Shown here: positions 1 through 64,000 of the stretch, one piece after another
Layout of the letters: the number at the start of each line of letters is the position of its first letter
Numbering within the stretch: position 1 is the first letter of the stretch
NCBI GenBank assembly: GCA_965200875.1
Contig: OZ241456.1
Span: 672,001 to 736,000, forward strand
Length of the DNA: 64,000 nt
Reading direction: 5' to 3'
From: Bdellovibrionales bacterium
GTDB lineage: Bacteria > Bdellovibrionota > Bdellovibrionia > Bdellovibrionales > UBA1609
Notes under the pieces: generated by a model
Told to the model about the DNA's origin: nothing
The model's input: only the letters and a program-made list of their open reading frames with translations
The model's database searches: none
Translations under genes and position numbers: made by a program

Positions 1-1
1 T

Positions 2-502
2 CTTTTTGCTGGGTTAAATCCGAATCAAATATGGAAGCGTCTTTCTCTTTGCCGTTTGCCGACAGGAAGAAACCAATGGGTTGAGTTATCCTCAGGAGCT
101 TGGGCACTTTTTGACGCTTATAACGCCAGCCCGGAAAGTGTGATGGCTTTGTTGGAATATTTTTTATCCCCGATAGTGAAAGGAAAAAAAATATTAATCC
201 TAGGTGATTTTCTGGAACTGGGCGATTATTTGGAGGCTTTGCAAAAAAAAATGGCCAGAAAACTGGTAGAAAGCAAAGACCTTTGTTTGATTTGGTTTAT
301 CGGTTCTCAGGCGGAAAGCTTTGCCAAAGCTTTAAAATTAACAGGCTTTTCAAAGGAGTTTTATTGTTCCACACAGTTTGATTTTGCGATTGCGAAAAAA
401 GTTTTCTCTCATCTGTCCACTTCCACTGTATTGGCTTTTAAGGCCAGCAGAAGGGCGCAGTTAGAAAAAGTGTTAAGAGAGTTTCAACTATTTCGAGGCT
501 AA
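2..502 (+). CDS. murF: UDP-MurNAc-tripeptide:D-Ala-D-Ala ligase, C-terminal part (5' end outside window)
   Basis: DAYNASPES, ILGDFLELG and FKASR motifs of the MurF C-terminal domain. Confidence 0.9.
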   Translation, partial: LFAGLNPNQIWKRLSLCRLPTGRNQWVELSSGAWALFDAYNASPESVMALLEYFLSPIVKGKKILILGDFLELGDYLEALQKKMARKLVESKDLCLIWFIGSQAESFAKALKLTGFSKEFYCSTQFDFAIAKKVFSHLSTSTVLAFKASRRAQLEKVLREFQLFRG

Positions 503-506
503 CTCC

Positions 507-534
507 TCAATAGCCCACTGGAAATAGCCGATAT
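507..534 (+). promoter_or_regulatory. FliA/sigma28-like promoter
   Basis: TCAA-N16-GCCGATAT ending 9 nt before ATG 544. Confidence 0.55.
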
Positions 535-543
535 ATATATATT

Positions 544-1251
544 ATGAAACGAATATTATTTTTCTTGTTTTTTTCATCTGTTATTGAACTGGCAAAAGCT
601 AATCCTACGACAGATAAAAAAAACAAGCCTTTGGTGTTACAGATGATGATCTCCCATCCCCGAAACACTGATCAAACCTCCTTGATTTTTAGAGAAAACA
701 AAGTGGAAATGGTGACCAACACATCCACTTGGCAGAAAAGTGAAAATCCAAAGCTAGGTCGATTTGAGTCTTCCATGACTCCTTCACTGAAGTCTTTAAA
801 ACAAAGACTTCAGTGGTATCATAGCCGGTTAAAACAAACAGTGCCTCTTTCCTCTCTGATAAAAAACAGTCGTGTTCAGCCTTCACATGCTCCGCATTCT
901 CCTATTTTTCGTCTCAATACAAAAGAGATTAAACTTGGTGAAAGTTTTTTTAAGAGATTGGAAGATATTATTCAGCAAATAGGAAATCAAAAGTGGATTT
1001 GTGTGGAATGTGCAACATACAAAAGGCATAAAAAAGGGATTGTTCGGGTTGTCCGAAAGCGAAAGGGTATGAGCAACAAAAAAGAGAATAACCAATCTAA
1101 CCCGGTTAACCAGCCTAAAAAAGAATCTGCTCGTTGGCTTGTCCAAAAAAAAATATTATCAAAAAAAAGCTTGAATTGTATCCGCAAAACAAAAACTAAG
1201 TGGGAATGTGTGGATAAACAGTTTGGAATTTTTGAAATTAAATTTCTTTAG
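544..1251 (+). CDS. Secreted basic hypothetical protein
   Basis: 235-aa ORF with N-terminal signal peptide (MKRILFFLFFSSVIELAKA). Confidence 0.7.
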   Translation: MKRILFFLFFSSVIELAKANPTTDKKNKPLVLQMMISHPRNTDQTSLIFRENKVEMVTNTSTWQKSENPKLGRFESSMTPSLKSLKQRLQWYHSRLKQTVPLSSLIKNSRVQPSHAPHSPIFRLNTKEIKLGESFFKRLEDIIQQIGNQKWICVECATYKRHKKGIVRVVRKRKGMSNKKENNQSNPVNQPKKESARWLVQKKILSKKSLNCIRKTKTKWECVDKQFGIFEIKFL

Positions 1252-1253
1252 GT

Positions 1254-3095
1254 GTGAAAATGCTTAAATCTTATAAATTATGGACTTTTTACTTTGGTGG
1301 AATAATTTTAATGTCCCATTTTTATGCCACGACTCAATCTTCATCTGAAGATCACCAGATTACTATTCCTTTTCCATATTTCAGTAGCGAGGCTATACCA
1401 GAGCACAGTATCAGTGTGTCATTTAAAAACAATGAAATAGACACATCTTCTTTTGTTGAAGCTATTAATCAATTAAGAGAGTCTGATTACGCCGACGATC
1501 TAATGGTAATGAAAAGTAGGATTGATCAAATGAGTGATTTAGATTCAGGTTTCTCAATACTTTGTGAAAAAAGTGTATCCAAAAACATCTGTATGGAAAA
1601 CGCCCAAAACAGTTTGGAAAATGCTTTTTATAAAGTGGCTCAGGAAAAAGAGAATCAGATTCTCTATCCCGAATTTTATACAGGAATTTATGGACGACCT
1701 CCAGATAGGTATATGCTCCAAGACGCCCATGAAATTTTGGACTCTGAGTGCCAAGGTCCTTATGATGCAGACAAACTATCCAATCGCATACTCAGGATCC
1801 ATCCCAATCATTGGCCTGAGTTACAGGATAAATTAAAGTATAAAGATAAAGGTTTTTTGAAACAAGTCTTACAAACAACTTATGATCAATTAAAAAGAAC
1901 AACATATCCTGAACAATGTTTCGATCTAGCCAATAAAAACCATAGAGTTTGCAAAAGAATGACAAATGATTTGAAAGTCAAAAGACACAGATTTACTTAT
2001 TTAACTGAATTAGTATATGGCCAAAACATATTACAAACCACCGAAGCTGTAGCACCTTGCCTTGATTGTGTGGAAGGCCTTTTAAGCAAAGAGCTGAGTG
2101 ATTTAAATCAGCTTTTTTCTGTTTTAGAGAAACATAGCCTGTGTTTTGATCCTACCCCTGGAGAAGAAAAACAAGTGATTAACAATAGAGACACTTACAC
2201 AGTTCGGAGAGAACGGGATGGATCTTTTTCTATTCCTTTAAACCTCAATTTTGTGGCAGATGAAGATTATGACGGGGAAATTCCAAGGGCTGAAGTGCCC
2301 ACTCATTATAAAAACAAAGTACAGGAATGTATGAAAAAAGCCAGCTCAAAACTGCTTGGTCCTAACGGAGAAAAACTTAAAATAGTTATTGAATCTCCTC
2401 CAGCAGAAAGTGCTTGTGCGCTAGAAAGTGCCAAGACTATACGAATTGGTCCTAGCAACTTTAGATCTTATAGTAGTAAATATAAAGCTAATATAGACTG
2501 TCCCACTATTACTCACGAAGTTTTGCATCTCCTAGGGCTTTGTGATGAGTATGAAGAATCCTCCAGTGGATTCTATGTGTCAGTTACAGGAGAAATAAAC
2601 CAAACAAGTATAAATGTAAATGACAAGTTTGTGTCTCAGTACGACTGTCGGGTAACAGTGCAAAACAGCATTATGTCCGATCAATATGAAAGATGGAATA
2701 ATGTGTTTATTGCCGGAGAAAATCAATCTCTCCTGCGTCCTGCGCAATTCAACAGTGTTCTTTATGGTGACTGTCCATCCAAAAACAAAGATTTTAATGA
2801 ATGTGCGGATTTAGCATATAAAAGTTCATTCGATTCAGGTAATGAGAACTGTATAGAACAAAAACGAAAGTGTATGGGAAACAATGTAATAAGACCAAAC
2901 AAAACAGAGGAATTATCAAGAATCAGGCAGGAAATAGAGTCGTTGGAAAGTGCAAAGCAAGAATTATTATTACATCGTAAGGAACACGGAACTCCTGAAA
3001 ATCTTTCATGGTATGACGATCAAATCCAATCAATTGATTCTGATCTTGAGAAATTAAGAGAAGAGTTACAAAAAGTATCTGCTTGGCCAGATTGA
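1254..3095 (+). CDS. Exported Cys-rich metzincin-like zinc metalloprotease
   Basis: HEVLHLLGLCDEY (HExxH) plus SIMS Met-turn; hydrophobic N-terminus. Confidence 0.65.
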   Translation: MKMLKSYKLWTFYFGGIILMSHFYATTQSSSEDHQITIPFPYFSSEAIPEHSISVSFKNNEIDTSSFVEAINQLRESDYADDLMVMKSRIDQMSDLDSGFSILCEKSVSKNICMENAQNSLENAFYKVAQEKENQILYPEFYTGIYGRPPDRYMLQDAHEILDSECQGPYDADKLSNRILRIHPNHWPELQDKLKYKDKGFLKQVLQTTYDQLKRTTYPEQCFDLANKNHRVCKRMTNDLKVKRHRFTYLTELVYGQNILQTTEAVAPCLDCVEGLLSKELSDLNQLFSVLEKHSLCFDPTPGEEKQVINNRDTYTVRRERDGSFSIPLNLNFVADEDYDGEIPRAEVPTHYKNKVQECMKKASSKLLGPNGEKLKIVIESPPAESACALESAKTIRIGPSNFRSYSSKYKANIDCPTITHEVLHLLGLCDEYEESSSGFYVSVTGEINQTSINVNDKFVSQYDCRVTVQNSIMSDQYERWNNVFIAGENQSLLRPAQFNSVLYGDCPSKNKDFNECADLAYKSSFDSGNENCIEQKRKCMGNNVIRPNKTEELSRIRQEIESLESAKQELLLHRKEHGTPENLSWYDDQIQSIDSDLEKLREELQKVSAWPD

Positions 3096-3120
3096 TTCTC
3101 CTGCTATTTCATTCCGAATC

Positions 3121-3320
3121 TTTTATAAAAAAATCAAGTAATAACAATGCTTTATTATTTATTCAGGACCACTGATTACTTATTTATTGCATTGCGTTGT
3201 ACTGAAATCAGGATAATCAGTCCTCCGTGAAAAAAGCTATTAACGCGTTATTATCATTTGATTTTTTTATAAAAACCTTTGAAAATAATTGTAAGCCATT
3301 ATAACAAAGCTTTTGGTTTT
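3121..3320. repeat. Two back-to-back partial copies of the dispersed intergenic repeat family
   Basis: Reverse complement of 3121-3170 matches 40395-40445 almost exactly; 3213-3320 is a degenerate forward copy. Confidence 0.75.
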
Positions 3321-3374
3321 TTTGGTAAAATCAAGTATGTAAAGCCCAAACAAAGAAAGAAAGGTTTAGAACAG

Positions 3375-3935
3375 ATGGTTTCTGAAATACAGAGATTGCT
3401 ATGGTTGGATATGGAAATGACCGGGCTGGATCCGGAAAAAGAAGTCATTATCGAAACAGCTGCTATAGTTACTAATAATAAACATGAAGAGCTGGATTCC
3501 TTTCATCAGGTGATCAAACAACATAGTGAATATCTGGAAAAAATGGATAAGTGGAACACAAACCAGCACAAAAAATCTGGGTTATATGATCTGGTTCCGA
3601 ATGGTATTCCACAGGAGCAAATGGAAAGAGAACTTATTGATTTGGTGGATAAACACTTTGACAAAAAAGAAAAAATTATTTTGGCTGGTAACTCCATTTA
3701 TCAAGATAGGATTTTTATCAAAAAGCATCTCCTGAAATTTGAAGAGAGGCTTCATTATCGTATGTTGGATGTTTCTGCATGGAAAATTATTTTTGCTGAT
3801 AAGGGTGTGGTCTTTGAAAAGGAAAACAAACATCGTGCCTTGGATGATGTTCGTGAAAGTATCAGAGAAATAAAGACATACTTAAAGTATCTTGATCACT
3901 CAAAATTTAACCTTCAATCACCTGAGACAGAGTGA
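3375..3935 (+). CDS. orn: Oligoribonuclease
   Basis: [28 protein letters not shown] and [11 protein letters not shown]; start placed at ATG 3375. Confidence 0.95.
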
Positions 3936-4035
3936 TTCAATATAGATTTTCCGAGTGTAACGAAAAAATTTCCAACTTCTATCGCTATGAATATATTTGA
4001 TTTTCCAAGTGACTGGGTTTACACTCAGCAGGACA

Positions 4036-4122
4036 GGAGAGGTGGCCGAGTGGCTGAAGGCGCACGCTTGGAAAGCGTGTAGGCGGGAAACCGTCTCGAG
4101 GGTTCGAATCCCTCTCTCTCCG
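4036..4122 (+). tRNA. tRNA-Ser(GGA), CCA not encoded
   Basis: GGAGAGG acceptor stem, CACGC-TTGGAAA-GCGTG anticodon arm, long variable arm, GGTTCGAATCC T-loop. Confidence 0.97.
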
Positions 4123-4165
4123 TATTGTTTACAGCTAAAAAGCAGTTTGGATGAAAAGAGGTGAG

Positions 4166-5551
4166 ATGAAAAAACATACTGTTTTGAATAAAAAACTTTT
4201 TGGCACGGATGGTATCAGAGGAAGAGCCAATGGTTTTCCTGTTCGCCCTGATATTATTTTAAAAGTGGGCCAAGCTATGGGATATTTGCTGAGAAAGAAC
4301 AATAATAAAGATAAAAAAGCCCCGATGGTTCTAATTGGAAAAGACACTCGCCTTTCCGGTTATATGTTAGAACAAGCTTTGGCTAGTGGATTGAACTCTA
4401 TGGGAATATGGGTACAGCTGACAGGCCCTTTACCTACTCCAGGGATTGGTTTTCTGGCAAGAAACATGAGAGCAATGGCAGGTGTTGTGATTTCTGCTTC
4501 TCATAATCCCTACAAGGATAATGGAATCAAAATTTTTGATGCACAAGGATTTAAAATTTCCAAAGATATGGAAGAGGAGATTGAATCGCTTGTGTTTTCC
4601 AATACACTCAACGAATTAATAGTCCCTTTTGATCAGATAGGGCGCAGTCGTCGTATTGATGATTCTGCTGGCCGATATATTGTTCATGTCAAGAATACCT
4701 TTCCCTTAAAGGACACCTTGGATGGTATGCGTGTAGCACTGGATTGTGCTCATGGTGCTTGCTACAAGGTGGCTCCAAAAATTTTTGAGGAACTGGGTGC
4801 GGAAGTGTTTGTGGCTGGTAATAACCCCAATGGGTATAATATCAATGAGCAATCTGGAACTTTGCACACAAAACAAATTCAAGAGGCTGTACTCAAATAC
4901 AAGGCAGATGTGGGAATCAGTTTGGATGGTGATGGGGACAGGGTGATTATGGCGGATGAGAAAGGAAACTTGGTGAATGGGGATCATATTTTGGGAATTT
5001 GTGCTTTGAGTTTGCAAAAAAAAGGGGAACTGAAAGGTCATAAAATAGCGGTTACTCCTATGTCCAATATGGGCTTGGCAACTCTGTTGAAGAAAAAAAA
5101 TATTCAAGTGGAACGAACAGAGATAGGGGACAGGAATGTCGTGGAATATATGAAAAAAAACAATATTGCCTTGGGAGGGGAGTCTTCAGGGCATATTATA
5201 TTTTTGGATCAGAGTACAACAGGAGATGGTTGTGTGGCGGCTTTAAATGTATTGGCGGTTATGTGTTCAGAAAATAAAACTCTTTCAGAGTTGAGTACAG
5301 TGTTTTCGTTAGTTCCTCAAGTTCAAAAATCAGTGGCTGTAAAGCACAAGCGTGAGCTGAACAGTCTACCTGGATACAGCTCTTTAATAAAAAAAGTGAA
5401 AGAGAATTTAAAAGGTAAAGGCCGGGTGTATGTGAGATATTCAGGAACAGAGCTGGTTGTCAGAATTTTAGTGGAGGGAGAGGATGAAAAACTTATTAAA
5501 AACAGCGCGGAAGAAATATCCTGCTTCCTTAATAAAGAGCTTGGTATGTAG
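4166..5551 (+). CDS. glmM: Phosphoglucosamine mutase
   Basis: [43 protein letters not shown] before ATG 4166. Confidence 0.97.
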
Positions 5552-5559
5552 GGTACAAA

Positions 5560-6747
5560 GTGATGGCAAAAAAAACAAAAGTGATTATTGTGGGTGGTGG
5601 AATTGCCGGCCTAGCTATGGGCAGAGCACTTGATATAATCGGCATGGATTATATAATATTGGAAAGATCTCCCGTTATCAGTGAGGTGGGAACAGGCATT
5701 GCTATATGGAGTAATGGAGCTTTTTGTTTAAAAAGACTTGGCTTGGAAGATCAATTTGAAAGAAAATCTTTACATTACGATAAAAGTTGTTTTTTAAATC
5801 ATAAAGGCAAAACTTTGCTCAATATGGATCTTTCGGACTGTAAAAAGAAATTTGGTGCTTCCAGCTCCCGGATCCATAGAGCGGAATTGATAGACATTCT
5901 TTTATGTTCAGTCAAATCTGAGAATGTTTTGTTAAACAGTGAAGTGCAGTCTTTTTTGGAATCTGACACAGGTGTTACAGTTCAATTAGTGTCCGGTAAA
6001 AAAATCGAAGGGGATATTTTAATAGGAGCAGATGGTATACATTCGGTGATTCGTAAACATTTACGGGATGACAGGCAACCAAAATACGCGGGTTATACCT
6101 GCTGGAGAGGGCTTATTGCTATAGATCGTGTTTCTCCTTTATTCAGGAGTAAAGGAGTTCTTGGGATGGGGCCAGGTTGTCTATTTGGTTTTGATCGATT
6201 AAGAGGTCGTAAAGCTTATTGGTTCGCGGCAACACTGGTCCGGCCAGATTCCTCTAAAGAGTGTAAACTGGAAATGTTAAAGAAAAAATTTTTTGAATGG
6301 CCAAAAAGCATCAGGGACATTATTGATTACACCCCTGAAAATTATATTATAAGACATGACATATTGTATTTAGATCCTAAAAAAAACTGGGGGAAAGGGA
6401 AATGCACTTTAATCGGAGACTCCGCCCACGGTGCTACTCATGATTTAGCACAAGGGGCTTGTATGGCTCTTGAAGATGCAGTGGAATTAGCTTATTTGTT
6501 TTCCATGTATTCAAATAAGGAACAGGCTTTAAGGGTATTTGAAAAAAAAAGATATGCCCGCACTGCTGATATGATAAAAAAATCCAGATTGGTTGGTAAA
6601 GCCAGTATTTTAAGTCATCCTTTTCCAGTGGCTATTCGCAATCTGGTTTTTTCTGTTATAGGAGGGGAAGGGCTTAAATGGATGATGAAAAAATACATTG
6701 ATTATCATGTGCCTGATTTAAAATGCAAAACGGGAGCGATAGAATGA
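5560..6747 (+). CDS. FAD-dependent monooxygenase (salicylate hydroxylase-like)
   Basis: GGGIAG, GADGIHS and LIGDSAH...QGACMALEDA motifs. Confidence 0.9.
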   Translation: MMAKKTKVIIVGGGIAGLAMGRALDIIGMDYIILERSPVISEVGTGIAIWSNGAFCLKRLGLEDQFERKSLHYDKSCFLNHKGKTLLNMDLSDCKKKFGASSSRIHRAELIDILLCSVKSENVLLNSEVQSFLESDTGVTVQLVSGKKIEGDILIGADGIHSVIRKHLRDDRQPKYAGYTCWRGLIAIDRVSPLFRSKGVLGMGPGCLFGFDRLRGRKAYWFAATLVRPDSSKECKLEMLKKKFFEWPKSIRDIIDYTPENYIIRHDILYLDPKKNWGKGKCTLIGDSAHGATHDLAQGACMALEDAVELAYLFSMYSNKEQALRVFEKKRYARTADMIKKSRLVGKASILSHPFPVAIRNLVFSVIGGEGLKWMMKKYIDYHVPDLKCKTGAIE

Positions 6748-8315
6748 AGTCAATGATTCCAAATAGTGCTGACTTTACACCTTTGGTTAACTCCCGCCAA
6801 AGTGCTGAGTTAGATTACTCAGCCAAGGTCGACTATGGCTTAAGCACAGATCTTTTAATGGAGACGGCTGGTGCTTTGTCTGCTCAGAAAGTTATTTCTT
6901 ATTTAAACCACCTTGATGGGAAATTGCTTGCAGGTGTAAGACGCTCATCTTTTTCTGTGATGGTTTTATGTGGCCCGGGAAATAATGGAGGTGATGGTTT
7001 GGTTCTGGCTCGTCATCTTTTATCTGAAGGGATTGCTGTAAAAGTTTTTTTGTCAAGTGTTAAACGACAGAGGAGTCATCCTCAAAACTTACTTCTGGAA
7101 AGTCAGAAATTTCGTTCTCTTGGTATAACTTTTTATCCTTTGGAGGATATGCAAAAAATAAAACAAATGGATGAAAAATGTTTACTGATTGTGGATGCTC
7201 TTTTTGGAGTGGGGTTGAACCGAAATATAGAAGGTATTTATGCAGAATTAATAAAATGGGTTAACTCAATAGACAAGCCAGTTGTTTCTCTGGACACTTC
7301 CTCTGGACTGGATGTAAATACAGGACAGATAAAAGGACAAGCAATAAAAGCAGATCTAACATTAACTTTTGGTTTGGCCAAGCCAGGATTTTACCTTATG
7401 CAGGGTCCTGAGCATACTGGTCGGATAGAAGTGTTTTCCATTGGTTTCCCTTTTCCTCTTTTAAGAGAAAAAGCCTGCACACATTTTCTTATTGATAAAT
7501 ATTGGGTATCCTCTCATCTGCCAGAGCGTAAACCAACAGATCATAAAGCCAACCACGGGCATTTATTGGTGGTGGCCGGGAGTGAAGGTATGTGGGGAGC
7601 TGGTGCATTGACAGCTCTTTCCGCTTATCGTATGGGAGCAGGTTATGTCACTTGGGCAGTCCCGTGCGCAAATGATGTAACTGGAAAAATTGGAAATATC
7701 CCCGATATGTTGACGCAGGATTTATCCGACCTCGATCTTTTCCGGAATAAAACTTCTGTCGCTATAGGGCCTGGGCTTGGAACAGGAGAGAAAACAAAAA
7801 ATCTACTGTTGGAATTAAAGAAAACAACTTTGCCAGTTGTAGTGGATGCTTCTGCTTTTTTAGTATGCGTGAAAGAAAACCTTTTTCCCCTGCCATCTCA
7901 TTGGGTGATCACACCTCATAGTGGTGAGCTGTCTCGATTGTTTGGCATTACGGGAAAACAGGTGGATCAGGATCGTTGCTCTTACGCTATGAAGGCGAGC
8001 CAGAAGACAGGGTGTCTTGTATTGCTTAAGGGGTTTCATTCCGTATTAGCACAAAGTGATAAGTGTTGGATTATTCCTGCTGGCAACTCTAGTTTAGCCA
8101 AGGCGGGAACAGGAGATGTGCTCACAGGATTTATTGGTGCTCTCATGGCGCGTTGTCTAAACACTTTTTCCGCTACTGCTGTTGCCTCTTTTGTTCACGG
8201 GCTTTTAGCGGAGGGATGGCTTGCTGAAGGAAAAGACAAGGATAGTTTAATGGCTCAGGATCTTAAAGATATCCTGCCTGTTGTTTTGAAAAAACTTAAA
8301 AAGTTATCAAAATAA
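6744..8315 (+). CDS. nnr: Bifunctional NAD(P)HX epimerase/dehydratase (YjeF)
   Basis: CGPGNNGGDG, DALFGVG, IGPGLG, ITPHSGE, AGTGDVL. Confidence 0.95.
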   Translation: MKSMIPNSADFTPLVNSRQSAELDYSAKVDYGLSTDLLMETAGALSAQKVISYLNHLDGKLLAGVRRSSFSVMVLCGPGNNGGDGLVLARHLLSEGIAVKVFLSSVKRQRSHPQNLLLESQKFRSLGITFYPLEDMQKIKQMDEKCLLIVDALFGVGLNRNIEGIYAELIKWVNSIDKPVVSLDTSSGLDVNTGQIKGQAIKADLTLTFGLAKPGFYLMQGPEHTGRIEVFSIGFPFPLLREKACTHFLIDKYWVSSHLPERKPTDHKANHGHLLVVAGSEGMWGAGALTALSAYRMGAGYVTWAVPCANDVTGKIGNIPDMLTQDLSDLDLFRNKTSVAIGPGLGTGEKTKNLLLELKKTTLPVVVDASAFLVCVKENLFPLPSHWVITPHSGELSRLFGITGKQVDQDRCSYAMKASQKTGCLVLLKGFHSVLAQSDKCWIIPAGNSSLAKAGTGDVLTGFIGALMARCLNTFSATAVASFVHGLLAEGWLAEGKDKDSLMAQDLKDILPVVLKKLKKLSK

Positions 8316-8323
8316 GGCTTTGA

Positions 8324-8830
8324 ATGTTAAAAAAAAATATCACTTTAAAAAATATGCCTACGGTTGTTGAAGAGCTGAAAGCTCTTATAAAAAAACCACA
8401 GGTGTTGTTATTGGAAGGACCTCTGGGAGTGGGGAAAACCACTTTTGTTCGTTTTTTATTGGAAGGCAACACATTGCATCGTGCTCGGAGGGCCATGAAA
8501 GCCAGCCCACAAACAAAAATACAAGTGGCTTCACCGGCTTTTGCGATTCAACATAGTTATCCTTCCTCTGATGGAGATATTTACCATATAGATCTCTATC
8601 GGTTAAAAAATGATGTTGATTTGGAATCAACAGGATTTTGGGATGTTTTTTCTGAACCGGAGACAAAGCAGATAATCATTATAGAGTGGGCGAATCGTCT
8701 TAATTCAGATTGCTTTCCGCCAGGATGGAATTATATCAGGCTGATATTTTCTTTTGGAAAAAAAGAAAATACTCGTGACATAAAGTCGGAAGTTTTTAAA
8801 CCTTGTGGTTTTTCCTTGGTGATTAAATAA
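8324..8830 (+). CDS. tsaE: tRNA threonylcarbamoyladenosine biosynthesis ATPase
   Basis: GPLGVGKTT, HIDLYRL and IIEWA; follows nnr. Confidence 0.93.
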   Translation: MLKKNITLKNMPTVVEELKALIKKPQVLLLEGPLGVGKTTFVRFLLEGNTLHRARRAMKASPQTKIQVASPAFAIQHSYPSSDGDIYHIDLYRLKNDVDLESTGFWDVFSEPETKQIIIIEWANRLNSDCFPPGWNYIRLIFSFGKKENTRDIKSEVFKPCGFSLVIK

Positions 8831-8857
8831 AAGATGACCAAATAATCAAAAAAACTT

Positions 8858-10072
8858 TTAATGTTTTTCATTTATTTTTTTGGAGGTTGTGATAAAATTT
8901 TCAACTCCACTTTGAGTAAAAATGCTGACTTTTTCCAAAGCTCTTTCCTGAATCCTACCAAGTACCTTTTCTGTTCTGTCCAAAGAAATTTTAATATTCC
9001 CGAAGTGAAGTATTTTTTCCATATCACCAGAAAGAGCCACCCCCATAACAGCCATTGTCTGTTCAAAACTGGTAAGCTCCCGTCCTGTTAAAAGATGATG
9101 GCCTGTCAAGGCTTCATACACATCTTTCCCCAACCCCACATAAGGAGTCATACCCAAGGCTATGTCAGCGGTTGCCTCCCCTATCTGATATGCCAATTCC
9201 GCATCTGGCTTGTTTCCATTGGCATATTCTGCGTCTGCGGTCTCTATTGCCACCAAGGACAAAGTACGCGCTACCCGGCCTTGTTCATGGTAAGGGTTTG
9301 CTGTGTGAGCTTTTGAGTAAAGTTTGCGATTCTTATCCAAGAACTCTCCCTCAGGAGAAAGCAACTGATAGGGAATATCGTTTTGTTGTGGGTTTTGTGT
9401 TTCTTCTGTATTTTCGTGCTCAATGATACCTAGTTCATGTCGAGCGTATTGTGCTTGCAATATTTCATTGATAACATTTGTGACATTTTTTTTGTGATAT
9501 TCTGCGGAAGTGTTTAGATTAGTAGTTTCAACTGGTATACTCATCTCTAAAGATAGAAGAGACTCTGAGACAACTTGCTCCTCAAACTTGGAAGTGTTTT
9601 GCAACAAAGCTCTTCGGGATTCTTCAACTTGAGTATTTTGCCCCTCAGTCACCTTAGTGTAAGCTTTTTCTTCTAAAGCCAAGAGTGTTGTTTGTATGTT
9701 TTGCTCATTCCATGAAAATAGACAGATTTTGTTGTTCTTCAATCGCAAGTTGATAGCTGATGAGCGGACCTGAGATTCAATCTGACTTATGGTATTCAAT
9801 ATTTTTTTGTGTTTTTGTGTGTCGCTCAGTTTCGTGTTTGCCAGTATTTTTTCCAGATCTTGGTTTATTGTTTTCTCTATTTTGTTTGTTAAATCCTGTA
9901 CCAGATGTTGTTTTTGCTCTACGGAGCATTCAAACTGTGTGTTGTCCAGATTTGTCCTATGATTCAAAATGTTATGATGATTCAAAATATTCACAAATTT
10001 TTGTAGCTTCATTATTTCAGCTCTACAAAACTTTGGAGCCCTTCTTTCAAACCCTAACGACTTTATGGACAA
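8858..10072 (-). CDS. Pre-toxin TG (PT-TG) domain protein with no evident toxin tip
   Basis: DIALGMTPYVGLGKDVYEALTGHHLLTGRELT matches the PT-TG pattern; only ~55 aa follow. Confidence 0.7.
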   Translation of the reverse strand: MSIKSLGFERRAPKFCRAEIMKLQKFVNILNHHNILNHRTNLDNTQFECSVEQKQHLVQDLTNKIEKTINQDLEKILANTKLSDTQKHKKILNTISQIESQVRSSAINLRLKNNKICLFSWNEQNIQTTLLALEEKAYTKVTEGQNTQVEESRRALLQNTSKFEEQVVSESLLSLEMSIPVETTNLNTSAEYHKKNVTNVINEILQAQYARHELGIIEHENTEETQNPQQNDIPYQLLSPEGEFLDKNRKLYSKAHTANPYHEQGRVARTLSLVAIETADAEYANGNKPDAELAYQIGEATADIALGMTPYVGLGKDVYEALTGHHLLTGRELTSFEQTMAVMGVALSGDMEKILHFGNIKISLDRTEKVLGRIQERALEKVSIFTQSGVENFITTSKKINEKH

Positions 10073-10225
10073 TCTCTTTTTTTACTCCCTAGTTGTGTAA
10101 AATATACATATAAAGTATAAAAGAAAATTTTAAGAATCACTACTAATAAAGGTTCACTTTGCATATTGTCAAATATTTTTTTTAACAGAGTCTTTATTTA
10201 TTTAATTTCTTAAACCTACTTCCTT

Positions 10226-10357
10226 TTATGAGGCTAACAGATTGAATAAAACTTTTTTCATCTCTTTTAAGATTTTAACTTTTGATTCTATATTTTTAAA
10301 AGTTTCCGGCTGATCATTCTTTGGAGAGTAGTTTTTCAAGTCAGCAAAAGTATTCAT
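10226..10357 (-). CDS. 43-aa small ORF (MNTFADLKNYSPKNDQ...)
   Basis: ATG 10357 to TAA 10226, starting 13 nt after a consensus sigma28 promoter. Confidence 0.4.
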   Translation of the reverse strand: MNTFADLKNYSPKNDQPETFKNIESKVKILKEMKKVLFNLLAS

Positions 10358-10370
10358 ACTATAATCTGGC

Positions 10371-10397
10371 TTATCGGCCATTCCTGACAAGACTTTA
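10371..10397 (-). promoter_or_regulatory. FliA/sigma28 promoter
   Basis: Exact consensus TAAA-N15-GCCGATAA. Confidence 0.8.
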
Positions 10398-10604
10398 GGG
10401 AAAGTTTAAATAAATTTAAAAAAAGGGAATCATATTTCCTTTCAAGAAGCCATTTAAAGAAGTTTATTAAAAATATGATATATAGGTTCCATTAGCGGTA
10501 AAAAATAGTTTCATTGTTGGAAATATAAGGGTCGATCCAGAAAGAGTTTTTTGATAGTCCTTTGAATCTTGTAATAATGGTGATATTGGTCTTTCCTCTA
10601 ATGT

Positions 10605-10847
10605 TTAATCACCACTCTTAAGTTTTTTAATTTCTTCTTCGGAAAGTCCTGTGCCTTTACAAAGAGCTTGCAAATCCACTCCAGTTTTAAGTAATTTTGC
10701 AATCAGCTCTTTTTGACCTTCCTGCCGACCTTGTTGCATGCCTTGTTGTATACCTTCCAGCCGGCCTTCCTGTATACCTTCCAGCCGGCCTTGTTGCATG
10801 CCTTGTTGCCTAGCTTCATCATACGAAGATTTTAATAATGGCATCAT
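10605..10847 (-). CDS. Putative intragenic small Rpn (RpnS-like antitoxin), 80 aa
   Basis: Internal SD GAGGAGG 8 nt before in-frame ATG 10847, just ahead of the repeat tail. Confidence 0.7.
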   Translation of the reverse strand: MMPLLKSSYDEARQQGMQQGRLEGIQEGRLEGIQQGMQQGRQEGQKELIAKLLKTGVDLQALCKGTGLSEEEIKKLKSGD

Positions 10848-11576
10848 AATTCTTCCCTCCTCTTTCACTGTGGCTTGTTCAATCTCTTTTACAATATCCC
10901 AATTAAATGCTGGATCATATCGCCGTATATAATCTACTGCTCGACCGATCAATGCTTCTCGCTCACTGGAACTAAGACCCTGACCTATCGTAAAAAGCTC
11001 TTTCACTTTTGATTCATCAAGTCGCCAGATATGTTTTAAAATATACAAAATAGGACGAGTTGTCAAATCCCTGGCCTCCTTTGACACATCTAAAGACTGA
11101 ATATTCAAGACCCGCGGACGAAAATTCAACACATTGCCTGCAAATCTCTCTTTTAATTCCACCGGGAAATTATGCAGGTACTCGTGAAAATCAAGAGGCC
11201 CTGGCCATGTCTTTTGTGTACTCTGGTTAATAAGCACAGGAAGAATAGGTATTCGTGTATTTTGATAAATCCCTGCCTGATAGATTAAAAACTGTATCAT
11301 CAAATCCAGGTCGTGTTGGCTTTTATGCTCCATTAAAAATAATATTTTAGCAGGTTTTTGAGAGCTTTTAAGAAGAGCTGAAACCAAGAGGTCCATGCGT
11401 TTTTCTTTTGCGGATTTGTCAATAAAAGTTGTGGCTTCTGTTTTAAGGGTGGTCCAATCAAAAAGTTTCATTTCCTCTTTTGAGAGAACGAGGCTTAGGA
11501 TATCCACACAATACTTTGTTTGCGAGTAGACTTCTTTGAATAAATGATCATGTAAGAATTTTTTACTTTTCTGCAT
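10605..11576 (-). CDS. Rpn/YhgA-family PD-(D/E)xK nuclease
   Basis: HDHLFK, RMDLLVS and FLMEHKS; C-terminal (Q/E)G repeats and TGLSEEEI tail. Confidence 0.9.
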   Translation of the reverse strand: MQKSKKFLHDHLFKEVYSQTKYCVDILSLVLSKEEMKLFDWTTLKTEATTFIDKSAKEKRMDLLVSALLKSSQKPAKILFLMEHKSQHDLDLMIQFLIYQAGIYQNTRIPILPVLINQSTQKTWPGPLDFHEYLHNFPVELKERFAGNVLNFRPRVLNIQSLDVSKEARDLTTRPILYILKHIWRLDESKVKELFTIGQGLSSSEREALIGRAVDYIRRYDPAFNWDIVKEIEQATVKEEGRIMMPLLKSSYDEARQQGMQQGRLEGIQEGRLEGIQQGMQQGRQEGQKELIAKLLKTGVDLQALCKGTGLSEEEIKKLKSGD

Positions 11577-11639
11577 AATCTTGAGAAATGGAATATAAAA
11601 AGATTTTTGTCAATAAAAAATAAGAAACTTTCGTGACCT

Positions 11640-11985
11640 AGGCTTTATCGGCTGGTTGCAAAACACTGCTATTAAATTTGTGTGCTGTGATATGCCGGAG
11701 GCGACCCGTGAAACAATCGGGTTCATGGGTGTTATGGCCAGGTGGGAGCGTGAACAAATAGCCAAGCGAACCAAAGAGGCCCTGGCTGAGAAAAAGAGAC
11801 AAGGTGTAAAGCTTGGGTATCATATCCCGGCTGTGAGACGGGGGTTACACCGGTATTGGAAAGAATATAAAAAGCAACACAAAGCTATTGTAAAAGAACA
11901 AAAGAAAAAGGCTAAGAAAGAACCACCACCCCCACCCAAGCTTACTAAGGCCCAAAGAGAGGAGGAGATATTTTTTAAGCCATGA
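11640..11985 (-). other. Antisense side of the resolvase remnant; no separate gene supported
   Basis: Short overlapping minus-strand ORFs here lack recognisable motifs. Confidence 0.2.
11640..11985 (+). pseudogene. Serine recombinase (resolvase) C-terminal remnant
   Basis: FVCCDMPEA...MARWEREQIAKRTKEALAEKKRQGVKLG; catalytic N-terminus absent. Confidence 0.75.
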
Positions 11986-12240
11986 GTGATGAAGCCCCCG
12001 ATGACGGACATAGGCTATAAAGTGCCTGCTGTTTAGAATGGAGGATAACATCATTTTGTACAAACTTAATGCGGTAACCAGTACGCGGATATGAGTTTAA
12101 AAATCCATGTTGCTCATAAATATCTCCATACCTCTAATTTTTATCATTGACAAGTTGGTCATCCATAGGAGTCTGTTTGTTCGTCAAGCCAGTAAAATCA
12201 GTGATTTGTTTGTAGATTGCACTATGCTTGGAACAATAAG

Positions 12241-12268
12241 TTGACAGGCATACAAGATTTGTTATGAT
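12241..12268 (+). promoter_or_regulatory. sigma70-type promoter
   Basis: TTGACA-N16-TATGAT with extended -10 TG. Confidence 0.55.
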
Positions 12269-12354
12269 AATATGTATTATCAGCTGTGAAAGGTGATAGG
12301 TATCAAATTGTTGGAAACTGATTTTCATTAGGAGAATATCAGAGGATAAAAATT

Positions 12355-12591
12355 ATGATTGATGAAAAACTTGTAGATAAAAATTATTCTTACTTTAAAA
12401 GTCAGTTACCTGTTTTAATGAAAGAACATTTAAATAAAATAGCTGTTGTTAAAGATCAGAAGGTTTTGAAAATATTTGATAGTGTAACAGAAGCTGATCA
12501 GTTTGTGCTTGAAAAGCAATATCCACATGGAGTTTTTCTTATTCAGGAAATCAATGATACTGTTCATTACATTTCCAGATCGGCTGAATAA
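12355..12591 (+). CDS. Small DUF5678-like protein
   Basis: SD AGAGGA; N-YF-LP-LMKEH-KIAVVKDQKV-FD...FLIQEI pattern. Confidence 0.55.
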   Translation: MIDEKLVDKNYSYFKSQLPVLMKEHLNKIAVVKDQKVLKIFDSVTEADQFVLEKQYPHGVFLIQEINDTVHYISRSAE

Positions 12592-12604
12592 TGAGAAAAG
12601 ATAA

Positions 12605-13311
12605 ATGAAGTTTCAATTTAATTCCAATCAAAAATACCAGTTAGATGCTATTTTTAGTGTAACGAATTTGTTTAAAGGACAACAATCCTCAGAAGAGCAG
12701 TTTGGAATAAGCCAAGGCAAAGTGGGGAGTCTTTTAAATTCTCATTTTCTTTCCAGTGGTTATATCTCTGGGTATGGAAACACACTTACCTTAAGTACTG
12801 AGCAAATAAACAAAAACTTAAAAGAGACACAAGATAAAAACTACATTTCCTCTTCAGAAACAATAATGTCAAACGGAAAAAATTTTTCTGTAGAAATGGA
12901 GACAGGAACAGGAAAAACCTACACTTATCTAAGAACAATATTTGAATTAAATAAGCTTTATGGGTTTAAAAAAATTCTTATTGTTGTGCCTTCTATGATT
13001 ATATTTATTATGAGTCTAAAGTGGAAAAACAATTTGCTGTGGCTTTGGAGAATATGCAGAATATAAAATATTTTATTAAGTTGCCGGGGTGGTTTAAAGT
13101 CAACACCCCTGTAGGAGACTATAATCCTGATTGGGCTATTCTGAAACAAAATGGGGATATTGTGTATATGATTCGGGAAACCAAAGGGGCTTTAAAAGTA
13201 GGATCTTTAAGAGGACTGGAAAAAGACAAAATAAAATGTGGAGAAAAACATTTTAAAAGCCTTGGAGTAAATTACAAAAAATGTACTTCTGTGAAAGATG
13301 CAGATTTATGA
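12605..13311 (+). pseudogene. res: Type III restriction Res subunit with large internal deletion and frameshift
   Basis: N-terminal FSVEMETGTGKTYTYLRTIFEL...IVVPS joined near 12995 to C-terminal YDY...KLPGWFKVNTPVGDYNPDWAI...ETKG. Confidence 0.88.
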
Positions 13312-13333
13312 CTTGTGTCGACTGAATAGTTTT

Positions 13334-14338
13334 TTAAGCTGAGGTTTTGATTTGTTTTTTTGGGTTTTGTAGTATTTTTGCCAAAGGTTGTGTCCATTGT
13401 TGAATTTCATATAGATGTTTTTCCTGAATTGTTTTATCTGCTATTCCCATGTAAGCTCCTATAATATTTTTTGAGCTGTCAAATACAGGTATCATAGTGA
13501 TATGTTTGGGAAGCGTTTTGAATCCCCAAGGTTTAAAAAAATTTGTATGTTGTTCGTTTTTGACGATGTATCCATGATAAGGGCTACTGGATTTTACAAT
13601 TATGCTAAAAATAGAAGGTGTGTCTATTTTTACGGGTGTTGCAGGTCCATCTATTGATTGACTCCATTCCACAGGTTTAAATTTGTTGTTATGGAAAGAA
13701 AAAATTATTACACCTTTAAAATGTTTTTCTGAAATTTTAAAAATATCAGTGTAGTTTTCACTTTCAAAAGATTTATTTATTGAAGAGTTGGTATTTTTTT
13801 GGATAAGGGTGTTCAGTAAGTTTGTGGATTTGGTAAACCATTTGGTTTTCCCAGAAGTTACACTTGTGTTGGATGTGTTTTCTTTATAAGATTTCTGGTG
13901 GGCGATGGGATGGAGAGTATTGATATTGCTTGTGGGTTCAGCTGGAGGAAATTCCTTGATTTTATTCCAGAAAAAACTTAGTTTTTGAGGGAGAGCAAGT
14001 ACAGGAACAATATTTTTGGATTGTATTTTTTCTGGAGGTTCAATACAGCCTGTAAATAAAACAGTATCCCATTCATAAAGAGGAATGAAGCTTTCGTTCC
14101 ATTTTTCACGATATTGAACTTTATGCCAAAACTGTTGGTTAATACTGATATTTTGAAAAAAAGAATCTGTTAAGAAAGGGATATTATAATGTTGTGTGGT
14201 CCAGTCCATGTATTGGTTAGAGGTTATTTTATTGTTTTTTAAGGCCCATACGGCAAAACTATCCTTTTGACCGGATTGTTGCCATTTCCCATAATGAATA
14301 TCAGATAAGTTAAATTTTTGTTGCCATTTCTTTTCCAT
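13334..14338 (-). CDS. Hypothetical protein
   Basis: 334-aa ORF; sigma28-like TAAG-N15-TCCGATTT at 14405-14431. Confidence 0.7.
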   Translation of the reverse strand: MEKKWQQKFNLSDIHYGKWQQSGQKDSFAVWALKNNKITSNQYMDWTTQHYNIPFLTDSFFQNISINQQFWHKVQYREKWNESFIPLYEWDTVLFTGCIEPPEKIQSKNIVPVLALPQKLSFFWNKIKEFPPAEPTSNINTLHPIAHQKSYKENTSNTSVTSGKTKWFTKSTNLLNTLIQKNTNSSINKSFESENYTDIFKISEKHFKGVIIFSFHNNKFKPVEWSQSIDGPATPVKIDTPSIFSIIVKSSSPYHGYIVKNEQHTNFFKPWGFKTLPKHITMIPVFDSSKNIIGAYMGIADKTIQEKHLYEIQQWTQPLAKILQNPKKQIKTSA

Positions 14339-14479
14339 TTTCTTGCCTTGAATGCTATTTACTTAAAAAAGTGTTTTTTGGCTTTTTAGTGGTGTACAAT
14401 TATAAAATCGGAAAAATAAAATATTTTCTTAAGTCTGAATATGTACTGATTTAAAAAGGCCCTGTATGATATTTTAACA

Positions 14480-15652
14480 ATGATGCGTGTTTTGTTGGAT
14501 AAAAGCCGAATTTACCTAGACTATAATGCCACTACTCCACCGGCTGAATTTCTGAGTGAGCGGATTCAGAAATGGTTGCATTTTTGGGGAAATCCCAGTT
14601 CTGTACATCAAACGGGCCAAGTCGCTCGGGCAACTTTTTGGTCTTCCAAGGTGCATTTGGCTAAATTTATGGGTTGTCACCCTTTGGAATTAATCGCTAC
14701 CAGTGGTGGCAGTGAAGCCAATAATATGGCCCTGAAGGGGTTATATAATAAGTATTTTTCCCGGGATCCCAGTAGAAATGAGATTATTATATCTGCTGTA
14801 GAACATCCCAGTGTGAAAGTGCCTGTAAAGTTTTTGGAAAAAAACGGCATGAAAATCAAATATATCCCTGTATCCGTAAAGGGAGAGCTGGACTTGTCTG
14901 CTTATAAATCCGCCCTCAGTGAAAAAACTTTTATAGTGTCCATTATGTATGCAAATAATGAAACGGGCAATTTATTTCCTATTTCCAAATTGGTTAAAAT
15001 GGCTCATGAAGTGGGTGCTTTTTTTCACTGTGACGCTGTTCAGGCTTTGGGAAAAATACATTTTGATTTGCATAAACTGGGAGTTGATACGGCCAGCTTT
15101 TCGGCTCATAAATTTTATGCTTTAAAAGGAACAGGTGTATTATATTGCAGAAAAGGTTTATTGCCGGATAATTTGATACATGGAGGGCCCCAAGAGAGAA
15201 ACCGCCGGGCCGGAACAGAAAATCTTTTGGGAATGGCCTGTTTTGGAGCTGTAGCTCAAAAGGGAGAGGAAATCATAAATTATTTTCAGCAGTTGGACAC
15301 TCTAAGGGATGAAATGGAGAAAAATATTTTGTCTTCGCTATCTTCTTCAAAAATATTGGGTGCAGAAGGGAAAAGATTAACCAACACATCCTGTATTCAT
15401 ATCCCTAATGTACAAGGTGAAACCCTTTTAATGAACATGGATTTGAAGGGATACTCCTTTAGTGTGGGTTCGGCCTGTCATTCCGGCAGTCTTAAACCCA
15501 GCGGAGTGTTAGTGGCTATGGGCTTGGGTGAAGAGTCTGCTCGCTCTGCTATTCGGATCAGCTTGGGTTTGGGTGTTCAAAGGGAATATTTGGATTGTTT
15601 TGTATCCGATCTCGTGGATTCCGTGAAACGGATTCGCTCTTTTCCCTCATGA
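14480..15652 (+). CDS. iscS: Cysteine desulfurase (class V PLP enzyme)
   Basis: YLDYNATT, SGGSEAN, DAVQ, SAHK, RAGTEN, GSACHSG. Confidence 0.93.
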   Translation: MMRVLLDKSRIYLDYNATTPPAEFLSERIQKWLHFWGNPSSVHQTGQVARATFWSSKVHLAKFMGCHPLELIATSGGSEANNMALKGLYNKYFSRDPSRNEIIISAVEHPSVKVPVKFLEKNGMKIKYIPVSVKGELDLSAYKSALSEKTFIVSIMYANNETGNLFPISKLVKMAHEVGAFFHCDAVQALGKIHFDLHKLGVDTASFSAHKFYALKGTGVLYCRKGLLPDNLIHGGPQERNRRAGTENLLGMACFGAVAQKGEEIINYFQQLDTLRDEMEKNILSSLSSSKILGAEGKRLTNTSCIHIPNVQGETLLMNMDLKGYSFSVGSACHSGSLKPSGVLVAMGLGEESARSAIRISLGLGVQREYLDCFVSDLVDSVKRIRSFPS

Positions 15653-15664
15653 TTGCGTAAGGTG

Positions 15665-15777
15665 TTAACACACTGTTATCACTTGATTTTTTATAATTTT
15701 CTTGAAAAATAATTGCAAGGTTTTACAATAAAACCCTTTGTTTTCTTGCAAAATAAGGATTAGAGTATTACACAGTG
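15665..15777 (+). repeat. Short copy of the dispersed intergenic repeat family
   Basis: CACTGTTATCACTTGATTTTT...TTGCAAGGTTTTACAATA...CTTTGTTTTCTTGCAAAA shared with 40420-40500 and, inverted, 50632-50720. Confidence 0.8.
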
Positions 15778-15921
15778 ATTTATAAGAAGGGCCGGCTTGG
15801 CAACCGTTTTGGATGGTTCTCCGTCTTTTTTTGTTTTTGGTTATTTTGTGTGCATTGCACAATTTTATTGTGAGTTTTTTATGTTATTCTAAAAAAGTTA
15901 ATAAAATAAAGGACATGTATT

Positions 15922-16143
15922 ATGCGATATGTTGGTATAACTTCCCGTGATCCATATATTAGAAAGCGGGAATGGGAAAGTCTGGGAAGGGTCCTGTTTA
16001 ATTTTCAGATTATACACTCTGGCTTGACTTATGAAGAGGCTCAAAAGATAGAAGATTCATTTAGGAGTGAAGGGTTTTTAGCTGAACCTGGAGGTCCAAA
16101 GATTCCTGAGAAGGTATATTCTGTTTATACTTTTGAGTATTAA
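15922..16143 (+). CDS. Minimal GIY-YIG-like protein
   Basis: SD AAGGA; YVGIT...R...A..IE pattern in 73 aa. Confidence 0.55.
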   Translation: MRYVGITSRDPYIRKREWESLGRVLFNFQIIHSGLTYEEAQKIEDSFRSEGFLAEPGGPKIPEKVYSVYTFEY

Positions 16144-16227
16144 GTAAAAATAGGTAAGTTTATGCTAGATTTTATTATCTTGGACATTCAACGAAAGCTA
16201 ATCATGGTGAAAAGAATATCTTTATTG

Positions 16228-17097
16228 TCATCTGCGACGCGACCGGCGACGAGTTGAAGAAGAAGAAGAAGAGCGTCTTCTATCTGAAGAACGGCCACTC
16301 TTGCGTCTCCTGCTAGAGTCCCTTCTGGAAGAAGAGCGACTTTCTCGACTTTCCTCTTGTTTTCTTTTTTTCTTTTTAAAAAGCATATATAAAACAGTAG
16401 TGGCCATCAGTCCCAGTCCACCTAGAACTTCTGGTTTCTTTAAAAGATCGAGTAAACCGGCAAGGCCACCTTTGCCTTTTGAACCATCTTCACCCATTCC
16501 ACCTAATTCCTCATCCGCATCTATAAGATCCTGAATATGGTCCTGTAACCCACCCATTCCCATTGAACCTCTTTGCTTGGAGGCAAATGCAGGAGAGACA
16601 TTCATCACCCTTAAACTGTTAATGGAAGCGGCAAAATCCGATGCGTATTTTTTATAATGATTTTTATGAGCACTATAAGTAACCAAAATCGCCAAAGAGC
16701 CCTTAATTGTAACCAGATAACGTGTATAATATGCCGGAACTTCTGAACCTTGATGAAAACCATCCACCCACATATGCTGGTTGATCTGTCTTTGTTTCGC
16801 GTGAAACACTTTGGACGAAAAATTTCCCCCTTTTGCTTTCTTAACAGTACGAGGGGTTTTCAAATGATTAATATATTGAGCTAAGCTATCTGGAGGTCCT
16901 TTTTGTTTAGCCGTTAAAATAATCATGGCTTCAGAGGCTTTTTTGCGATTCAGCTTATTTGTACAAATCCATTCTGTTCCTTCTGGATGACAATGCCAAT
17001 TATTTAACAGATCAAAACTGACATAACTGGTTGCAAATTTCTTCGCGAAAGAAGAAACAGAAAAAACAATCAAAAAAATGAATAATATGCGTTTCAT
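16228..17097 (-). CDS. Exported membrane-anchored protein with Arg/Ser-rich tail
   Basis: Signal peptide, C-terminal TM helix, RS-rich tail; TCCGATAT sigma28 -10 box just upstream. Confidence 0.75.
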   Translation of the reverse strand: MKRILFIFLIVFSVSSFAKKFATSYVSFDLLNNWHCHPEGTEWICTNKLNRKKASEAMIILTAKQKGPPDSLAQYINHLKTPRTVKKAKGGNFSSKVFHAKQRQINQHMWVDGFHQGSEVPAYYTRYLVTIKGSLAILVTYSAHKNHYKKYASDFAASINSLRVMNVSPAFASKQRGSMGMGGLQDHIQDLIDADEELGGMGEDGSKGKGGLAGLLDLLKKPEVLGGLGLMATTVLYMLFKKKKRKQEESRESRSSSRRDSSRRRKSGRSSDRRRSSSSSSTRRRSRRR

Positions 17098-17146
17098 TAC
17101 AGTTTATTATATCGGAAATAATGAAAAATTTTATAATTTTTTATTA

Positions 17147-17290
17147 TGAGTTTACTAATCTTTTGTAGCAAAAAAAGTGAGTTTACTAATCTTTTGTAGC
17201 AAAAAAAGTGAGTTTACTAATCTTTTGTAGCAAAAAAAGTGAGTTTACTAATCTTTTGTAGCAAAAAAAGTGAGTTTACTAATCTTTTGT
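17147..17290. repeat. Perfect 31-bp tandem repeat, 4.6 copies
   Basis: TGAGTTTACTAATCTTTTGTAGCAAAAAAAG at 17147, 17178, 17209, 17240 and partial at 17271. Confidence 0.97.
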
Positions 17291-17517
17291 TAATCAAAAA
17301 AAATAGCAATTTTTTGACTTTATCAGGAAGAATCAATAGACTGATCTTCAAAAGACAGCAGTTTTTTCATTTTTTAAGGAGATTCATATTGGCTGTTTAG
17401 ACTTGACACTGCACATAAAATTTTAAAATCAAACAAATCAAACCCGCAGATCAGCCTGAAAAAACAAACTTTATAAAATTCATTTAAGACTAAAATGCTA
17501 AAAAATGTAAGGCTATT

Positions 17518-18816
17518 ATGAAAAAAAATCCTTTTAATCCAAACTCTGTGGTTCAACCACTATTATTTGCTGGTCGTGCTCAGCAGGTTTTTTATATGGT
17601 GCGCAAAATGTCTCAGGTTCGGAACAAAATGCCAGCCAGTTTTGTTATTTCCGGGGAACGGGGAATAGGTAAAACAGCTTTGGCAAAATTTATAATGTTC
17701 ATTTCTCAGAAAAAAGACAAAGAGTTTGAAAACTTAAATTTTTTAACCACCTATTATACTATAGAACAAGGGCAATCTTTTCGATCAGTACTTCAATCCT
17801 CCCTTAATTTACTGACAGATCAACTTCCTAAAACTTCTATAGAAAGACTTAGCTCCCACTTGGGAGGTTTGTTTAAAGATGGCAAGTTTTCTCTTGGCGC
17901 GTTTGGAGTCACAGTATCAGCGAATAGAGATAAAGGAGCACTTTCTGAAGAAAGTATGTATGTGAAAGATCATGCCATATCCATATTGACCAATATTCTT
18001 AAAGGCATGGAAGCGGAGCAATCAAAAATCAGAAGAAACAAAGCCTTGGATGGACTGCTTATTGTGTTGGATGAAATACACAACATCAGGGATTTTGATG
18101 GTGTTGCGCAAATCTTAAGAAATGTCATAACCACTTTGGATATAAATGGGCACGGCAATATTGTGTTTTTAATTATCAGTCCTCCTTCAGCCGTAAAGCG
18201 TTTTTTTAAAGGAGATCCTTCTGCTAAAAGAAGTTTTGATATATCTTCCTTGGAGATCATGCCTGATAATGAGGCTCAGGAAATACTTATAAAAGGTTTT
18301 GATCAGGCAGAAATCAAATACGATAAAGAGATTATTGAAAATAATATAAGCAAAGCAGGAGGATACCCTCATTCCATCCAAGTTTTAGGGCATAATTTGG
18401 TGGAAACAGACGAAGACAATTACATTGATAAAGAAGATTGGGAAAAAGCCATAAAAAAAACTGCTTTGGAGCTTCAACAAAAAGACTTTTCCAATCTCTA
18501 TAGTTTTAACGGAAAAATTCGGCAAAGAGATGAGCTTTTAAATGTTTTAGCTCTTCTGCCAAGGCCGATATCTAAGACAAAACTGGCAAGTGAATTTCAA
18601 AAAAAACAAAAAAATATTTATACCAAAACTTGTCTTCCGGAATTAAAAAAAACAGGGGCTATAAAAGAAGATTCGGAAACTGGCGTGCTTTCTTTACAGT
18701 CTTATTTATTTAAATCTGCTATCAGACTTCATATAGCTTCTTATATCAATGAAGAAAGTGAATCACAATCAGCTTGGTATCAAGTATATAAAGCTCTGGC
18801 AGATAAAAACCGGTGA
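17518..18816 (+). CDS. AAA+/STAND-like P-loop ATPase with probable C-terminal winged helix
   Basis: NPF...FAGR, Walker A GERGIGKT, Walker B IVLDE, GGYP motif. Confidence 0.85.
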   Translation: MKKNPFNPNSVVQPLLFAGRAQQVFYMVRKMSQVRNKMPASFVISGERGIGKTALAKFIMFISQKKDKEFENLNFLTTYYTIEQGQSFRSVLQSSLNLLTDQLPKTSIERLSSHLGGLFKDGKFSLGAFGVTVSANRDKGALSEESMYVKDHAISILTNILKGMEAEQSKIRRNKALDGLLIVLDEIHNIRDFDGVAQILRNVITTLDINGHGNIVFLIISPPSAVKRFFKGDPSAKRSFDISSLEIMPDNEAQEILIKGFDQAEIKYDKEIIENNISKAGGYPHSIQVLGHNLVETDEDNYIDKEDWEKAIKKTALELQQKDFSNLYSFNGKIRQRDELLNVLALLPRPISKTKLASEFQKKQKNIYTKTCLPELKKTGAIKEDSETGVLSLQSYLFKSAIRLHIASYINEESESQSAWYQVYKALADKNR

Positions 18817-19038
18817 CAGATATGTGGCTTTAGGGTGATATAAAGGATTAAAAATAAAAAAGTAACATTTAAAGATTTTGATAAATTAAGCTTTAAACTA
18901 GCCATTCGTTTGTTTTTTTGAAAAAATTATATTGACTGGGAGTCAAGACGCTTTTTCTTTTCATTTTTGCAAAACCTTGAAATTATTTTCGGTTTTGGTA
19001 GTTGCAGGATGAGCTGAAATATGTCAAGAAGTAAGAAT

Positions 19039-19848
19039 ATGAAAGCTTTTTTTATAATTCTTTTATTTCCGGTTTTTGGAGTTGCAGGACAATCTGAAAA
19101 ATGTCAAAAAATACAAGTCGATATAGCCAATGCCGAAGTTGCTTTGTCAAAAGCTAATGTTGATATATCCAAAGCCAGAGCCGATTCGTCTAAAGCCACT
19201 GCTAATTTGTTCAGAGCCAATGCTGATATGTCCAAAAAAATAGTTGCTATTTTGTCCAAAGCCAATGTTGATATATCCAGAGCCAGTGCCGATTCGTCTA
19301 AAGCTCAAGCCGATATGTCCAAAGCTTTTAAAGAAGCTCTAAAATACAAATGTTTTAAACAAACAACTACTTGTATAAAAACAATTAAAAGTAAAGCCAA
19401 AGTCTCTGCTAATATATCCAAATTCTATGCTGATATATCTAAAGCCACTTTTGGTGTGTCCAAAGCCCAAACCGATTCGTTAAAACTTCAAGCTGATGCA
19501 ATCAAATTCTCTGCTGATTGGGGTAAAGCTGATAATTCTATATTCAAAGCCCGAGCTAAAATCAAAAAAACAGTGGTCGGTAAAGGAGGGATAGCCAGAG
19601 CCAGTGCCGATTCGTCTAAAGCTCAAGCCGATATGTCCAAAGCCTTTGCTGATATGTCCAAAGCTTCTGCTATTTTGTCCAAAGTTTATGCTGATATGTC
19701 CAAAGCTTCTGCTATTTTGTCCAACTCTCGTGCTGATTGGGCCAAAGCCTTTGATGATATATCCAAACTCCATATTGTTTGGCTTAAAATTGATGTGGAT
19801 TTTAAAAAATATTGTGTTAAAAAACAGCGTCCATCAGTCTCCATATAA
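19039..19848 (+). CDS. Secreted heptad-repeat (ADxSKA) coiled-coil protein
   Basis: Signal peptide; 21-nt periodic repeats; paired Cys. Confidence 0.75.
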   Translation: MKAFFIILLFPVFGVAGQSEKCQKIQVDIANAEVALSKANVDISKARADSSKATANLFRANADMSKKIVAILSKANVDISRASADSSKAQADMSKAFKEALKYKCFKQTTTCIKTIKSKAKVSANISKFYADISKATFGVSKAQTDSLKLQADAIKFSADWGKADNSIFKARAKIKKTVVGKGGIARASADSSKAQADMSKAFADMSKASAILSKVYADMSKASAILSNSRADWAKAFDDISKLHIVWLKIDVDFKKYCVKKQRPSVSI

Positions 19849-19867
19849 TACAATAAAGGTCTCCAAA

Positions 19868-20785
19868 TTGGATATTCAACAGTTAAAAATTTTTTGCACG
19901 GTAATTTCAGAAGGAAGTATGACTGCCGCCGCAGTTAAAATGTCTGTTACTCAACCAGCCATAAGCCAAAAGATCCGTAGTTTGGAGAGTGAACTGGGTG
20001 TCAAACTGCTGGTGAGAGGAGTGCGACAAATCCGCCTGACAGTTCAGGGACAATTACTATATAGCTATGCGAAAAAAATTCTTAATCTGACACAAACAGT
20101 GGAATCTGCCATTCAAACGCTATCCAATGAATTGGAAGGAAGTATCCAAGTTGCGACTTTAAATTCCATTGGGCTTAATCTGATTACTCCTATCGTTGGT
20201 GCTATTTTAAATCCCAATCAAAGAAAATTAAGGATGGGTCTTTCATACGGAACGGGTGTGGAAGTAATAGAAAAAATGAAAACAAAAGAGGTGGATATTG
20301 CCATCTTACCGGATTTAAAAGAAGAATATGGATTGACCATTCCAGGGTATCAATCTCAATTATTGTTTAAAGATGAATTGCTGTTTGTGGGTTCCGGAAA
20401 AGACAACTCTTTGCCCAGAAATACCTCTATAAAAGACTTTGGTTTGCGTCCAATGGTGGCTTTTAAAAATCTTTTTCCCAGGTTTCGGTATCATCTCTAT
20501 GAAATGATGACACAAAAAAAAATGGAAATCCAAGCTCCTGTTTTTGAAAGCAACAATATAGGCACTTTAAAAAAGATTATTGAAGTATGGATGTGTTGGG
20601 GCTTTCTGCCTTCGCACAGCATTCATAAACAAATACGAATGGGTAGACTTTCTGTCATTCAGTTGGAGGAAATTTCTTACTTTATGAATATCAATGCTTA
20701 TTACAAGTTCAATCAATCAGAAAAAACACAGAGAATGATTGACACCTTTTTGATGATGCTCAAAAAACAACATCATCTTTTGTAA
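19868..20785 (+). CDS. LysR-family transcriptional regulator
   Basis: TTG start with AAAGGT SD; DIQQLKIF...GSMTAAA...TQPAISQKIRSLESELG HTH. Confidence 0.93.
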   Translation: MDIQQLKIFCTVISEGSMTAAAVKMSVTQPAISQKIRSLESELGVKLLVRGVRQIRLTVQGQLLYSYAKKILNLTQTVESAIQTLSNELEGSIQVATLNSIGLNLITPIVGAILNPNQRKLRMGLSYGTGVEVIEKMKTKEVDIAILPDLKEEYGLTIPGYQSQLLFKDELLFVGSGKDNSLPRNTSIKDFGLRPMVAFKNLFPRFRYHLYEMMTQKKMEIQAPVFESNNIGTLKKIIEVWMCWGFLPSHSIHKQIRMGRLSVIQLEEISYFMNINAYYKFNQSEKTQRMIDTFLMMLKKQHHLL

Positions 20786-20811
20786 CCTGAATGCCAGTCA
20801 AAGATTTCCAT

Positions 20812-22209
20812 TTACAAAATATTGGCTGCCAATTCCGCCAATTCAGATCTTTCCCCCTTCGTAAGGGTAATATGAGCAGAAAGAGGAGCGAATTTGAATT
20901 TTTCCACAGAAAAAGTCAGCCCATTATTGGAGGAATCCACATAAGGATTATCAATCTGGTAACAATCACCTGTTAAAATCACTTTTGTTCCCTGGCCAGC
21001 TCTGGTTAACACTGTTTTTATCTCATGGGGAGTCAGGTTTTGTGCTTCGTCCACGATCAGGTATTGATTGGGAATACTTCGTCCACGAATATAAGCCAAC
21101 GGTTCGATATTAATCAGTCCCTGGTTTATTAAATCCTGAGCCAGACGAGAGGCTTTTTTCCCTAACCCCATTAAAAACTCCACGCTGTCAAATACAGGTT
21201 GCATCCAAGGATTCAATTTTTGCTCAATATCCCCTGGAAGATAACCAATATCTCTTCCCATAGGGAACACTGGACGCGAGACCAATAATTTTTGAAAAGA
21301 ACTTTCCTCCAGAGTTTTATACAAACCCACAGCCAAAGCCAAAAGAGTTTTTCCTGTTCCGGCTTTGCCGAGCAGAGACACAAACATAATATCGTCATTC
21401 ATTAAAGCATCTAAGGCAAAACGTTGCTCCCGATTTCTGGGATGCACCCCCCATATTGGATCGGAGGATTCATAAATATGGACAACACGCTTTTTTTTAT
21501 TATCATAGCGCCCCATCGCATTTTCTGGCCCATTATTCATTATCACATATTGATTCGGGTGCAATTTGTTGTTCAAAGTCAGCCAAAGCTTATCTGGATA
21601 CTTTTCATTCAAATTTTTAATATCATGAGATTTCTCGTTTTGAACCTCCTCCACAGAAAGAAACTTATCCTCCCGAAAAGTATTGATCTGTTGAGAATCC
21701 ACATTCAATCTGCAAACCCCAGTGTAAAGCTCTTCAAAACCTGGAGTTTGCTCAGGGTCATAATCTCTGGCAGGAATACCGAAAACATCAGCTTTTATTC
21801 TTAAATTAATATCTTTGGTAACCAGCTCCACACGGGCAGAGGAGTTTTGCTCTTTCAAATACAAGGCTGTGGCCAAAATGCGATGATCCACCTTGGATAA
21901 ATCCAATTCCGGAACGGAAGAAGAAATATCCATACAAATAAATAAATAAGATCCAGACTCCAGAGATACGCCTTCTTTTAAAGTGCCTTTATCACGCAAG
22001 TTATCCATAAAGCGATTAAACTGTCGCGCATTCCTACCTTTTTCACCCATATCTCTTTTAAAGGTGTCAATCTCCTCTAAAACAGAAAAAGGAATATAAA
22101 TATCTGATGAGCTAAAAGTGTTAAATGCCAAAGCGTCATAAAGAAGAGCACTGGTATCCAATACAACTTTTCGATCAAATTTTCCTCGCTCAAAAATATT
22201 TTTTTCCAT
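20812..22209 (-). CDS. PIN-PhoH (PhoH2) ATPase/RNase
   Basis: VLDTSALL PIN motif, GKAGTGKT, YIRGRSI, DEAQN. Confidence 0.93.
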   Translation of the reverse strand: MEKNIFERGKFDRKVVLDTSALLYDALAFNTFSSSDIYIPFSVLEEIDTFKRDMGEKGRNARQFNRFMDNLRDKGTLKEGVSLESGSYLFICMDISSSVPELDLSKVDHRILATALYLKEQNSSARVELVTKDINLRIKADVFGIPARDYDPEQTPGFEELYTGVCRLNVDSQQINTFREDKFLSVEEVQNEKSHDIKNLNEKYPDKLWLTLNNKLHPNQYVIMNNGPENAMGRYDNKKKRVVHIYESSDPIWGVHPRNREQRFALDALMNDDIMFVSLLGKAGTGKTLLALAVGLYKTLEESSFQKLLVSRPVFPMGRDIGYLPGDIEQKLNPWMQPVFDSVEFLMGLGKKASRLAQDLINQGLINIEPLAYIRGRSIPNQYLIVDEAQNLTPHEIKTVLTRAGQGTKVILTGDCYQIDNPYVDSSNNGLTFSVEKFKFAPLSAHITLTKGERSELAELAANIL

Positions 22210-22238
22210 GCTTGGATATACTCTTTTTAATAATGTTA

Positions 22239-23417
22239 TTATAAAGATGCGAAAACTCTATTACGTCCTGAGGTTTTGGATTTATAAAGAAGCTTATCCG
22301 CTCTTGCATACATACTCTTCCAATATTTATCTCTACTTACCTGACAAGTCACTCCTGCGGAAATGGTTACCTTTATTTCCTGCTTATTATACTGGAATAC
22401 ATGTTTTTCCAGCTTTTTGCGAGCGGTTTCTATCGCGTTTTCCGCCCTGTCCACTAAACTCTGCACGATAATACAGAACTCCTCACCTCCACAGCGGATG
22501 AATAGATCATTGGAGCGAAAACAAGTTTGAATCAAGGCAACCACTTCTTTTAAAATAAAATCCCCTGCCAAATGTCCATAAGTATCGTTCACCTTCTTAA
22601 AATGATCTATATCGAACATAATTAAAGATAGAGGTGTTCTGCTTTTTTTACATTGTACAAAAAGCTCTTTTGCTCTTCTATCAAGCATAAATTTATTACC
22701 CACTCCCGTTAGAGGATCACGGAAAGCTTTTTCAAAGTTTTCTTTTAGGGCAATAATTTCAGGGTTACCTCTATCTAAAAATTTAAACACTATATTGCCA
22801 AGCTTTAATTTGCTATTATCTTTCAGCTGAGTTTCATTACCAGCACCAAGAAGCTTGCCATTAATAAATGTGCCATTAGTGGAATGTTGATCTTCAATAA
22901 AAATTCCAGACCCTTTCACATGGAAATACAGATGTTTCTTGCTGATAGACAGATCCTGTATAGGAATATCACAGTTCCGATTACGGCCAATGCTTATATT
23001 TGTTTTGTCACTAACAATCCAATATCTCCCTACCAGCTCATCTGGACCTAAAAGACACACAATATAGGCAGACATGGCATGATTTTGCTGATCCTGCTCC
23101 AACATATACAAAGGACTATCCACCACTACTGTTTCAGAGGATTCCATAATTCCTGAATTAGACGACACTCCTGATACTCTCGAATTGGACGACACTCCCG
23201 ACACTCCTGAATTGGATGACATTCCTGTATGAAACCCAGAGTTTTTCTGGCTGAGTTCCAAGTGTTTCTCCTTGTGGTTATTGGATTTTTCCATATTATC
23301 TTGATCGTTTTTAGGCTTTTTTTCAAAAGAAAAGTGCGTTTTTGCTTTTTTTTGTGGTAAAGAAATATCTGCTATTTCCAGAAGCTCTTTCTTTTTTGCG
23401 TTTATTTTTGCGTTCAT
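22239..23417 (-). CDS. FHA-GGDEF diguanylate cyclase (Bdellovibrio DgcB-like)
   Basis: FHA motifs GR, SKKH, STNGT; DIDHFKKVNDTYGH, RxxD I-site, GGEEF. Confidence 0.9.
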   Translation of the reverse strand: MNAKINAKKKELLEIADISLPQKKAKTHFSFEKKPKNDQDNMEKSNNHKEKHLELSQKNSGFHTGMSSNSGVSGVSSNSRVSGVSSNSGIMESSETVVVDSPLYMLEQDQQNHAMSAYIVCLLGPDELVGRYWIVSDKTNISIGRNRNCDIPIQDLSISKKHLYFHVKGSGIFIEDQHSTNGTFINGKLLGAGNETQLKDNSKLKLGNIVFKFLDRGNPEIIALKENFEKAFRDPLTGVGNKFMLDRRAKELFVQCKKSRTPLSLIMFDIDHFKKVNDTYGHLAGDFILKEVVALIQTCFRSNDLFIRCGGEEFCIIVQSLVDRAENAIETARKKLEKHVFQYNKQEIKVTISAGVTCQVSRDKYWKSMYARADKLLYKSKTSGRNRVFASL

Positions 23418-23443
23418 TTACATTTCCTGTGCTTTTTTGATAA

Positions 23444-24622
23444 TTATTCTTTTTCCTCTTCGGCTGTTGCTTCTTCCGGTTTCGCCTGTGTAAACTGTTG
23501 TGTCTGTGCCTCTTGAGGCATATTCCCCCCTTTTGCAACATTCAAAATCATTTGTAAGCCACGAATCACATTTCTGTTTTGACTTCTATATCCTTCTAGC
23601 TTGTTTGATATTTCATTATGCTTGCTTTTTTGAGTATCCGAGTCCATTTTCATTCTGTCAATTTGGCGTTTTAAGTCTAAAATATATTGATCTTTCTCCC
23701 TTGCCAATGTCTGACTATCTAACTTCATTAACTCCAGACGATTTTCCAATTCTCTCTCCCTCACCCGAATCTGCTGAATGTTGCTGAATAGCCTTTTTTC
23801 CAGTTCCTTGTTTTTTACAGTCATTTTTTCAATTTCCAGTGTCTGACTGTTCAAGGTATCCAATAAAGCCCTTTTTTCCTGTTGAAACTCTTCACGACTT
23901 TCCTCATAAGTTCTTTTCAGGTTATCATTCTGCACTATAATTTTGTCTAAACGTTCCCGAAAAATATCACCAGTCGCTATAAGATCCTCATTTTCCATTC
24001 TCAGCCTTTCAATTTCTGTTTCCAGTGCGACAATACGATCCTGAGCCACTCTGAGATTTTCCGATTGTTGTAAAGTAATACGCATGGGAATTTTATTTTG
24101 TGTAACTACATTTTCATATATGGCTTTTGCATTCTCGCTCTGCATATTCTGCGAAACCTGTGCCTTCTCCACACTCTGCATAGTCTGTAAAACCTGCGTA
24201 TTTTTTAATGGTTTCCTCTCTTTTTTTTCAAAATTAACAGGATTTTCCTCAAATTTAAGTTTCCTAGAATCAATAGCTTTTTTATTTGCTACAAATTGGT
24301 TTTCTTGAGGTTTTTCCCTCTCCTTTTCGTGGGATTTCAAAGCTGTTTTTTCTTTCAGAAGCTCTTTTTTGTTCTTTTTCTTTAGTTTTCCAGCAAATTT
24401 AACAGCTTTTTTTTGCGGGGCTTTTTGTTTATTGTCTTCCTCGACTTTATGAGGATCAAAGTAAATCAAACTCTCCAAGTTCTGATTTTGCGCTTTTTGC
24501 TCAGAGGCAAGGTTCTCATTTACCAAATCAGAAATAAAAAAATCTGAAGATGAGGAGACTATTTCCTCATTTAATTCATCCATGACACTCTCAATAACTG
24601 AAACTTTATCTTTTTTGCCCAT
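23444..24622 (-). CDS. Coiled-coil hypothetical protein
   Basis: 392-aa ORF with long E/K/Q/R heptad C-terminal half. Confidence 0.75.
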   Translation of the reverse strand: MGKKDKVSVIESVMDELNEEIVSSSSDFFISDLVNENLASEQKAQNQNLESLIYFDPHKVEEDNKQKAPQKKAVKFAGKLKKKNKKELLKEKTALKSHEKEREKPQENQFVANKKAIDSRKLKFEENPVNFEKKERKPLKNTQVLQTMQSVEKAQVSQNMQSENAKAIYENVVTQNKIPMRITLQQSENLRVAQDRIVALETEIERLRMENEDLIATGDIFRERLDKIIVQNDNLKRTYEESREEFQQEKRALLDTLNSQTLEIEKMTVKNKELEKRLFSNIQQIRVRERELENRLELMKLDSQTLAREKDQYILDLKRQIDRMKMDSDTQKSKHNEISNKLEGYRSQNRNVIRGLQMILNVAKGGNMPQEAQTQQFTQAKPEEATAEEEKE

Positions 24623-24692
24623 AAATTATCATCTCCAATCCCTAAAACAAAAAAACCGTGAATAAAGGTTTTTTTCAGGACTACTATATAAT

Positions 24693-24719
24693 TTATCGGA
24701 AATCCGCTGAATTTCTTAA
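24693..24719 (-). promoter_or_regulatory. FliA/sigma28 promoter
   Basis: TTAA-N15-TCCGATAA upstream of the coiled-coil/DGC/PhoH genes. Confidence 0.65.
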
Positions 24720-24978
24720 AAATAGAGGGAGGTTTTTGGAGCCTTAACGCTTTCACTGGCAATTTTTTTGAATTACAGACTTTCAAAAAAGCTATTTTTG
24801 CCTTATTTTTACGCTGATTTGATTTTTTACAGACAAAATGCGTAAAACATAAAACATGAAGATTGACAGTGTATAAATTCATTGCTGATATTTAAACCTA
24901 ACAGGTGAGAAACTCCTTCTCAGGATATCCGTCCAAGGAAGGAAACAGCCCAGTGCTGGCTGGAAAAATTCAAACTAA

Positions 24979-26301
24979 ATGAGTATAAAAGAAATTTTCA
25001 AAGGTAGTCCTGTGGTACATGGTGAAGACGAAATTCTACAACATCCCCTATATAAAAATGTTCTTTATGAATTGGAAAGAGCTGGAAAACACATTGGCAT
25101 CAACAGAAATGTGATGGAAAGGCTAAAACTGCCCCGTAGATCCATTCGTGTTTCCATACCGGTGCGCATGGATAATGATCGGGTACAGGTTTTCAACGGC
25201 TATAGAGTTCAACACAATCACACTCTTGGGCCTTTTAAAGGGGGGATTCGTTATCATCCTGGTGTAAATATTGGCGAAGTGGCTGCATTAGCCGCCCTGA
25301 TGACTTATAAAAATTCTCTTTTAAATCTTCCTCTGGGAGGAGCTAAAGGGGGTGTTCAGCTGGATCCTTCAGCAATGTCAAAAGCGGAACTAGAAGCTTT
25401 AACCCGGCGTTTTACTTCTGAATTAAGCCCTTTTATTGGTCCTGACAAGGATATTCCCGCGCCAGATGTGGGCACTGACTCAGAAACAATGGCTTGGATG
25501 CTGGACACTTATTCCCTAGAGTCTGGCTTTTCACAGACAGGAGTGGTAACAGGAAAACCCGTTGAGATTGGTGGTTCAAAAGGGAGAAGTTGCGCCACAG
25601 GATTAGGAGTGGTTTATACTTTGGAAAAAGCATTGGAAGTTCAGAATAAAAACATCAGTGAAGCTACCATAGCTGTACAGGGATTTGGAAAAGTGGGTCT
25701 GCATGCCTGTGTGGAAGCACATGCTTTGGGCGCACGAGTGGTGGCTGTAAGTGATCGCTCTGGAGGTGTTTTCAACCCGAAAGGGCTTAACATAACAGAT
25801 TTGATCAGTCATCTGAGAGAAAATCGCTTTATCAAGGGGTACTCAAAAGGGACAGCTATTTCCAATGAAGAGCTTTTGACACTGGAGGTGGACGCGTTGA
25901 TTCCTTGTGCTTTGGATGGAGTCATCAACAAGAACAACATGAAACACATAAAAGCACCGATGATTGTGGAGGGAGCAAATGGTCCCACCACTCCTTCAGC
26001 CAGTGAATATCTTATTAATCATGATGTGCTGATTGTCCCGGATATTCTCGCTAATGGAGGGGGAGTAGTGGTCAGTTACTTCGAATGGGTGCAGGACATT
26101 GGCTGGCTTTTTTGGACAGAAAAGCAGGTGAGGGATAAACTAAGGGACATTATGTTTATGTCTTTTGACAAAGTATGGGATTTTGCAGAAGAATACCCCA
26201 CTAAAGATGTGGGAAAATATAGAGATTTGCGCCTTTCTGCAATGGGAGTATCTCTTATGCGTTTGGAAAAAGCTATGAAACTAAGAGGGCAAGCTTGGTA
26301 A
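24979..26301 (+). CDS. gdhA: Glutamate dehydrogenase (Glu/Leu/Phe/Val family)
   Basis: GPFKGGIR, GGAKGG, DIPAPDVGT, QGFGKVG, EGANGP. Confidence 0.92.
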   Translation: MSIKEIFKGSPVVHGEDEILQHPLYKNVLYELERAGKHIGINRNVMERLKLPRRSIRVSIPVRMDNDRVQVFNGYRVQHNHTLGPFKGGIRYHPGVNIGEVAALAALMTYKNSLLNLPLGGAKGGVQLDPSAMSKAELEALTRRFTSELSPFIGPDKDIPAPDVGTDSETMAWMLDTYSLESGFSQTGVVTGKPVEIGGSKGRSCATGLGVVYTLEKALEVQNKNISEATIAVQGFGKVGLHACVEAHALGARVVAVSDRSGGVFNPKGLNITDLISHLRENRFIKGYSKGTAISNEELLTLEVDALIPCALDGVINKNNMKHIKAPMIVEGANGPTTPSASEYLINHDVLIVPDILANGGGVVVSYFEWVQDIGWLFWTEKQVRDKLRDIMFMSFDKVWDFAEEYPTKDVGKYRDLRLSAMGVSLMRLEKAMKLRGQAW

Positions 26302-27290
26302 AATATTTACCCTCCACTTTGGCTCATTACATGGCTGATGCCTTGTTATCTTTGTGTTCCAAAACAACAGGAAATAAAAAACCTCCTGAGTGGCGACCTG
26401 TGTATTGGAAAAACCTTTATTTTCCAAACCCTCTGGCTCCAGCGGGGGGTGTAGATAAATCCGCAAAACACTTGAAGATATGGTGGGCTTTGGGAGCTGG
26501 TTTTATTGAAATAGGAACTATTACACCTTTGCCCCAAAAAAAGAATCCAGGGCCTACACTAAAAAAAAACTGGGAGGAAAAAATTTTATGGAATTATTTG
26601 GGTTTTCCTGGGCAGGGGGCAGAAACAGTAAAAAAAAGACTGAAAAAACTACAAAACTTCCGCCCTACGCCTGTTTTTGCCAATATTGGAAAAAATAGAA
26701 CTACTTCCAATGAAACAGCATATAAGGATTACCTGAAATGTATTTCCATACTACATCCTTATGTAGATGGATTTGTGATAAATATCAGTAGCCCCAACAC
26801 GAAAACCTTAAAAGATCTGGCGCATCCGCCGGTACTGCAAAAACTATTAAAGGCTATTAAAAAAAATCTATTTTCTCTGGAGCAACCAAAACCTTTTTTT
26901 ATCAAATGGAGTCCTGATATGAAAGAAAAGGAATTTTTAAAATCCCTAGATATAGCTTTAGAGGAAGGGGTGGATGGTCATATTATATGCAATACAAGTT
27001 TAAAAAGAGAAAAAGGCTTAACAGAAAATTTTCCTGAATATGGAGGAATATCTGGTTCTCCCTTGGCGGACATATCAAAAAAACGGCTAATTTTGGTGCA
27101 AAAACATTTGGGGTCAGAAAGAAAAAATCAGCTTATAATTTCTGTAGGGGGGGTGCTTAAACCCGAAGATGTTTTTGAAAGGCTTGATTTAGGGGCAGAT
27201 TTGGTGCAGACTTACTCTGCCTTGGTTTTTCGTGGTCCTTTTTTTCTTTATCGGGCATCTCAACGGGCATCTCAATCTGATAAACAATAA
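26295..27290 (+). CDS. pyrD: Quinone-dependent dihydroorotate dehydrogenase (class 2)
   Basis: NIGKN, NISSPNT, GGISG, SVGGV, VQTYSALVFRGP. Confidence 0.9.
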   Translation: MVKYLPSTLAHYMADALLSLCSKTTGNKKPPEWRPVYWKNLYFPNPLAPAGGVDKSAKHLKIWWALGAGFIEIGTITPLPQKKNPGPTLKKNWEEKILWNYLGFPGQGAETVKKRLKKLQNFRPTPVFANIGKNRTTSNETAYKDYLKCISILHPYVDGFVINISSPNTKTLKDLAHPPVLQKLLKAIKKNLFSLEQPKPFFIKWSPDMKEKEFLKSLDIALEEGVDGHIICNTSLKREKGLTENFPEYGGISGSPLADISKKRLILVQKHLGSERKNQLIISVGGVLKPEDVFERLDLGADLVQTYSALVFRGPFFLYRASQRASQSDKQ

Positions 27291-27387
27291 CCTGTTATTC
27301 CCCTCTTTGGATCGACCTTAAAAAAAAGCCTAGCAATTATCAATAAAAACCTTGTCAAATGAAAAATCTTATGAATAATGGCTACTA

Positions 27388-27696
27388 ATGGCTACTAAAA
27401 ACAAACCCCTTATTTTTACCAAATCTGATCTTATTCAAACCTTGTCGGAACAGAACAAAATCACAAAAGTAATGGCATCTCTCATTGTCAATAGTGTTTT
27501 GGATTCCATTACCAAAGCTCTTAAACAGGGAAATCGTGTGGAAGTACGGCATTTTGGCACTTTTGAAATAAGAACATACGGTTCTTACCAAGGGCGTAAC
27601 CCTCAAACCGGCGAAAAAATATTGGTAAAATCAAAAAAACTTCCTTTTTTCAAACCTGGAAAATTTAGAGAAAAAATCAATGACAGTAAACCTTAA
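27388..27696 (+). CDS. ihfB: Integration host factor/HU subunit (IHF-beta-like)
   Basis: TKSDLI, RVEVRHFGTF, GRNPQTGE, PFFKPGK. Confidence 0.85.
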   Translation: MATKNKPLIFTKSDLIQTLSEQNKITKVMASLIVNSVLDSITKALKQGNRVEVRHFGTFEIRTYGSYQGRNPQTGEKILVKSKKLPFFKPGKFREKINDSKP

Positions 27697-27805
27697 CATT
27701 TTTAATTAAATGGATTGTGAAGACACTTTAATCCCTAAGTTCGACATTCTTCTGTTATAGAGAGGTTATAGGTTTATCGACTAGACTATTTCAATTAAGT
27801 GTTTA

Positions 27806-27870
27806 TGAAGTAGTCCCCTGAAAGTAGGTGAACCCTCAAACAAGGATTTTTTAGAGGGGGCCTCATGCTT
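27806..27870 (+). mobile_element. Possible isolated IS3-family left end
   Basis: TGAAGTAGTCCCCTGAAAGT resembles IS3-type TG...CCCC..AAA ends; followed by SD and ATG, then cut off. Confidence 0.3.
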
Positions 27871-27871
27871 G

Positions 27872-28329
27872 TTAAATGAAAGCATCTCTGATTCTTAGTC
27901 ACTGTTATTAAGTTTTTTAATTTCTTCTTCGGAAAGTCCCGTGCCTTTGCAAAGAACCTGCAAATCCACACCATTTTTAAGTAATTTTAAAATCAGCTCT
28001 TTTTGACCTTGTTGCATACCCTGTTGCATACCCTGTTGCATACCCTGTTGCATGCCCTGTTGCATACCTTCTTGTCGCCCTTCCTCTTTAATGTGCTCTC
28101 TTATGTTCATATAACCTCCTTTTGAAAAAATACCTTTAATAACAGCCTCATGTTCCAACTTCTCCCATAATTCCTTTGTCATACCGGAAACAGACGACCA
28201 AAAATAATCTCCCACACTTAGTACTAAATCTTCTTTGTCACCAGTCCAGTTATCAAATAACGAAACTATCTCTTTCAATTCCTTCTCTTCTGCTTTGAAA
28301 GACCATACTTTTTTTAACGCACTTAAAAA
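27872..28329 (-). repeat. Imperfect tandem duplicate of the 3' part of the adjacent rpn gene
   Basis: Matches 28368-28897 except 6 fewer 12-bp repeats and several substitutions. Confidence 0.95.
27895..28110 (-). CDS. Stand-alone RpnS-like antitoxin copy, 71 aa
   Basis: AAGGAGGTTAT-ATG start retained; 5 MQQG repeats; nuclease motifs absent. Confidence 0.7.
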   Translation of the reverse strand: MNIREHIKEEGRQEGMQQGMQQGMQQGMQQGMQQGQKELILKLLKNGVDLQVLCKGTGLSEEEIKKLNNSD

Positions 28330-28390
28330 ACGAGGAAAATAAATTTAAAGAAAGTCTTTACTCCACCTTAAATGAAAGCATCTCTGATTC

Positions 28391-28678
28391 TTAGTTACTA
28401 TTATTAAGTTTTTTAATTTCTTCTTCGGAAAGTCCCGTGCTTTTGCAAAGCACCTGCAAATCCACCCCACTTTTAAGTAATTTTAAAATCAGCTCTTTTT
28501 GACCCTGTTGCATACCCTGTTGCATACCCTGTTGCATACCCTGTTGCATGCCCTGTTGCATACCCTGTTGCATACCCTGTTGCATACCCTGTTGCATACC
28601 TTGTTGCATACCCTGTTGCATACCCTGTTGCATACCTTCTTGTCGCCCTTCCTCTTTAATGTGCTCTCTTATGTTCAT
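28391..28678 (-). CDS. Putative intragenic RpnS-like antitoxin, 95 aa
   Basis: Strong internal SD AAGGAGGT before in-frame ATG 28678. Confidence 0.75.
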   Translation of the reverse strand: MNIREHIKEEGRQEGMQQGMQQGMQQGMQQGMQQGMQQGMQQGMQQGMQQGMQQGMQQGQKELILKLLKSGVDLQVLCKSTGLSEEEIKKLNNSN

Positions 28679-29446
28679 ATAACCTCCTTTTGAAAAAATA
28701 CCTTTAATAACAGCCTCATGTTCCAACTTCTCCCATAATTCCTTTGTCATACCGGAAACAGACGACCAAAAATAATCTCCCACACTTAGTACTAAATCTT
28801 CTTTGTCACCAGTCCAGTTATCAAATAACGAAACTATCTCTTTCAATTCCTTCTCTTCTGCTTTGAAAGACCATACTTTCTTTAACGCACTTAAAAAGCC
28901 ACGACTCTTAAAATTTTTGTCACAAATGGCTTTCTCTACTTTTGGATCATTGGTGTCTAAAACCCTTATCCCATAATCTAACATATCCTTTTCCAAAGAA
29001 GAAGGAATTTCCGGTAAAATACGCCCCCAAAGTCCTTTTTTGAATGATTTTGCCCACTTCCAAGGTTCTTTCCCATGATAAAATACACTAGCTATCACAA
29101 GGCAATCATCCTCTGCTTTCTCCAGACTCTTACCTATAATAAGGGTTTTGTATTTAAGAACCTGATGATACATTCGGCGACTGAAACGAGACTTATGTTC
29201 TAAAAGCAAGAAAAGCTTTGCTTTCTTCTTAGGCTGATTTTTAAGCGGAACGGAAAAAACCAAGTCTGCCCTTAAATCCTGAAAGCTGTCTTTTTCAGCC
29301 TTGAGGTTTTCCCAGTCAAAGATGGCAAACTCCTCTTCAGAAAGAACTAGCTGAAATAACTCCTTAGCAAAGCAGGGATTGGAATAGCACGCTTTAAAAA
29401 ATATATCGTGATGCCCGACAGGTAATTTTTTTGTTGTTTTTGTCAT
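28391..29446 (-). CDS. Rpn/YhgA-family PD-(D/E)xK nuclease
   Basis: HDIFFK, RADLVFS, LLLEHKS, VFYHG..PW; 11 MQQG repeats. Confidence 0.92.
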   Translation of the reverse strand: MTKTTKKLPVGHHDIFFKACYSNPCFAKELFQLVLSEEEFAIFDWENLKAEKDSFQDLRADLVFSVPLKNQPKKKAKLFLLLEHKSRFSRRMYHQVLKYKTLIIGKSLEKAEDDCLVIASVFYHGKEPWKWAKSFKKGLWGRILPEIPSSLEKDMLDYGIRVLDTNDPKVEKAICDKNFKSRGFLSALKKVWSFKAEEKELKEIVSLFDNWTGDKEDLVLSVGDYFWSSVSGMTKELWEKLEHEAVIKGIFSKGGYMNIREHIKEEGRQEGMQQGMQQGMQQGMQQGMQQGMQQGMQQGMQQGMQQGMQQGMQQGQKELILKLLKSGVDLQVLCKSTGLSEEEIKKLNNSN

Positions 29447-29585
29447 ATAAAACCTCAGAGTGAAGATAATATTTCTTATATCTTAAAGGTGTTTTTTTTT
29501 TAATACAATATTTAACTTTGTGTATGAGCAAACAGCTTTTTACATACTTCATTTTGCCGTAAAACGTTGTTCAGCCCCACATCAC

Positions 29586-29733
29586 TTTCTAAGCTACCTG
29601 TGCGACAGTAAACATTGCAAAATGGATCATCTCCCATTTCCCGACTTTCTAAGCTACCTGTGCGACAGTAAACATTGCAAAATGGATCATCTCCCATTTC
29701 CCGACTTTCTAAGCTACCTGTGCGACAGTAAAC
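29586..29733 (-). CRISPR. Orphan type I-F-like mini-array: 3 repeats, 2 identical 32-nt spacers
   Basis: 28-nt repeat GTTTACTGTCGCACAGGTAGCTTAGAAA at 29586, 29646, 29706 (I-F consensus GTTCACTGCC-N5-GGCAGCT-AGAAA); spacer GTCGGGAAATGGGAGATGATCCATTTTGCAAT. Confidence 0.88.
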
Positions 29734-29935
29734 GTATCATTATATAGCTAATCTTGTGGATGATAAAATTGATCCTTTGAGAAGGGATTTATCTACAGTA
29801 AAGGAAAGTTTGGTCAGTACGCTCTTGAGGTAGCAAAGTATGGAGCTGATCCATACGGGCTTAGGATTGTGAGTAATCACAAAGTGAAAAAACATATAAA
29901 AAAATTGCTCCGGAAATATTCAAGACTTCTTGGAT

Positions 29936-29963
29936 TTGACAAATTTAGAAACAATGGTATTAT
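29936..29963 (+). promoter_or_regulatory. sigma70-type promoter
   Basis: TTGACA-N16-TATTAT with TGG extended -10. Confidence 0.55.
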
Positions 29964-30064
29964 TAAAAAATAGCACGGCTTAATCTCCCGTGTGTCTCCC
30001 CGGTTTCCGGGCAAGCATAAAGTAGATTCTTAAGTCCCATATTCTGGGAGAAAGGAAATGCTTT

Positions 30065-30544
30065 ATGAGCAATAATCACAAACCCTTAAATTGGATAAAA
30101 GAAAATCTTATTTTCCTTCCTGTCTCTGGGCCTGACTTAAAAGGTAAGCTTGTGGGTGATCATATCCTGCCCTTCCCGGAAAAAATAATTTGTTTCGCTT
30201 TAAACCCCTGATGGTTCTGTAAACAAAAATATTTTTTGAGGTATAGCCGAAAAATCTCAAAAAGTCTTTTATTCTCATGGATATTTGGCCAAAGAATAAG
30301 CTCCTTGAATTATCAATGGGTTGATGTGAATGATATAAAAATTGCAGATAAAAGTATTTTAGAAAATAAAAAATTAAGGATCATAGTTGCTAATGATGCA
30401 ATTTGTTCGCAGAAGTCAACAGGCTATACACTTCTGGATAGAGGTTCAGCTTGGGATAGTATAGACGGGGCTGTTTGTGCTGTCTTAGGTACGAAATATT
30501 TTATTGACCATAGGCAAAGAGGATTTTACGGGATTGTAGTTTAA
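30065..30544 (+). pseudogene. Phage terminase large-subunit remnant (N- and C-termini only)
   Basis: WIKENL...G...LPF.EKII, SRKISKS (RKNGKS-like Walker A) and C-terminal IDGAVCAVL; in-frame stop near 30209. Confidence 0.55.
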
Positions 30545-30717
30545 TAAATGGTTGAGTATTCCTATTATTACAACCTTCTTTTTTATTCACTTGTTTAAAT
30601 AATAAACAGGTAAGTGTTTCATTTTGAGAAGATAAGCAGAAAAATAAATATTCTTTACCTAGATTTTATGAGTCCGGGAAATAAGCATGTATTCTGAATG
30701 AAATAAAGGAGACAAAT

Positions 30718-31359
30718 ATGAAAATACTTTTATTAATGACACTCATTCCACTTTTTGCCGGTTTTAGTGTCTCGGCTTTTGGTTTTGGAGCTATGGGGTC
30801 ACACGGAACTGCGAAACAAAGAGCTACCGAAAGAAGGTCACGACAAGAATCCAACAGAAGGTTTTTCAATGCACAAAGGGAACAAAGACAAAGGGAACAA
30901 AGGGCAAAAGAAGCCAACAGAAGGGCACAACAAGCTAATTTAAGTGCTATAGCTAAAGAAGTAGAGCAATGGAAAAGTGACTATTTACGGGTAAAGGCAG
31001 AAAATAATCATCTAGAAGCACAAAACAGTAAATTAAAGGTAAAGTTAGAAGAGTATTATATAAAACAAAACAGTAAATTAAAACAGAATGGTAAAGTAGG
31101 AAGCCAAGGAAATACCTGCGATGAGAAGCTTTATCGAGCAGAAAAGGCATGCTTTGGTTTAGTTAATAGGAATATTTCCATGTGTAGAGGGTTTACTGAT
31201 TGGCTGGTTAGGAACAAACGCAGCCACAGCGAAATCGTAGGTACGATCAAACATAAAATCCCAGATGAATATAAAAACCGAGGCGAATTTTTAAAAGATT
31301 ATAATCCGCAAGATTATAATCCGACAACAACATTCAGAGCGTCCAAGTCTGTAAGGTGA
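30718..31359 (+). CDS. Secreted coiled-coil hypothetical protein
   Basis: SD AAGGAG, signal peptide, Q/R/E-rich helix. Confidence 0.75.
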   Translation: MKILLLMTLIPLFAGFSVSAFGFGAMGSHGTAKQRATERRSRQESNRRFFNAQREQRQREQRAKEANRRAQQANLSAIAKEVEQWKSDYLRVKAENNHLEAQNSKLKVKLEEYYIKQNSKLKQNGKVGSQGNTCDEKLYRAEKACFGLVNRNISMCRGFTDWLVRNKRSHSEIVGTIKHKIPDEYKNRGEFLKDYNPQDYNPTTTFRASKSVR

Positions 31360-31649
31360 TTTAAAAATGGAAATAATATTGTCAGGAATAATACTAATAT
31401 TTTTTGTTTGTTTCCTGATCAGCAAATCAATGAAGTAATAAGAAAATACAGAGCCAAGTTTCATATTTAATCCTTAGTAAAAAAAATAACTTTATGGCTT
31501 TGTTAAGCGGTGGTCATTTTGGCCACCGACTTTTTTTTATGATTCCCTTTATTCTTTCATGTAAAGATTTCACAGTGCTATTTTTTCATTAGTGGTTTTT
31601 CATAAACACCTGTATTATTCAAAGAAACTGAATAAAAAGGAGATAACTA

Positions 31650-32251
31650 ATGAGATTGATAATTGCTTTACTTTTTTTAAGTTTAGGGGCTTTGAGCTAT
31701 GGCCAGAATGTGGCTAAGTCTACATGTAATATTGATAATTATGTCTTTTACATAAATAAGCCCGGAAATCATAGGTGCGATTTGCGCTATGCGGATTTTA
31801 GCGAGGTGAATTTGATTGGAGCGAATTTTAGCGGGGCGAATTTGCATAAGGCGAATTTGCGAGAGGCGAATTTGTATGGGGCGAATTTAAGTGGGGCGAA
31901 TTGTATGGGGCGAATTTAAGTGGGGCGAATTTGTACAGAGCGGATTTGCGAGGCGCGGTTTTGATCGGAGCAAATTTGTCCGATGCGTTTTTGTACGAAG
32001 CGGATTTGTCATTTGTGCATTTTTTTATGTGGCATTTTAGAAGGACGGATTTGAGTATGGCGAATTTGAGTAATGCGGATTTGACTGGGGCGAATTTGAG
32101 TAATGCGGATTTGTATGAGGCGAATTTGTATGGGGCGAATTTGCATAAGGCGGATTTGTCCGGCGCGGATTTGAGCTATACGAAAATTGATCCGGAATGG
32201 GCTTTTTATTTAACTTCACAAGGTATATATGGATTTCTTATTGTAAGATAA
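31650..32251 (+). pseudogene. Secreted pentapeptide-repeat protein, frameshifted near 31901
   Basis: Signal peptide and A(N/D)L repeats over two ORFs; 30-nt unit duplicated with one T missing. Confidence 0.85.
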
Positions 32252-32308
32252 TAAAGACTATTCATAATATTTCCTATTATTGAGAGAAAACCTGTTACAT
32301 TAGTTAAA

Positions 32309-32346
32309 AAAAAGCCTGTCTATCTCAGACGGGCTTTTTCGTTTTT
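32309..32346 (+). terminator. Rho-independent terminator (cassette 3' module)
   Basis: AGCCTGTCT-ATCTC-AGACGGGCT-TTTT. Confidence 0.85.
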
Positions 32347-32361
32347 AGGAAAATAGAGGCA

Positions 32362-32444
32362 TTTTTGGGCAGTTATTCTCCGGGGGAAACCGTGACCCAC
32401 CCTCCGCGATGTATGATGCCCCCCTTTTCTTTATGATTCCCTTT
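32362..32444 (+). repeat. GC-rich element, inverted homolog of 34616-34690
   Basis: TTTTGGGC..GGGGGAAA..GTG.ACCC.CC...CGCGAT.TA.....CCCC....TTATGATTCCCTTT shared. Confidence 0.7.
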
Positions 32445-32480
32445 TAAACTGACGATAGGTAAGTAAAAAAGGAGTATTTT

Positions 32481-33191
32481 ATGAAAGCTATAATTGTTTT
32501 ATTGTTTTTGAGCTTATGTTTTTTAGGTTGTAAAAAGAAAGATAGTGGTTCAAGTGGTTCAACCACCGCAGGTACTGACGCGGGCGCAGGAGCAACCACC
32601 GCCGGTGCTGAAGCTGGAGCAGGAGCAACCACCGCGGGAGCAACCACCGCCGGTGCAGGTGTTAACCCTAACACTGATTCAAGTCCAAATCCACAACCTG
32701 GCACATTTGTAGAGGTCTGCGATAGGACAAAAATAGTTAAAGATAAAATACTAATAACTGCTGATAAGCCTGATTGTGAATCTGTTACAAAAGATGACTT
32801 AAAAAAAATAACTAGATTAGACCTTCACAAAGTGAATATAGTCACATTAAAGCTAGGAGACTTTAGTGGTCTGACTTTTTTAGAAAACCTTTATTTAGGT
32901 GAAAATCAATTAATTTCCTTACCTGAAGGTGTTTTTGACGGACTGACTTCTTTAAAAAGCCTTCATTTATGGGGGAATAGATTAAACAGCTTACCAAAAG
33001 GTGTTTTTAAAGACCTGACTGCTTTGCAGTATATGGCTTTATATGAAAATCAATTAACTTCCTTACCTGAAGGTGTTTTTGATGGACTGACTTCTTTATC
33101 GAGACTTATTCTAGGAAGTAATCAGTTCCCCGATGAGGAGGTAGCTCGTATTAAAGCTGAGTATGATAATATTCCTTATCTAATCTTTTGA
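32481..33191 (+). CDS. Leucine-rich-repeat lipoprotein
   Basis: Lipobox FLGC, A/G/T linker, 24-aa LRRs LxLxxNQLxSLPEGVFDGLT. Confidence 0.92.
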   Translation: MKAIIVLLFLSLCFLGCKKKDSGSSGSTTAGTDAGAGATTAGAEAGAGATTAGATTAGAGVNPNTDSSPNPQPGTFVEVCDRTKIVKDKILITADKPDCESVTKDDLKKITRLDLHKVNIVTLKLGDFSGLTFLENLYLGENQLISLPEGVFDGLTSLKSLHLWGNRLNSLPKGVFKDLTALQYMALYENQLTSLPEGVFDGLTSLSRLILGSNQFPDEEVARIKAEYDNIPYLIF

Positions 33192-33227
33192 TTAACTTGT
33201 TTGATTCTCATAATTCCTGTTGTTGTG

Positions 33228-33266
33228 AAAAGCCTGGCCCATATCCTGTCGGGCTTTTTCGTTTTT
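33228..33266 (+). terminator. Rho-independent terminator (cassette 3' module)
   Basis: AGCCTGGC...GTCGGGCT-TTTTCGTTTTT. Confidence 0.75.
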
Positions 33267-33391
33267 AGGAAATAGAGGTGTTATAATTCCCTTTATATTT
33301 TCGTGTAAAGATTACACAGGGTTATTTTTTATTTAGTATTTTTCATAAAACTATGTATATTATTCAGCGAAACAAAAAAAGGAGGTCACTA

Positions 33392-33868
33392 ATGAAATTA
33401 ATAATTACTTTACTATTTTTAAGCTTAGGAGCTTTGAGCTATGGCCAGAATGAGGCTGAATGTAATATTGATAATTATAAAGACTATATCTATACGCCCG
33501 GAAATCATCAGTGCGATTTGGAAGGGGCATTTTTGTTCAGAATGAATTTGAGAGGGGCAAATTTGTACAATGCGTATTTGCAAAGAGTGAATTTGTACAG
33601 AGCGAATTTGAGTAATGCGGATTTGCGTATTGCAAATTTGAGTAATGCGGGTTTGTGGGCGACGGATTTGACTGGGGCGGATTTTACCGGGGCGAATTTG
33701 TATGGGGCGAATTTGCGTAGTGCGAATTTGCGTAATGCGATTTTTACTGGGGCGAATTTGAGCAATGCGAATTTTACCAATGCGAAGGTTGATCCGGATT
33801 TGGGTGCTTATTTAACCTCACAAGGTATAAGTGGGTTTGTTGTTGTTGAAAATGAAGGAGATAAATAA
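33392..33868 (+). CDS. Secreted pentapeptide-repeat protein
   Basis: SD GGAGGT, signal peptide, CNIDNY...HQCDL cap, A(N/D)(L/F) repeats. Confidence 0.92.
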
Positions 33869-34503
33869 TGAGATTGATAATTACTTTACTGTTTTTAAGC
33901 ATAGGAGCTTTGAGCTATGGCCAGAATGAGGCTGAGACTACCTGTAATATTGATAATTATCGAGACTATATCTATACGCCCGGAGTGCATAATTGTCATT
34001 TGGGCATGGCGAATTTAACCTGGGAGGATTTTTTTCAGGCGAATTTACGAGGGGCGTATTTGTTTCATGCTTATTTGAGAGCGGCGAATTTTACCGGCGC
34101 GGATTTGAGAGAGGCAAATTTTATCGTTGCGGATTTGATCGATGTGAATTTTACCGGCGCGGATTTGAGAGGCACGAAGTTGAAATGGGCGAATTTATAT
34201 ATGGCTGATTTAGAGAAGGCGAATTTGAGCGGAGCTAATTTGTACAATGCGAATTTGTATAAGGCGTATTTGCGAGAGGCGAATTTGGACGGGGCGGATT
34301 TGAGAGGTGCGAATTTTGGTAGGGCAAATTTAAGTATGGCTGATTTTGCTAAAGCGGATTTGAGAGGGGCGAATTTGACCTATGCTGATTTGACTAAGGT
34401 GAATATGACCGATGCGAAAGTTGATCCTATCATGGCAACTTATTTAACCTCACAAGGTATAAGTGGTTTTGTTGTTGTTGAAAATGAGGAAAAAGAAGAA
34501 TAA
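33868..34503 (+). CDS. Secreted pentapeptide-repeat protein
   Basis: Same N- and C-caps as neighbours, longer repeat region. Confidence 0.92.
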   Translation: MRLIITLLFLSIGALSYGQNEAETTCNIDNYRDYIYTPGVHNCHLGMANLTWEDFFQANLRGAYLFHAYLRAANFTGADLREANFIVADLIDVNFTGADLRGTKLKWANLYMADLEKANLSGANLYNANLYKAYLREANLDGADLRGANFGRANLSMADFAKADLRGANLTYADLTKVNMTDAKVDPIMATYLTSQGISGFVVVENEEKEE

Positions 34504-34531
34504 ACATTTTTTACTGCTTATCAGGCAGTAG

Positions 34532-34550
34532 AATTTCTACTATTGTAGAT
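34532..34550 (+). other. Solitary Cas12a/Cas12a2-type repeat handle
   Basis: Exact AATTTCTACTATTGTAGAT; single copy. Confidence 0.5.
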
Positions 34551-34575
34551 TTTCATATAATCTCTTTTTGTTGCG

Positions 34576-34612
34576 AAAAGCCTGTCTATCTCAGACGGTT
34601 TTTTTCGTTTTT
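34576..34612 (+). terminator. Rho-independent terminator (cassette 3' module)
   Basis: Near-identical to 32309-32346. Confidence 0.8.
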
Positions 34613-34615
34613 AGG

Positions 34616-34690
34616 AAAGGGAATCATAAGCAACCGGGGTCGGTTGTATATCGCGAAAGGGGGGTGCACATTTTCCCCCCAGCCCAAAAC
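34616..34690 (-). repeat. Inverted homolog of 32362-32444
   Basis: Reverse complement aligns block by block with 32362-32444. Confidence 0.7.
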
Positions 34691-34895
34691 TGGCTTCATG
34701 TTGTTTTACAGGATCAGAATGATTTTTTTGAATGAATATCAAAAACTTGTTTTAAGTAAACTAAACTCCGAAGTTTCTCAGGAATTAAAAGAAGCTTTTA
34801 TTGTTTTAAGAAAAGTCTGTGAACAGGACTAAGCATATACAACAAAATTCGTTGTCCAAGAAAATGGTCTTGGGTAAGGCTTTGAAAGGGTAGGA

Positions 34896-34973
34896 GATAG
34901 TGTAAAGTGTGTACTTTTTTACAATAGTGTAAAGTGTGTACTTTTTTTACAATAGTGTAAAGTTTTCACTATC
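34896..34973. repeat. 27/28-bp tandem repeat ending in a palindrome
   Basis: ATAGTGTAAAGTGTGTAC(T6/T7)ACA twice, then ATAGTGTAAAGTTTTCACTAT. Confidence 0.9.
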
Positions 34974-35110
34974 TTTAAAAAATTATTGCAAACACATTTA
35001 AAGTTCTTTATTTATAAGCTTGCACAGTAAGATTCCTGTTTTCAAGGGACTGAAAAAACAACAACTTGGCTTTTCATCTGGAATTTTAACAAAAAAATCA
35101 GGAGGATTGT

Positions 35111-36016
35111 ATGAAAAAATTAATGTATTATTTGATGGTGGTTTTTGTTCCGCTGTTACCACTTTCGGGTTATGCCCATGTACCTACAAAGCCAAGTGAT
35201 CATACGGATAGCCACATTTCACCACTTTCAGGTTATGCCCATGTACCTACAAAGCCAAGTGATCATACGGATAGCCACAAGATAAATAATTTTTCTCTTG
35301 GTCCTCAGGAGATTTTGGCAATGGAAGAGCAAGCCTCTCAGATAAAAGTCGGTCTTGAGCATTTAGGTGCAGGTGACATTCAGAGGATGTTTATTCTCCC
35401 CACAAAAGAGAGTGTGCCATCAGAATCATCTGAAAGTGAGGGGATGGTTCGTGTGGCTTTTTTGGATACATCGAAGAAATGTTTTGTGTATGACAGCATG
35501 ACCAAAGAGATGGTTCTTTGTGATGAGGAAGATACAGTTTTGGTGAGGGATTCAGAAGAGGTTTTAGCGAGTTCTCTTTCTTCGTATGCTCCTGTTGATT
35601 CTTCTTTTATTCCAAGGGGATATTTACAAACGGCTGGCTTGGGAGATTTTATATGTGCTTATGAAACCGAGATAAAAATAGGAGTAACAGCAGGGGTAGT
35701 AGGAGCAATAATAGGAGGATTAATAGGAGCAACAGGACCAATGTTGATAGGAATGGCAGGAGCATTAGGAATAGCAGGAATGATAATAATACCAGAAGAA
35801 GAAATAGGAAAATCGTTAGTAACATTAATAGCAACATCATTAGCAACAGCAGGAGTAGCAGTAGGAGCAGGAGTATTAGCACAAGGATCAGTATTGGCAA
35901 AAGGAGTATTAGTAACAGCATCAACGGCAACATCAATAGGGGTAGCGACAGGAGTAATGATATGGGTGAACTCACACCTCATGTATTCTATGTTTTGTTC
36001 CGAAGAGAAAGGTTAA
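35111..36016 (+). CDS. Secreted protein with Gly/Ala-rich hydrophobic (glycine-zipper-like) C-terminus
   Basis: SD AGGAGG, signal peptide, 63-bp internal duplication 35158-35279. Confidence 0.8.
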   Translation: MKKLMYYLMVVFVPLLPLSGYAHVPTKPSDHTDSHISPLSGYAHVPTKPSDHTDSHKINNFSLGPQEILAMEEQASQIKVGLEHLGAGDIQRMFILPTKESVPSESSESEGMVRVAFLDTSKKCFVYDSMTKEMVLCDEEDTVLVRDSEEVLASSLSSYAPVDSSFIPRGYLQTAGLGDFICAYETEIKIGVTAGVVGAIIGGLIGATGPMLIGMAGALGIAGMIIIPEEEIGKSLVTLIATSLATAGVAVGAGVLAQGSVLAKGVLVTASTATSIGVATGVMIWVNSHLMYSMFCSEEKG

Positions 36017-36064
36017 TTTAATCAATGTATGTGACAATGTTCTAAAAATTGGTTAAAAAAAAGT

Positions 36065-36850
36065 ATGGGGAAACAGTGGAAAACAGCCGGAAAAGAAGTT
36101 CAAGCCAGTAAGAAAGGGGCTTTATTTACAAAGCTTTCCAGGGAAATTCAGGTAGCGGTTCGATTGGCAGGTCCTCACCCTGAAAATAATTCCCGTCTGA
36201 AATTGGCTTTGGAAATGGCTCGCTCTCATTCTTTGCCAAAGGAAACAATAAAAAGAGCTATCAGTAAAGGTTCAGGACAAAAATCAGACAATCAAATTGA
36301 GGAAGTGATTTATGAGGGTTTTGGCCCTCATGGAGTGGCGATGATTGTAATCTGTTTGACAGATAACAAAATTCGCACTGTTTCGGAGATTCGCTATTTA
36401 TTTAAAAAGCAACAGGGAAGTATGGAAGAAAGTGGTTCGGTTATGTGGATGTTTGATAAAGTGGCTTTGGTTCGGGCCCGCAAAAAGAAAAAAAACTTTT
36501 CTCAAGAAGAAAAAGATAAGAAATTATCTCCCACTGCCCTTTCGTTTCATTTAAATAATAAGAAGGAGCAGGTGAGTGTGGAAGAGGAGGCTATTTTAGC
36601 GGGTGCAGAGGATATGGAGCAGGAAGGTGATATATATATTTTTTACGGGAAACAGGAAGAGTTGAGCACTTTGCGGAAAAATCTGATAAAACAAGAATGG
36701 GAAATCATAAAAGCCGAACAAGCCTACAAGGCTAAAGCCCAAATAACTTTACACGAGGAGCAAAGGCAGGATTTACAGGATTTATTAAAAGCTTTTAATG
36801 AAAACCCTGATTGTAAAGCGGTTTATACCAATTTAAATAGTGGCCGGTGA
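36065..36850 (+). CDS. yebC: YebC/PmpR-family protein
   Basis: FTKLSREI, NSRLKLA, YEGFGPHGVA, TDNKIRT. Confidence 0.93.
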   Translation: MGKQWKTAGKEVQASKKGALFTKLSREIQVAVRLAGPHPENNSRLKLALEMARSHSLPKETIKRAISKGSGQKSDNQIEEVIYEGFGPHGVAMIVICLTDNKIRTVSEIRYLFKKQQGSMEESGSVMWMFDKVALVRARKKKKNFSQEEKDKKLSPTALSFHLNNKKEQVSVEEEAILAGAEDMEQEGDIYIFYGKQEELSTLRKNLIKQEWEIIKAEQAYKAKAQITLHEEQRQDLQDLLKAFNENPDCKAVYTNLNSGR

Positions 36851-36981
36851 AAACCCAGATTTGGCTATATTATTTCCGCCTCTCCCTTTTTTTATATGTG
36901 AATACTGGAAAACTCAATCCGGTTGGGTATAATGATGAATCGTGAAGTATGAAATTCTGAAAAATTTAAACAGGAATTAAA

Positions 36982-39900
36982 ATGAAAAAAAAGAAAATAG
37001 TGGACGAAATTTATTACCAAAACAAGTGGAATATGGAAAAGACATATTCTTATAATCTGTCTGAAAAAAAAGAAAATCCTTTTATCATTGATACTCCTCC
37101 TCCTACTATCTCCGGTTCTTTACATATTGGCCATGTATTTAGTTACACTCAAACAGATATTCTGGCGCGATTTCAACGGATGAATGGCAAAAATGTGTTT
37201 TATCCTATGGGTTGGGATAACAACGGCTTGCCCACAGAAAGAAGGGTGCAAAATCTTTATAAAATCACTTGTGATCCTTTTCTTTCCAAAACAAATGATC
37301 CAAATTTTGAAGAAATTTTAAGTCGATCCCATATAGTAGCTGATAAACCTTCCAAACATAAATATATGAGAGAAGACAAGCAAACATCAGGCAATTTTGG
37401 CCAGCGGATTGCAAGGCAAAAGCAAAAAAAGAAGATATCTCACTTTAAACCGGTTTCCAGAGAGGCTTTTATTCGTGTTTGTTCCCGGCAAACAAAGCAG
37501 GATCAAAAACGATATGAAGCACTTTGGCGAAAACTGGCTTTGTCTGTAGATTGGAGTCAGACTTATGAAACTATCGATTCTAAAGCTCAATTTATTTCCC
37601 AAAGATCTTTCTTGGATTTATATCAAAAAGGTTTTGTGGAAAATCGTTATACTCCTGTGTTTTGGGACACTCAATTTCAAACTGCTGTGGCTCAAGCGGA
37701 TATGGAAGATCGACAGAAAACTGGATTTTACCATGATATAAAATTTAAAATGCGGGATGAGGAGGAGGAGTTTGTGATTTCCACCACCCGACCTGAGCTT
37801 TTGCCGTCTTGTGTAGCGGTGACAGCTCATCCTGAAGATGAACGCTATAAAAGATTTTTCCATAAACAAGCTGTAACTCCTTTGTTTTCCTCAGTCGTAC
37901 CGGTTTTGCCGTCTCTTCACGCGGATCCGGAAAAAGGAACAGGTATTTTGATGGTGTGTACTTTTGGAGATATGGATGATGTGTTGTTTTGGGAAAAACA
38001 CAAGCTGGTGCTTAAGCAGATTATTGGTTCGGATGGTTTTTTGAAGGATATTCATTTTCGTGTTGGAGCTTTTGGAAAAAAAACATCAAATCAAACTTCT
38101 GTTAAAATAAATGAGCATTCAGATGAATCCAGAGCTTTTGAAAATGTGTCCTTGGATTTTACTTTACAGGCAAACAAAGGTTCAAGTGGAGAAACACTTT
38201 TAAGTCTCTATCCTGAACAAGCTCATAAATATTACAGAGAATTAAAAGGTCTTCGTGTGCAACAAGCCCGGAAAAAAATTGTAGAGATACTGAAGGAAAC
38301 AAAATACTTGATGTCGGAACCAAAGCCTACAGAGCAATTTGTGAAATTTTATGAAAAAGGAGATTTTCCCTTGGAGCTAATACCTACCCGCCAGTGGTAT
38401 ATAAAAATATTGGATTATAAAAAAGAGTTGTTGGAACAGGGGAGAAAAGTATCTTGGCATCCTGCTTCCATGTTGAAGAGATACGAACAATGGGTGGAGG
38501 GTTTGAATCAGGATTGGTGTATTTCCAGACAAAGGTTTTTTGGTGTGCCTTTTCCAGTTTGGTATTCTTTGGATAAAAACAAATTGCCGGATTATAATAA
38601 CCCTATTTTACCTTCAGTAAAGTTATTGGATAGCTTAATAAGTCGTACTGGAGGAGGTTCATCATTGAGTATAGACCCTGTGTCCTCCGCACCAGCAGAT
38701 TGGAATCCTGAGTGGGCACATTACACAGAGGATCAAAGAGGGCAGGTGGAAGGGTTTATCGCGGAGACGGCTGTGATGGATACATGGGCCACCTCTTCTC
38801 TTACGCCTCAAATTAACAGTCAATGGGGAATTAATAAAGAAAGACATAAAAAACTTTTTCCCGCTGATTTGCGTCCGCAGGCACATGAGATTATCCGTAC
38901 TTGGGCTTTTTACACAATCGTGAAATCTTTTTTTCACGATTCTTCTGGCAAGATATCTGGGAATATATCAGAGGCAAGTGTACTTCGGACAAAGGTTGCA
39001 AATATCCCTTGGAAGAACATTGCTGTCAGTGGGTGGGTTATGGATCCGGAAAGATTAAAAATAAGCAAATCAAAAAAAAGAAAAGATATGCTTTCCCCTG
39101 AGGAGTTGATAGAGGAATACTCTGCGGATGCTCTTCGTTATTGGGCGGGAAGAGCGCGATTGGGTATGGATACTGTTTTTGATGAGAATATGTTTAAAAC
39201 TGGAAAAAAACTAATAGTAAAACTAAACAATGCTTTTAAATTTGTTCAGATTCAAATAAAAGGCCGTGATGATTTTTTCGCGAAAAATTCTTTTGAACCC
39301 TTTGAAGCTTTATCTATATTTTTTTCTGCAAATACTTTTCCTGGGTTTGAAAAATCTTTATCTGGTGTATCTCATCCAGTGGATCAGGCCTGGCTTATTT
39401 ACCTATTGGACACTCACTGTAAAGCCACTGTTTTCTTAAAAGAGTTTCATTATTCCAAAGCTCTGGACATCATTGAAAAAAGCTTTTGGCTTTTTTGCGA
39501 CAATTATCTGGAACTGGTGAAGGGCAGAGCTTATAGGTTTGCACACTTATTGAATTTTGACTTAAAAGCAGATGCACCAAGAGAGGGAATAAGAAAATCA
39601 GATCAAACCAATTTGCTGAAAAATACTTACCGGGCCAACTCGGCAGTTTGTGCTTTGGATATCAGTATGTATTTGTTTGTTAAAATGTTTGCGCCATATA
39701 TGCCTTATATAACAGAGCATATATGGTCTCAAAGATACGCGAAAAAAAGTGATAATCAATTTCCATCGGAAAATAAAGTAAGTAAGATTGAAGACAGTCA
39801 GGCTTTCGAATCATCTGTCTTTCAGAAAAAACAAGGTGATAGGGTTTCCTCCGTACATCTGTCTTCTTGGGGGGATATGGGATTAATGATTCAGATTTTG

Positions 39901-40371
39901 CAAAAAGAGTTTGAAAACTCCATACAAGCTGTAAGCCAGCAGAAGGAGGAAAAAGAGCTTAAAAAGTTGTCATTAACCGGAAACAATTTGAAAAAGAGTG
40001 CTTTCAAAAAAACAACATTGTCAGCCAGTAAACCAGAAACGGAAACTTCTCTTGAGAGTGATATAAAAAAAACCATTAACTCAATCCAGTTGTTGTTTTT
40101 TTGTTTTGATTTGCTCGAACAAATCAGAAATAGCAAATCAGCACTAAACAAAAGCCTTTCCACTCCAGTAAAACAACTTAAAATCAAAATGCGAGAGGCA
40201 GACAAAATCCTGTTTAATGTGTGTAAAGAGGATATTGCTTATAGTTCTCATGCTCGGCCAGAAAATATTTTTACAGAAAGCACGGCAGGCCCGGGAGATC
40301 CGGCAGGCCCGGGAGATCCGGGAGACCCGGCAGATACAGCCCTAAAAGTGTTTGTTACTTTAGAAGAATGA
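36982..40371 (+). CDS. valS: Valyl-tRNA synthetase (archaeal-like type) with many insertions
   Basis: [51 protein letters not shown]. Confidence 0.96.
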
Positions 40372-40392
40372 CTGAGGTTTCAGACGACATAA

Positions 40393-40663
40393 TCGGTCCT
40401 GAATAAATAATAAAGCGTTGTTATCACTTGATTTTTTTTATAAAAGTTTCGGGAAAAAATTGCAAGGTTTTACAATACAACCTTTGTTTTCTTGCAAAAA
40501 GTATCAGTGAAAAAGATCTTACCGATACTTGACCTTGAGGCGAGTTCGGCTTTGAGCACACCGCGGCTGAAAAGACGCGTGTGTGGCAAAACGCATGTTT
40601 GAGACCGAGCGGTGAAGTATTGGTAAGAGCATACTCTCACTAAACAGACTTATTCAGACCCGA
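40393..40663 (+). mobile_element. 271-bp non-autonomous MITE-like element
   Basis: Imperfect TIRs TCGGTCCTGAATAAAT / TCGGGTCTGAATAAGT (13/16); flanking direct repeat CGACATAA at 40385-40392 and 40664-40671. Confidence 0.8.
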
Positions 40664-40841
40664 CGACATAAATTGACAAAAGAAAATAAATAGAGGCGTT
40701 TTTGAGACAAGCGGGTAAACAACTCGATAAATCCAGCTCGCGGGCCTCAATATTCCTCGGAAAAGGGAGTTTTTTACCCGGAATGCTTGCTAGAAGCTTT
40801 TTAAAATGCTGGTTTTTAGGCATAAAAAAAATAAATAATCC

Positions 40842-40868
40842 TAAAGTCTGTAAAAAAGTGACCGATAA
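40842..40868 (+). promoter_or_regulatory. FliA/sigma28 promoter
   Basis: TAAA-N15-ACCGATAA. Confidence 0.75.
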
Positions 40869-41019
40869 GCTAGGCTTTGCAAGTTCATCAGGACTCATTC
40901 TGTGCCCGGAAGGCCAAAGAGAGCACGCGTGTGCTTAAGGCACTGGACAAGATTGTGGATAGCCTGACAGACTTATTCAAAAACCTTAATCAAACAAAGA
41001 TAAAGAAAGGAAGTGTATT

Positions 41020-41226
41020 ATGGATAATCAAGTACTAATAGGTGTTTTAGAAGATATAAAAAAAGAGCTAAAAGCCATTGTGAATTTGAAAATGCGCGAG
41101 TTACAGCATAAATATACTTTAGATATTACAGCGGAGAAACCTAAAATTAAAGCTCAAGAAAAATATATCCGGGCCAATAGCTATGCAGATCACCTTAAAC
41201 AAATTGCTTACCCAGAAAGTCAGTAA
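41020..41226 (+). CDS. Small hypothetical protein
   Basis: SD AAGGAAG, 68 aa. Confidence 0.6.
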   Translation: MDNQVLIGVLEDIKKELKAIVNLKMRELQHKYTLDITAEKPKIKAQEKYIRANSYADHLKQIAYPESQ

Positions 41227-41238
41227 GGGAGTGAATTT

Positions 41239-41514
41239 ATGAAATATGGGTTTTTCTTATTTATTTTTATATTTTCATTATCTGCGCAATCTTACTATCC
41301 TGGTTATAATAGTATTCAAGACAATTTAGATGATATAAAAAGAAAAAAAAGGTGTTTAGAAAGACAAAACAGCGAGCAAAGGGAATATATAGATTGTTTG
41401 GAAAGGTGCAGACAGCAAGAACGAGTGAATAGGCAAATAGATTCATTGACAGGTTTCAATAGTTTTTCACCATTCTGTTTTTGTTCACAGCCTATTTCCT
41501 TAGGTTGTTATTAA
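41239..41514 (+). CDS. Small secreted Cys-containing protein
   Basis: SD GGGAG, signal peptide, 6 Cys. Confidence 0.65.
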   Translation: MKYGFFLFIFIFSLSAQSYYPGYNSIQDNLDDIKRKKRCLERQNSEQREYIDCLERCRQQERVNRQIDSLTGFNSFSPFCFCSQPISLGCY

Positions 41515-41560
41515 GCATTGCTATTCAGTGTAAAAAACGGGTTTTTAGCCTTTTTCTTTT

Positions 41561-41588
41561 TTAAGGCCAGTCGCCTAGATTCCGATAA
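41561..41588 (+). promoter_or_regulatory. FliA/sigma28-like promoter
   Basis: TTAA-N16-TCCGATAA. Confidence 0.5.
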
Positions 41589-41783
41589 GTGAAAAGAAGT
41601 AAGCGATCAATAAAGAATAAAAACCGAAAAAAAATAACCTATGGCGGGGTAATAATTACATATCAGGGAGTAAGTCCTAACACTATACATTATATTTTTT
41701 TGATATTAATATTAAACTGGTATATAAATACCATAACTGGTATAAATACCATAATAAAAAGCAACACAATAAGGGGTGTGGTT

Positions 41784-41999
41784 ATGGAGGAGCGTAATAA
41801 ACAATTAACAAAGGTAGAGCAAGCACTAATAATCTTAAAAGAAAAAGAAAATGATGAAGATACACAGCTCTATAATCTAAAACTTCAAAACTTAATGCTT
41901 TTAAAAAAGTTTTTTAGTCGGGGATATCGTGAGAACAAAAAGAATAAAAATACTATCCGCAAAAAAGCGGAAAGAGATAATTTTAACAAAGCTAGATAA
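41784..41999 (+). CDS. Small hypothetical protein
   Basis: AAGGGG SD before ATG 41784. Confidence 0.45.
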   Translation: MEERNKQLTKVEQALIILKEKENDEDTQLYNLKLQNLMLLKKFFSRGYRENKKNKNTIRKKAERDNFNKAR

Positions 42000-42216
42000 A
42001 GCAATGTCATTATGTATAAAACATATCCTGAATAATCCAGATAAAGAACTGCAAGAAGATATCCAAGCTCAAATTAAGTCTTTGCAAATGGTGAAAGACA
42101 CTGTGCTTAGTGTGCCTGATCCTGAAAAAATTATGTGTCCAATCCCTTGTGGACGTATTGCCAGATTCCTAATTTGGTTCTCTAATTTATTTACTAGTCA
42201 ACAAGCTAGTGAATAA
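41929..42216 (+). CDS. Small hypothetical protein
   Basis: GGGGA SD before GTG; 95 aa. Confidence 0.5.
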   Translation: MRTKRIKILSAKKRKEIILTKLDKAMSLCIKHILNNPDKELQEDIQAQIKSLQMVKDTVLSVPDPEKIMCPIPCGRIARFLIWFSNLFTSQQASE

Positions 42217-42435
42217 GTAAAACTTCATAAAAACCAATTTTAAAGCTTTAAAAATATTACTGAAATGGCTGGAGCTATAGAACACGAATCAGAGATTTTC
42301 ATAAAGATTACCCTGTCTTTGTTTGAAATATACTATGAGCAATGGGTGACTTTTCTGGATGTTTTGTCAAATTCTCAATGGTTTGGTTGTTATGTAAAAT
42401 CAGCTGGAATGGAAGCCATTATTTACCCATCTATT

Positions 42436-45400
42436 TTATCGTTTCCATTTTATTTTTCTAAGATACCACACATCACCTTTAATTTTATCACCTGAATTGT
42501 AATACACCCCACTAAAATCATGTCTTTGACCTGTCCTGTATTCTTTTCCATATATCCGCTTTTCTCCTCCAATAAGCCATATTAAACACAAATTCTCCTG
42601 CATTAAATATGAGTTTAAAATATCTGTCTTGATAAGGGCAGATGATGGTCCTGTTAAACAAATACTTGGATCTGTAAACACAGGATAATTTCTTTTATCT
42701 TTCCAGTATTTGTATTGTCTTGGTGGATAGCACAAACTTAATTTATCGATCAATATTTGAGAAGGCAAATAAAAGGATATACCATTATCCATAGAGCGAT
42801 CTTCACTCTCCCATGTGTAGCGACTCACCGGAACAAAATATTTTACTTTACACACATCATTGTTTGTTCGTAGCTCTGTGTGCCACTCGTCTATTGTGTC
42901 ATTATTTTTGTTGGAATATTCTTTCAAAAATTCTGTTTTTCCACCTATTAAATCACCAAGTCCGCAGAGTTCTTGATTTTTAATTTTTTCTAGGAATACT
43001 TTTTTATCTTTTTCTAGGATGATGATAGTGTTGATTCTAAACCATAGCTCCAATTTGTAAAAATCGGTTTCCTCTGTTTTAATTTGTGACATATCTTTTT
43101 GTTGTACTACAAAATTAAAAAGAATAGTCCAAAGGTTGTTATTGTCATCAGGATTCTTTATCTGTAGAATTTTTTTAAAATCTGGAGCATTGTTTTTTGA
43201 TTTCAACCATTCTTCTTGTTTTTCGATAGTGTTTTCAGGGAACTGTGTTAAATGAGGTTGCCACCAACACTTTGGAATATTGTCTCTTTGATCGTCATAT
43301 TTTGTCTTCCGTAAATAACAAGTGGGATCAATATCTCTTAATAATAACTGCCAAGGACCTTCATACTGTTTTTTGTCATCATATTCTTTGATATAATGAA
43401 CATTATCCGCTAAATGAGCTAATAATTTATGAAGAGCAATCCACTGATATTTTTTTCCGATTCTTTCGATAGGATTTTTTCTCTCTCTAGAGGAAGAACA
43501 CATAATGTTTTCAAAATTTTTAAATAATTCTTTTTTCCAACCCATTTCATAAACTTGTTTGCATATCCAACGTTTAGCCCATTGCCGACTGAAAGTGGCG
43601 GGCCTGTCATCCATAAATCTATCTTCAAACAACCACCTGAAGTGTTCTTTTTGTTTTTCATCAAAGGTTTCTATAAATCTATTTTTCTCTTTTGATGATT
43701 GTTCTCTGTGCTTCTCTTTTAGAGAGTTATATTGTGTTAAATATTTATCATAAAGATTTTTTTGTTCTTTACTTAATATATCTATAAATTTTCTTTTAAG
43801 CTCCACCCCTGTTTCTGGATGTGTTTTAGTTAATGGAGTGGGTGAAAAGGAGTGAACACAGCTCATAGTATAAATTCCAAAATCCCCGGCAAAACCCATT
43901 AATGAATGATGTACAGAGCTATATTGCATATCATCTAAAGCTTCTATTTCTGAGTTTGATGGATTTTCAATAGGCCAGTCACTTTTATAAGGAGGACGAA
44001 AATTCTCTGGGTTTATTTCATCAGAGAGCAAGTTTTGATGATATGCAAATTCTAAAACACTTCTGGCGTAATCTCTTAATAATATATGGGGCACAGGTTT
44101 TTCTGTTTCGAATACCTGTTTATAAGTTTTTTCTGCAATTTTTGTAATCAAGTCTTTATTTTCCATATTCAAAACGACACCATAAGCAATGGCATACAGC
44201 CGTTCTTTCACATATAGATCATCCACCTCTGAAAACTTACTCATTAATTCCAATAAATATTCAGGATACTTTGATAAAATGACAATAGCTGACTTTGTTG
44301 CTTTATCTCTTAATTCTCTATGAGAGGATGTTGTAACCCAAATCAATGTTATTGCATAAAGCCTTACCATCTCAGGTTCCAGATTTTGAAAAGTATTGGA
44401 GAGTGAAGTTCGCTCTGCTGAATAAGGCCAGTCAATTAGTTTTTTTACAGTCAAATTTTCACTCATAGAATAAGAGCAAGAAATTTGAGTGGACCAAAGC
44501 TTATCTCTTTCAGTGAGTGTTTTATCAATTAGTATTTTATGAAGTAAATCTGCATTCCAAGGATGATCAGGTTTTATAGATAGTTGTAACAAAATATCTA
44601 ATTTTGGATTATTAAAATCATTGCATGAAATTTGTTGTAATAATTCATCAGTTCTTGCAGTAAAAGAATCAGCAGAACGCCACAAAGTTGAATTTTTAAA
44701 AACAGTGTCTATTAACCATCTCTTTTTATCTTCTTCTATTCTTGAAGCATATTCATCTTCAGATGATTTGTAGTGCTTTAAAAGTGGTCCTTTAGTCGTA
44801 TAATCAATGAGGTCAAATAACTCCACTTTAAAGTGCTCAGCAATACAGACATACAATGCTTCAATAATACCTTGTAAAAAGTAAGTATTATTATTGATAA
44901 AAATATTTCCAAGTGGGGTGTTTTTTTTGAAATATGGTTTGAGGTTTTTCGTGGTGAAAGGAAATGAGGTTTTTAATTTTTTTTGTAAAATAACAGTTTT
45001 AATTTATTGATTGTTTTTTCAAAAGAAGATAAAGGATTGTTGATTATGTGTTTTTGTATCAAGCTTTCAGCAATAAAATAATCACTGAATCGCTCATAGG
45101 TAAAACGTACAATTGGTTCTTCTTTTTTATTTGATGAAAACGCTGAAACTTCATCTGAAATAGATATAATATCTTCAGATAAAATGCCTTCGTTTAAAAG
45201 CTCATTAAATAAACATCCAGTGTTTGGTTGTGGATCACAGTTTTGTATAATTTCTCTTGCTTTTTTCGTTTGAAGACCATCAAGATTACCAGGAAACAGA
45301 TGCAAAGCAAATGACTGAAGAGCTTTTGAAACTATTGTCTCTTTTTCTCTGTATTGCTTTTTTCTATTGATAGTGCTTGAAACAGCATTAATATAAAAAT

Positions 45401-47105
45401 CAAATATTTTTTTAATTCCAGTTAATCCTGTTGGAAATTGATTTTCACCTTCTTCCTTTAGAGCTTTACAGTAAATCTTCACAAACAATGGATTGAAAAA
45501 CTCTGGTTCCATTATAGGCGTGTTTAGAACAAAAATATCTTGTTTCTCAAGGTATTTATATGTTTCATTTGGATCAGAAAATCCTGTATGCTTTATCTCT
45601 ATTGTTAATTTTTCTTCAGTTTGTTCTTTATCAGAATTTTTGACTTCATCAGGCAGAAGATACTCACGATAAGTAGAGCGACAACTAAAAACCAAGGCTA
45701 TATGAAGATATTCTTTTAACTCTGTAACTAAATTTATAATATGGTTTTTCCAATCTTCTTTATGAGGGCCTTCATTAATAGCATCAATAATAATCAAAGT
45801 TCTTGTTGAGCAAGCTTCTCCAAGAGCATTCAAAGCACCTAGAATCTCTTTATGAGAGTTATTATTTAAATCAAGTGCGTTGGAAATAAATTTTAGAGGA
45901 TCGCCTCCTTCATAATGTTGCCCTAAAAGAAACAAAGCCGGTAAATTATTATTTAAACGATTTAAAGTAATATCACACAATAAATGTGATTTTCCCGCTC
46001 CAGCATCTCCTGACAACAATATTGTTTTTTTGACAAAAGCCATCATATCTTTACTACATAAAAAATTAGATAATTTACTATGAGCGTTCATAAATATATT
46101 AAGAGCATTTTGGATTTTTTGTGCATTTCTTGATATTTGATCATTATATATATGCTCAGGTGCAGTAAAAATATCTTCCACAGTTTTTTTTAATTCATCA
46201 TATTTTTCAAAAAATGTATTTTCTTTTATGATTCTCTTTAATAAATTTGATAATTTATTCACATTGGGTTTTATGTTTCCCCATATATCATTTATTTCTT
46301 CTGCTGGTTTTTTGGATTTCTTCTCTATTGAGGAAGTATTATTTTGATTTATTCTCTCAGTTGTAAGCTGTAGATTTTGCAATTGTTCAAACCATTTATT
46401 TGCAATGGATAAAAATCTTTTGTTCCAATTGGGTGTAAGTCCAATACCATCAAAAGATTTTGCTATAGGAAGTTCAATATTAAGCTCAGGAGAAAACCTA
46501 TCTCCAAGTGAGTTTTTGGATTTTTCTGCAATACTTTTAAGGTGTTGAATTTGTAAAATAGAGGAATTAAACCAATATAGAGAACGACCAGAAAAGTGAG
46601 GATCATCTTTACTCAACATATTAAAAATTTCACTAGCTCCCCAAAACACAAACTCAACATTCATATTTTTTGAGTCTGCTATTTCTTTCCATTTCTTTAT
46701 TTTTTTATTCCAATTATCTAATTGACTATTCTGATTATCTTTTCTTGGGTCTGTTCTGTCTAAAGGGAGACAAATATAATATTTTTTCAATTTTGGATGT
46801 TTTTTCAAGGCCGTTTCAACAGATTTAGATATTTGAGCCCATTGACTTTTTTCTAATTTGAAAAAGTACTTTGCTTGCCAAGCATATTCTGAATCATCTT
46901 TTAGTTTCCAAAAACATTCAACTCCAGCATCTCCACCAGAACCTTCTTTTCTGATAAAACACTTTGCATTTTCTGGACGAGATAATCTGGCAAGCTGGCA
47001 AATTAACTCTTCAAAAGCGTTATTCTGACTGCCTTTATAGGTTCGTATTTTAGTAAAATCCAAGCTGTTTATATTCATAGGTTGCAATTTTAAAATATTT
47101 TTCAA
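42436..47105 (-). pseudogene. Avs2-like (AVAST/STAND) anti-phage NTPase with N-terminal PD-(D/E)xK nuclease, split by a 1-nt frameshift at the A8 tract 44977-44984
   Basis: FEELICQL...GGDAGVE...WQAKYF; Walker A GDAGAGKS; Walker B IIIDAINE; ERIGKKYQWIA and GPWQ..LRDIDP; A9 restores one 1556-aa ORF. Confidence 0.75.
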
Positions 47106-47391
47106 ATGAAAATCAACTATAAAACAGATATCAAGTGGGTATTTGATGGATTGTTGGCAAAATAAGAATATGAGAAAGATTATATGGTTTTTCTTTTTTT
47201 ACTGGTTGAAAGAAATAAGAAAAAGAGCTTATTTTATGAAATTCGGTATTTTTAATTCTTAAAAACAGCATTTTTTCACGGACGACTAAGTACTGGCCTG
47301 TGAAAAAAGGGTGTTTGTGTAAGGAAAAAGATGTCATATTTTCTAAACCCAGTAAGATTCTTAACGGCGTGGGATTGAAAATCCGACAACA

Positions 47392-47407
47392 TGGTATTTC
47401 ATTTGCT
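47392..47407 (+). promoter_or_regulatory. sigma54-type -24/-12 promoter
   Basis: TGGTAT-TTCAT-TTGCT (GG-N10-GC). Confidence 0.5.
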
Positions 47408-47521
47408 CTTGTGAAACAGAATGATAAAGAGGTATAATATCTTCAGCGGAAGTTTTTTTTACAGGTCAAGCGACTAAATAAAAGCAGGAGGTTTAATATC
47501 AGTGGAGTCTGAAAAATAAAA

Positions 47522-49012
47522 ATGCAATACTTTAAAACTCAAATTCAGGAAATCAACTCATATAAAAGCCTGTGTTGGTATGGGTGTTTTCTTTCTTTGA
47601 CTCATGTAGTGACTTTTTTTTTCTTTCACAATAACGGTACTGTTTATAACTTCTTAACAAAGAACGCGAATACACTCTGTTGGCCTCAGCTACCTTTTTG
47701 CGAATATTTGCGTTTTCTGTCTCCTGCAGGAGTACAGGTGTTGCTGTATGTGTATCTGTGTATGGCTCTTTTTGCGGTCTTTTTATTTTTATACTCTGCC
47801 TGTTTAAAATCTTCATTATTTGTTTCTTCTGGGATAGGAGCAAGTGGGGAAGGTGTGAGTGGACTCAGTGTGAGTGAACTCAGTGTGAGTAAAAAACCTG
47901 TTCTATATGCTTACTGCCTTTTACTGATTATTAATATAATAAAGGTTTATATATTTTTTATGGATTATCGATTTATGGGTAATTATCATTATATGCCTTT
48001 TCTGATTTCTTTCGTGTTTTTGTTTATCCCGCAAAAGCTTTTTTTCATCCCTTTGTTGATAGTTTGTTTTTATTTTTTTGCAGGCTTGTTAAAAGTCAGC
48101 AATTTGGATTGGCTGACAGGATTGGCTTTTCCTGAAAATCTTAATTTCCCTTTGTTCTTTAATGAGAATATAAAATTGATTCTTTGTTTTTATGTTGTTT
48201 GTTTGGAAATAATTGGTGTCTGGTTTTTGGTTTTCATTCAAACGAATTGTAAAGGGAAAGAGCTGTTAAGCTTTTTTACTTTTTTCAAGAGAAAAACATT
48301 AGCAAGAAAAAGCAGAAGTATGGATATAAAAACAATCTGGAAAATTATGATATATTTTCAGCTTATACTGTTTCATGCTCTGTCTTATTTCATCGTGGGA
48401 TACTTTTATCCTTTGATAATGTTTTGTCTGCTTTCGTTGTTCTTTTTTATGTTTATCCTGAATGAAAAGTCTGATATACTCTACAGGTTTGATTGGAAAT
48501 TTCATAACCTCAAATCCAAACGGCTCAGGCCGAGTTTCTTAAAAATTAAAAACAAAATATCGTATTCTTTAGGTATAAGAACTGAAAACATGTTGCCTGG
48601 AATTGTATTTATGTGTTTGGTGGTATTTGGAAATTTGTTGTCTGTTTTTATTCCGGGTTCAGCTGGTTTAACAGGAGAAGGTCGGTGGTACGGTTTGAAT
48701 ATGTACGATGCTCATACTCAATGTGACAGTCAGATTTTTTTAAAATTTAAAAATAAAATCGTCCAGGAATCTTTTTCAGGATATAATGAGTATGCTTTGC
48801 GCATTCGATGTGATCCTTATATTGATTTTAATACAGTAAAGAAAATCTGTGCATTCTATAAAAAATACCCGGAGTTTATGAATTTAGATTGGTCTTTTTA
48901 CAGTAAACTAAGATCGGATTTAAATTATAAGAGGCTTGTTAATGAAAAAAATGTATGTGGTAAAAATTTGAAATATTTTTCCTGGAGAAAGAATCATTGG
49001 ATAGGTTATTAA
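47522..49012 (+). CDS. HTTM-like polytopic membrane protein
   Basis: Many TM helices; NYHY and YFFAGLLK...DWLTG motifs. Confidence 0.6.
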   Translation: MQYFKTQIQEINSYKSLCWYGCFLSLTHVVTFFFFHNNGTVYNFLTKNANTLCWPQLPFCEYLRFLSPAGVQVLLYVYLCMALFAVFLFLYSACLKSSLFVSSGIGASGEGVSGLSVSELSVSKKPVLYAYCLLLIINIIKVYIFFMDYRFMGNYHYMPFLISFVFLFIPQKLFFIPLLIVCFYFFAGLLKVSNLDWLTGLAFPENLNFPLFFNENIKLILCFYVVCLEIIGVWFLVFIQTNCKGKELLSFFTFFKRKTLARKSRSMDIKTIWKIMIYFQLILFHALSYFIVGYFYPLIMFCLLSLFFFMFILNEKSDILYRFDWKFHNLKSKRLRPSFLKIKNKISYSLGIRTENMLPGIVFMCLVVFGNLLSVFIPGSAGLTGEGRWYGLNMYDAHTQCDSQIFLKFKNKIVQESFSGYNEYALRIRCDPYIDFNTVKKICAFYKKYPEFMNLDWSFYSKLRSDLNYKRLVNEKNVCGKNLKYFSWRKNHWIGY

Positions 49013-49124
49013 ACAGGTGGAGCTTTTGAGATTCGCTGATTACTAACCGGTCACTTTTATTGCAGATAAAGAAAAAATATGTTTTTTAGCTGTTTGAATA
49101 TAAGAAGGAAACAAAGAGTAAAAA

Positions 49125-50393
49125 ATGGGTTTAAAAAAAAAGAATGTATTTATTGTTGGAACAATTCTGTTTTGTTTTATTTTGTTACTTTTTTATTTTG
49201 TGAAAGCTTTAAAATACATGAAAGTCTATTCTAGGAATAATACTGTGTATCATATTGTGCATCACTCCAATAAATCCGTGCGCGAAAATCCCATTAAAAT
49301 CACTTCTCAATTTAGACAGGATTTCAAGAAAAAAGGAGTGGCTGAAGGTATGTTTAATTTGCAAGGGCAGGTAAGACATTTACTGGAAAAAATCAACGGT
49401 TCTTTCCATAGTACAAGTAAAGCCACGCCGGCAGTGGATGCAAGCGGTATTTATATAGGAGCTGACGACGGGTGGTTTTACAAGTTAAGCCATCAGGGAA
49501 AGGTTATTTGGAAAGTTTATTTTGCTAGGACGGATCAGGGTATTCATGGTACAGCTTTATTAAGTGATCAATATCTTTGGATAGGAACTTATAATGGTAC
49601 TTTACATTGTCTGAAAAAGGATACAGGAAAAATAGTGTGGACACTCACTTTAGGTGACACCATTGTTTCTTCTCCTTCCTTTTACAGGGGTTTGATTATT
49701 GTTCCTGTGGGAGTGAGCTTTCTTTCCCCTTCAGGATATGTCGCTGGAATATCCGCAAAAGATGGGAAGTTGAAGTGGAAAACATCTTTAATTTCGGCAC
49801 ATATTTATTCTTCTGTGGCGATTCATCCTGAGAAAGGCTACGGCGTAACAGGCGCAAATAATGGTTTGTTGTTAAAAATTGATCTTAATACTGGTCAGCT
49901 TTTATGGACTTTGCAATTAAAAGGAGTTATTAATAGTACTCCTTTAATTCATAAAAATTATATTTATGTGAGTAACCAAGGTAATCAATTTGCCATGATA
50001 AATGAGAAGGGACAATTAATATGGGAAGTGGATATAAAAACCCGTTCAAAAAGCTCTCCAACTTATGTGCCAGATCGGGAGTATTTAATTTTTTCCACTT
50101 ACGGAAATAGTCGGCTTTTTGCTGTGTCAGCTAATACAGGTTCTTTAATTTGGCAAAGGTTCATTTCCAATGATAACTCTCTGAGCAGTGGGGTGAGTTT
50201 TTTTTCCAAAAAGCATGGAAGATATTTATTTTTGTTTCCCTGTAAAAAAGCAACGATTTGTATAATTGATCCAAATAATGGAAACTCTTTGAAGAAAATT
50301 TACACAGGTTTCTTATTGACTGGCAGTTTTGGTTCTTTTAAAAATCATTTTTATATGAATTTTAGTAATGGAGGGGTATCAGTTTTATATTGA
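49125..50393 (+). CDS. PQQ-type beta-propeller protein (BamB-like), membrane-anchored
   Basis: Repeated TG/DG-x-x-x-W and SSP motifs. Confidence 0.85.
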   Translation: MGLKKKNVFIVGTILFCFILLLFYFVKALKYMKVYSRNNTVYHIVHHSNKSVRENPIKITSQFRQDFKKKGVAEGMFNLQGQVRHLLEKINGSFHSTSKATPAVDASGIYIGADDGWFYKLSHQGKVIWKVYFARTDQGIHGTALLSDQYLWIGTYNGTLHCLKKDTGKIVWTLTLGDTIVSSPSFYRGLIIVPVGVSFLSPSGYVAGISAKDGKLKWKTSLISAHIYSSVAIHPEKGYGVTGANNGLLLKIDLNTGQLLWTLQLKGVINSTPLIHKNYIYVSNQGNQFAMINEKGQLIWEVDIKTRSKSSPTYVPDREYLIFSTYGNSRLFAVSANTGSLIWQRFISNDNSLSSGVSFFSKKHGRYLFLFPCKKATICIIDPNNGNSLKKIYTGFLLTGSFGSFKNHFYMNFSNGGVSVLY

Positions 50394-50478
50394 CGGAAAG
50401 TTTCGATTTATGCACTGATCTGCAATATCCATCACCTGTTTTGGTTGATCTTTTCAAGCGTTCTGAAGTCTTAGACTA

Positions 50479-50720
50479 GTCGGGTCTGAATAAGTCTGTT
50501 TAGTGAGAGTAATACTTCACCGCTCGGTCTCAAACATGCGTTTTGCCACACACGCGTCTTTTCAGCTACGGTGTGCTCAAAGCCGAACTCGCCTCAAGGT
50601 CAAGTATCGGTAAGATCTTTTTCACTGATACTTTTTGCAAGAAAACAAAGGTTGTATTGTAAAACCTTGCAATTTTTCCCGAAGCTTTTGTAAAAAAATC
50701 CAGTGATTACAGTGTATTAA
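50479..50720 (-). mobile_element. Second, inverted copy of the MITE-like element
   Basis: Reverse complement near-identical to 40420-40664 with an 11-nt deletion (TGGTAAGAGCA); left end resembles the 15665 copy. Confidence 0.9.
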
Positions 50721-51067
50721 AAGCTTTTCCCTGTTCCACTTTTATAGAGTATTGGAATATTAAAAAAAATTAATTTTTTTTACGATAAAAGCCGATTAAC
50801 TTTAAAGACCATAAATTTTAATAAGGAAATAAATGTGAAAGGAATCCAAAGAAAAACCCTCTCTACCCCCCCCCTCATGCACTGCGTTATAAGCTGATCC
50901 AGATATTCTCAGGTTTTAAGCAGTTTTTGGCTTTTGCAAAAATAGCAGGATTGTTCAAATACCTTACACGATTACTCAGATTAAATCAGATGTTCTTCTC
51001 TATTGAATCCTCTCCGCAATCCGCATCGCATGTTGCAGTTGTCCCCTTTGTTTTCAGGGGCAATAGT

Positions 51068-51658
51068 ATGAAAAAAAATGCGGGCTATACTCTTATTGAG
51101 ATTCTGGTAACAATAGGCATTCTTTCTATAATAAGCGGTGTCGCTTATGTCTCTTATAACGACCAAGTACTCAGAGCTAATAAAAATGACCTTAAGATTC
51201 ACGCTGAGCTTTTTGCTAGTTCTGTTAAAAACTGTATTTCCATAAACGGAGGTTGGTCGGTTGGGGTATTGAACTCGGCTGGTGAACCCGATGGAACAAT
51301 CAAGCCTTGTAATACAGATGATCGCACCGATCCAAGTAAAGAAAAAGATAAATTAAAATCCAAGCTAGATTTTACCTGCCCGGCAGATGCGGAATGCTTT
51401 ACATTCACAAGAACGAATAAGAATCCTGATGATAATAAGAATTTTACCTGCTTATATATTGAGAAAGAAGTATCTGGAAAAAAACTTCAGATGATTTCCC
51501 GTGTTCAATGGAGTAACCCAAGTTATTACCAAATATTGTGTGGTGAAGTAACGGCTTATGTTCAAAAAGGGCCAACAACATGCAAAAAATCTAAACACTC
51601 TCACTTAGTAACCGCAGGGTTAGCAGATGCGAATGGAATAAAAGAATGTAATTGGTAA
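51068..51658 (+). CDS. Type IV pilin-like protein
   Basis: Prepilin site KKNAG|YTLIEILVTIGIL; frame also open ~80 codons upstream. Confidence 0.88.
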   Translation: MKKNAGYTLIEILVTIGILSIISGVAYVSYNDQVLRANKNDLKIHAELFASSVKNCISINGGWSVGVLNSAGEPDGTIKPCNTDDRTDPSKEKDKLKSKLDFTCPADAECFTFTRTNKNPDDNKNFTCLYIEKEVSGKKLQMISRVQWSNPSYYQILCGEVTAYVQKGPTTCKKSKHSHLVTAGLADANGIKECNW

Positions 51659-51672
51659 TAAAAAGGTTAAAA

Positions 51673-52638
51673 ATGAAAATAAACAAAAAAGGATTTAGTC
51701 TTGTCGAGACTTTGATTATGATAAGTTTAACCGGTGTTGCTGTTGCCGGCCTTTCAAAAGCTATAGAAAAATCTTATGTAACTTCTAATGTAATAGAAAC
51801 ACAGCAGATAACTAGAAAATTTAAAAACAGCGTCTATCATATTTTTAATAATAATTGCAAAAATTTTTTTCCTAACACAGAACCAGCCTACTATGATCAA
51901 AATAATCCTGCAAAGATTAATAAGATGCCCTATATTTTTAATAGGTCTAACAAAAGTGAAAGTATATTTAAAGGCTTTATTGAGACTGTGGATATAACTG
52001 TATCAAGTCAAAATAATATACATAAATTCAATTTATATTACAAATATAGTGATAAAGCCAAAGCTTTAAGAGACATGAAGACAAAGGATAGCAAAGCCTG
52101 CACACCCACAGATAAAAAAGGTTGTTACCATATTACCTGTAATATTAATTATAATCATAATCTTCCCACAACACCCTGCAATCCTTTAGATTGTATTTTT
52201 GATGATAGGTCAAAAAGTGTTTTAACTAATCTTTGTGATGATGGGGAATTTTTAGTGAGGGTTACAGGAAATAAAGCAAATGATTGTTTGGGGTGTCCAA
52301 CAGGTGAAACTTTAATCGGAACAATAAAGAAAGGTGGCAACCTAGAACCTATGTGCTTAAAAAGGAAATGCCCTGACGGGGAGGTTGCAGTTGGTATAAA
52401 ACCAAAACCGACTGACCCGCCGGACCCGAAGCCTGTAAATTTTATAATGGACTGTCAGGAAGTGGCATGTCCAAGCACAAGCCAACATAAAGTACTAAAA
52501 CTTAACCCTGTCTCTGGTAAAATGGAGATGAAATGTGAACCAATCTGTCATGGTGGTCAAATATCAGACCCACTTGATAATAATAAATGTAAGTGCCCTG
52601 CCGGTAAAAACCCGGACAGGCAAGGAAATTGTGTTTAG
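51673..52638 (+). CDS. Minor pilin-like protein with Cys-rich C-terminus
   Basis: KKG|FSLVETLI prepilin site; CPxG repeats. Confidence 0.85.
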   Translation: MKINKKGFSLVETLIMISLTGVAVAGLSKAIEKSYVTSNVIETQQITRKFKNSVYHIFNNNCKNFFPNTEPAYYDQNNPAKINKMPYIFNRSNKSESIFKGFIETVDITVSSQNNIHKFNLYYKYSDKAKALRDMKTKDSKACTPTDKKGCYHITCNINYNHNLPTTPCNPLDCIFDDRSKSVLTNLCDDGEFLVRVTGNKANDCLGCPTGETLIGTIKKGGNLEPMCLKRKCPDGEVAVGIKPKPTDPPDPKPVNFIMDCQEVACPSTSQHKVLKLNPVSGKMEMKCEPICHGGQISDPLDNNKCKCPAGKNPDRQGNCV

Positions 52639-52664
52639 CCTTAACGACAGTCAATAGGAAGCGT

Positions 52665-55463
52665 ATGAGGATAAAAAGTGAGACTGGTTTTGTTGGTGGT
52701 GGCCTTCTTGGAGTACTGGGCTTTTCTCTTGTTAGTCTTACTATTGCTATGGGGAATTATAAGCTAAACACAAGGTCAATAAACAGTACCAATATTGAAA
52801 CTGTGGCCTATGCAGAGAAAGCCTTGGGAAAAACATTAAAAAATATTTTAGAGAATGAAGAGTATTGCAAGAAGTATTTAACAGGTGGAAAAATATCTGT
52901 TCTAGATGAAAATGAAAATAACGGAAATTTTAAAAATGAGGATTCTATTAAGATTATTGGTATGAAGACCCTCAACCCTCAAACTGATGCTCCCCGTATT
53001 CTGTCACCACAAAGCCAATATAAAAAAAAGATTTTTTATGTATACTACACTAAGCCAGCATTGGGAAATAAGCAAAAAAGGAGTGGTAACTGTACCAACA
53101 ACGATAAAAGAGGGTGTTACCATGTTTCCTGTGAAATAAACTATACATGTCATGGTCGTGATGCCCAAGACTGTATTGATGACATAAACAAGGTAGCCAC
53201 ATGCTCTATTGCTCCAGATAAGTGTAGCTTCCCTGGAGACTCAGATTATAAAACAAAACCTTGTGACGAAAACAAAATCAAGATAGGCATAACGCCTTGT
53301 GAAACTATCCCAGCAAATATTTTTGATGATTTGCCAAAACCACTAGAGCCACCGACACCTTCCATACAATCGATTGAAGCTTTTACCGGATTCAAGACAA
53401 GTGAGTCTAGGATAGAACCTGATACAACAGAAGTATCTAAAACCTGCCCTGAAGGGCAATATCCTGTAAGGAAAAAAATCAATGGTGAGATTGTGGTTCA
53501 ATGTCAGATTATGTGTACCGGAGGTAGCACTATAACAGACACAACCCCTCCACGCTGTGTATGTCCGTACAACGAAGATAACCCAAACGACCCGAACAAC
53601 AAACCAGTATACAAGCAAGGTGCATGCCATACCTGCCCCGTAGGTGCTACCTGGAATCAAAGTCTAAAGGAGTGTATATGCAATATTGCTGGAATTGATG
53701 GACAAGAATGGGACAGGGTTCATAACACTTGCAATTGCCCGAACAGAGCACCTTACCTTTATACTTATGCCCCGGATAAAAAAGTTTGTATTGCATGCCC
53801 CACAAATTACCTCTCATCTACCTGGCAGGTTAATAAATGTAAATGCAACAATCCGACAAATAAATGGGTTTTTGACTATAATTCCGTTAGCAAGGAAGTG
53901 CGAACAAATAAGTGTGATTGCCCAACCGGATTTTATTGGTTCGCTGGTCTTTGTAAAGCATGTATTGGCGGAACATGGGACGGAGGAACTTGTCAATGCC
54001 CAGAAACTCTATGGTGGAATTACGGTACTGGGCGGTGTGAATGTCCACAAAACTACAATTGGTATATCAAAGATAATATAGGAAAATGTATATCATGTGA
54101 AATTAGTTCTTCAGTTTGGGATACTGATCGATGTAGATGTCGTAATTCAGCCTTTAAATGGTTTCCTGACACGAATGAATGTAAATGCCCCGAAGACAAA
54201 CCATTGTATCATAATACGATATGTAAAGAATGCCCCCCAGGAATGAATGAAGGAGAATGTTCCCCATGCCCTAGCGGACAATATCAGTATGAAGGCCAGT
54301 GCATAAACTGCCCTATCAGGGCCACTTGGGATCACACGCAACAGGTGTGTAATTGTCCAGGAGAAACAGAATGGGATTATGATAGAGCTGGTAACAGAAA
54401 TCGGTGTAAATGCCCCGAAAACAAACCACTGTTTCATGGGGGGAGATGTACAACATGCGGAGTCAACTCACAATGGAATGCTACAACCAGAGTATGCGAG
54501 TGCAGAGAAGGGAAAATATGGGCTAGAACAACAAATACTTGTATAGTATGCCCCGAAAACAAACCACATTGGTATTCTGAGCAATGTAACCGATGCCTAG
54601 AAGGGCAATATGATTACGATAACAGATGTCACAAATGCCCTAGCGGACAATATTTTAGACCTGGAGAAAATAGATGTGCACATTGCTCTAGTTACGCAAC
54701 AACCTTTGAATACACAGATGATGGTAACAATAGATGTACATGCCAAAATACAGCATTACCTCAATTATCGGTTCATACCATAGGTAGAGGCATTAATAGC
54801 AGTCGGCAAGCTTTCTGTGCAGCATGCCCTGACGATGCACCTTGGGATGAATCAACAAATCGATGTGATTGTGGAAGAGATGACAGAGGATTTCTCAGAG
54901 GAATGATCTCTGAAGTAAAAGACGGGAGATTAACCCTGATAACCTGCATATGTCCTAGAGTTATACCGACAAGAAATAATCCGACAATGCAAAGATTTCA
55001 AAGCAAATTCAGTAGAACACTTAAAAAATGTATATGGTGTCCACAAGATGCAACATGGAATAAAACAACCGGTCGATGTGACTGTCCTGCCGGGAAAAAC
55101 TGGTGGTACACTCTTGATATTTCTAGCCGGCAAATTGGAAGTCAATGTATATGGTGTCCACAAGATGCAACATGGAATGAAACAACCAGGCGATGTGACT
55201 GTCCTACCGGAACAAGCTGGTTATACAGTGATGACTCTAGTGGACAGCAAACAGGTAGTCGATGTATTTGTTCTCCTGTTGAATTTCAAGACGGGCAAAC
55301 CTTCCAGAGAAATTACAGTTATACACTTAACAAATGTGTATGGTGTCCAGAAGATGCAACATGGAATGAAACAACCGGTCTATGTGACTGTCCTGCCGGG
55401 AAAAGATGGTGGTATAATATTAATTCTGATGGCGTTCAAAATGGAAGTAACTGTATTGATTGA
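52665..55463 (+). CDS. Giant pilin-like protein with EGF/furin-like Cys repeats
   Basis: ETG|FVGGGLLGVL (no Glu5); long array of CP..W....C.CP repeats. Confidence 0.75.
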   Translation: MRIKSETGFVGGGLLGVLGFSLVSLTIAMGNYKLNTRSINSTNIETVAYAEKALGKTLKNILENEEYCKKYLTGGKISVLDENENNGNFKNEDSIKIIGMKTLNPQTDAPRILSPQSQYKKKIFYVYYTKPALGNKQKRSGNCTNNDKRGCYHVSCEINYTCHGRDAQDCIDDINKVATCSIAPDKCSFPGDSDYKTKPCDENKIKIGITPCETIPANIFDDLPKPLEPPTPSIQSIEAFTGFKTSESRIEPDTTEVSKTCPEGQYPVRKKINGEIVVQCQIMCTGGSTITDTTPPRCVCPYNEDNPNDPNNKPVYKQGACHTCPVGATWNQSLKECICNIAGIDGQEWDRVHNTCNCPNRAPYLYTYAPDKKVCIACPTNYLSSTWQVNKCKCNNPTNKWVFDYNSVSKEVRTNKCDCPTGFYWFAGLCKACIGGTWDGGTCQCPETLWWNYGTGRCECPQNYNWYIKDNIGKCISCEISSSVWDTDRCRCRNSAFKWFPDTNECKCPEDKPLYHNTICKECPPGMNEGECSPCPSGQYQYEGQCINCPIRATWDHTQQVCNCPGETEWDYDRAGNRNRCKCPENKPLFHGGRCTTCGVNSQWNATTRVCECREGKIWARTTNTCIVCPENKPHWYSEQCNRCLEGQYDYDNRCHKCPSGQYFRPGENRCAHCSSYATTFEYTDDGNNRCTCQNTALPQLSVHTIGRGINSSRQAFCAACPDDAPWDESTNRCDCGRDDRGFLRGMISEVKDGRLTLITCICPRVIPTRNNPTMQRFQSKFSRTLKKCIWCPQDATWNKTTGRCDCPAGKNWWYTLDISSRQIGSQCIWCPQDATWNETTRRCDCPTGTSWLYSDDSSGQQTGSRCICSPVEFQDGQTFQRNYSYTLNKCVWCPEDATWNETTGLCDCPAGKRWWYNINSDGVQNGSNCID

Positions 55464-55647
55464 TAATTCACTTTTGAAGATAAAGCATTAAGACAAAGGA
55501 AAATGTTAAGACTATGATTCATATCCCGTGTAAAGATTTCATATATTTATTTTTTTAATTGTTTTTCATAAAATTCTGTATTATACATAATAAGTACCTT
55601 TTGTTCCTAAAAAGAAGGTTTTTTATGAATGATGAAAAGAGTAAATT

Positions 55648-56121
55648 ATGAAAATTATAATTCCTTTACTATTTTTAAGCTTAGGTGCTTTTGTTAGTGG
55701 TACCGAAGCCCGGTGTAATGCCAATAATTATCAAGATTATATCTATAAGTTCGGACATCATCAGTGTGATTTGTCCGGTGCGAATTTACAAGATGCTAAT
55801 TTTACCGATGCGAATTTGATTGAGGCGAATTTTACCGGAGCGGATTTGTTCAAGGCGAATTTTACCAATGCGAATTTGATTGAGGTGAATTTTACCGGAG
55901 CGGATTTATTTGGTGCGAATTTTACCAATGCGTATTTGCTCTTTGCGACTTTTAGCGGCGCGAATTTATTTAAGGCGAATTTTAGTGGGGTGGATTTGCG
56001 CAGGAGTGATTTTACCGGAGCGTATTTGTTCGGGACGAATTTTATCGGCGCGAAAGTTGATTCGAAATTGGCGACTTATTTAGCCTCAAAAGGTGTGAGT
56101 GGTTTTGTTATTGTAGAATAA
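55648..56121 (+). CDS. Secreted pentapeptide-repeat protein
   Basis: Paralog of the 31.6-34.5 kb genes, same caps and flanks. Confidence 0.92.
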   Translation: MKIIIPLLFLSLGAFVSGTEARCNANNYQDYIYKFGHHQCDLSGANLQDANFTDANLIEANFTGADLFKANFTNANLIEVNFTGADLFGANFTNAYLLFATFSGANLFKANFSGVDLRRSDFTGAYLFGTNFIGAKVDSKLATYLASKGVSGFVIVE

Positions 56122-56242
56122 GGTTTACTTTGATTCTTATGTAATTTTCATAATTCCTTTGGTTATAAAACGCCTGTCTATATCACTTGCAAATCTTTTT
56201 TATAAAAAAGTTAAATAGTCGTCAGTGGGAGGATTATAGGAT

Positions 56243-57223
56243 ATGAAATTAGCGAGCATGAAATCAGGTAATAGAGATGGCAGTTTGATTGTGGTTTCTG
56301 AGGATAACAAAGTTGGAGTTTCTGCAGAACAAATCTCAGGTTCTTTAAGAGAGGCAGTTGAAAACTGGAATACTGTTAAGCCTACTTTGGAGAGTTTGTA
56401 CGAGGAATTAAACAAATCCCATCTGGCTGGCACTTTTCCTATAAATCTGGAAAGCCTGACAGCTCCTTTGCCAAGAAGTTTCTCATGGATAGATGGTTCT
56501 GCTTATATCCAGCATATTAAGTTGGTGCGTAAAGCCAGAGGTGCTTCCTTGCCTGAAACATTGGAAACCATACCTCTTGTTTATCAAGGTGGAGGGGACA
56601 GTTTTTTAGGTCCTTATGAGGATATTCCTCAGAGAGACTTCGCTCATGGAACGGATTTTGAGGCAGAAGTGGGTGTAATTGTGAGTGACACTCCAATGGG
56701 CATCAGTGCGGAAGAAGCGTTGGATCATATTATTTTATTCGTGCTCATAAACGATATTTCCCTTAGAGGTTTAATCCCAGAGGAATTAAAAAGAGGTTTT
56801 GGTTTTTTGCAGAGTAAACCTTCCAGCAGTTTTGCTCCTTTTGCTGTAACGGCAGATGAGCTGGGGGAAAGTTGGCGGGAAGGTCGTATTCATTTACCCA
56901 TGCTGGTTGAATTTAACGAAAAATCCTTTGGCAGGGCTTCTGCAGGAGAAATGCACTTTCATTTTGGACAGATTATTGCTCATTCTGCCAAGACACGTAG
57001 TTTAAGTGCGGGCACTGTTATTGGAAGTGGCACTGTTTCCAATCAAGATACTTCTGTGGGTTGTAGCTGTATAGCGGAAAAAAGAATGTTGGAAAAAATT
57101 AACACGGGTAAAATAAGTACAGATTTTATGAAAGTGGGTGATAGGGTAAAAATAGAAGTTTTAGACAGATCTGGAAAAAATATTTTCGGGACCATTAAAC
57201 AAAAAGTAACACAATGGAAATAG
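56243..57223 (+). CDS. Fumarylacetoacetate hydrolase family protein
   Basis: DGSAY, YQGGGD, DFEAE, NDISLR, QSKP, GSGTVSN. Confidence 0.92.
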   Translation: MKLASMKSGNRDGSLIVVSEDNKVGVSAEQISGSLREAVENWNTVKPTLESLYEELNKSHLAGTFPINLESLTAPLPRSFSWIDGSAYIQHIKLVRKARGASLPETLETIPLVYQGGGDSFLGPYEDIPQRDFAHGTDFEAEVGVIVSDTPMGISAEEALDHIILFVLINDISLRGLIPEELKRGFGFLQSKPSSSFAPFAVTADELGESWREGRIHLPMLVEFNEKSFGRASAGEMHFHFGQIIAHSAKTRSLSAGTVIGSGTVSNQDTSVGCSCIAEKRMLEKINTGKISTDFMKVGDRVKIEVLDRSGKNIFGTIKQKVTQWK

Positions 57224-57226
57224 GAA

Positions 57227-57892
57227 TTGGCGACCCAGCCATCGATTCCGGGCAATGCAAACCAGGGGGCATACCTGAAACAGGAATCTTCAAAAAAAAA
57301 CCGATTGCTAATTTTAGCCAGTGGGCAAGGTTCTTTATTCCTCAGTATTGTTCAGGCTTGTAAAGTCGGTCATCTTACCGCAGAAGTTATTGGTTTACTG
57401 AGTGACAACAACAAGGCATTGGCACTAAAAAAAGCGCGGGTAGAAAGAATAGCTGTAAAAATATTAAATCCTGAAAATTTTATTTCTTTTTCCAAATGGG
57501 ATGAGGAACTTTGTAACCATTTAAAAGAAAAAAAACCGGATTGGATTTTATTGGCGGGTTTTCTTAAAAAAATAGGTCCAAAAGTTTTATCTGCTTTTAA
57601 GAATCGTGTGTTGAATATTCATCCTTCTTTACTTCCTGATTATGGAGGAAGAGGTATGTACGGTATCCATGTTCACCGCGCTGTTATTACAGGAAAGAAT
57701 AAGAAAACCGGTATCTCCGTTCATCTGGTATCTGAAGAATATGATAAAGGTTCCATATTGGCGCAAAAAGAACTTCTGGTGTTTGAGAAGGACACTCCAG
57801 AGTCTTTGCAAAAAAGAGTAAAAGAGGCAGAACAGATTTTTTATGTTTCTGTACTGCAAAAAATTATTTCTGGTGAAATTCGCGTTGAATGA
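57227..57892 (+). CDS. purN: Phosphoribosylglycinamide formyltransferase
   Basis: LASGQGS, LAGFLK, NIHPSLLP, YDKG. Confidence 0.93.
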   Translation: MATQPSIPGNANQGAYLKQESSKKNRLLILASGQGSLFLSIVQACKVGHLTAEVIGLLSDNNKALALKKARVERIAVKILNPENFISFSKWDEELCNHLKEKKPDWILLAGFLKKIGPKVLSAFKNRVLNIHPSLLPDYGGRGMYGIHVHRAVITGKNKKTGISVHLVSEEYDKGSILAQKELLVFEKDTPESLQKRVKEAEQIFYVSVLQKIISGEIRVE

Positions 57893-58014
57893 AATAAAAT
57901 GCTAAGTAGTGGTCTGTGAAAAAGTGTGTTATTTTGACTGGATTCCTGCTTGCGCGGGGCTGAAAAGCCAAAGATTTGGCTTCCCAGTTTTTCAATAAAA
58001 AAGTGTGGTTCTCT

Positions 58015-58980
58015 ATGAATAAAAAAGTATGGTTCGCGTCCGCGCCGTCTAATCTGGCTTTAATTAAATACGCGGGAAAAAAAAACAAAAGTAATTTACC
58101 TTTAAATGGGTCTTTTTCTTATACTTTGGATCATCTTTTTACCAAAGTTAAAATTACATCTATTGAAGGCGAGAGAGATCGCTATGAACCTCTTAAAGAT
58201 GAAGAATGTTTGTCTCTCACTCTTTCTTCTCTTTCTGTCAAAAGATTTTTGGATTTTTTTAAAATATTAAAAAAAACTTTTCAGGTTCCTGGGGTTTATC
58301 TTGTGCAATCGGCTAATAATTTTCCCGCGTCAGCGGGTGTGGCCAGTTCCGCTTCCAGTTTTTGTGCTCTTACCAGAGCAAGTTACAAAATGGCCTTATC
58401 CTGTTCGTCTGCTCCAGAAGAAGTGGAGAGTTTTACGGACTCTTATCTTTCTATATTGAGTCGTAGTGGTTCAGGTTCTTCGTGTCGTTCGTTTTTTCGC
58501 CCTTGGGCTTTGTGGGAAGGAGAGGGGGCGCGAGCGGTGAATTTGCCTTTTTCTTATTTAATACATAAATTTATAGTGGTGGATCGTAAAAAAAAAGAAG
58601 TATCATCTTCCACTGCACACGAAAAAATTTTAACCAGTCCTTCTTTTGCCGGGCGGGTGGAAAGAGCGGAAAAAAGACTATCCGACCTCTTGTTGGCTTT
58701 AAAGGGACAAAATTGGAAAACATGTTTTGAGATAACCTGGGATGAATTTCAGGATTTGCATACGCTTTATGAAAATGCTGGAATTTTTTATCGTAATAAG
58801 AAAAGCCATGAAATTTTGAACACAGTTAAAACCTTTTGGGAACAGGAAAGAGATGGGCCTTTAGTGACAATGGATGCCGGTTCTGCTGTTCATTTGTTGT
58901 ATCGTCCGGATCAAGAACATACGGCAAATCGCCTTGCTTCTCTTTTACCGCCGGCTTTTTCTCCCGGAAAAAGTTTATAA
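58015..58980 (+). CDS. mvaD: Diphosphomevalonate decarboxylase
   Basis: APSNLALIKY, NNFPASAGVASSAS, GSGSSCRS, TMDAG. Confidence 0.92.
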   Translation: MNKKVWFASAPSNLALIKYAGKKNKSNLPLNGSFSYTLDHLFTKVKITSIEGERDRYEPLKDEECLSLTLSSLSVKRFLDFFKILKKTFQVPGVYLVQSANNFPASAGVASSASSFCALTRASYKMALSCSSAPEEVESFTDSYLSILSRSGSGSSCRSFFRPWALWEGEGARAVNLPFSYLIHKFIVVDRKKKEVSSSTAHEKILTSPSFAGRVERAEKRLSDLLLALKGQNWKTCFEITWDEFQDLHTLYENAGIFYRNKKSHEILNTVKTFWEQERDGPLVTMDAGSAVHLLYRPDQEHTANRLASLLPPAFSPGKSL

Positions 58981-58999
58981 AAAGAAAACATTTCACCTG

Positions 59000-59029
59000 T
59001 TGACAGCGGGTTGTAAGTGGTTTTATGAT
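59000..59029 (+). promoter_or_regulatory. sigma70-type promoter of ahpC
   Basis: TTGACA-N18-TATGAT. Confidence 0.5.
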
Positions 59030-59123
59030 TTGAGCTTTAAGTCAAACCCAGGGCGTGGTTTTTAATGTATTCAATCGCCCGTGCACAAATTTTTAACATA
59101 AACACATAACCAAGGAGGTTTCA

Positions 59124-59660
59124 ATGTTAGGAGTAGGGGATTTTTTTCCTTCTTTTAAAGTAAAAGCAACAGTTTCGTCTGAAAAAGATCTGGATAAGGC
59201 GTTTATAGATGTGGATAATTCCACTTATACAGATAAGTGGCTTGTTTTTTTCTTTTATCCAAAGGACTTTACTTTTGTTTGTCCCACAGAATTAAAGGGT
59301 TTCGGGGATTTAAACAAGGAGTTTAATGACAGAAACACTCAGGTGCTGGCTGGTTCCACGGATTCTGAATTTGTGCATCACGCGTGGAGAAAACATGAAA
59401 AAGATTTACAAGATCTGCCTTTTCCCATGTTGGCGGATGTAAAAAGAGAGCTGACAGCCAGTTTGGGCATTCAGGATCCTGACGAAGGAGTGGCTCAAAG
59501 AGCAACATACATAGTGGATCCTAAAGGAAAGATCCGTTTTGTTTATGTTACGGATTTAAGTGTTGGCAGAAATCCAAAAGAAGTTTTGAGAATATTGGAT
59601 GCTCTTCAAACCAATAAGCTTTGTCCTTGTGACTGGAAACAGGGAGAGGAAACCTTGTGA
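59124..59660 (+). CDS. ahpC: 2-Cys peroxiredoxin
   Basis: FYPKDFTFVCPTE, GRN, LCPCDW. Confidence 0.95.
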   Translation: MLGVGDFFPSFKVKATVSSEKDLDKAFIDVDNSTYTDKWLVFFFYPKDFTFVCPTELKGFGDLNKEFNDRNTQVLAGSTDSEFVHHAWRKHEKDLQDLPFPMLADVKRELTASLGIQDPDEGVAQRATYIVDPKGKIRFVYVTDLSVGRNPKEVLRILDALQTNKLCPCDWKQGEETL

Positions 59661-60100
59661 GCGATGTAAGAGAAAAAACATATAAAAATAAAGAGGTATT
59701 GGACCTTTTAGGTCAAATTTATCAGTGTGAAATGGCTGGTGTAAACCGCTATCTGCATTATTCCTTTATGATAATGGGCTATAATCGCATTCCCATTCAA
59801 AAGTGGTTTCGGGAACAGGCTCAGGAGGCCATCACACATGCTACTCTTATTGGCGAAAAAATCACCTCTTTAGGTGGTCACCCTCCTATTTTATCCTCTC
59901 AGGTAAAGGAAGGACCTAATCACAGTATTAAACAGCTTTTGGAGGAAAGCCTTCATTTCGAGGAAGAGGCTATTCGGATGTACAAAAAGCTTGCTGATTT
60001 GTCTGAAAAGTATGAAGACATGGCCTTACAGGAAATGACTTACGCGCTGATTAAAGAAGAAGTGGAACATGTGGATGAAATTCGCAAAATGCTCTTATAA
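59657..60100 (+). CDS. bfr: Bacterioferritin-like protein
   Basis: Ferroxidase-like E...EAITH and E...EVEH pattern. Confidence 0.8.
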   Translation: MSDVREKTYKNKEVLDLLGQIYQCEMAGVNRYLHYSFMIMGYNRIPIQKWFREQAQEAITHATLIGEKITSLGGHPPILSSQVKEGPNHSIKQLLEESLHFEEEAIRMYKKLADLSEKYEDMALQEMTYALIKEEVEHVDEIRKMLL

Positions 60101-60212
60101 AAAAAAGAATGTTTATCATTTTTCTGCCCCTGCTTCTTGCGCAAAAAGAAGGTTAAGCCTAGGAAACATAAAAAACCCAAGAAACATCAGACTTCTCAAT
60201 CTCGAAAAAAGC

Positions 60213-61367
60213 TTATTTTATTAAGTGTTCTTGAATGGCCTTTATAGTTCTTATAAAGTATTTGTGTTGGACTTTTTTTCCATTTATAAAAAAAGCCGGT
60301 GTGCCTTTGATATTCATATCTTTTCCTGCTTTAATTTGTTTTTCAAGCACTTCCTCTGAGGCTGGAGAGTCTGTGCAATCATGCCACTTTTTCCATTCCA
60401 TGTTCTTCAGATGACGACTAAAGATCTCTATTTTTTCCAAAGCTTTTTTGTTATTTCTCAGGTTTATAAATTCTTTTTGATGTTCAAAAATAATACCATG
60501 AATGTCCCAGCCATTTTTTTGTTTTTCCGCACAGTAAACAGCTTTAGTAAGTGCACAGGAAACTCTTTTGTTTTTGCATTGATCCAAAGGAAATGAAAAA
60601 TACTCTATTCTTGCTTGTGGGTTGGAGGCTTTGAATTTTTTTAGGGTGTAATAACTGTTTCTGCAATGAAAGCAAAGAAAATCTGCAAATTCTTTTATGG
60701 TGATTACAGCTTTGTCCTTGGTGGGACCTGTCGCCAAAAGTTCTGTTTCTCCGGTTTTTTTTACGGGAGCTGAGAGCCAGTCCATAAGATTGTTTTTCAC
60801 AATTTTTTGAGTGGACTTTATGTCATACATATTTATAAAGATTAAATGTATAAGAGCACTGATCGGCAACAATGCGAAAAGCGCGCAGGACAGAAACACT
60901 CGTGCTTGCTTGAAAATAGGAACAGAAATGTATTTTTTCGCATAAGGAAAAACACAAAAAACAACAACAAAAGACAATAAGTAAAGCCCTATACAGAAAG
61001 GACAGAAAAGTTTCAGTAAAAAAGCGGAAATACCCAACATAATTAAGGAAGCACTTGCGGAAAGAGCGGAAAAAACACCAATTGAAAACCATATTATTGA
61101 AGGTTTGTCCCATCCTATGAGTAAAAAAAGAGAAAGAAAAAGCAATATCAGATGAGTGGCAAATCCCCAATTGGAAACAGGAATACCGGCAAAATCAGAG
61201 TAATTGGAAAGAAGTGTGTTATCACAGTTAATAAAATCATTAATATGACAAATTTTGGAGTTTTCTGTGTTATCAACAGACAGGGAATAGGATCTTGAGC
61301 TTAGGTATAACTGTAGGCCCATAGACAAAACAGAGCAAATAAAAACAATATATAACGCTTTTTTCAT
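60213..61367 (-). CDS. VKOR-DsbA/thioredoxin fusion
   Basis: C..INCD...S.YS, CPFC; DFLCFHC; GTP. Confidence 0.9.
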   Translation of the reverse strand: MKKALYIVFICSVLSMGLQLYLSSRSYSLSVDNTENSKICHINDFINCDNTLLSNYSDFAGIPVSNWGFATHLILLFLSLFLLIGWDKPSIIWFSIGVFSALSASASLIMLGISAFLLKLFCPFCIGLYLLSFVVVFCVFPYAKKYISVPIFKQARVFLSCALFALLPISALIHLIFINMYDIKSTQKIVKNNLMDWLSAPVKKTGETELLATGPTKDKAVITIKEFADFLCFHCRNSYYTLKKFKASNPQARIEYFSFPLDQCKNKRVSCALTKAVYCAEKQKNGWDIHGIIFEHQKEFINLRNNKKALEKIEIFSRHLKNMEWKKWHDCTDSPASEEVLEKQIKAGKDMNIKGTPAFFINGKKVQHKYFIRTIKAIQEHLIK

Positions 61368-61594
61368 AATTTTTCTGGATTAAAAGTGAAAGCTTTAATG
61401 CTTTGAGTAATTATCATATTTATTACTTTTTTTTCAAGACTTTTTGCGTCTTGATTTTTAGTTTACTTTTGGTGTTATACTGGATTTTCCATCCTTTGCT
61501 TATGCTTTCGTTGGGGAGAGGGTTCAAAATATGTTTATTGACTGAAAGACTGGAAAAACCAGTGTAAAAAACTGTTGATATATTGCAGGTAATC

Positions 61595-62254
61595 ATGAAA
61601 AAAGAATTTTTAGTAAATAATAAAATGAACTACCGGGTACAAATAGGAGAGAAGGTTTTTATTTTAACTCGCAGTGAGTTGTTTTTGAGGATTTTTGACG
61701 AAGTTTTGGGTCAAACAACAAAAATACAAAGAGCCGGCGAGTCAGTTTGGCGTAGTTTGAATGAAACTGCTGAATGGAATTTAATATGTGGCTTTGAAAA
61801 AGATAAGAAAATATGGACTTTGCTTCTTCCAGTTGGTCGCAAATTGGCTTGTTTCCAAAATTATTTGCCAGTGAAGAAAAAACAGCCTGTGCCAGAATTT
61901 TCAAATCAGATAATAAAACAGAAAAAATATGTTTTTAAACAGAAAGGGCCTTACAGTACAAAGCAGATTTCTTTCTTTTTGAAAATGGGGATTTGTTCAG
62001 ACAGGGATTTTATTTGGAGAGAACCATTTAAAAAGTGGAAAAAAATTTCTTTGGTTTCAGAATTTTCTACAAATCCTGCTCAGACAATAAAAGATATTTT
62101 AACTCAACAGCACAGAAAATACATTTCCAAGAGGGTAAAAATGATTCGTTATTCTCCTTCTCAGCCGGCTTTGGATTGGCTTGAATTGCAGAAAACAGTA
62201 CAAAATTTTCAGAAAGAGTCAGTTTATGAAAAAGAGGCCAGAGAGTCTGAATGA
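61595..62254 (+). CDS. Hypothetical protein with GYF_2-like domain
   Basis: QKGPYS...DFIWRE...W pattern. Confidence 0.55.
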   Translation: MKKEFLVNNKMNYRVQIGEKVFILTRSELFLRIFDEVLGQTTKIQRAGESVWRSLNETAEWNLICGFEKDKKIWTLLLPVGRKLACFQNYLPVKKKQPVPEFSNQIIKQKKYVFKQKGPYSTKQISFFLKMGICSDRDFIWREPFKKWKKISLVSEFSTNPAQTIKDILTQQHRKYISKRVKMIRYSPSQPALDWLELQKTVQNFQKESVYEKEARESE

Positions 62255-62438
62255 TATGGTTGATTTGCGGGATTTATGGTGCTACCTTCAGGATTTATGG
62301 TGTTGCCTTTTAAAGTAAAGGCTTTTGTCACTGAATTGGCTTAACATGTACAAAAAAAGTATTACTTTTTCACGCCCGCCGGATATGGTGTTTTTTGGAA
62401 TTTGAGTTTCATTCAAGCAAGAAAGAAGGAGTATAAAA

Positions 62439-63494
62439 TTGGTATTCGAGAAAATTGAGCGATATGGAGATCATGAGCAAATTGTTTTTTTTAATGAGCC
62501 TTCTGTGAATTTAAAAGGTATTATTGCCATTCACAACACTTCTCTTGGCCCTGCTCTGGGGGGGTGTCGTATGTGGCCGTATGCTTCCGAACAGGAAGCT
62601 TTGGTGGATGTGTTGAAATTATCCAGAGGAATGACCTATAAAGCCGCAGTGGCGGGTTTGGAGCAAGGAGGCGGAAAATCTGTTATTATCTATGATCCCA
62701 AACAGAAAACACCGGATTTGTTTAAAGCTTTTGGGCGTTTTGTGCATTCTTTAAATGGTGCATACATTACAGCGGAAGATGTAGGAACTAATGTGCGGGA
62801 TATGGAATATATCAGGGAAAGCACTCCTTTTGTGACGGGTTTATCAAAAGAGAGGGGAGGTTCTGGAGATCCCAGTCCTTTTACGGCCCAAAGTACTCTT
62901 GTGGGAATAAAAGCGGCTGTTTCTCATAAATTAAATAAAAGCTCACTGGAGGGTTTGAAAGTGGCTGTTCAGGGAATAGGCAATGTAGGCTGGTATCTGT
63001 CTGAATATTTGTTACAGGAGGGTTGTAAGTTGATTATATGTGATATTTTTGATCAAAAAGCCTTGGATTTTCAAAAAAAGCACCCCCAAGTAAAGGTAGT
63101 TCACCATGAAAGCATTTATGATGAGCAATGTGATATTTTTTCTCCATGCGCTTTGGGAGCTATTATTAATCCAAAAACTCTGAAAAGATTAAAATGTGCT
63201 ATTATTGCCGGAGCGGCAAACAATCAGCTGGATGTTATAAAAACAGAAGATGATATTCGGGATAAAAATATACTTTATGCTCCTGACTTTGTGATTAATG
63301 CAGGAGGGGTTATTAGTGTTTCTGTGGAGTCTCAAGGTAAATACTCTCCTGAAGAGGCTCAGCGTAGAATTAATGATATATATTATGTTTTAAAAGAAAT
63401 TTTTTTTCGTTCAGAAAAAGAAAAGAAAAACCCCACGGATGTGGCAAAAGAAGTGGCCAACAGCAAAATCAGACAAAAAACACTGATTAATTAG
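62439..63494 (+). CDS. ldh: Leucine dehydrogenase
   Basis: HEQIVF, GPALGGCRM, GMTYK, TAEDVGT, GAANNQL. Confidence 0.92.
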   Translation: MVFEKIERYGDHEQIVFFNEPSVNLKGIIAIHNTSLGPALGGCRMWPYASEQEALVDVLKLSRGMTYKAAVAGLEQGGGKSVIIYDPKQKTPDLFKAFGRFVHSLNGAYITAEDVGTNVRDMEYIRESTPFVTGLSKERGGSGDPSPFTAQSTLVGIKAAVSHKLNKSSLEGLKVAVQGIGNVGWYLSEYLLQEGCKLIICDIFDQKALDFQKKHPQVKVVHHESIYDEQCDIFSPCALGAIINPKTLKRLKCAIIAGAANNQLDVIKTEDDIRDKNILYAPDFVINAGGVISVSVESQGKYSPEEAQRRINDIYYVLKEIFFRSEKEKKNPTDVAKEVANSKIRQKTLIN

Positions 63495-63521
63495 TTGGCT
63501 GTAATAGCAGGAATTATCATC

Positions 63522-64000
63522 ATGGCTAAGCAGAGCTTTTCAGAAACAAAAGAGCGTGATCCTCTTTCTGTATTTGTTAAAAAATCTCATTCTTGGGCAC
63601 TTCAATATTTTCGCCCTTTTCTTTTCTTATTGATAACCAGTATTTCGATTTTTGGTTTGTCTCTTTTTTATTCTTATTGGCAAAAGCGTGAAAATAAAAA
63701 GTCGGAAGAGCTTTTATATCAGGCTAGAAAAGAGTTATCGCTTGCAGAAAAGAAGGCAGGTGGAAATATATTGAATTTTGACAGCGGTCAAAATTTTTTT
63801 GAGCAAGCTAAAAAAGCCAAATACAACTCTGAAATAAATGAAAGGGTGAATAAATATATAAATCAAATTGACAAATGGATTGCTCAGCCATCGGGTTTGT
63901 TATCAGCAATGGAAATGGTTTATTTTTTGCGGAAATATGAAAAATCAGAATTGGCGATGGAACTGTTAAATAAAGCAGTTCTTCATAAGAAAAAAAACAT
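63522..64000 (+). CDS. Membrane-anchored helical protein (YfgM/TPR-like), runs off window
   Basis: ATG 63522 with AGGA SD; one TM helix, then open to the end. Confidence 0.55.
   Translation, partial: MAKQSFSETKERDPLSVFVKKSHSWALQYFRPFLFLLITSISIFGLSLFYSYWQKRENKKSEELLYQARKELSLAEKKAGGNILNFDSGQNFFEQAKKAKYNSEINERVNKYINQIDKWIAQPSGLLSAMEMVYFLRKYEKSELAMELLNKAVLHKKKN

Follow-up and report, generated by a model that had tools for sequence, protein, structure and literature searches.

Does a short CRISPR array that lies just upstream of an rpn toxin-antitoxin gene, on the same strand, control that gene, or is it a remnant of a larger array? The initial annotation of the window (the whole 64,000-nt stretch of DNA analysed here) proposed a CRISPR-coupled Rpn module, with a decayed array as its fallback. 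The evidence assembled below favours the fallback: the mini-array is most likely an ordinary decaying orphan array, not a new CRISPR-controlled toxin switch.

Anatomy of the mini-array

The annotated array is real and consists of three identical 28-nt repeats and two identical 32-nt spacers in a regular 28 + 32 nt periodicity (TRF: period 60, 2.5 copies, 100% matches). Its crRNA sense is the minus strand, co-oriented with rpn as had been proposed. The parts are as follows, in crRNA order.

29706..29733, minus strand: repeat 1 (first in the crRNA sense), CRISPR-DR4, 35.0 bits, with T at positions 9 and 18 compared with the host repeat
29674..29705, minus strand: spacer copy 1, 32 nt, same sequence as spacer copy 2
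29646..29673, minus strand: repeat 2, CRISPR-DR4
29614..29645, minus strand: spacer copy 2, 32 nt, for which all target searches were empty
29586..29613, minus strand: repeat 3, CRISPR-DR4, abutting the rpn leader

All three repeats score 35.0 bits against Rfam RF01317 (CRISPR-DR4, the I-F repeat family), which is exactly the gathering score and places them in the family, versus 46.8 bits for the repeat of the host's main array. The exact variant repeat was absent from the genome_contigs collection. Three C-to-T changes had been reported for these repeats. The change at position 4 is also present in all 39 host-array repeats, which leaves positions 9 and 18 as the only changes specific to the mini-array. 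The private changes hit stem cytosines, are the same in all three repeats, and keep G-U pairing on the crRNA strand; the 8-nt 5′ handle (CUUAGAAA) is unaltered. The suggestion that such G-U pairs are tolerated is doubtful: the canonical hairpin, at -8.6 kcal/mol in the main repeat, is predicted to reach only -1.0 kcal/mol here and is less stable than a register-shifted alternative (-5.5 kcal/mol), which is now the minimum-energy fold. In fold predictions made for free RNA only, the canonical Cas6f hairpin accounts for 69% of the ensemble of the main repeat versus 0.1% of that of the mini-array repeat, and the latter is not predicted to form the stable 5-bp Cas6f hairpin expected of an I-F repeat. 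The Cas6f hairpin of the variant is therefore predicted to be impaired, with the shifted fold favored. By our own arithmetic, the chance that two random GC-to-AT changes both preserve pairing is about 4/14 × 3/13 = 0.07; this figure counts against decay and is suggestive but weak. The mini-array also lacks the unique spacers expected of an I-F array, both of its spacers being identical.

The neighboring rpn gene

The features downstream of repeat 3, all on the minus strand, are the following.

29447..29585, minus strand: rpn leader, 139 nt, 100% identical to the interval between the last main-array repeat and rpn
28391..29446, minus strand: rpn, 351 aa, Transposase_31/YhgA-like PD-(D/E)XK nuclease with 11 xQGM units, paralog of C1:1012302-1013285 and C1:998069-999040
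28502..28636, minus strand: 12-nt tandem repeat, 11.2 copies, encoding the QQGM tetrapeptides of the Rpn C-terminal (RpnS) domain
27891..28331, minus strand: tandem duplicate of part of rpn (the 3′ end), with 98.9% identity to the corresponding part of the main-array rpn
27895-28278, minus strand: stand-alone RpnS-like open reading frame (ORF) within the partial rpn copy, 127 aa, 5 xQGM units

Identification of the gene as rpn was borne out by a match of the ORF at 28391-29446 (minus strand) to PF04754 (E value of 1.1e-21, profile positions 2 to 178 of 203), and on inspection its translation shows D...E-H-K residues in the expected order. The array does lie upstream on the same strand as described, but rpn begins 139 nt after the last repeat rather than 140. 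Tetrapeptide repeats are a feature of Rpn (PMC10400941), and the three close rpn paralogs of this genome carry 11, 5, and 4 xQGM units. The family is amplified in the genome, with 32 tblastn high-scoring segment pairs (HSPs), of which 11 are near full length.

The array-rpn junction is shared with the host's intact I-F locus

The reported absence of cas genes holds locally, and no cas fragments were found near the mini-array, but the genome contains a complete I-F operon (cas1, cas2-3, csy1-4) and a 39-repeat array at C1:1001433-1012162, ~310 kb from the mini-array. Cas1, Cas2-3, Csy1, Csy2, Csy3, and Csy4 all match Pfam (E values of 8e-17 to 1e-134), and the host Cas6f is encoded at C1:1009080-1009658. 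The initial annotation had called for a hunt for I-F cas genes elsewhere and had taken a host without I-F Cas as evidence against its proposal; because the host carries a full I-F system, that situation does not arise, and cognate cas genes exist, though none at the locus itself. In the main array, the 39 repeats are all identical, whereas none of the 38 spacers recurs, and its repeat is identical to that of many Gammaproteobacteria.

The junction at which the last repeat passes directly into GTGATGTGGGGCTGAAC..., together with the whole 139-nt leader, is 100% identical between the mini-array and the main-array trailer. The downstream rpn genes share ~96% DNA identity outside the tetrapeptide repeats, with ~40 mismatches in ~1,050 nt that are patchily distributed (some 200-nt stretches have none). 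Since the junction and the identical leader are common to both loci, the adjacency of array and rpn is by descent, and the linkage of mini-array and rpn was inherited from the main locus by segmental duplication.

The genome holds three copies of the leader-rpn unit. One follows the last of the 39 main-array repeats, beside the intact cas1/cas2-3/csy1-4 operon. Another lies upstream of cas1 (C1:997933-999061) and is 98.4% identical to the main unit over 1,141 columns, so that two rpn units of 98% identity flank the main CRISPR-Cas locus. In this copy, a duplicated cas1 5′ fragment is joined directly to leader and rpn: the leader is present from about its 20th base onward, with no repeat in front, and is preceded by a duplicate of the 26 nt upstream of cas1 plus the first ~140 nt of cas1 (C1:997779-997932), in which amino acids 1 to 31 of Cas1 are 100% identical. 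It looks as if cas1 through the array might have been deleted from a duplicate locus. The third copy is the one in the window, which retains three repeats.

The upstream flank

Two features lie just ahead of repeat 1.

29739..29766, minus strand: sigma-70-like promoter match (TTATCA, 16-nt spacer, TATAAT; 10/12), a consensus match only, ending 5 nt before repeat 1
29742..29818, strand not assigned: fragment of multicopy host sequence, 96% identical to C1:69114-69190 and C1:512282-512358

As described initially, the mini-array has no AT-rich leader. The AT content is 64.5% in the 200 nt upstream, 63% in contig C1, and 72% in the main-array leader, and BLAST detected no homology between the upstream sequence and that leader. 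The homology of the multicopy fragment stops 8 nt before repeat 1, which marks the upstream breakpoint of the duplicated segment. Phage-like remnant DNA had been reported on this side, a description that we could not support: the flank is a patchwork of multicopy host-sequence fragments followed by pentapeptide and leucine-rich repeat (LRR) genes, and its sole phage-family match is a weak spanin (E value of 0.002).

The promoter scan returned 8 sites in the region, with 7.0 expected from shuffles. It showed no terminator-like site between the mini-array and rpn and no sigma-70-type match within the 139-nt rpn leader; a weak promoter of rpn's own could escape so simple a scan.

Searches for a spacer target

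The initial annotation proposed looking for a target with a CC protospacer-adjacent motif (PAM) in the genome and in viral collections; none was found. The spacer has no other occurrence in the genome at up to 8 mismatches, and a CC PAM with a seed match occurs at 0 sites in the whole genome, versus 1 to 39 sites for each of 20 shuffled spacers. Nor did the spacer surpass its shuffled versions in complementarity to the rpn leader, the rpn body, and cas promoters or intergenic regions. Within the rpn leader, its best seed run covers 5 positions and lies beside CT, not CC, and 75 of 200 shuffles equaled or exceeded it. The spacer was found at up to 3 mismatches in 0 of 383 other genomes of the order and gave 0 matches in an exact scan of viral contigs. 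BLAST against phages and plasmids gave only chance-level matches of 17 to 29 nt (E value of ≥0.2).

Relatives and other samples

Linkage of rpn and a mini-array in related genomes had been suggested as a test of the coupled module. I-F repeats occur in 2 of 14 other genomes of the genus, and neither has the arrangement, so its position is not conserved there. In one relative (G009), cas1 and cas2-3 fragments adjoin two degenerate repeats, the same kind of decay, while in another (G011) the I-F locus is full but rpn is absent from the 19.9 kb examined, which ends ~4.4 kb beyond the array. Other species yielded 27 arrays built on the repeat of the host's main array, and a single one of them has even a weak Rpn-like match within 3 kb. 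The gdh-pyrD-HU neighborhood is kept in G009, G011, and a third relative, G003; in G003 alone, HU is followed by an rpn paralog (54% amino acid identity, opposite orientation relative to HU, no repeats), and synteny is therefore uninformative on origin.

Exact-match scans of metagenomes, which are weak negatives, gave 0 matches each for the repeat-leader junction and for the leader. Sequencing runs were compared through their contigs, which break at repeats and so yield neither repeat-unit counts nor transcripts. Contigs of run X1 bridge both the leader with the variant repeat and repeat 1 with its upstream flank; X1 does not count as independent, because the genome may come from that very sample. 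Short contigs contain the main-type repeat-leader junction in run X5 and a related junction in run X4.

A probable relic of the main-array trailer and the alternatives

Taken together, these comparisons indicate that the mini-array derives, as a paralogous copy, from the end of the host I-F array at its trailer, that it was duplicated with leader and rpn, and that it is probably a decaying, nonfunctional relic. Ectopic duplication or gene conversion among the amplified rpn paralogs may have taken the last repeats along, a direction and mechanism that we infer. The repeats would later have gained two GC-to-AT changes under relaxed selection, and slippage would then have doubled one 60-nt repeat-spacer unit; such slippage would explain why spacers and repeats alike are identical, and the identity of the repeats to one another would make it recent. 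Cas6f would be expected to process any mini-array transcript poorly, and no target for such an RNA was detected, so that rpn is presumably regulated independently of it. Several points go against a relic: a bound protein could make even an intrinsically unstable hairpin fold, the host I-F system could act in trans on the mini-array, the 5′ handle is intact, a promoter-like site directly precedes repeat 1, and no terminator-like site separates the array from rpn.

The action in trans just mentioned is the least improbable of the functional readings, although we consider it unlikely. Transcribed from the promoter-like site, the mini-array would be processed by the host Cas6f and loaded onto Csy proteins for defense against an unsampled mobile element. 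The complete host system, the canonical 32-nt spacer and 5′ handle, and the position of the promoter-like site 5 nt before repeat 1 are compatible with this, and isolated I-F arrays acting in trans are known in Pseudomonas (PMC13142298). Against it stand a canonical hairpin predicted to be nearly abolished and outcompeted, an Rfam score no higher than the threshold, the missing leader, a duplicated spacer that brings no added information, and the empty target searches in every collection covered. A CreTA- or CreR-like element, whose crRNA-like RNA would guide the Csy complex by partial complementarity to repress rpn or a cas promoter, is more improbable still, to the point that we give it very little credence. 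Degenerate repeats do adjoin a toxin-antitoxin gene here, and some I-F1 mini-arrays are regulatory, with cargo toxin-antitoxin genes among their possible targets (PMC10120712). However, the genome offers no CC-plus-seed site where every shuffled spacer found at least one, the seed run in the rpn leader is matched or bettered by over a third of shuffles, the spacer is full length and unshortened, the mini-array sits outside the cas operon, its junction is inherited from the main array, and the rpn copy upstream of cas1 shares the leader (from about the 20th base) without any repeat. The copied junction, the lack of a CC-plus-seed site, and shuffle-level complementarity leave the proposed CRISPR-coupled Rpn module unsupported.

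Coupling might instead operate by cotranscription at both loci: array transcripts would read through into rpn, the mRNA of which would receive its 5′ end when Cas6f cuts at the last repeat, so that Rpn expression would follow CRISPR transcription. Strand and 139-nt spacing are equal at the two loci, the leader is free of terminator-like and sigma-70-type sites, and the X5 and X4 contigs likewise join repeat to leader. We nevertheless think this quite unlikely, given that the copy upstream of cas1 keeps its leader with no repeat ahead, that the full I-F locus of G011 has no rpn as far as ~4.4 kb past the array, that 26 of the 27 same-repeat arrays in other species have no Rpn-like match within 3 kb, and that rpn may have a weak promoter of its own. 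A broader version, in which rpn paralogs are portable recombination handles that duplicate and move CRISPR-Cas pieces within this small genome and the array-to-rpn junction is a functional unit whose read-through and Cas6f cleavage feed rpn expression, seems equally improbable to us.

Relation to known systems

PMC10120712 discusses orphan or degenerate arrays as well as standalone repeat units that spurious duplication has produced. The mini-array resembles them in being short, away from cas genes, with degenerate repeats, no leader, and no detectable target, and in occurring in one genome only among those searched. It differs in that its source can be pinpointed: the junction at the trailer of the host's own intact array was copied along with rpn. 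With regulatory I-F1 mini-arrays and CreTA (PMC10120712) it shares repeat-like sequences flanking a spacer, divergent repeats, and an adjacent toxin-antitoxin gene, but it lacks a PAM-flanked partial promoter target, its spacer has the full length of 32 nt, and it is neither within the cas locus nor conserved. RNA anti-CRISPRs (Racrs; PMC10651486) occur as solitary repeat units, carried by phages or other mobile elements; the mini-array resembles them in mimicking repeats away from a CRISPR locus, with the potential to bind Cas6f or Cas7f. We rejected a Racr on anatomy: the units are normal repeat-spacer units of host-array origin in chromosomal debris without phage genes.

The rpn locus itself has much in common with known RpnL/RpnS gene-within-gene toxin-antitoxin defense systems, including the PF04754 domain, a variable number of C-terminal tetrapeptides, a separate small downstream homolog of the C terminus, paralogs arising by duplication rather than transposition, and clustering with defense genes (PMC10400941, PMC5350276). 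The difference is that here the duplicated unit took CRISPR-Cas pieces along: one copy has repeats, another a cas1 fragment. Mentions of CRISPR in PMC10400941 concern other matters.

A degenerate mini-array beside a toxin gene thus calls for caution, as it resembles a CreTA-type module; in this genome the neighborhood is explained by descent from an array trailer. The cas1 stub at the second rpn copy shows the same locus being copied and eroded. The window therefore offers a traceable case of the birth of an orphan array, in which segmental duplication through an amplified, recombination-prone family of rpn defense genes carried along the end of a CRISPR array.

Mini-array upstream of rpn

Three mutually identical 28-nt repeats (GTTTACTGTCGCACAGGTAGCTTAGAAA, minus strand), separated by two identical 32-nt spacers, lie upstream of an rpn gene on the same strand and end 139 nt before its ORF. 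TRF described the mini-array as 2.5 copies of a period-60 unit with 100% matches, and Rfam assigned every repeat to the I-F repeat family CRISPR-DR4, its score (35.0 bits) being exactly the gathering score. Coordinates, TRF, and Rfam thus agree with the arrangement described in the initial annotation, and with the Rpn family match they establish it as real and well beyond chance. The features are as follows.

29706-29733, 29646-29673, and 29586-29613, minus strand: identical 28-nt repeats of the mini-array
28391-29446, minus strand: window rpn, a 351-aa ORF, Transposase_31/YhgA-like (Rpn family), E 1.1e-21
27891-28331, downstream of window rpn: tandem partial copy of the rpn 3′ end, 98.9% identical to the 3′ end of the main copy
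27895-28278, minus strand: stand-alone RpnS-like ORF, 127 aa, 5 xQGM units

Elsewhere, at 17147-17290, the window holds a perfect tandem repeat (31-nt unit, 4.6 copies, 100% matches).

The host I-F system

The window corresponds to C1:672001-736000. A fuzzy repeat search of the 1.87-Mb genome recovered 39 further copies at C1:1009856-1012162, all of the sequence GTTTACTGCCGCACAGGCAGCTTAGAAA, which delimit 38 unique spacers (the main array). Full-length cas1, cas2-3, csy1, csy2, csy3, and csy4 lie immediately upstream (Pfam E 8e-17 to 1e-134), and the host I-F system is therefore intact. The statement that cas genes are absent is correct for the mini-array locus but not genome-wide; the proposed check for I-F cas genes elsewhere found this full operon beside the main array. 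Likewise, of three C-to-T changes ascribed to the mini-array repeats, only two, at positions 9 and 18, are confined to it, because all 39 main repeats carry T at position 4, the host's normal state.

Exact copies of the canonical host repeat stand in 27 loci of genome_contigs, most from Gammaproteobacteria; 1 of the 27 has a weak Rpn-C-terminal-like match within 3 kb. Its 28 nt match, letter for letter, the I-F repeats of many Gammaproteobacteria, among them Pseudoalteromonas, Methylovulum, Photorhabdus, and a Francisella MAG. A Csy4 search of 61 sampled genomes from the host's family turned up 2 carriers, this genome included. The repeat's prevalence in Gammaproteobacteria and the Csy4 count suggest that the system was probably acquired horizontally.

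The array-leader-rpn junction is shared with the main array

The ORF directly after the main array, on the array's strand (C1:1012302-1013285), encodes another Rpn (PF04754, E 2.7e-21) with 90.6% amino acid identity to the window Rpn (tblastn). Alignment showed that the last repeat abuts the same bases at both loci and that the 139-nt rpn leader, from last repeat to ATG, is 100% identical between them. The arrangement of mini-array and rpn is thus a paralogous copy of the main-array trailer junction, and the two junctions share common descent. Directly after the main-array rpn comes a Fic/DOC-domain gene (C1:1013359-1014552; minus within the analyzed segment, 1357-2553); several Fic paralogs occur elsewhere in the genome, as does a 96-nt duplicated fragment near this gene.

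Upstream of cas1, at C1:997933-999061, the leader-plus-rpn unit occurs a third time. This copy, on the same strand, matches the main unit at 98.4% identity over 1,141 columns, so that near-identical rpn units flank the main CRISPR-Cas locus on both sides (the bracketed stretch is C1:997779-1013306). No repeat stands ahead of the third unit; it is preceded by a duplicate of the 26 nt upstream of cas1 plus its first ~140 nt (C1:997779-997932), which is 91% identical to C1:1001407-1001572 with a 12-nt gap and 100% identical in cas1 residues 1 to 31. The third copy looks like the remainder to be expected had a duplicate of the complete locus been deleted from early cas1 through the array end. A whole-genome search (E < 1) returned no further cas fragments beyond two chance-level matches, and the window copy is therefore without cas remains.

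rpn itself is heavily amplified in the genome (32 tblastn HSPs, 11 near full length). A second, distant paralog (34% amino acid identity) lies in the window at 10608-11552, minus strand, and carries a period-24 tandem repeat (10740-10804). Compared with the other two copies, the window rpn has ~40 mismatches in ~1,050 nt, not counting the spacers and the tetrapeptide-repeat region; these mismatches are unevenly spread (6 to 7 in some 50-nt bins, zero across a 200-nt stretch), from which we infer gene conversion among rpn paralogs. The xQGM units number 11 in the window rpn, 5 in the main rpn, and 4 in the copy upstream of cas1. The C terminus of the RpnS-like ORF is identical to that of the main-array Rpn (5 units), not to that of the adjacent Rpn (11 units), and by the published repeat-number rule this ORF would match the distant main-array copy. 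These traits agree with published descriptions (PMC10400941; PMC5350276), in which Rpn genes encode within themselves an RpnS antitoxin domain whose four-residue repeats vary in number, have separate RpnSs genes downstream, spread by duplication and not transposition, and cluster with defence genes.

Relatives and other samples

Of 14 other genus genomes, 13 had rpn DNA matches, as against 0 of 26 genomes from outside the genus; I-F repeats (≤3 mismatches) occurred in 3 of 15 genus genomes, this one counted. The suggested linkage of rpn to mini-arrays recurred in neither of the two other genus genomes with I-F repeats. One, G011, has a full I-F operon with 39 repeats and no Rpn match in the 19.9 kb examined, which end ~4.4 kb past the array. 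Another, G009, retains a decayed locus:

G009, C1:1024000-1040000, about 7146-8330 within: cas1 and cas2-3 fragments that lead straight on to two degenerate repeats and a single spacer

The repeat changes there are also GC>AT, and an rpn paralog downstream is distant (24% identity) and on the opposite strand. These fragments and degenerate repeats indicate that I-F loci decay to mini-arrays in the host's genus.

The exact variant repeat was not found in genome_contigs, and the variant mini-array is covered by contigs of a single sequencing run, X1, possibly the source sample. A 599-nt contig of run X5, which ends in a repeat, joins repeat to rpn leader with 2 differences in the matched stretch, and a short contig of run X4 also joins a repeat to this leader; the main-type junction is therefore present in other samples.

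Is the mini-array functional?

The initial annotation proposed a CRISPR-coupled Rpn module; that proposal finds no support, as the junction is copied from the main trailer and the spacer has no detectable PAM-flanked target. Spacer searches gave no match elsewhere in the genome (≤8 mismatches), none in viral contigs (exact search), and chance-level partial matches only in phages and plasmids; at ≤3 mismatches the spacer was absent from all 383 other genomes searched in the order. Genome-wide, 0 sites combined a CC PAM with a perfect seed (positions 1 to 5 and 7 to 8), while 20 shuffled spacers gave 1 to 39 each. In the rpn leader and rpn 5′ end, the best seed run covered 5 positions, beside CT, and was equaled or exceeded in 75 of 200 shuffles; other regulatory regions did no better.

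Repeat quality is also degraded. The canonical 5-bp Cas6f stem is predicted at −8.6 kcal/mol (69% of the ensemble) in the host repeat and −1.0 kcal/mol (0.1%) in the mini-array repeat, whose predicted minimum fold is a register-shifted 4-bp hairpin plus outer helix (−5.5 kcal/mol); the covariance-model score falls from 46.8 to 35.0 bits. The absence of an AT-rich leader was borne out, with AT content near the genome average and no homology to the main-array leader. A 77-nt fragment of multicopy host sequence ends 8 nt before repeat 1, and farther upstream come more fragments and then pentapeptide-repeat and LRR genes; with a weak spanin match (E 0.002) as the sole PHROGs hit, the description of this flank as phage-like remnant is unsupported. 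The pentapeptide-repeat/LRR run (window 31650-34503) starts ~2 kb upstream of the mini-array; it is part of a very large paralog family, and partial DNA matches to it are numerous throughout the genome.

Several features argue against a pure relic: both private changes are common to all three repeats and keep G-U pairing (chance ~0.07 by our arithmetic), the 5′ handle is intact, and Cas proteins are at hand in trans. On these grounds, use of a mini-array crRNA in trans is unlikely but keeps some weight. Co-transcription that would couple array and rpn is less probable still. No terminator-like site separates the two, and a sigma-70-like candidate site (10/12) ends 5 nt before repeat 1, in a region with 8 such sites versus 7.0 in shuffles, no excess. 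A CreTA-like regulator, in which a CRISPR-like RNA would control the toxin, is very improbable, as no promoter was found to offer the partial, PAM-flanked target by which regulatory mini-arrays are defined.

We favor an origin by copying, with the mini-array probably a decaying relic. An ectopic duplication, or gene conversion between rpn paralogs, may have brought the array end to the window site; the two GC>AT repeat changes would have followed under relaxed selection, and slippage may later have doubled a 60-nt unit, yielding identical spacers. The closest known counterparts are degenerate or orphan arrays and repeat units duplicated spuriously (PMC10120712), set against the known tendency of rpn to duplicate (PMC10400941). 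The mini-array thus offers a traceable case of orphan-array origin, and a warning that adjacency to a toxin gene should not be taken for coupling.
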